A stretch of 27,631 nucleotides of DNA from an uncultured Desulfovibrionaceae bacterium (GCA_947178315.1 CAMWXW010000001.1:1-27631); one strand, 5' to 3'. Positions 1-27,631 are shown, counted from the first letter of the stretch. The notes: generated from the letters alone by a model not told the origin. Program-made: numbers and translations.

Positions 1-2
1 TT

Positions 3-539
3 ACTCTATCCTATTTTATATTCTATGTCTTCATATCATCACTACCTATGCCCGGAGCAATGACATTAGCATTACTTTGTGGTGTTATTATGGGATTTAT
101 TCCAGCTCTAATTCTTGTCTCTTTTGCAAGTGCAGTAGGTGCGTGTTGCTCTATGCTAATTGCTCGATATTTATTTAGAGATATAATTATACATAAATTT
201 CAATCTCTTTATTGCAAGGTACAGAAAGGATTTCAAGAAGATGGCTTTCTCTATATCATATTTCTTCGACTTCTCCCTATTCCATTTTTTATTGTTAATA
301 TTATGTTAGGACTTACTCCTGTATCCGTATATATGTACTATATTGCTTCTCAAATCGGGCTTTTTCCAACTCTCTTTCTTATTGTCAAAGCAGGTGCAGA
401 GTTAGGGCTTATAGAAAGTCCACAAGAAATATTCTCTCCTACAATCATTGCTCTTTTTGTTCTTATGGCAATTTTTCCGTTTTTGATTAAAAAGATATTT
501 TTTCTCTTTTATAAAAAGAGTCCAGAATTGGAGTTATAA
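3..539 (+). CDS. TVP38/TMEM64 (VTT/SNARE-associated, DedA superfamily) membrane protein, 5' partial
   Basis: The frame is open from position 3 (TLSYFIFYVFISSLPMPGA), so the true start lies upstream of the window. Hydrophobic, with LPMPGA..TL..G...G, ARYLFRD and FLRLLP.PFFIVN...GLT motifs typical of VTT proteins. Confidence 0.85.
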   Translation, partial: TLSYFIFYVFISSLPMPGAMTLALLCGVIMGFIPALILVSFASAVGACCSMLIARYLFRDIIIHKFQSLYCKVQKGFQEDGFLYIIFLRLLPIPFFIVNIMLGLTPVSVYMYYIASQIGLFPTLFLIVKAGAELGLIESPQEIFSPTIIALFVLMAIFPFLIKKIFFLFYKKSPELEL

Positions 540-582
540 AGACAAATTCGTTCTTGCAACATATACAATGAGGAGATAGTAG

Positions 583-2424
583 ATGAAATATAGAACTCTT
601 ATGGAGTGTGTTCAAGATTTGCAAAAACATAAAGAGCTGGTTATAGTTGACGCCCTAGTTGATCCCTATATTGCTCTTGGAAGTATACAGCGAAGAGCGT
701 TGAAAAGAGAAGCACCTGCGATGCTCTTCACCAAAGTGAAAGGGACGCCTTTTCCTGTGCTCGCTAACTTATTTGGGACACGTAAGAGAGTAGATTTTCT
801 CTTTCGCTCTTCTCTCACAAGTCTGCGTGCATTGCTCTCATTGAAAGCAGACCCTATAAAAGTAAAACATCTTTCTTTGCTATGGAAAGCGTTACCTGCA
901 CTCTATGCAACTCGTCCAAAACGTGTGAGAAATGGAAAGATAACAGAAGCAATGACAACATTAAGTCAACTTCCACATGTTCATTCATGGAAAAATGATG
1001 GAGGAGCATATCTCACATTACCACAAGTCTATACTGAAGATATGGATACTCCGGGATATATGAACTCTAATCTTGGAATGTATAGAGTACAGATATCAGG
1101 AAATGAGTTTCTACCAGATAAAGAAGTTGGTCTTCATTATCAAATCCATAGGGGAATAGCCGGACATCATGCAAAAGCACTTGCCAAGAATAAACCGTTA
1201 CCTGTATGTATCTATATCGGTGGCCCTCCTGCACTTACTGTAGCAGCTCTTATGCCATTACCTGAAGGTGTTCCTGAAGTAGCATTTGCAGGTGCACTTG
1301 CTGGATTTCGTATTCCATTTGTCACAAGCCCAAATGGACTTATGATGCCAGCAGAGGCTGATTTTTGTCTTTGTGGATATATTACAAATAGTGTCAAAAC
1401 AGAAGGCCCCTTTGGTGATCATGTTGGTTATTATAGCTTGCAACATGAATTCCCTGTCATGCATGTAACTCATGTATACCATAGAAAGAATGCTATTTTT
1501 CCATTCACTACAGTAGGACGTCCTCCACAAGAAGACTCTATATTTGGTGAGTTTATCCATGATATTACTTCAGATATTATTCCGAGAGAGTTTACAGGCG
1601 TTACAGAAGTACATGCTGTAGACTGTGCTGGAGTTCACCCACTTTTATTAGCAATAGCACATGAACGATATGTTCCCTATGCTCGCACACGAGAGCCAGA
1701 AGAACTACTTACTATTGGACTTTCTCTTTTAGGCCGTTCACAGATGTCGCTTGCAAAATACCTTATTGTCGGGTGTTATGAAGATAGTCCTTTACTTTCT
1801 ACAAAGGATATCCCAGCATTCTTGACATATATTCTTGAGCGTACACATTTTGATAGGGATTTACATTATATTACAAAAACAACCATAGATACACTTGATT
1901 ACACCGGTGCAGATTTTAATAAAGGCTCAAAACTCCTTTGGGTTGTTGCAGGAGAGCCGTATAGGAAATTACATTCTCATCTTCCATCTCACTTTTCTCT
2001 TCCACCTCATTTCTATAATGCACGTGTTTTCTTTCCGGGAATACTACTTATACAAGGAGAACCAAGCCATGCACAAAGGGGTGAGTCATCGGAAGATATG
2101 GAATCTTTGAAAGCGTACTATCAATATAATAGAGCTATGTTAGAAGGGATTGCACTTTGTGTTATTGTTGATGATGTTGCATTTGCAAGTGCTTCATGGG
2201 AAAACTTCCTATGGGTTACGTTTACTCGTTCAAATCCAGCTACTGATGTACATGGTATATGTGAACGAGTTCGCAATAAGCATTTTGAATTTGATGCTCC
2301 ATGTATAATTGATGCGAGAATAAAACCATTTCATGCACCAGAACTTAAAGAGGACGAAGAGATAGAGCGAGCTGTGGATATGCTTATACAACAAAGCTCT
2401 GTACTATCACGATATCTCTTATGA
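583..2424 (+). CDS. UbiD-family prFMN-dependent decarboxylase, long form (probably menaquinone/futalosine-pathway MqnL-like)
   Basis: 613 aa. NLFGT, N.GMYR.Q, HYQIHRG, EGPFGDHVGYYS and PFTTVGRPPQED motifs. RBS GAGGAG upstream. The substrate assignment is inference. Confidence 0.9.
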   Translation: MKYRTLMECVQDLQKHKELVIVDALVDPYIALGSIQRRALKREAPAMLFTKVKGTPFPVLANLFGTRKRVDFLFRSSLTSLRALLSLKADPIKVKHLSLLWKALPALYATRPKRVRNGKITEAMTTLSQLPHVHSWKNDGGAYLTLPQVYTEDMDTPGYMNSNLGMYRVQISGNEFLPDKEVGLHYQIHRGIAGHHAKALAKNKPLPVCIYIGGPPALTVAALMPLPEGVPEVAFAGALAGFRIPFVTSPNGLMMPAEADFCLCGYITNSVKTEGPFGDHVGYYSLQHEFPVMHVTHVYHRKNAIFPFTTVGRPPQEDSIFGEFIHDITSDIIPREFTGVTEVHAVDCAGVHPLLLAIAHERYVPYARTREPEELLTIGLSLLGRSQMSLAKYLIVGCYEDSPLLSTKDIPAFLTYILERTHFDRDLHYITKTTIDTLDYTGADFNKGSKLLWVVAGEPYRKLHSHLPSHFSLPPHFYNARVFFPGILLIQGEPSHAQRGESSEDMESLKAYYQYNRAMLEGIALCVIVDDVAFASASWENFLWVTFTRSNPATDVHGICERVRNKHFEFDAPCIIDARIKPFHAPELKEDEEIERAVDMLIQQSSVLSRYLL

Positions 2425-2449
2425 GAACTATTTTGTTTATGATAGTATG

Positions 2450-4051
2450 TTATATATAACGTGTAAGGAGTTTTATATATTCCTCCTTTGCTCCTGAAAT
2501 ACGCTGTATATAATATTGATGTATATACTCAAGAGAGTTTGTAATCTCTTCTTGTAATACTGTGTGATGAGATGTATTTTCAATCACATAATCAGCATGT
2601 TCATTCTTATAGGCATCGCTGTATTGGTTTTCTATTACATAGTCTATTTTTTCATCACTCCAGCCTTTTTCTCTCATACGCTTTTTTCGTATTTCTTGTG
2701 GGCTGTGTACTGTGATAACAAGATCTGCAGGGCAGTTCTTGCGAAAGAGAGCAGACTCAAAATAGAGAGGTATTTCAAGTACTGTATATGGTGATGTTAT
2801 ATGTTCTTGCCAAAAAAGGTGGATTGCTTCAATAAGGAATGAGTGTATAACTCGTTCAATCTCTTCTTTATAATGTGTTGATGTACTCATAGCTTCGAGT
2901 ACTTTTGCTTTATCTATGGTATCATCTGCATTGAAAAAACGATTTCCATAGGATTGCTTTAAGTAATGCCATATACTATTCCCTTTGGAGTAGAGCTCAT
3001 CAATAATATCATCAGCACTACAACATGGAATTCCTGCATCGATATATTGTTGTAGTACAGTGCTTTTTCCACTCCCTGCAGAGCCTGTGAGAACAATATG
3101 TATGCTTTGTGTAGAGAGAGTACTATAGGTTTCTTCAAAATCAAGAGGTGGCATTTGGCTATAGTGTAGAGACTCACCTGTAATTGGGTGATTAAACTCT
3201 AATGTACATGCATGGAGGAGGGGACGCTGTGCAAATGAGTGATGAGCACCATAGAGAGTATCTCCAAGAATAGGAAAGCCTGTGTGTGAAAGATGGACAC
3301 GTATCTGATGTGTTCTTCCAGTTGCTATACGGATATGAAGTAGGCTCACAGGATAGGGGAGTCTTCCTTGTGGGAATGTTGCTATCCTTGTGTACTCTGT
3401 ATATGCAGGTTTGCCATGTGGAGAGACACACATACGTGTTTTTCGTGTTGAATCTCGACCTATTGGCTCTTCAATGACATTGTGTTCTGGAGAGAGACCT
3501 TCTACAAAAGCAAGGTAGTGTTTAGTGATAGTTCGTTCACTAAAGGCTTGTATGAGGGCATATCGTGCTTGTTCTGTTCTTGCTAAGAGAAGAAGACCAG
3601 TTGTATCTTTATCAAGCCTATGAACAATAGCAGGACGTTCTCCACTCATCTGTGCAAGTTCTGGATAATGAAAAAGAGCTCTCTGAAGCAATGTTCCATG
3701 TGGTGTGCTGATACACGGGTGGACAACAAGAGAAGCAGGTTTATTGATAACAATAAATGAAGGATCTTCATATATAACATCAAGTATACCTTCTTCTTGC
3801 GTGAGTAGGCTATGCTCTTCCGGAATAGAGATATCTATAGTATCACTATGTGCTATTTTCTTAGAAATATGTGTGCAGACTGTACCGTTTACATAGACGT
3901 AGCCTTGTTGAATGTATTGCTTAATTTTTTCTCGAGAGATACCCTTTGATTCCAGTATAGTGCGAAGGAGTTTATCTAACCGTGTGGGAAGTATACTCTC
4001 TGGGAGTGCGATATATTCTTCTTTATTCTCTATAGTATATCTACAATACAT
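2450..4051 (-). CDS. rluD-coaE: RluA/RluD-family pseudouridine synthase (S4 + catalytic domain) fused to C-terminal dephospho-CoA kinase (CoaE)
   Basis: S4-like RLDK...SREKIKQYIQQG, NKPA..VVHP, catalytic HRLDKDTTG, GRTHQIRVH, ILGD.LYG. These are followed directly by the CoaE P-loop IVLTGSAGSGKST, SAD and EIPLYFE. Start placed at 4051 (AAGGTG SD-like upstream); the ORF track starts at 4069. Confidence 0.9.
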   Translation of the reverse strand: MYCRYTIENKEEYIALPESILPTRLDKLLRTILESKGISREKIKQYIQQGYVYVNGTVCTHISKKIAHSDTIDISIPEEHSLLTQEEGILDVIYEDPSFIVINKPASLVVHPCISTPHGTLLQRALFHYPELAQMSGERPAIVHRLDKDTTGLLLLARTEQARYALIQAFSERTITKHYLAFVEGLSPEHNVIEEPIGRDSTRKTRMCVSPHGKPAYTEYTRIATFPQGRLPYPVSLLHIRIATGRTHQIRVHLSHTGFPILGDTLYGAHHSFAQRPLLHACTLEFNHPITGESLHYSQMPPLDFEETYSTLSTQSIHIVLTGSAGSGKSTVLQQYIDAGIPCCSADDIIDELYSKGNSIWHYLKQSYGNRFFNADDTIDKAKVLEAMSTSTHYKEEIERVIHSFLIEAIHLFWQEHITSPYTVLEIPLYFESALFRKNCPADLVITVHSPQEIRKKRMREKGWSDEKIDYVIENQYSDAYKNEHADYVIENTSHHTVLQEEITNSLEYIHQYYIQRISGAKEEYIKLLTRYI

Positions 4052-4142
4052 AGAACACCTTATATGCATAGTAACATCTCTTTTCTTTCTTGTATACTAT
4101 TATTTCTCTCATCTCTTTTCTTTTTTATAGGAGCTATCACGC

Positions 4143-4159
4143 TTGGAACATAAATTGTA
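4143..4159 (+). promoter_or_regulatory. Candidate sigma54 (-24/-12) promoter upstream of cheA
   Basis: TTGGAACATAAATTGTA is GG-N10-GT against the consensus TGGCAC-N5-TTGC, with one deviation at -12. It ends about 46 nt before the cheA ATG. Confidence 0.3.
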
Positions 4160-4204
4160 TAGCTAGTAGCATCTGCTGTAGGGCATATTATAGAGAGGAA
4201 GAAT

Positions 4205-6592
4205 ATGATGTACGATTCTGAAGAGTTGTTACAAGATTTTATAATTGAAGCAAAAGAACATTTAGAAAGCATAGAACCGAATATATTGCGTTTAGAGAAA
4301 GAACCTGAACATTGTAGTGAAATTCTAAATGAGATATTTAGACCTATGCATTCTCTCAAAGGAGCATCTGGATTTCTAGGGCTAGAGAAGATAAATAGTC
4401 TTGCACATAAAGCAGAAAGTGTTTTAGATGAATTGCGTAAAGGAGCAATGAATATTACAAGTGAAATCACAGATGCAATTCTCGTTACAACAGATGTCCT
4501 CGGTAAAATAGTTGAGCATCTTGAAGAGCATGGAGTTGAAGGTGATATTGACACAGGTGATATATCAGAAGTATTACAACGCATTCTATCAGGTGAGGAG
4601 ATAGCTTCAACTCAAGGTACAAATTCAATTGCAACAGCTACAGGTAGTGATACATCATCTACAAAAATGATATCAGAAAGTATCGTAGATATTGAAAAAG
4701 CAAAAGTACAATTTCTTGAAAATCCAGAGAATGCTGAGTATGTAACACTACTTCTTACTTCATTAAGAGCCTTACTTGAAGAGGTTGAAAAAGAAGACTC
4801 TGAAGATATTATTCATGCTATACAAAACACTATTGAAATCATAGAGAAAACACAGACAAAGGGAATGGATTTTACTCCTTTGCTTCCCTTATTGGAGCAA
4901 GAACTTGCAATTATTATTGACTTAAGCAAAGAACTGTTTTTACAACAGGAAACAGCCGGACAACATTGTATCAATGCATTGCAACGAGCATTAGATTCAT
5001 TTATGAGTGAGCCTTCCCTTGTAGAGAATGTAGATGTCTTATATGATGTGCTTTCTATTGCAAAAAAGTATGCAGAAGAGTGTGAACTTGATGATGCTGC
5101 TATGACGGCAAAAAATACAGCAGAAATTATCAGAAAGGCAAAAGAAGACTCTGTAGATATTACTTCTTTAGTAGGGATACTCTCTCAAGAGGTATCAATA
5201 TTGATAGAGTTGTTAGAACAGTCAAGTGATACACAAGGAGAAACACAGGAAGATATAGTCTCATCTGATCTACAAAATGAAGGTGAACAGCATATCGTAA
5301 AAGAGCAGAATGCAACTGTACATAAAGAGAAAAATAAGAAGGAGGGACAACAACAAAAGGATACAAAAGAGAGTGATAAAGTTAAACATAATGGATTCAT
5401 ACGGGTTGATCATCATAAACTTGATCAGCTAATGAATCTTATTGGTGAACTTATTATCACACGAAATAGATATAGTTTACTTGTTCGTTCTTTGGAAGAT
5501 GAAGAGAGAACTGTAAAAGATATAGCACGTATTGCACAGAGCCTTACAGAAACAACCTCTTCTATGGCACGTATATCAGATGCGTTACAAGATACCATTA
5601 TGCAAGTACGTATGGTTTCACTTTCTGCTACATTTAGTAGATTGCCCCGTTTAGTTCGAGATATCAGTAAGAAGAGTGGAAAAGAGGTAGAACTCCATAT
5701 CGTAGGTGAGGAAACAGAGCTTGATAAGAATATGGTAGAAGCTCTTGCTGATCCACTCTTACATTTGATACGTAATGCTGTTGATCATGGTATTGAATCC
5801 CCTGAAGAAAGGTTACATGTCGGAAAACCAGAAAAAGGGAATGTCTGGATACGAGCATTCCATAAAGGTAATTCTGTTGTCATAGAAATTGAAGATGATG
5901 GAAAAGGAATGGATCCCGAACGATTAAAAGAAGTCGCTTTAGAAAAAGGACTCATTACACCAGATGAAGCAAAGTTTATCACTAATGATCAAGCCTTTGA
6001 ACTTATTTTCTTACCCGGATTTTCCTCTGCGAAAGAGATTACTGATATCTCTGGAAGAGGTGTTGGTATGGATGTTGTGCGAACAAATATTAAGGGATTA
6101 AAGGGAACAATCTCAATCCATTCTGTGCTGGGTAGTGGAAGTATATTCACTCTTTCATTTCCTCTTACTCTTGCTATTATAGAAGCTCTTATGGTAGAGG
6201 TGAGAGGACAAACCTTTGCTATTCCTCTTGATACTGTATCAGAAACAACAAAAATCTCAAAAGTACATATCAAAAAAATACAAGATATAGAAGCGATTAC
6301 CTTGCGTGGAGAAGTATTAAGTATAGTTCATTTAGCTGATAAATTAGGATTTGCAAAAGAGCATACTATTCCAGATATTATTTCTGTTGTCATTGTTACT
6401 ATAAATAATAAAAAAGTTGGGTTTATTGTTGATAAGCTCCTTGAGAGACAAGAGATAGTTATTAAATCACTTGGAAATTATCCTATTGTTCATACTGGAA
6501 TTTCTGGAGCAACTATTACAGGAGATGGAGGAGTTATATTGATTATCAATCCTCATGATATTTATACTATGTCTACAAGGAAGTCTGTATAG
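4205..6592 (+). CDS. cheA: Chemotaxis histidine kinase CheA
   Basis: Hpt domain with FRPMHSLKG (His49), dimerization domain IRVD..KLDQLMNLIGEL, HATPase boxes (HLIRNAVDHGIE, DDGKG, FLPGFSSA, GRGVGMDVV) and a C-terminal CheW domain. RBS AGAGAGG. Confidence 0.97.
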   Translation: MMYDSEELLQDFIIEAKEHLESIEPNILRLEKEPEHCSEILNEIFRPMHSLKGASGFLGLEKINSLAHKAESVLDELRKGAMNITSEITDAILVTTDVLGKIVEHLEEHGVEGDIDTGDISEVLQRILSGEEIASTQGTNSIATATGSDTSSTKMISESIVDIEKAKVQFLENPENAEYVTLLLTSLRALLEEVEKEDSEDIIHAIQNTIEIIEKTQTKGMDFTPLLPLLEQELAIIIDLSKELFLQQETAGQHCINALQRALDSFMSEPSLVENVDVLYDVLSIAKKYAEECELDDAAMTAKNTAEIIRKAKEDSVDITSLVGILSQEVSILIELLEQSSDTQGETQEDIVSSDLQNEGEQHIVKEQNATVHKEKNKKEGQQQKDTKESDKVKHNGFIRVDHHKLDQLMNLIGELIITRNRYSLLVRSLEDEERTVKDIARIAQSLTETTSSMARISDALQDTIMQVRMVSLSATFSRLPRLVRDISKKSGKEVELHIVGEETELDKNMVEALADPLLHLIRNAVDHGIESPEERLHVGKPEKGNVWIRAFHKGNSVVIEIEDDGKGMDPERLKEVALEKGLITPDEAKFITNDQAFELIFLPGFSSAKEITDISGRGVGMDVVRTNIKGLKGTISIHSVLGSGSIFTLSFPLTLAIIEALMVEVRGQTFAIPLDTVSETTKISKVHIKKIQDIEAITLRGEVLSIVHLADKLGFAKEHTIPDIISVVIVTINNKKVGFIVDKLLERQEIVIKSLGNYPIVHTGISGATITGDGGVILIINPHDIYTMSTRKSV

Positions 6593-6595
6593 TAA

Positions 6596-6640
6596 AATAG
6601 AGTGAGGGGAAAGAAAATGCTCTTTCATTCTCACTCTATT
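6596..6640. terminator. Hairpin between convergent cheA and the CoA-ligase gene (probable bidirectional terminator)
   Basis: AATAGAGTGAG (6596-6606) pairs with CTCACTCTATT (6630-6640), with an inner GAAAGA/TCTTTC stem. Confidence 0.6.
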
Positions 6641-6647
6641 CTTAGAG

Positions 6648-7919
6648 CTAATCCCACTCTCGCTTATCTTCAATAGGACGTAAATTATTTCCTAAACTGT
6701 TGGGGGGAACTATCTTAACAGTAGGACGTAATTTTATCTTCTCTCGGAATACATGGAGTAATTCATCTTCACGAGCAAATGTTTGTGGTGCTTCTATGAA
6801 AAGAACAATCTCATCAATTCCTTCAGCATTAGTTACTTCTATCTGCCATCGCTTAATTTCTTCAAAGTCTGCCATTAGTTGTTCTACTTGGTGAGGGTAG
6901 ACAAATAATCCCTTAATTCGTGCTGTTGTATCTACTCTTCCTAAAATTCCACCTAATCGTGGTCCCATTCTACCACATGAGCAAGGGCTTGTATCTATAT
7001 AAGAAAGATCGCCTGTTGCAAATCGAATAAGAGGGTATGTTTTATTAAATACTGTAACAACAACTTCTCCAACCTCGCCTTCTTTTAAGGGGACTCCTGT
7101 ATCGGGGTGGCATATTTCTACATAGCATCGATTTGATATATGAAGTCCTGTATTGTAATAGCATTCATATCCAATACAACCTACATCTGCAGTACCGTAT
7201 GCTTGACGTAATACCATCTCAAATTTCTTTTCAAGCGTTGCTCTGGTTTTTTCTGTGAAACGCTCTCCAATAACAAAAGCAACTTCGAGAGCAAAATCTT
7301 TACGGAGGTTAAAGCCTTTCTCTTCTGCTTTTTGTGCAAGAAGTAAAAGATAGCTAGGTGCTCCTACAAAGCCTGTTACTTTTAATTTATTCATGATGTC
7401 AATATGAGTCATCATATCTGTGCTTTGTCCTGCTGGAATAACTGCACATTCAAGGTTACGTAATGGCTCTTCAAAAACAAGACCTGCTGGAGATAAGTGA
7501 TAATTAAATGCAACATGAACGATATCTCCGGGGCGAAATCCTATGGAGTAAAATGCTTCTGTATACCCCCAGTAGTCGTCATCTTTATCTTCTGGATCGA
7601 AAATAGGACCTGGAGAAAGGTAAATTCTGCGTAGTTCTCCTATATCCTTTGTTAACATACCTCCAAGACGAGGACCTATCGATTGTAAAAATATGAGTTC
7701 ACTCTTTTTCAAGATAGGAGCATGCTTTAAGTCTGATAACGAAGAAAATTTCTCTACATTAAACTGGGCTCTATCAAATCGCTTTTTTACATCGTCTGAA
7801 TATCTATATGCGTATTGTAGGAGTTCTTTTATTTGAGCAATATAGTATTGTTCACGTTCTCCAGCATCTAATACTTCTTTCCTACTATAAATACCTTCTG
7901 TTCTATCTTTTCTCGTCAT
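6648..7919 (-). CDS. Phenylacetate-CoA ligase (PaaK)-like adenylate-forming enzyme
   Basis: 423 aa. SPGPIFDP, GFRPGD, YGTADVGCIGYEC, EGEVGEVVVT, YPLIRFATGD and GRVD...IKG motifs of the PaaK family. RBS GGAGG upstream. The real substrate is unknown. Confidence 0.85.
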   Translation of the reverse strand: MTRKDRTEGIYSRKEVLDAGEREQYYIAQIKELLQYAYRYSDDVKKRFDRAQFNVEKFSSLSDLKHAPILKKSELIFLQSIGPRLGGMLTKDIGELRRIYLSPGPIFDPEDKDDDYWGYTEAFYSIGFRPGDIVHVAFNYHLSPAGLVFEEPLRNLECAVIPAGQSTDMMTHIDIMNKLKVTGFVGAPSYLLLLAQKAEEKGFNLRKDFALEVAFVIGERFTEKTRATLEKKFEMVLRQAYGTADVGCIGYECYYNTGLHISNRCYVEICHPDTGVPLKEGEVGEVVVTVFNKTYPLIRFATGDLSYIDTSPCSCGRMGPRLGGILGRVDTTARIKGLFVYPHQVEQLMADFEEIKRWQIEVTNAEGIDEIVLFIEAPQTFAREDELLHVFREKIKLRPTVKIVPPNSLGNNLRPIEDKREWD

Positions 7920-8203
7920 CGATTAGCCTCCAAGTCTATGTGATATAGAGAACAATTGTAGTCTTTTCAGCACTAACGTACTAACACGTTATAGAAAATA
8001 TATTGTTCTACACTATAACAGTTTTATATATACTATGCAAGGAATAAAAATAAAAGGAGTGAGCAGTCGTTCTTTTTTGTCTATTATTTGTTGTGTTTAT
8101 GTGTATGAGGAAGTTAGATTCTCTTGCTTTATTCTATGATATATTTTTGTCATTTTATATATTGTACAGTCAATATTACAGAAATATAAGAATATATAAT
8201 TAT

Positions 8204-8830
8204 TTATAGAGTTCGAGATAGAGTATGTCCAAATGATTCTAGCAGTTTTACTGTATATTCTGATTGTAAATATCCTAGTGCATGTTTTGCATGTGGAGCT
8301 TTATATATAGGAATGCTTGGGAAGTTCTCTTGGATAAGATAATATGGAACGACATCATCATCATCTGTACTGTAAATATATATCTGTTTATCTTGTATAA
8401 GTTCGTAATATGTAAGATAAAGCTTCTCGTAATCAGAATAGAGCTGTGTAATATTTACTACTTCCTGTGGAGGTGGGAGTGATGAACGTGTACAGAATGC
8501 ATAAAGAGTCTGCATTGTATCTCTATGAAGTTGTCGCTTCATGATATCAAGTTGAGTTTTGCGTTCTTTATAGGTGCCTATAAAGTCAACGAACGCTTGT
8601 AGGCCAATATATATATCAAAATGAATATCGCTTTCTAATAAATGGATAAGTCCAAGTGAGTGCCCAACACCAATCCGTACTGTTGACTCTATACACTCTG
8701 TACAGACTGAACCATAATATCCTCTATCCCATATTGTGTAAGGGAAAGAAAACGAAGATGTAAGATGCGTCCAGAAAGACGCATCACAACCAAAGCCATG
8801 CATGAATGTGTAAGAGAGTGTAGGTGTCAT
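8204..8830 (-). CDS. Alpha/beta hydrolase, BioH-like (candidate pimeloyl-ACP methyl ester esterase)
   Basis: HGFG.DASFW oxyanion motif, DRGYYG, GHSLG nucleophile, DDDVVP acid and KHALG His. Start placed at 8830, 4 nt after the upstream OMP stop; the ORF track starts at 8866. Confidence 0.7.
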   Translation of the reverse strand: MTPTLSYTFMHGFGCDASFWTHLTSSFSFPYTIWDRGYYGSVCTECIESTVRIGVGHSLGLIHLLESDIHFDIYIGLQAFVDFIGTYKERKTQLDIMKRQLHRDTMQTLYAFCTRSSLPPPQEVVNITQLYSDYEKLYLTYYELIQDKQIYIYSTDDDDVVPYYLIQENFPSIPIYKAPHAKHALGYLQSEYTVKLLESFGHTLSRTL

Positions 8831-8834
8831 ATTA

Positions 8835-9458
8835 TTAAAAAAGATAGCGGAAGCTAAAGATAACATCTATGCCACTAAGACTACGAACTGAGATATTGGT
8901 AAGATGTGGAGTAGAGTATCCAACATAGCGAACAGTGAGGTCAAGAATGGTGTCTTTTTTGACAGCATACCATGTTCCTAGTCCTGCCTGCCATACAAAA
9001 TTTCCGTATGAACTTCCGCTTCCACTATGGGCTCCTTCTTGTTCTATTGACATAATAGAAACACCAATACCACCCTGCGTATATATTGCTAGTTGAGGGA
9101 TAATATGCCAATCTAAGTAGATATTAGTAAAGATAGTGTGGGTTGTAATCCCTACTGATGCTAGGATATCTCTACTCTGTTGTGTTTTATCTTTTGTGCG
9201 AAATAGGTATTCAAACTCTATACGTAGACCAAAGGGCTTCATGAAGTAATATTGTCCCCCGAAGGCTGTCCCTATATTGAATGAAGAAAGATTACTCCTT
9301 TTCTTTTTCTGTGTTGTGGTATCTTTGAGATCAATTAATGTTGCAGAATAGCCGAGTTTTCCTGCTAAATAGACATGAAATGTATTGTGTTCTTCTGCAT
9401 ATGCCGAGGTGCATAGTCCACTTAGAAGAAGGAGCGTTGTGAGTAATAGCCTTTTCAT
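8835..9458 (-). CDS. Outer-membrane beta-barrel protein (opacity/Ail/OmpA-like 8-stranded family)
   Basis: Sec signal peptide ending AYA, amphipathic strands (LRIEFEY, TIFTNIYLDW, FVWQAGLG, LDLTVRY) and C-terminal RYLF. Confidence 0.8.
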   Translation of the reverse strand: MKRLLLTTLLLLSGLCTSAYAEEHNTFHVYLAGKLGYSATLIDLKDTTTQKKKRSNLSSFNIGTAFGGQYYFMKPFGLRIEFEYLFRTKDKTQQSRDILASVGITTHTIFTNIYLDWHIIPQLAIYTQGGIGVSIMSIEQEGAHSGSGSSYGNFVWQAGLGTWYAVKKDTILDLTVRYVGYSTPHLTNISVRSLSGIDVIFSFRYLF

Positions 9459-9995
9459 TATTTCTTTCCTTATACCGAATCTATATTAATTATCTTAAGA
9501 AATCTCTGTGTAAATGGTATCGATGAACTTGTAGGCAGAGTCATTCTAGCTTCTACTTACAAAGGAGTCTATTTGCATAGTAAGCATTTTTAGATATAAA
9601 GGCAAATCCTTTTATTCTATTTTTATAATGAGTCCTTGTTATCTTTTGTATCTTTCTTCTTATCGTATTCTTTCTGTGTCCCTATATGTCGATGTATGTA
9701 TAATATAGCTAATATGCTTTTGTAATTGAGTCTATTTCGTAAATGAAGAGTCTACTATCATAAGAGGATTTTCTTAGACACTTTATATGGTTGTATTGGT
9801 GAGAGTAGACGTAGAGAGTGGAAGCTTTGAAAGAGCCCCAATTTTTGCTTGCTTGTTTTTTATTTGTAACATATAGTAGTATATCAATAATATCTTGCTC
9901 TCCTTGCTACTATGGATATGTCCATATTCTACTATATCATGTTTTCGATCATCTCCTAATAGAGAGATAGAACAGTCTATTAAATAGGATACATT

Positions 9996-11351
9996 ATGAA
10001 ACATCGTTTATTTACAATGATACTTGTTGTATGGTGCTATGTATTTCATACAGTACTTGTGCTTCCATTAGCACGGAGTGCAGAACGTTCACTAACTCCT
10101 TTCCAATCAAATCAAGGTAGGGGTGAATTCTTTATAAAAGATATACCCTTTAATGAAAAAGTTCTTTTAGAACAGGTAGTAGCTCTGGCTTTAGAGGATA
10201 AAGGGAATTCAAAGCTCTTAGTCCCTGAGAGTGTTCTTTTTAGTACTATCTCTGAATATGTAGAGCCTATATCTGATTCTTCTCATGAACATGTTTCACT
10301 TGATATCCTTGCTATTGAAAATCAACATATAGCACATTCTCGACACTATAGTGAGTACACAGCTTTTGAATATAGCGAAGTAGAACGTCCATCTAAGGTA
10401 CATATTTATCGCTCTACAACTGCTCTGCCTTTATTTTATAAAGATATTGGGCTTGATGATGAGACAGCTCCTCTCCCTTTTACTATAATGCTTTTTGGTA
10501 ACTATATGCAAACAAAAGTAGTTACCTCTAATTTTCAAGGTTCGTCGCTAGTACAAGATATATCATTCGGGAATATATCATTTGGTGACTTTAATATGCC
10601 TCTTACTGGTTTTGCAGATATCAGAGAAGTAGAGCAACGTTTTGTCACTGGAGGAGCACGATTTGCTGTTAATGTCTTACCATTCTGGTCTGTTTATGGA
10701 ATACTTGCCTGTAGTACGGGAAGTACAAAATCAGCTGTCAATGTAAAAAATATCTATATGAAAGATGTTGAACTCAAAGCAAATACAGGGAATAGTTTCA
10801 CCGATGCTCTGATTAATGGAATAATCCAAGGAATGGGCGATAGGCTTCTTGTGCGTGAAGGCTCTATGCCATTTGTTATGGATTTTGACGCATTTTCTAC
10901 AGGAATTGGTACGACACTAGCTATTGGAGGAAAGCTCTTTTTTACTACTGTAGATACAAACTATGTTATTACAAGTGTTGAAAGTGCACAGATTATGATT
11001 CACACAATAAATGCTTCTGCACGAGTAGGTATGCACAAAACAAAGGCTGGACAGCAAATGGCGATATGGTTAGGTGCAAGCTATATGGAAAATATCGTTG
11101 GTAGCAAAAAGTTAGGAGCTGTGATGTCCGTAGAGCGTTTAAGCGATCTCTTTCAATTAGATGGTCTAGCTCAGAGTATTGTAGGGAATAAACCTGCTGA
11201 TATCAAATGGTCTGTAAATCAAAAACCCCTTAATGTCTTTAGTGCGCTTGTAGGACTTAGATATTCTCCAAAGAGAAATTTTGATATCGTAACAGAAGTT
11301 GGATTTATCGATAGAGTCAATGTTATGGTGAGTGCAGCGTATAACTTCTAA
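9996..11351 (+). CDS. Uncharacterised secreted outer-membrane beta-barrel protein with N-terminal extension
   Basis: Signal-like N-terminus, alternating-hydrophobic strands from about aa 143 and C-terminal AYNF (BAM signal). Motifs LP.F, VLPFWSVYG.L, G.GTTLA.G, IWLG..Y and TEVGF..R. Confidence 0.7.
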   Translation: MKHRLFTMILVVWCYVFHTVLVLPLARSAERSLTPFQSNQGRGEFFIKDIPFNEKVLLEQVVALALEDKGNSKLLVPESVLFSTISEYVEPISDSSHEHVSLDILAIENQHIAHSRHYSEYTAFEYSEVERPSKVHIYRSTTALPLFYKDIGLDDETAPLPFTIMLFGNYMQTKVVTSNFQGSSLVQDISFGNISFGDFNMPLTGFADIREVEQRFVTGGARFAVNVLPFWSVYGILACSTGSTKSAVNVKNIYMKDVELKANTGNSFTDALINGIIQGMGDRLLVREGSMPFVMDFDAFSTGIGTTLAIGGKLFFTTVDTNYVITSVESAQIMIHTINASARVGMHKTKAGQQMAIWLGASYMENIVGSKKLGAVMSVERLSDLFQLDGLAQSIVGNKPADIKWSVNQKPLNVFSALVGLRYSPKRNFDIVTEVGFIDRVNVMVSAAYNF

Positions 11352-11496
11352 AAAGAGGTACGTGCTAGATAGTGGCAACATGGCTTTATTCTTGATTCTG
11401 TAGCTATTCTATAGTAGAATAAATAAGTTATTTATGAGGGATATTCCTTTGTTGGAGTAAGTACTCTTGTACTAATTTGTGCTATAGAGGTAGGAT

Positions 11497-12468
11497 ATGG
11501 AAGTAGTCTTAGTCACAGGGACAGCAGGGTTTATTGGATTTCATACAGCGAAAGTATTATTGGAATCTGGATATGCTGTTATTGGTATAGATAATTTTTG
11601 TGACTATTATGATGTGAGGTTAAAAGAAGATAGACATAGAATTTTAGAGCAATATCCTCACTATACAGGACATAGAATAGATATTTGTGATGCTTCTCGT
11701 ATGGAGGCAATTTTTGAAGAAAACTCTGTTGACTATATTATTCATCTAGCTGCACAAGCAGGTGTTCGCTATAGTTTAGAGAAGCCTACACTCTATATTC
11801 AAACAAATGCACTTGGATTTGGTATTCTTATTGATTTAGCAAGACGATATGCAGTGAAGCATTTTATCTATGCCTCTTCTAGTTCTGTATATGGAGCAAA
11901 TACCCGTATTCCTTTCAAAGAAACAGATTGTGTTGAAGAACCCCTCAGTGTCTATGGTGCAACTAAGAAAGCAAATGAGTTGATTGCGTATTCATATAGC
12001 CATTTATTCCAGCTACCTACTACTGGATTGCGATTTTTTACAGTCTATGGTCCTTTTGGCAGACCTGATATGGCTTTCTTTAAGTTTACAAAAGCACTAT
12101 TCGAAGGGACACCAATAGATCTCTATAATAATGGTGATATGAGAAGGGATTTTACCTATATTGATGATATTGTAACTGGTATACTTGGTGTACTAAAGAG
12201 TATTCCTGATAAAGAGCCACCATATGTTATATATAATATAGGAAATACGATATGTGTACCTTTAGAGCAATGTATTGATATCTTAGAAAGAGCGACAGGT
12301 AAGAAAGCAAATATACGATATCTACCTATGCAAGATGGTGATATGTATGCAACCTATTCTGATATTACAGCATTACATAACGCTGTTGGCTATACTCCCA
12401 CAACATCAGTAGAAGAGGGCATACCTCGTTTTGTAGACTGGTATAAAGAATACTATAAAATAGCATAA
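11497..12468 (+). CDS. NAD-dependent epimerase, UDP-glucuronate 4-epimerase-like (extended SDR)
   Basis: GTAGFIG Rossmann motif, HLAAQAGVRYS, YASSSSVYG, catalytic YGATK, LRFFTVYGPFGRPDMA and RDFTYIDD. Confidence 0.93.
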   Translation: MEVVLVTGTAGFIGFHTAKVLLESGYAVIGIDNFCDYYDVRLKEDRHRILEQYPHYTGHRIDICDASRMEAIFEENSVDYIIHLAAQAGVRYSLEKPTLYIQTNALGFGILIDLARRYAVKHFIYASSSSVYGANTRIPFKETDCVEEPLSVYGATKKANELIAYSYSHLFQLPTTGLRFFTVYGPFGRPDMAFFKFTKALFEGTPIDLYNNGDMRRDFTYIDDIVTGILGVLKSIPDKEPPYVIYNIGNTICVPLEQCIDILERATGKKANIRYLPMQDGDMYATYSDITALHNAVGYTPTTSVEEGIPRFVDWYKEYYKIA

Positions 12469-12501
12469 GAGAGTATATAGATATATATTTTTATCACTGC
12501 A

Positions 12502-12548
12502 TACTACAAATGATACTTGCTCTATATACAATAATATCATTTGTAGTA
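12502..12548. terminator. 14-bp perfect inverted repeat between convergent epimerase and sppA (probable bidirectional terminator)
   Basis: TACTACAAATGATA (12502-12515) pairs with TATCATTTGTAGTA (12535-12548), 19-nt loop. Confidence 0.6.
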
Positions 12549-12557
12549 GTAATTCTA

Positions 12558-13499
12558 CTATAGCATATTAGGCAACCATAGGTAATGGAATCCTGCTTCG
12601 AGAGAAAATGCTTCTGGAATAAATCTCTCTTCACCTAACTTCATACTCATATTACTATACTCTGTACCATCAGGAAGATCAGTTCTTCTATATGTAACTA
12701 CTTTTACCTTCTCTATATTGAGTTCCTTTTTTATTTGGGTAAGAGTATCTTCAAAATATCCTATAGAATCAATAAGCCCCATGTCTAATGCTTGATTTGC
12801 CGTGAGTATACGACCATCTTTATAGAGAGTATGAGTTTGTGCTTGAGGTCTATTTTCTGTAACGAGATGTTGGAATCGGGTATTCATTGAATCTACAATC
12901 GCACGGACAATATTAGTCTCTTCAGGAGTAGGTTTACGAAGAATAGAGCCCATATCTTTCATTGCTCCAGATGTTACTGTAGATGTCTCAATACCTATTG
13001 ATTTAAGAGTTTCAGCTATAGAAATACGTGTTACGATAACTCCAATACTTCCTGTTATGCTTGTTGGGTGAGCCATAATTGAGTGGCTTGCAAGAGCAAT
13101 ATAATAGCCTCCAGATGCTGCTACATCCATCATGAGAGTATATATTTTTTTGTTTCCTTCCATACGAATACGGTTGATTTCATTATATAAAATATCACTT
13201 GCCGTTACAGAACCACCAGGTGAGTTGATTGCAAGAATAATTGCTTTTACAGAAGTATCTTTCTGTGCAAGTCGGAGCTGAGCAGTTACTTCTTGTAATA
13301 TACTAGGGTGTGAGTTAAAAATACCTTCTTTTGGAATGCTTGAAATTACACCTGTTATATGTATAAGTGCAACTTTATCTGTTCCAGAACCACTGAGTGT
13401 TTTTTCAGAAAAGGCTTGAGGAGGACTAAATAATCCAAAGTCTCCACAGGCTGTTATTAATAGTGATATAACGAGTATCATCATAATGCGTATACTCAT
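12558..13499 (-). CDS. sppA: Signal peptide peptidase SppA (S49), lipoprotein
   Basis: Lipobox ITAC, INSPGGS, AASGGYY (catalytic Ser), TGSIGV and SGAMKD (Lys). RBS AGGAGG. Confidence 0.92.
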   Translation of the reverse strand: MSIRIMMILVISLLITACGDFGLFSPPQAFSEKTLSGSGTDKVALIHITGVISSIPKEGIFNSHPSILQEVTAQLRLAQKDTSVKAIILAINSPGGSVTASDILYNEINRIRMEGNKKIYTLMMDVAASGGYYIALASHSIMAHPTSITGSIGVIVTRISIAETLKSIGIETSTVTSGAMKDMGSILRKPTPEETNIVRAIVDSMNTRFQHLVTENRPQAQTHTLYKDGRILTANQALDMGLIDSIGYFEDTLTQIKKELNIEKVKVVTYRRTDLPDGTEYSNMSMKLGEERFIPEAFSLEAGFHYLWLPNML

Positions 13500-13680
13500 A
13501 TAGCCTCCTTAAAAGTATGCTATGTCTTCTACATAGTCCATCATAATGCATCTATATAGTATACATGTCATATGTACGTAAAGCAATACATATATCTTTG
13601 TAGATTATGTGGCTGTATATTGGTACGTCTCATAGAATAGAGATGATAACTATGAAAGGGTAGTGTTCTTTTATAATCGT

Positions 13681-14136
13681 TTATGATGAGAGTGCTAAAA
13701 ATGCACTATACGCTCGAGCAACATAGCTTGTTGAAGGCAAGAGTGTTTGTGTAACATGCTGATGTTTAGGAACTCTAGGTTCTCCTATTGAGTATGTATG
13801 TATTGTATTGGCTTCTTGTACAAGTGAGTGTGCAGATGTCGTGTACTCAATAATGACATCTGTGAAATATTCATGTTCTAAAAAAGAGTTAACACTCTCA
13901 AGAAGCATAGGCTTATAATAATGCATTTCTTGGAAAGAAGAGGAGTCATGCGTTCCAACGATAAGATGTTTCTGTTTTGTACCAATAGGATATATATAGG
14001 ATATGATAGGCTCACCTACAATACTATCCCACTGCTTCCATAGAGGAAAGAGTTTACGTGAGATATCGAGTTCATCAAGAAGATTCGTATTTTTACTTTT
14101 TTGTAACGCATAATGTAAATAAGATTGTACTTCCAT
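13681..14136 (-). CDS. DUF721/DciA-family protein
   Basis: LWKQWDSIVG, L.V...DS...QEM.Y.K..LL..VN pattern typical of DUF721, and located downstream of recR. Confidence 0.7.
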   Translation of the reverse strand: MEVQSYLHYALQKSKNTNLLDELDISRKLFPLWKQWDSIVGEPIISYIYPIGTKQKHLIVGTHDSSSFQEMHYYKPMLLESVNSFLEHEYFTDVIIEYTTSAHSLVQEANTIHTYSIGEPRVPKHQHVTQTLLPSTSYVARAYSAFLALSS

Positions 14137-14374
14137 ATCTGTTCTTATAGCATGAGAGAGGAGTATATTGCAATATCTCTGTGATGTCTTGATATATCTA
14201 TGTTATAAGAGTTCCTTTGCTTTCTTTATATTATTTAAGTTTATATATGATAATGATACTCTATAACTACTGAAGAATATACGCATAATCAAGTAATAAC
14301 AGGTTTAGAAATAAATTCTCTCTCTAAACAATCTAGAGATAATTTTATATACAGGAATATAGACTAATACAATG

Positions 14375-14983
14375 TTACTCAAGACTATGTCTATATCTCA
14401 TAGATTGGCGTAATGTCTCTTTATCCATAAATTTTACCTCTGCTCCAAGAGGGATACCTTGTGCAAGTCGTGTAATTGCAATATGAGGATATTCTTTTTT
14501 TATGAGATGTGAGAGTGAAGTAATTGTGTTTTCAGCTTCTAGTGTTGTACCAAGTCCAAGTATGACTTCTTCTACCTTTCTTCTTTCTAACGCTGTCCGT
14601 AATCTCTGTATATCAGAGCTATCAAGATGTACTCCTGAAGTGCTTTCACTTGGTGTTAGAACAAGATAACGTCCCTTATAAAAACCTGCATTTTCTATGT
14701 GGAGAAAACTATCCCATTCTCTCACAATACAAAGGAGAGTATCATCTCGACCTGTATCTGAACAGAGAGAACATATTTCTGTATCAGAAAGTGTGCCACA
14801 GTGGGTACACTTAAATAGAATATCACGGAGTGAAGCTATATTTGTACCTAATGTTTTTACATCACGCTCTGGTAAATCGAGGAGAAAAAGGGCACAACGA
14901 AGTGCTGATTTTGGGCCAAGTCCGGGAAATTTCTGGAGTTGCTCTACTATGGTGCGTAGTGCTTCTGGTATATTTTCATTCAT
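14375..14983 (-). CDS. recR: Recombination mediator RecR
   Basis: HhH motif PGLGPKSALR, C4 zinc finger CTHC-x8-CSLC, Toprim region and TRLAQGIPLG. Confidence 0.96.
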   Translation of the reverse strand: MNENIPEALRTIVEQLQKFPGLGPKSALRCALFLLDLPERDVKTLGTNIASLRDILFKCTHCGTLSDTEICSLCSDTGRDDTLLCIVREWDSFLHIENAGFYKGRYLVLTPSESTSGVHLDSSDIQRLRTALERRKVEEVILGLGTTLEAENTITSLSHLIKKEYPHIAITRLAQGIPLGAEVKFMDKETLRQSMRYRHSLE

Positions 14984-14991
14984 AGCTCTAC

Positions 14992-15300
14992 CTATAGAAG
15001 ACCAGGAATAGAGAATCCACCTGTAACACTAGACATATGTTCTTCTATCATGCCCTTGACTTTTTTTTGTGCATCGTTGATTGCTGTGATAATGAGATCT
15101 TGTAACATATCTTTATCTTGTAAAGCAATAGGATCAATGTGTAATGCTGTGATAGCATGCTCTCCATTGACTGTTACAGAAACAATTCCTCCACCACTTG
15201 TCGCTTCAACAGTCTTTGTTTTCAACTCTTCCTGTAAGGACTCTAGCTTTTTTTTCATTGATTGTGCTTGTTCTAATAATTTATTCATTCTAATCACCAT
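14992..15300 (-). CDS. ybaB: YbaB/EbfC nucleoid-associated protein
   Basis: QAQ.MKKKL, SGGG.VSVTVNG, IDP, DKDMLQDLI..AINDA; directly upstream of recR. An alternative start exists at 15288. Confidence 0.95.
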   Translation of the reverse strand: MVIRMNKLLEQAQSMKKKLESLQEELKTKTVEATSGGGIVSVTVNGEHAITALHIDPIALQDKDMLQDLIITAINDAQKKVKGMIEEHMSSVTGGFSIPGLL

Positions 15301-15397
15301 CTCTTTGAGAAAACGAGTACTCTTAATATGTTGTAGTATGAAGACTATTTTTCTTAGTTATTATAATAGTTACAATCGATATTCTAATAGGGACGTG

Positions 15398-15616
15398 TTA
15401 TTTCATACGATATATTATTCGACCACGTGAAAAATCATAGGGGGAGAGTTCTACTTTTACTTTGTCTCCGGGTAATATCCGTATATAAAATTTTCTCATC
15501 TTTCCAGAAATATGAGCCAGTACAGTATGTCCGTTATCTAATAGAACTGTAAACATTGCATTGGGTAATGCTTCTTGTACTACTCCATCAGCCTCTATTC
15601 CTTCTTCTTTTGCCAT
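15398..15616 (-). CDS. infA: Translation initiation factor IF-1
   Basis: [45 protein letters not shown]; 72 aa. RBS AAGGAG. Confidence 0.98.
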
Positions 15617-15641
15617 TGGTTCTCCTTGATTATGTTTCTAA

Positions 15642-15671
15642 AGAATACATAATATATCTAGTTTTTGTCAA
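15642..15671 (-). promoter_or_regulatory. Candidate sigma70 promoter of infA
   Basis: Minus strand TTGACA (15671-15666), 18-nt spacer, TATTCT (15647-15642), 25 nt upstream of the ATG. Confidence 0.4.
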
Positions 15672-16161
15672 GTAGTTTACAATATATACTTGTTGAGCAT
15701 ATGTTCTTCTTGCAAGAATCAGTGCGTATTTTACTCTCATGACATGAGTGAGTAGATATCTCTTGTAAGTCTATGTATAATCAAATAAGAAGGAGTCTCG
15801 TAGAGAGAGCTTATGTGAAATAAGAAGAGAGAGTGCATAACTTGAGTCTCTAAGCAGACGTAGTGTAATACTTCATAATACTATTTGTATAAACTCCATT
15901 CATACATAGAGCTGATAGTGAAAAAGTATGTAGATATACTCTTCATAGGTAAGGGAAGAAGTGTCTAGAGGTCGCTTATAATGATAAAATATACTTTATC
16001 TTATGTTCCTATTGTATTTGCTCCTAGTTGGTATCTTGATTTGTATCATACATATTTTGTGTAATGCACTTTATAGAGATATCTATGAGATATAAGGTAC
16101 GTACTCAAGAAAAGTAGTGAGAAGTCTAGACATTTGCTAGATATCTCTTTATAGTTACTTT

Positions 16162-18129
16162 ATGGATACTATAGAACATAAGCCCGAAATATTATCACCG
16201 GCTGGGGAAATGGAATCTGCTCTTGCAGCTATACATGCAGGTGCAAATGCTATATTTTTAGGACTTAAACATTTTTCTGCACGAATGAAGGCAGAAAATT
16301 TTACTATTCCAGATGTCGCTAAACTCACCGAACTTGCACATAAACATGATGCAAAAATATATATAGCACTCAATACGCTTGTGAAGCCTGATGATGTTTC
16401 ATCTCTCAGCAATCTTATTGCCCGTCTTGTGCATGATGTACAACCAGATGCGTTTATCATACAAGATGTAGGTATCATCTCCATTGCACGACAAGCACAT
16501 TTTAAGGGCGAAATTCATCTCTCGACATTGGCAAATATAACAAGTCTCGATGCTATGTATACCGCAAAAGCACTCGGTGCAGATAGAGTTGTATTGCCAA
16601 GAGAGATTCACTTAGATGAATTGCAATCTCTCAATGCATCGTGTCCTGAAGGGCTTGCCTTAGAACTCTTTATTCATGGAGCTCTTTGCTATATGGTTTC
16701 TGGACGTTGTTATTGGTCGAGCTATCTTGGAGGGAAGAGTGGATTACGGGGGCGATGTGTTCAACCGTGTCGTAGAGTATATACACAAGGAGGAAAGCAG
16801 GGGAGATTTTTCTCTAGTCTCGATCTTTCCCTAGAAAACTTGATTTATGATATTCTTCCTTTACACCGTATTTCTTCATGGAAGATAGAAGGACGTAAAA
16901 AAGGTCCACATTATGTATATCATGCAACAAAGGCATATCGACTCTTACGTGATTATCCCAATGAACCAGACGTCATTAAAGAAGCTCATACATTATTACA
17001 ATATGCCATTAGTAGAGAGACAACATCTTCTATTATAACATCATCTAAGAAAAATACTCCTGTTGAGCTATCAAAGCATACAAATACTGGTATTGCTATA
17101 GGGAATGTCATCAAAAAGGGAGATGGTTTTGTTCTACAGGTAGAAAAGCCGTTATATAGAGAAGATGCCATACGTATTGGATATGAAGATGAAGCATGGT
17201 ATACAACGATACATATAAAAGAAAATACTTCTCTTGGAGCTGAAATCCCTATTAGTTTTGGAACAAAAAAGACTCCTAAAAAAAGTGTGACAGCATTTTT
17301 AATCGATAGAAAAGCTACGCTTCCTAAGAAGGAGTTGCGAGCTTTGCGTAAGGAATTAGAAAGTATAGCACATACTGTGAGTAAACAGCCTTCATTTCGT
17401 CCTCAATTTGCACGCTCTGTTCAAACAGCCTTTACAGGGATACAGAATTTACAATCTGCTATACCAAAAGGAAAAGAGAATAAACAACAAGGACTCTCAC
17501 TATGGCTTTCTCCACGAACTGTTCGTGAGGTTTCTCGAACTATCACACCTAGAATAACATGGTGGCTTCCTCCTGTTGTATGGCATGAAGATGAGTCCTC
17601 ATTTCGTTCTCTTATACGTCATGTATGTAGGAATGGTGCGAAACGTTTTGTATGTAATGAATTTATGCAGTATTCACTATTACCGGAATCAGCAATAAAG
17701 ATGCTTGGTCCATTTTGTAATATATCTAATGTTGCAACACTACATCTTGCTAAGGAGTGTGGATATACAAAAGCTATTGCTAGTATGGAGCTAAGCAAGG
17801 AAGATTTACATAGTTTAGCTAGGCAGAGTCCTCTTCCTCTTGGTCTGGTAACAAAAGGATATTTCCCAATAGGGATTACTCGATTTAGTCCTCAAGGGAT
17901 ATCTTTAGATAGTTCCTTTCGCAGTGCCTTAAAAGAAGATTTTTGGGTGAGGAAGTATGGAAGTAGCTATTGGTTTTATCCAGCTTGGGAGTTGGATTTA
18001 TCTTCATTCGAGAATGAGCTTATAGGTATGGGATATTCTTTCTTTGTGCATATTACAGAACATGCACCTAAGGGTGTAGCTATTGTGCGTAAACAGAGTA
18101 CATTTAATTGGAATTTATCCTTATTATAA
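16162..18129 (+). CDS. Peptidase U32-family protein, long form (RlhA-like Fe-S RNA hydroxylase candidate)
   Basis: PEILSPAG, FSARMKAENF, E168 plus C176/C183/C199/C203 (HGALC..VSGRC...RGRCVQPCR) and KIEGRKK; 655 aa. Confidence 0.88.
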   Translation: MDTIEHKPEILSPAGEMESALAAIHAGANAIFLGLKHFSARMKAENFTIPDVAKLTELAHKHDAKIYIALNTLVKPDDVSSLSNLIARLVHDVQPDAFIIQDVGIISIARQAHFKGEIHLSTLANITSLDAMYTAKALGADRVVLPREIHLDELQSLNASCPEGLALELFIHGALCYMVSGRCYWSSYLGGKSGLRGRCVQPCRRVYTQGGKQGRFFSSLDLSLENLIYDILPLHRISSWKIEGRKKGPHYVYHATKAYRLLRDYPNEPDVIKEAHTLLQYAISRETTSSIITSSKKNTPVELSKHTNTGIAIGNVIKKGDGFVLQVEKPLYREDAIRIGYEDEAWYTTIHIKENTSLGAEIPISFGTKKTPKKSVTAFLIDRKATLPKKELRALRKELESIAHTVSKQPSFRPQFARSVQTAFTGIQNLQSAIPKGKENKQQGLSLWLSPRTVREVSRTITPRITWWLPPVVWHEDESSFRSLIRHVCRNGAKRFVCNEFMQYSLLPESAIKMLGPFCNISNVATLHLAKECGYTKAIASMELSKEDLHSLARQSPLPLGLVTKGYFPIGITRFSPQGISLDSSFRSALKEDFWVRKYGSSYWFYPAWELDLSSFENELIGMGYSFFVHITEHAPKGVAIVRKQSTFNWNLSLL

Positions 18130-18205
18130 GTATACTGTATTGAGGCATATAGAGGAGAGTATATTTCTCTAAGGAGATTCTTCTTTTTTGTAGGCTAGGG
18201 TATTT

Positions 18206-18221
18206 TGTTCTATGTGGAACA
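18206..18221. promoter_or_regulatory. parS-like centromere site
   Basis: TGTTCTATGTGGAACA matches the parS palindrome TGTTCCACGTGGAACA at 14/16. Intergenic, about 2.4 kb from parA. Confidence 0.65.
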
Positions 18222-18299
18222 TAAAGAGTGAGAAAGACTATGTGTTTTTCTATGGTAGTATTACCCATCTAAGGTGATGGTATATATAAAGGATAATGT

Positions 18300-19238
18300 A
18301 TGTATCATAATACGTATTTGCGTAACAATAAAGTTTTACAACGTATACTTTATGGACAAAATCTACAAGTTCATAATCTTATATTACCTTTTTTACTTGT
18401 TGATTCAGATGAGTTAGTGCAGAGTACTACTGCATATTCTATGCAACCAGTAACACAGGATATGCTTTATAAACAACTTGCTATCTATACAAAAAAGGGC
18501 TTGCATGGTATTCTTCTATCCCTCTATACTACTGCTGAAATGCTCTCTCCTGCCCTTGTTGAAAAGCGATCATCTTCTCTTGCTAATAGTATACGTTATA
18601 TTAAACAGATGTATCCAGAGCTTCTGATTATTGTAGATATCTCTACAACACTTGCAAATAAGGACTATATGTTTGGTATAGAACGTAATGGTACAGTGAA
18701 TATTGATGCAACGATTGATATCCTTACTGAACTTGCTGTTCTTTATGCAAAAGCAGGTGTTGATATTCTTCTCCATTCTGGTATGCTACATACACTTACA
18801 CGAAGTATTAAAAAAACATTACAAAGTCATAGTATATATCATGTTGCTCTTATGAGCTATGCTATGCAGGCCAAAGATGCCTTTGCTAGTCTTTTGAAAG
18901 AGAGTCCAGAGAAAGAACATGTAGGTATATATGCTTCTAAAGAGCAGTTTATGGCAATTGCACATCATGAAGTGCGAAGTGGGGTAGATATTTTAGTGGT
19001 TAGCCCTCTTATGCTTTCGTTCGATGCTATGGCTACAATTGCAAATACTATTGATCTCCCTCTTTTTGCATTTCATACATCTACAGAATACTCTGTCCTT
19101 CGCTGTGCTATTGAGAATGGATTGATTGATGAAGAGGAGAGTCTTTGCTCTCTTTGTTTTGCTACACTGAGAGCTGGTGCAAAGGCAATTATAACCCCGT
19201 ATACCCCTGTCTTACTTGATATATTAAATAAATCGTAA
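18300..19238 (+). CDS. hemB: HemB/porphobilinogen synthase-fold protein with catalytic residues lost (intact ORF, candidate pseudoenzyme)
   Basis: Colinear HemB motifs: LILP, YPELLIIVD, DAT..IL...A..YAKAGVDI, ALMSYA, G.DIL.V.P, LPLFAF..S.EY, A.ENG.IDEE and RAGA..IIT.Y. The catalytic Lys positions are Q190 and S235, and no Zn-binding Cys are present. Confidence 0.8.
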   Translation: MYHNTYLRNNKVLQRILYGQNLQVHNLILPFLLVDSDELVQSTTAYSMQPVTQDMLYKQLAIYTKKGLHGILLSLYTTAEMLSPALVEKRSSSLANSIRYIKQMYPELLIIVDISTTLANKDYMFGIERNGTVNIDATIDILTELAVLYAKAGVDILLHSGMLHTLTRSIKKTLQSHSIYHVALMSYAMQAKDAFASLLKESPEKEHVGIYASKEQFMAIAHHEVRSGVDILVVSPLMLSFDAMATIANTIDLPLFAFHTSTEYSVLRCAIENGLIDEEESLCSLCFATLRAGAKAIITPYTPVLLDILNKS

Positions 19239-19427
19239 TGATATATTTTTATGACGATAGCTATCTGAGTTATGTTCAACATATAGAAGAGAGATACATT
19301 ATAAGTAAAGTTTTTATGACTTTCCTTTCTTCTATGAGTGTATATTTTATAGCTAAGCTCTTGAATGATATGTAAGAATGCTGTATACTGTGTTCAAGAA
19401 TATGAAGTTACATTATATAGGCGAACT

Positions 19428-20447
19428 ATGGATACAGTAACACATTGTCTTATTGGGACATTTACATACTCATTATTACCTCGAGTATATAAAGTAAAAA
19501 ATCTTTTATTAGCTTCTATTGTTTTAGCAAATATACCTGATATTGATGTATTGTTTGCGTACACACAAGAGCTTTATTTAGCACTTCATCGTGGAATAAC
19601 ACACTCGATATTTCTTGTGCCTCTGATATCGCTTCTTTTTGCTTATATCATTATGCGTTGGATTATCCCGAAGGAGACACAATGGCGTTATGCCACAATG
19701 TATGGCTATGTCGTCCTCCTTCTTATGGAGCATATCTATGCAGATGTTGTTACTAATTATGGGACAATGATTTTTATGCCTTTTAGTGCTATACGTATTC
19801 GTATCCCTGGTCTCTTTATTATTGATTTAGTTGTAATAGCATTACTTATCATAGGAAGTATTTTAGGATTCAAAAGACGATATAAAGGAGCATATTCTAT
19901 TGCAGTGCTTCTCTTCTTCTATCCTCTTCTATCCTATGGAATTGGTTCTTTTGTAGAGCAGAGTGTACACACACGTTATGCTCCTCTTCTCTCTGAAAAA
20001 AGCCGTGTTATTGTATATCCTGCACCATTTGCTCCTTTATATTGGAATGTGATTATTGAAGATGATACTACATATTATCAAACTAAAATAAATATAGTGA
20101 CACAATCTATTACACCTCTTATACAATATTCTAGACTTGATGATGAATTTATTGAGTCGCTCAAAAAACAAGGTCGATTTTTTCAACTCTATAGCGCATT
20201 TGCAGATGATATGCTTGTTATTACCAAACGTGATGCAGATAAAATATCTCTTGCTCCTTTATACACTATTCCTATAGGAGAGAAAGCCTTTGGGAATACA
20301 TCTTCCTTTTTAGAAATTACACTCCATGAAAAAGATAATGTAATTGAAAAAATAGATCTCTTTCCTGCTATATTTCTATGGCGTTATGATACTCCTGCTA
20401 TTATAGTTGAAGAGCCATTTAGCTTGCCTAATATGAGTGCCTTATAG
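19428..20447 (+). CDS. Metal-dependent membrane hydrolase (YdjM/LexA-regulated family)
   Basis: MDTVTH..IG start, PDID, HRGITHS, H...D..T.YGT and several TM segments. Start placed at 19428; the ORF track starts at 19365. Confidence 0.85.
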   Translation: MDTVTHCLIGTFTYSLLPRVYKVKNLLLASIVLANIPDIDVLFAYTQELYLALHRGITHSIFLVPLISLLFAYIIMRWIIPKETQWRYATMYGYVVLLLMEHIYADVVTNYGTMIFMPFSAIRIRIPGLFIIDLVVIALLIIGSILGFKRRYKGAYSIAVLLFFYPLLSYGIGSFVEQSVHTRYAPLLSEKSRVIVYPAPFAPLYWNVIIEDDTTYYQTKINIVTQSITPLIQYSRLDDEFIESLKKQGRFFQLYSAFADDMLVITKRDADKISLAPLYTIPIGEKAFGNTSSFLEITLHEKDNVIEKIDLFPAIFLWRYDTPAIIVEEPFSLPNMSAL

Positions 20448-20451
20448 ATAT

Positions 20452-20467
20452 AGTTCTACGTGGAACA
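20452..20467. promoter_or_regulatory. parS-like centromere site
   Basis: AGTTCTACGTGGAACA matches TGTTCCACGTGGAACA at 14/16. Intergenic, 164 nt upstream of parA. Confidence 0.7.
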
Positions 20468-20553
20468 GAGGGAAGATAACAAGTATTTATGTGTAGAGAT
20501 TTTATCTCTTTCTTGAAATACTGTGATGATAGGGAGGAGGAAGAGATTCATAC

Positions 20554-20582
20554 TTGATACACGTTCAGAAATTTTGTATACT
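20554..20582 (+). promoter_or_regulatory. Candidate sigma70 promoter of the parA-parB-rfaE1 operon
   Basis: TTGATA (20554-20559), 17-nt spacer, TATACT (20577-20582). RBS AAGGAGG before the ATG at 20632. Confidence 0.55.
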
Positions 20583-20631
20583 GAGATACGTAGAGTATCA
20601 ATAGTCTCTTCTTCTGTGTAAAGGAGGATAC

Positions 20632-21426
20632 ATGGCTAGGATTATTGCCATAGCAAATCAAAAAGGCGGAGTAGGAAAAACAACAACAGCAATAAATCTT
20701 GCTTCTGCTCTTGCAATTATGGAGAAAAAAACTCTCCTTATTGATTTCGATCCACAAGCAAATGCAACAAGTGGACTTGGTATCGATACAACAGGTGTAG
20801 AAAAAAGTCTCTATGATGTCTTTTTTACTCCAGAAAATATATATGAGGCAATACAGCCAACACAAGCTAACTTCTTATTTGTTCTTCCTGCAAGTACAGA
20901 TTTAGTAGCAATTGAATTAGAGCTTGTGGATAAATTGGGAAGAGAGTATTATTTAGCAGACTTATTAGCTCCTATCTATGATGAATTTGAATATATTATT
21001 ATTGATTGTCCTCCTTCTTTGGGACTTATTACTCTCAATGCCTTATGTGCAGCAAAAGAGCTACTTATTCCTTTGCAGTGTGAATTCTTTGCATTAGAAG
21101 GAATAGTGAAGTTATTACAGACGTTTGAACAAGTGAAAAAACGTCTTAATCCTCAGCTTAAACTTTTAGGGGTTGCTCTGACAATGTATGATAGTCGTAA
21201 TAATCTCACAAAAGAGGTAACATCAGCAGTAACACAATATTTTGGTGCTTCGCTCTTTACGTCTGTTATTCCACGAACTGTTCGGCTTTCAGAAGCTCCA
21301 AGTCATGGAAAGAGTATCTTGCATTATGATATACGTTCTCGAGGAGCAGAGGCATATATCGCATTAGCAAAAGAGGTCAGTGAACGTATAGCAGTTGATA
21401 AAATTGGGAGAGTACAAAATATATGA
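20632..21426 (+). CDS. parA: Chromosome partitioning ATPase ParA/Soj
   Basis: Deviant Walker A NQKGGVGKTTT, D.DPQANATSGLG, IDCPPSLG and IPRTVRLSEAPSHG. Confidence 0.97.
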   Translation: MARIIAIANQKGGVGKTTTAINLASALAIMEKKTLLIDFDPQANATSGLGIDTTGVEKSLYDVFFTPENIYEAIQPTQANFLFVLPASTDLVAIELELVDKLGREYYLADLLAPIYDEFEYIIIDCPPSLGLITLNALCAAKELLIPLQCEFFALEGIVKLLQTFEQVKKRLNPQLKLLGVALTMYDSRNNLTKEVTSAVTQYFGASLFTSVIPRTVRLSEAPSHGKSILHYDIRSRGAEAYIALAKEVSERIAVDKIGRVQNI

Positions 21427-22316
21427 AGCAAGTACGCAAAGCAATGGGCGGTGGAGTTGATAGTCTATTTAATAATTCACGAGTCTTACAAAATCTTGAT
21501 GATACAACAAAAGAATTGATGCAAGTTCATAGCATTTCTATCAATAGAATAACTCCTAATGCAGAACAACCGAGAAAACATTTTTCACAAGAAAGCTTAC
21601 ACGAGCTTGGAGAGAGTATACGTCAACATGGAATTTTGCAACCATTAGTAGTTAAACCAAGTGTTCATACAACTGGAGCATATACTATTATTGCAGGAGA
21701 AAGAAGATATAGAGCTGCAAAAGAAGTAGGTATAAAAGAAGTCCCTGTCATTATCCATGAGGTTGAACTAAAGGAAGCATTTATCTTAGCACTGACAGAG
21801 AATATGCAACGAGAGGCCTTGAATCCATTTGAAGAGGCTCAAGCATTATATTCATTAAAAGAGCATTTTGGTTTTACACAAGAGGAGCTTGCAGGGACAC
21901 TTGGAAAGAGTAGATCTACAATAGCTAATTTACTACGGCTTATGAATTTGTGTGAGAGTGCTAAGGAAGCTCTTCGACAAGATGTAATTTCTCTTGGCCA
22001 TGCAAAAGTCTTATTGAGTCTTACTGATAAAGAACAACAAAAAGAAGTTCTTGATATTACAATACAACGTGCATATTCTGTAAGAGAAGTAGAAGAACTC
22101 ATTGCTTTATATAAGAAGAAGGAGGAAGAGAAGTCTAATCCAACAAAGAAGAGAAAGAAGAGTTCACAACAGATGCGTGAAATAGCAGATAGAATGAGTA
22201 GACGTTTTGATACAAGAGTAAAAATTACAGGAACAGAAGAAAAAGGAAGTATTGTTATTTCATTCACTTCAAAAGAGATGTTACAAAGCCTTCTTACTGT
22301 ACTAGACGAGGAGTGA
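21423..22316 (+). CDS. parB: Chromosome partitioning protein ParB/Spo0J
   Basis: QPRKHF, GILQPL.V, IIAGERRYRAA (CTPase motif), ENMQRE.LN and HTH TQEELA..LGKSRSTIAN. ATGA overlap with parA. Confidence 0.97.
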   Translation: MKQVRKAMGGGVDSLFNNSRVLQNLDDTTKELMQVHSISINRITPNAEQPRKHFSQESLHELGESIRQHGILQPLVVKPSVHTTGAYTIIAGERRYRAAKEVGIKEVPVIIHEVELKEAFILALTENMQREALNPFEEAQALYSLKEHFGFTQEELAGTLGKSRSTIANLLRLMNLCESAKEALRQDVISLGHAKVLLSLTDKEQQKEVLDITIQRAYSVREVEELIALYKKKEEEKSNPTKKRKKSSQQMREIADRMSRRFDTRVKITGTEEKGSIVISFTSKEMLQSLLTVLDEE

Positions 22317-22323
22317 TAACGAT

Positions 22324-23307
22324 ATGAGGAAGACGATAGAAGACTATAAAGATATTGTTCAGAGTTGGAAAAATGTACGTGTTCTTATATTGGGCGATGC
22401 TATGCTTGATGAATATATTATAGGTAATGCTACTCGTATTTCTCCAGAAGCACCTGTCCCAGTGGTGCATGCTCAGGACTATAAAACACATTTAGGTGGA
22501 GCATGTAATGTTGCACGTAATATAAAAGCACTTGGTGGGACGCCAATTCTTGTCTCTTTTGTCGGAGATGATACGTATGCAGATAGATTGCGAGAACTTT
22601 TGAAAGAAGAGGATATTGAGTCATGTCTTTTTACGCTTCCTCATATTCATACAACAGTAAAAACTCGTGTTGTTATTGAGCGACAACAAATAGTGCGTAT
22701 AGATAGAGAAAATATAGCACATCCATCAGAAGAAGTTGTTAATGATGTAGTGAATGCAGTACAAGAACTCATAACAGATATAGATGTTGTTATTTATTCT
22801 GATTATGCAAAAGGTTTTTTTACTGCATCTATGATTGACGAGCTTAAAAAGGTTTGGGGAAAGCAAGAGCAGAGTCCTAAAATTTTAGTTGATCCAAAAG
22901 TATCTAATATCTCACTTTTTACAGATGTATTCTTAATCACTCCTAATAGTAAAGAGACGCATGAAAGTACTGGGGTTGCAATTGGAGATGAAGATGGATT
23001 ATATAAAGCAGCCCGTATTTTATTTGATAGATGTAACTGTTCACATGTTCTAACTACATTAGGAGAAAGAGGAATGGCTCTCTTTACATCGAGAGAGAAT
23101 ATGGAATATGTTCATGGAATTCGACAAGATGTATTCGATGTTACCGGTGCAGGTGATGTTGTAATTGCAACGATAGCATTTGCACTAGCAAATGGAACAG
23201 ATATTAGAGATGCTGTATGGATTGCAAATTATGCTGGAAGTTACTCTGTTCGTCATTTTGGTGTAGTTGCAATTACACAGGAAAATCTCTTAGAAGCTAT
23301 CTCTTAA
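22324..23307 (+). CDS. rfaE1: D-glycero-beta-D-manno-heptose-7-phosphate kinase (stand-alone HldE kinase domain, PfkB family)
   Basis: GDAMLDEY, RISPEAPVPVV, GGACNVA, KTRV, SDYAKG, VDPK, TPN and DVTGAGD. No adenylyltransferase domain. Confidence 0.93.
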   Translation: MRKTIEDYKDIVQSWKNVRVLILGDAMLDEYIIGNATRISPEAPVPVVHAQDYKTHLGGACNVARNIKALGGTPILVSFVGDDTYADRLRELLKEEDIESCLFTLPHIHTTVKTRVVIERQQIVRIDRENIAHPSEEVVNDVVNAVQELITDIDVVIYSDYAKGFFTASMIDELKKVWGKQEQSPKILVDPKVSNISLFTDVFLITPNSKETHESTGVAIGDEDGLYKAARILFDRCNCSHVLTTLGERGMALFTSRENMEYVHGIRQDVFDVTGAGDVVIATIAFALANGTDIRDAVWIANYAGSYSVRHFGVVAITQENLLEAIS

Positions 23308-23449
23308 AGATATTCTTTAAGTTTACGCTGTGTATACTAAGGAAGTACTTTGTATCAGATAATAGTATGTGTTTATTAGGCTTTCTTGCAAAAGAAACTT
23401 CCATGTGATATAACTATAATAATATGTACCTTCAGTAAGGAGTTAGCAA

Positions 23450-26400
23450 ATGAGTTTCGTACATCTACATTGTCATACCGAGTATAGTTTACTTGATGGT
23501 GCAATACGTTTAGATATGTTATGTGAGAAAGCACTTAAATATGGTATGCCCGCAACAGCAATCACAGATCATGGTAATCTTTACGGGGCAATGAATTTCT
23601 ATTTACAGTGTAAAAAGTATGGTGTAAAGCCAATTATTGGTTGTGAAGTCTATATAGCTCATGATCATACAGATACTACTTCTCCAAGAGCAAGAGAGCG
23701 TTCTCACCTGATTCTTCTTTCTAAAAACATGCAAGGATATAAAAATCTTCTTAAAATAGTTTCTCATGCTTGGCTTCATGGATTCCATTATAAGCCAAGA
23801 ACTGATAAAAAATTCCTTAAAGATCATAGTGAAGGGATTATAGCTTTATCTGCATGTTATGCTGGTGAAATACCAAAGCTCTTGCGAACAAAAGGAATGG
23901 ATGCAGCAATAGAATCGGCTTATGAATATGCTTCTATTTTTAAGGAAGGATTCTATCTTGAAGTGCAATCCAATGGTATGAAAGAGCAAGAAATTCTCAA
24001 TAATCAGCTCTATGAAATGGCAGAGAAAACAAAACTTCCTCTTGTCGCTACGAATGACTGTCATTATCTCAATAAGGAAGATGTTGAAGCTCATGATATT
24101 CTATTGTGTGTACAGACAGGTGCAAAAGTAGATGATAAAGATAGAATGCGTTTTGATACAACAGAGCTATACTATAAAACACCAGAAGAAATGGCTACTC
24201 ACTTCTCACATATCCCTGAGACATTAGAAAATACATTGCGTATTGCAGAGCAGTGTAATGTAGAATTTTCATTTGGTACATATCACTTTCCTGTATATAC
24301 ATTGGAAAATACAGGAACTCCAGAAGAAGAGTTTGCACTTCTTGCACGACAAGGCTTAGAGAAACGTTTTCAAAATCTTGAAGAGCATGGTAAACCAATC
24401 CTTGATAAAGAGATGTACTATAAACGATTAGAGTATGAGATAGAAGTTATCTGTTCTATGGGGTTTGCAAGTTATTTTCTTATCGTGCAGGATTTTATCA
24501 ATTGGGCTAAATCTCAAAATATCCCTGTAGGGCCTGGAAGAGGTTCTGCTGCTGGCTCATTAGTTGCGTATTCATTGCGTATTACAAATATAGATCCTAT
24601 TCCATATAATCTTCTTTTTGAGCGTTTCTTGAATGTAGAACGTATCAGTATGCCTGATATAGATGTGGATTTCTGTGAGCGTCGTAGAGGAGAAGTCATT
24701 GAATATGTTTCTAAAAAATATGGTGTAGATTCTGTTGCTCAAATCACTACTTTTGGAAAAATGAAAGCAAAAGCAGCAATTAAAGATATCGGAAGAGCAT
24801 TAGGTGTTTCCTATCCAGAGATGAATGCTCTTGTTAAGCATGTCCCCGATGATCTTAAAATCACTATACAGCGTGCCCTTGAAGAAGGACAAGAGTTGCG
24901 TGAGATATACAATACAGATGAAAAAATGCGTAAAGTAATTGATATTGCCTCATCTCTTGAAGGATTGAGTCGTCATGCTTCTACACATGCTGCAGGTATT
25001 GTTATCTCTGATAAAGCTATGTGTGAATATCTTCCTCTCTACAAAGGGAAAAAGGGTGAGATTGTTACACAGTATGATATGAAAATTGTAGAGAAAATAG
25101 GGCTTGTAAAATTTGACTTTTTAGGACTAAAAACAATAACCCTTGTGCAAGATACATTGCGTATTATTAGAGAGGAGGGGAAAGAAGTTCCTGATCTTGA
25201 TACTCTTTCTCTTGATGATAAAGCAACATATGAACTCTACTCAAGTGGTAATACAGATGGAGTCTTCCAAGTTGAAAGTAATGGTATGCGTCAATACTTA
25301 CGTATGTTGCGTCCTTCGTGTTTTGAGGATATCATTGCTATGCTTGCACTCTATCGTCCTGGTCCACTTAAAACAGGTATGGTAGATGAATTTATTGATA
25401 GGAAGCATGGAAGAAAACCAAGTGCTGCACCTCTTCCTCAATTAGAAGATTGTCTTAAAGATACCTATGGTGTCATTGTCTATCAAGAGCAGGTCATGCA
25501 GATTGCACAAATCGTTGCTAATTATAGTCTCGGAAATGCAGACTTATTGCGAAGAGCAATGGGGAAAAAAGATGCTACAGAAATGGCAAAACAAAAAGAA
25601 GTATTCATTCGAGGGGCTGTAGAGAATGGTATAGATGAAGCAAAAGCAATAGAGATATTTGAGCTTATTGAGACATTTGCAGAATATGGTTTTAATAAAT
25701 CACATAGTGCTGCATATGCTCTTATCTCATACTATACAGCATATCTACGAGCAAACTATCCACTTGAATTTATGGCTGCATTATTTTCTTCTGATATGCA
25801 TAATACTGATAAAATACAGCAGTATGTTGTTCAATCTAAGGCTTCTGGAATTACTCTTCTTCCACCTAATATCAATACAAGTCAAGAGCATTTCACTGTG
25901 CATGAAGGTAAGATAATTTTTGCTTTTGGTGCTATTAAAGCTGTTGGGACTGAAGCTATTCAAGAGATTCTCTCTGTAAGAAAACAAGGTGAATTTACGT
26001 CATTGTATGATTTATGTAGTCGTGTTAATACAAGAAAAGTAACTCGTAGGGTTTTTGAGTTCCTCATTAAATCAGGAGCGCTCGATTGTTTTGGACTCCC
26101 TCGTAAAGTTATGATGGACGCACTTGAACCATGTATTCTTAAGGCTCAAAGAGAAAATAGAGAAAAGGATTCGCTACAGACAAGCCTCTTTTCTATGAGT
26201 CCTACACAGCCAAAAGCTACAGGAGGATTAGGATTCGATTATAATGGAGATATGACTACTGAATTTATGCAGAAGGAGTGGCTCTCATTGGAAAAGGATA
26301 GTTTAGGATTTTTCCTTTCAAAGCACCCATTACATGTCTTATCGACAGAATATAAGAGATTACAGCTTCTCCATGTTGCAGATGTACATGCTCTTGAAAC

Positions 26401-26914
26401 TACGCCACAAACTGTGAAAATAGGAGTTGTTGTCTCTACTATTAAAGAAACAACGACAAAACGAGGGGATAAAATGGCATTCCTTACGTTGGAAGATACC
26501 ACTGGTTCGATAGAATGTATTGTCTTTAGTAAAGAGTATGCTAACAGTATCTCTATTATTGAGTCTGATCTTCCATTGGTAGTTGAAGCAACAGTTGAAT
26601 TTGATGATAGTCAAGTTGATAGTGAGGTACGTATAGCTCGTCTTCTTGCTCGATCTATTACTGTACTTGAGGACTATGCTCTTGAAGCTGACTCTGCTGT
26701 GACAATAGAACTTCCATGCACACTTGATAAAGAAGCTGTTTATTCTTTACAAAATATCTTTGCAATGCATAAAGGAGCTACAGCGGTAGAATTGCATTTA
26801 CAATTACCTGATGCTGTTGCAGTAGCATCACTTGCTTCTCAATGGAGTATTTCCCCGACAATAGAATTCTTTACAGCACTATCGGTATGGGAGGAAGAAA
26901 GCCTTGCCTCGTAA
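23450..26914 (+). CDS. dnaE: DNA polymerase III alpha subunit
   Basis: PHP domain (HLHCHTEYSLLDG, TDHG), GPGRGSAAGS, catalytic MPDIDVDF, KFDFLGL, YGFNKSHS, HhH and OB fold; 1154 aa. RBS AAGGAG. Confidence 0.98.
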   Translation: MSFVHLHCHTEYSLLDGAIRLDMLCEKALKYGMPATAITDHGNLYGAMNFYLQCKKYGVKPIIGCEVYIAHDHTDTTSPRARERSHLILLSKNMQGYKNLLKIVSHAWLHGFHYKPRTDKKFLKDHSEGIIALSACYAGEIPKLLRTKGMDAAIESAYEYASIFKEGFYLEVQSNGMKEQEILNNQLYEMAEKTKLPLVATNDCHYLNKEDVEAHDILLCVQTGAKVDDKDRMRFDTTELYYKTPEEMATHFSHIPETLENTLRIAEQCNVEFSFGTYHFPVYTLENTGTPEEEFALLARQGLEKRFQNLEEHGKPILDKEMYYKRLEYEIEVICSMGFASYFLIVQDFINWAKSQNIPVGPGRGSAAGSLVAYSLRITNIDPIPYNLLFERFLNVERISMPDIDVDFCERRRGEVIEYVSKKYGVDSVAQITTFGKMKAKAAIKDIGRALGVSYPEMNALVKHVPDDLKITIQRALEEGQELREIYNTDEKMRKVIDIASSLEGLSRHASTHAAGIVISDKAMCEYLPLYKGKKGEIVTQYDMKIVEKIGLVKFDFLGLKTITLVQDTLRIIREEGKEVPDLDTLSLDDKATYELYSSGNTDGVFQVESNGMRQYLRMLRPSCFEDIIAMLALYRPGPLKTGMVDEFIDRKHGRKPSAAPLPQLEDCLKDTYGVIVYQEQVMQIAQIVANYSLGNADLLRRAMGKKDATEMAKQKEVFIRGAVENGIDEAKAIEIFELIETFAEYGFNKSHSAAYALISYYTAYLRANYPLEFMAALFSSDMHNTDKIQQYVVQSKASGITLLPPNINTSQEHFTVHEGKIIFAFGAIKAVGTEAIQEILSVRKQGEFTSLYDLCSRVNTRKVTRRVFEFLIKSGALDCFGLPRKVMMDALEPCILKAQRENREKDSLQTSLFSMSPTQPKATGGLGFDYNGDMTTEFMQKEWLSLEKDSLGFFLSKHPLHVLSTEYKRLQLLHVADVHALETTPQTVKIGVVVSTIKETTTKRGDKMAFLTLEDTTGSIECIVFSKEYANSISIIESDLPLVVEATVEFDDSQVDSEVRIARLLARSITVLEDYALEADSAVTIELPCTLDKEAVYSLQNIFAMHKGATAVELHLQLPDAVAVASLASQWSISPTIEFFTALSVWEEESLAS

Positions 26915-27024
26915 TAGTCTATGTATACTTTTGTGGATTGTGATATTTATTTCTTCTAGAATATATATAGTTCATATCTTATAGATATTGCAAAAGTATA
27001 CGGTTAAAAGAAAAGGTATATAAT

Positions 27025-27483
27025 ATGGCAAAAGTAACAGGAAAAAAAATAGTAGCTATCAATAAAAAAGCAAAGATGCTCTATGAGCTTTCTACGACAT
27101 ATGAAGCTGGTATCGTCTTACTTGGACCTGAAATTAAAAGTATTCGTAATGGGAAAGTTAATTTTGTAGATAGCTTTGTTGATGTAGTAGAGGAGGCCTA
27201 TATTATAGGACTACATATTGCTCCATATGAGCAAGCTGGGTATGCATTGTGTGAGCCAACACGTAAACGTAAATTACTATTGCATAAGAAAGAAGTTCAG
27301 TCTTTAGCTCGACAGATTGCTACAAAGGGAGTTACAGTTGTTCCTCTTATGTTATATTTTAGTAACGGTAAGATTAAAGTAGAAATAGCTATTGGTAAGG
27401 GAAGAAAGCTATATGATCATCGTCATGTTCTTAAAGAAAAAGCAGAAAAGCGAGAAGTTGCTCGGGAGATGAAATATAAGTGA
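27025..27483 (+). CDS. smpB: SsrA-binding protein SmpB
   Basis: NKKA..Y, EAGIVL.G.EIKSIR, HIAPY, RKRKLLLHK and KG.T.VPL..YF..GK.KV.I. Confidence 0.96.
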   Translation: MAKVTGKKIVAINKKAKMLYELSTTYEAGIVLLGPEIKSIRNGKVNFVDSFVDVVEEAYIIGLHIAPYEQAGYALCEPTRKRKLLLHKKEVQSLARQIATKGVTVVPLMLYFSNGKIKVEIAIGKGRKLYDHRHVLKEKAEKREVAREMKYK

Positions 27484-27631
27484 TATACCTATCATTTTTC
27501 TATCCTGTATATTTTGAACCCTCTCTTTTTGATATACTGAATATAATTTGATTTCTAGCAGATAGATGTTGTTATCCTTACTAGTATTACTATTCAAGCT
27601 AATCAGTATAGATATCAATTTTTTTCTTGAG

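What the first reader, a model, noticed from the sequence alone, without database searches (positions are those of the whole stretch)
18300..19238. Full-length HemB (porphobilinogen synthase) homolog with a dismantled active site: candidate pseudoenzyme
Seen in sequence: an uninterrupted 312-aa ORF colinear with HemB from end to end. The first Schiff-base lysine motif MSYxxK reads MSYAMQ (Q190, codon 18867-18869), and the second motif D.LMVKP reads DILVVSP (S235, codon 19002-19004). The Zn-binding DxCxC...HCG segment reads DISTTLANKDYMFG (D113 at 18636) with no Cys. The lid segment that normally carries GDRxxYQ is about 8 aa shorter and lacks that motif, and PSDMMDG reads HSGMLHT. Established: both lysines are required for PBGS catalysis (E. 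coli K195/K247), and in Desulfovibrio vulgaris hemB lies among ahb heme-synthesis genes, none of which are here. Inference: this degree of divergence without a stop or frameshift suggests selection on the TIM-barrel fold for a non-catalytic role (scaffold, ligand sensor, regulator of a true HemB, or moonlighting as described for eukaryotic ALAD). Early decay after loss of tetrapyrrole synthesis is the alternative.
Basis: partly seen in the sequence, partly recalled or inferred. Interest (0 to 1): 0.8.

Follow-up and report, generated by a model that had tools for sequence, protein, structure and literature searches.

The report
Dead HemB kept under strong selection
A small-genome gut bacterium that can no longer make haem precursors still keeps a full-length, well-folded copy of the haem-pathway enzyme HemB. 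The copy has lost every residue needed for HemB chemistry yet is tightly protected by natural selection, so it must now do a different, still unknown job.

Summary
ORF 18300-19238(+) is colinear with porphobilinogen synthase (PF00490, E 3e-41). It reads Gln and Ser where the two Schiff-base lysines should be, has no metal-binding Cys or Asp, has a lid about 8 residues shorter, and reads HSGMLH for PSDMMD.

It is not a decaying gene. Strain variants differ by 33-36 synonymous but only 1-2 non-synonymous codons (omega 0.012-0.018, p=1e-20 against neutrality). That is tighter than both neighbouring genes. Four further lineages (45-71% identical, one of them a fragment) keep the same substitutions; the three with flanking DNA also keep the gene order and ribosome-binding site.

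The host is a reduced Desulfovibrionaceae MAG from an animal gut. hemA, hemL, hemC and hemD were not found in it or in its 96%-complete sister genome, although cytochrome c maturation genes are present. I infer haem auxotrophy.

The sister genome keeps an orphan HemB with both lysines and the Zn cysteines, but it departs from 25 of 111 conserved positions. It looks like an intermediate.

Inside the clade, constraint has moved away from the metal loop and lid. It now falls on a remodelled pocket core and a new invariant patch (KKTLQSHSIYH).

Verdict: a genuine HemB-derived pseudoenzyme of unknown function, most likely a binding protein. I found no description of it in the literature.

The parts
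18300..19238 (+). HemB/ALAD-fold pseudoenzyme gene (312 aa, P0001)
   Evidence: ORF. PF00490 E 3e-41 over its full length. AF2 model pLDDT 89.9, TM 0.87 to P. aeruginosa PBGS. Omega 0.012-0.018 between strains.
18300..18374 (+). N-terminal arm (residues 1-25). MY.N..LRNN..L is invariant in the clade but matches the canonical R.RRLR arm consensus at only 20% of positions.
   Evidence: G001 HemB shares the MYH start.
18636..18677 (+). Former metal-binding loop, DISTTLANKDYMFG. It has no Cys or Asp ligands and is now among the least conserved segments within the clade.
   Evidence: Pairwise identity within the clade is 0.23, against 0.88 in canonical PBGS.
18774..18791 (+). HSGMLH, replacing the active-site motif PSDMMD. 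H159, S160, G161, M162 and H164 are invariant in the clade.
18810..18869 (+). Near-invariant block KKTLQSHSIYHVA.M.YAMQ (residues 171-190). It includes the new invariant loop H177-V182 of the QSHSIYHV stretch and Gln190 (18867-18869) in place of the first Schiff-base Lys.
   Evidence: Loop 177-182 is 100% identical in the clade, against 0.35 in canonical PBGS. Third codon positions there are not unusually conserved, so the constraint acts on the protein.
18870..18938 (+). Degenerate, shortened active-site lid (residues 191-213).
   Evidence: About 8 residues are missing and the R, R and Q substrate ligands are gone. Clade identity is 0.23, against 0.83 in canonical PBGS. pLDDT is below 50 at residues 203-208.
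19002..19004 (+). Ser235 codon in place of the second Schiff-base Lys. It is Ser in every clade member, including fragment P0010.
18288..18293 (+). Shine-Dalgarno-like AAAGGA (AAGGAA in one of the four lineages), 6-9 nt before the ATG.
18240..18262 (+). Conserved upstream block with a -10-like TAGTAT (TAATAT in two lineages). I infer that the gene has its own promoter.
   Evidence: Alignment of the four upstream regions. The consensus promoter scan itself was not above chance.
16162..18129 (+). Upstream neighbour: a 655-aa Peptidase_U32 protein with an intact CX6CX15CX3C motif. The adjacency is conserved in all lineages that carry the pseudoenzyme.
19365..20447 (+). Downstream neighbour: a YdjM-family membrane protein. 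The adjacency is conserved.

Best explanation
The gene encodes a HemB-derived pseudoenzyme. It keeps the porphobilinogen-synthase TIM barrel and N-terminal arm, cannot carry out PBGS chemistry, and is retained under strong purifying selection in a clade of genome-reduced gut Desulfovibrionaceae. These bacteria appear to be haem auxotrophs, because the rest of the early tetrapyrrole pathway was not found.

Shown:
- The fold is retained.
- Both Schiff-base lysines, all metal ligands, the lid and the substrate-carboxylate ligands are lost.
- Selection is strong.
- The pathway genes were not found.
- Constraint has moved from the metal loop and lid to the remodelled strand-end core of the old pocket (H159-S160-G161, H164, Q190, D193, S235), to a new invariant patch (K171-H181, H223-E224, S227), and to a re-written N-terminal arm.

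Inferred:
- The protein works by binding, not by Schiff-base catalysis.
- The most likely mode is a homo-oligomer, like PBGS, whose lid-less, His-rich pocket and/or new surface patch holds a small ligand, a metal or a protein partner.
- It most likely arose when the genus ancestor lost the pathway but kept HemB for a second role. The sister genome's orphan HemB (lysines present, 25 of 111 conserved positions changed) looks like an earlier stage of this process.
For: Homology and fold.

Catalytic residues lost. Only 29 of 111 conserved columns are kept in all four clade members.

Selection:
- 33:1 and 36:2 synonymous to non-synonymous codon differences between strains, omega 0.012-0.018.
- p=1e-20 against neutrality, and tighter than YdjM and U32 in the same strains.
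- Omega is 0.14 to the 71%-identical orthologue, inside the neighbours' range of 0.04-0.21.

Orthologues: the three full-length orthologues have intact frames, the same replacements and the same gene order; fragment P0010 shows the same replacements over its 154 residues. The SD sequence and an upstream block are conserved in all four lineages with full-length genes.

Pathway:
- One ALAD hit only in the genome.
- hemA, hemC and hemD gave no match in G000 (74% complete) or G001 (96% complete). hemL gave only sub-threshold aminotransferase hits (99-104 bits; cut-off 527). All four were found in relatives.
- hemC is present in 38 of 41 relatives.
- Ccm genes are present in both genomes, and cytochrome bd in G001.

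Shifted constraint. Constraint at protein level rather than DNA level.

Ancestry:
- The clade joins the tree next to G001 inside Desulfovibrionaceae.
- G001 HemB is the best non-clade match to the clade profile among 400 family genomes, at 176 bits against 161 or less for the rest.
- G001 departs from the conserved columns at 25 positions, against a canonical maximum of 8.
Against: - There is no evidence of transcription or of the protein; no RNA run was listed.
- No partner or ligand is identified, so 'binding' is an inference from residue patterns only.
- I could not inspect model coordinates, so the spatial clustering of the invariant residues is deduced from secondary-structure positions and not measured.
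- Oligomeric state is untested.
- G000 is only 74% complete, so absence of the pathway there leans on four independent misses and on the sister genome.
- Deep dN/dS values rest on a saturated dS above 1.
- Invariant new His, Ser and Asp residues in the old pocket would also fit a new catalytic activity.
Confidence: 0.85

Rival explanations
1. Neo-enzyme: the barrel has acquired a new catalytic activity that uses the invariant His159/His164/Ser160/Ser235/Asp113/Asp193 set in the old pocket. It would then not be a true pseudoenzyme.
For: The replacements at the former catalytic positions are themselves invariant across lineages that are only 45% identical. Strain-level omega is extremely low. 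The strand-end core of the pocket stays conserved while only the lid and metal loop drift.
Against: There is no match to any other enzyme family. The lid that shields PBGS chemistry is degenerate and variable. There is no metabolic gene context: the neighbours are U32, YdjM and ParAB. The strongest new conservation (residues 171-182) lies at the helix-to-strand end of the barrel, away from the pocket.
Confidence: 0.2
2. Early neutral decay: a hemB pseudogene-in-waiting that has not yet acquired a stop after the pathway was lost.
For: The pathway genes were not found. The protein has diverged massively from canonical PBGS and evolves faster than most neighbours over long distances.
Against: There are 33-36 synonymous against 1-2 non-synonymous differences between strains, p=1e-20. 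Frames are intact in the three full-length orthologues, with dS above 1 between them, and fragment P0010 is open over its 154 residues. The replacement residues are invariant and the SD sequence is conserved.
Confidence: 0.02
3. Old paralogue rather than a degraded orthologue. In this reading the genus ancestor carried a canonical hemB and a divergent hemB-like gene behind the large U32 gene. The window's lineage then lost the canonical copy, and the sister genome G001 lost the divergent one. This concerns origin only and is compatible with the best explanation for function.
For: The two HemB homologues lie behind different U32 paralogues in different neighbourhoods. In G001 the large U32 gene is followed by about 1 kb of non-coding DNA holding a weak in-frame match to the N-terminus of the clade profile. 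The match scores 6.6 bits; 1 of 1000 shuffles and 3 of 724 real windows score as high.
Against: The relic match is weak, and one of 42 control windows from G001 scored higher. Each genome has only one ALAD-family gene. No genome among the 400 family members searched shows a clade-type copy beside a canonical one. The clade and G001 HemB share derived residues, namely the MYH start, R to H, and F to S.
Confidence: 0.3

Closest known systems
Porphobilinogen synthase / 5-aminolevulinate dehydratase (HemB, PF00490; e.g. P. aeruginosa 2c16/1b4k, Chlorobium 1w1z, E. coli 1b4e/1i8j)
   Same: Colinear over the full length. Predicted TIM barrel plus N-terminal arm, TM 0.83-0.87. Retains structural and framing residues: the D of DxCxC, GAD, S of PSD, SY, P after the second Lys, GEY, RAG and IIT.
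   Different: Both Schiff-base Lys are replaced (Gln190, Ser235). There is no Cys3 Zn site and no Asp-rich Mg site. The allosteric-Mg Glu is replaced by Ile/Val. The lid is shortened and lacks its Arg/Arg/Gln. The Ser of VSGEY varies (kept only in the window protein and fragment P0010), and the C-terminal Tyr that binds the P-site carboxylate is Pro. It scores less than half the NCBIfam equivalog cut-off. The rest of the pathway was not found in the genome.
Orphan HemB of the sister genome G001 (MAG Desulfovibrionaceae bacterium WFFMC_MAG_023; L003/L033, P0160)
   Same: Same genus, and the nearest relative of the clade in the tree and by profile score. It is also encoded without hemA/L/C/D, also lies directly behind a U32 gene, and shares the MYH N-terminus.
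   Different: It keeps both Lys, the Cys3 site and PSDMMDG. It has still changed 25 of 111 conserved positions, including the lid P/F/G/D and the VSGEY Ser, which is now Leu. It is only 30% identical to the window protein. It lies behind the other (407-aa) U32 paralogue.
Eukaryotic ALAD moonlighting as the proteasome-interacting protein CF-2 (Guo et al. 1994; cited in PMC7435893 and PMC13564367)
   Same: It is a precedent that the PBGS oligomer can have a non-catalytic, protein-binding role.
   Different: In that case the same active enzyme moonlights. Here catalysis is gone and the host is a bacterium. No interaction was tested.
Pseudoenzymes that survive loss of their pathway
   Same: A lone pathway enzyme is retained with its catalytic residues replaced and its sequence still conserved.
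   Different: It is a different enzyme family. For HemB I found no such case in the literature library.

Membership tests
Porphobilinogen synthase (functional HemB, EC 4.2.1.24) | Full-length homology to the ALAD family above Pfam's gathering score | tested here: met
   PF00490 at 142 bits against a cut-off of 24.6, residues 7-305 to profile positions 7-314 of 317.
Porphobilinogen synthase (functional HemB, EC 4.2.1.24) | Score above NCBIfam's equivalog cut-off for porphobilinogen synthase | tested here: not met
   NF006762 at 139.3 bits against a cut-off of 297; NF009923 at 99 against 507.
Porphobilinogen synthase (functional HemB, EC 4.2.1.24) | Two Schiff-base lysines (E. coli K195 and K247; motifs SYxxK and MVKP) | tested here: not met
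   Gln190 and Ser235. The same holds in all clade members. Both Lys columns are 100% conserved in 96 canonical sequences.
Porphobilinogen synthase (functional HemB, EC 4.2.1.24) | Active-site metal site (Cys3 Zn, DxCxC..C) or its Asp-rich Mg equivalent | tested here: not met
   The loop reads DISTTLANKDYMFG, with Ser, Thr and Phe at the three ligand columns.
Porphobilinogen synthase (functional HemB, EC 4.2.1.24) | Active-site lid with Arg/Arg/Gln, and the Ser/Tyr ligands of the substrate carboxylates | tested here: not met
   The lid is about 8 residues shorter and FGDR..YQMD is absent. The Ser of VSGEY varies among clade members. The C-terminal Tyr is Pro300.
Porphobilinogen synthase (functional HemB, EC 4.2.1.24) | TIM-barrel fold with N-terminal arm | tested here: met
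   AF2 pLDDT 89.9 and pTM 0.88. Foldseek TM 0.87 to 2c16_A. The ESM Atlas model has pTM 0.84. All of these are predictions.
Porphobilinogen synthase (functional HemB, EC 4.2.1.24) | Pathway context: enzymes that make ALA and consume PBG (hemA/hemL, hemC, hemD) in the genome | tested here: not met
   No match over threshold in G000 (74% complete) or G001 (96% complete), while both positive-control relatives have all four. G000 is incomplete.
Porphobilinogen synthase (functional HemB, EC 4.2.1.24) | Catalytic activity (ALA to PBG) | not testable with these tools
   This needs an enzyme assay or hemB complementation.
Pseudoenzyme (catalytically dead homologue kept by selection) | Clear homologue of an enzyme with its essential catalytic residues replaced | tested here: met
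Pseudoenzyme (catalytically dead homologue kept by selection) | Purifying selection on the coding sequence | tested here: met
   Omega 0.012-0.018 between strains, p=1e-20. Omega 0.14 to the nearest orthologue.
Pseudoenzyme (catalytically dead homologue kept by selection) | The protein is made and has a non-catalytic function | not testable with these tools
   No RNA run was listed. Only conserved expression signals are available as indirect evidence.

The most novel reading that the evidence does not exclude
The dead HemB is a purpose-built binding module of haem-auxotrophic symbionts. In one version, its lid-less, His-lined former active site holds haem, a porphyrin or a metal, and the protein acts as a cytoplasmic tetrapyrrole chaperone or sensor for the cytochrome maturation machinery. 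In the other, it is an obligate partner of the adjacent RlhA-sized U32 iron-sulfur protein. If either is true, and if this scan's dead HemC and HemL relics are real, early tetrapyrrole enzymes would have a general second function that outlives the pathway.
Probability: 0.15. Interest if true: 0.85.

Novelty: new variant of a known kind. Interest (0 to 1): 0.62.

Why it matters
HemB is among the most conserved enzymes known; in 96 canonical sequences, 111 positions are at least 90% conserved.

This case is a rare natural experiment. A lineage has stripped out every catalytic element while selection holds the fold even more tightly than it holds the neighbouring genes. A probable intermediate, an orphan HemB with its lysines intact but already eroded, survives in the sister genome.

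That points to an unrecognised second function of the PBGS scaffold in bacteria. So far only the eukaryotic proteasome interaction hints at such a role.

It also gives a defined set of residues to test (HSGM.H, KKTLQSHSIYH, Q190, S235).

For annotation, proteins like this are automatically called 'porphobilinogen synthase', as NCBI names the sister genome's orphan HemB. Such names inflate predicted haem-synthesis capacity in gut symbionts. About a dozen other lysine-less HemB homologues turned up in the same search, so the phenomenon may be recurrent.

Tried and rejected
1. An overlapping nucleotide element as the cause of the invariant block 171-190. Rejected: third-codon positions there are no more conserved than elsewhere.

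2. A displaced catalytic lysine (K192 or another). Rejected: K192 varies (K/K/E/S), and the invariant lysines (K66, K102, K151, K171, K172, K295) lie in helices or at strand starts.

3. A frameshift in the upstream U32 gene of one strain (L127). Rejected: the 7-bp gap abuts a run of N, so it is a scaffold join.

4. A general U32-hemB linkage. No U32 gene was found beside hemB in about 100 loci from other taxa. In this genus the two HemB homologues follow different U32 paralogues. The point is left unexplained.

5. The first AF2 run, with 5 sequences, gave pLDDT 50.6 and was unusable. It was repeated with 120 sequences.

6. YN00 dN/dS failed on nearly all pairs, so NG86 was used. Deep pairs are saturated, so I relied on the strain variants.

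7. The ESM Atlas feature search excluding PF00490 gave no usable hit.

8. No RNA-seq run was listed for the gene.

9. The ATP/ADP translocase search (PF03219) was uninformative, because nothing rang even in the controls.

10. The literature searches found no bacterial HemB pseudoenzyme.

11. ahb genes and D. vulgaris synteny were not tested.

Full report
**1. The observation**

The window holds an uninterrupted 312-codon ORF at 18300-19238 on the + strand. Pfam's ALAD family matches it end to end: residues 7-305 align to profile positions 7-314 of 317, E 3.1e-41. Against NCBI's equivalog model for porphobilinogen synthase it reaches only 139 bits, where the cut-off is 297.

The alignment to solved PBGS structures pairs SYAAK with SYAMQ, DIVMVKP with DILVVSP and PSDMMDG with HSGMLHT.
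- Gln190 at 18867-18869
- Ser235 at 19002-19004
- DISTTLANKDYMFG at 18636-18677
- HSGMLH at 18774-18791

I built an alignment with 96 canonical PBGS taken from fetched loci. In it, 111 columns are at least 90% conserved. The window protein departs at 75 of them. Canonical sequences depart at a median of 2 and at most 8.

What is lost:
- both Schiff-base lysines
- the three metal-ligand positions
- the Glu of the allosteric Mg site
- the lid motif (about 8 residues deleted)
- the residues that hold the two substrate carboxylates

Lys192, two residues after the first lysine position, is not conserved among orthologues, so there is no displaced catalytic lysine.

**2. The fold**

With a 120-sequence alignment, AlphaFold2 gives pLDDT 89.9 and pTM 0.88. 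Only the lid (residues 203-208) falls below 50. Foldseek's best PDB matches are all PBGS, with TM 0.87 to P. aeruginosa 2c16_A. The ESM Atlas holds an independent model with pTM 0.84 and TM 0.83 to an ALAD cluster. A first model from only five sequences was poor.

**3. Is it decaying?**

It is not. The 5.8-billion-protein search found three full-length relatives at 71, 49 and 45% identity (P0002-P0004). The exhaustive profile search added a fragment of a fifth lineage (P0010). After that, scores drop from 554, 539 and 219 bits to 143 or less for canonical PBGS.

All of these read Gln and Ser at the two lysine positions, Leu for the Arg after PSDMMDG and Pro for the C-terminal Tyr. The four full-length proteins also read His-Ser-Gly-Met-x-His; fragment P0010 starts inside that motif. 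The contigs of P0002-P0004 show the same order, infA(-), U32 (655-667 aa), ALAD-like, then YdjM where the contig reaches that far. All four lineages share an AAAGGA-type ribosome-binding site and an upstream block with a -10-like hexamer.

Between these lineages dS is saturated (above 1). Even so, omega to the nearest orthologue is 0.14, inside the 0.04-0.21 range of thirteen neighbouring genes.

The decisive data are strain variants of the window gene itself, from other samples (P0158, P0159):
- They differ from the window by 33-36 synonymous but only 1-2 non-synonymous codons.
- dS is 0.18-0.20, dN is 0.002-0.0035, and omega is 0.012-0.018.
- 77.5% of random single-base changes in this ORF would be non-synonymous, so the result has p=1e-20.
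- The gene is more constrained than YdjM (44:24, Fisher p=1.7e-4) and U32 (42:12, p=0.014) in the same strains.

**4. Genome context**

The window belongs to an 855-kb, 169-contig MAG that is 74% complete and about 36% GC. The one run listed as holding part of the stretch (0.06 of the sampled words) is a gut metagenome, of an animal by its record. Its only same-genus relative in the genome library, G001, is titled 'MAG: Desulfovibrionaceae bacterium WFFMC_MAG_023' (1.5 Mb, 96% complete).

The genome has a single ALAD-family gene. The results for the rest of the early pathway:
- GlutR_N (hemA), Porphobil_deam (hemC) and HEM4 (hemD) give no match in G000 or G001. They give strong matches in two family relatives.
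- The hemL model finds only sub-threshold aminotransferases in G000 and G001.
- hemC is present in 38 of 41 relatives. It is missing in both members of this genus and in one other MAG.

Both genomes nevertheless encode cytochrome c maturation proteins, and G001 encodes cytochrome bd. I therefore infer that the genus is a haem auxotroph that still uses haem.

**5. Origin**

G001 has a HemB with both lysines, the Cys3 site and PSDMMDG. It is still aberrant:
- It departs at 25 of the 111 conserved columns. These include the lid Pro/Phe/Gly/Asp and the Ser of VSGEY.
- Its tree branch is 1.28, against a median of 0.34.
- Its nearest database relative is only 52% identical.

In the tree, the dead clade (100% support) joins on a very long stem next to G001 and G020 inside Desulfovibrionaceae. 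Among 400 genomes of the family, the clade profile scores 569 bits on G000, 176 on G001 and 161 or less on all the rest. No genome carries a clade-type copy beside a canonical one. The clade and G001 share derived residues such as the MYH start.

This fits a series: canonical enzyme, then orphan eroding HemB (G001), then fully dead HemB.

One complication remains. The two genes lie behind different U32 paralogues in unrelated neighbourhoods. In G001 the large U32 gene is followed by about 1 kb of non-coding DNA. That DNA holds a weak in-frame match to the N-terminus of the clade profile, at 6.6 bits. One of 1000 shuffles and 3 of 724 real windows score as high, but one of 42 local control windows scored higher. 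An old duplication with reciprocal loss therefore cannot be excluded.

**6. What it does**

Within the clade, the segments that are most conserved in real PBGS have become the least conserved. The metal loop has pairwise identity 0.23 (0.88 in canonical PBGS), and the lid 0.23 (0.83 in canonical PBGS).

Conservation is now highest in these segments:
- residues 126-153: 0.80
- helix 168-176: 0.83
- loop 177-182 (HSIYHV, inside the invariant run KKTLQSHSIYHVA): 1.00, against 0.35 in canonical PBGS, with no match to the canonical consensus
- strand 183-190: 0.85
- strand 291-301: 0.86

Third codon positions in this block are not unusually conserved, so the constraint acts on the protein and not on an embedded DNA or RNA element. 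The replacements at former catalytic positions (H159, G161, H164, Q190, D193, S235) are invariant.

Without either lysine, Schiff-base chemistry is excluded; this follows from established PBGS enzymology. Because the carboxylate ligands are also lost, canonical ALA or PBG binding is unlikely.

My best reading, which is inference, is a binding protein built on the PBGS oligomer. It would use the open, His-lined remnant of the pocket, the new patch near the old allosteric-Mg and arm interface, or both. A new catalytic activity is the main rival. A role in handling scavenged haem, or a partnership with the adjacent U32 Fe-S protein, is attractive but untested.

**7. Comparison and novelty**

The full-text library holds no report of a bacterial HemB pseudoenzyme. 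The only known non-catalytic role of PBGS is the eukaryotic proteasome interaction.

Earlier notes of this scan, which I did not check, describe dead HemC and HemL relics that survive loss of the pathway in other phyla, and an ALAD paralogue in an NRPS cluster. This finding would be the HemB counterpart.

In passing, the profile search surfaced about 13 unrelated HemB homologues lacking one or both lysines. Two of them lie in unrelated gene contexts.

**8. Verdict**

Neutral decay is refuted. The function remains unknown, and origin as orthologue or paralogue is unresolved.

This is a new variant of a known kind: a pseudoenzyme, here derived from HemB. It is of moderate to high interest because the selection signal is unusually clean and a likely evolutionary intermediate is available.

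Noticed in passing
L033:6001-6969 (G001 contig C10; also L003:1498-2466): The sister genome keeps an orphan HemB with both lysines and the Zn cysteines, although hemA/L/C/D were not found at 96% completeness. It departs at 25 of 111 conserved PBGS positions (lid P/F/G/D lost; VSGEY Ser is Leu) and sits on a branch about 4 times longer than typical. NCBI names it porphobilinogen synthase. It is possibly an intermediate on the way to a pseudoenzyme.
   Followed up: partly
L118:4673-6637 (G001 contig C22): G001's 654-aa U32 protein is 51% identical to the window's. It has lost two of the four cysteines of the CX6CX15CX3C motif, which the window, L022 and L025 copies keep, and its Pfam score is much lower (118 against 194 bits). 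It may be a second degenerating enzyme.
   Followed up: partly
L118:6638-7683: About 1 kb of non-coding DNA follows G001's large U32 gene. It holds a weak in-frame match (around 7338-7560, ..SLRNNTLITHLIY..) to the N-terminus of the dead-HemB profile. The match scores 6.6 bits; 1 of 1000 shuffles and 3 of 724 real windows score as high. It is a possible gene relic.
   Followed up: partly
window 16162-18129 with 18300-19238; L033 4672-5895 with 6001-6969: In both genomes of the genus a HemB homologue lies directly downstream of a Peptidase_U32 gene, but of different paralogues (655 aa and 407 aa). No U32 gene lies beside hemB in about 100 loci from other taxa. This is either coincidence or a functional link.
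   Followed up: partly
P0043, P0047, P0067, P0074, P0076, P0078, P0082, P0100, P0103, P0105, P0117, P0135, P0143 (e.g. L124:210-1181, L125:5364-6335): Thirteen other HemB homologues, mutually unrelated (43% identical or less), lack one or both Schiff-base lysines in the alignment. They appear among the top 150 hits of the profile search. P0078 lies just before an Aminotran_3 gene, and P0117 lies near Aminotran_3, FGGY kinase and class II aldolase genes. Dead or repurposed HemB may be recurrent.
   Followed up: partly
L025:9154-10000 and 10925-12028: In the most divergent lineage, the dead-HemB gene is flanked by unusually long non-coding spacers (about 850 and 1100 bp, against 170 and 126 bp in the window). 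This suggests ongoing genome erosion around a gene that is itself kept intact.
   Followed up: no
G000 contigs C130:360-986 and C7:91-666; G001 C9:164252-164815: Cytochrome c maturation (Cytochrom_C_asm) genes are present although the tetrapyrrole pathway was not found. The CcmC-like matches show in-frame stops (1 TAG in G000, 2 TAA in G001). These may be gene boundaries or decay.
   Followed up: no
window 18208-18221; L022 about 9915-9930: Upstream of the gene, lineage A has a perfect palindrome, TTCCACGTGGAA, which the window has in imperfect form (TTCTATGTGGAA). It could be a regulator binding site. It is not conserved in lineages B and C.
   Followed up: no
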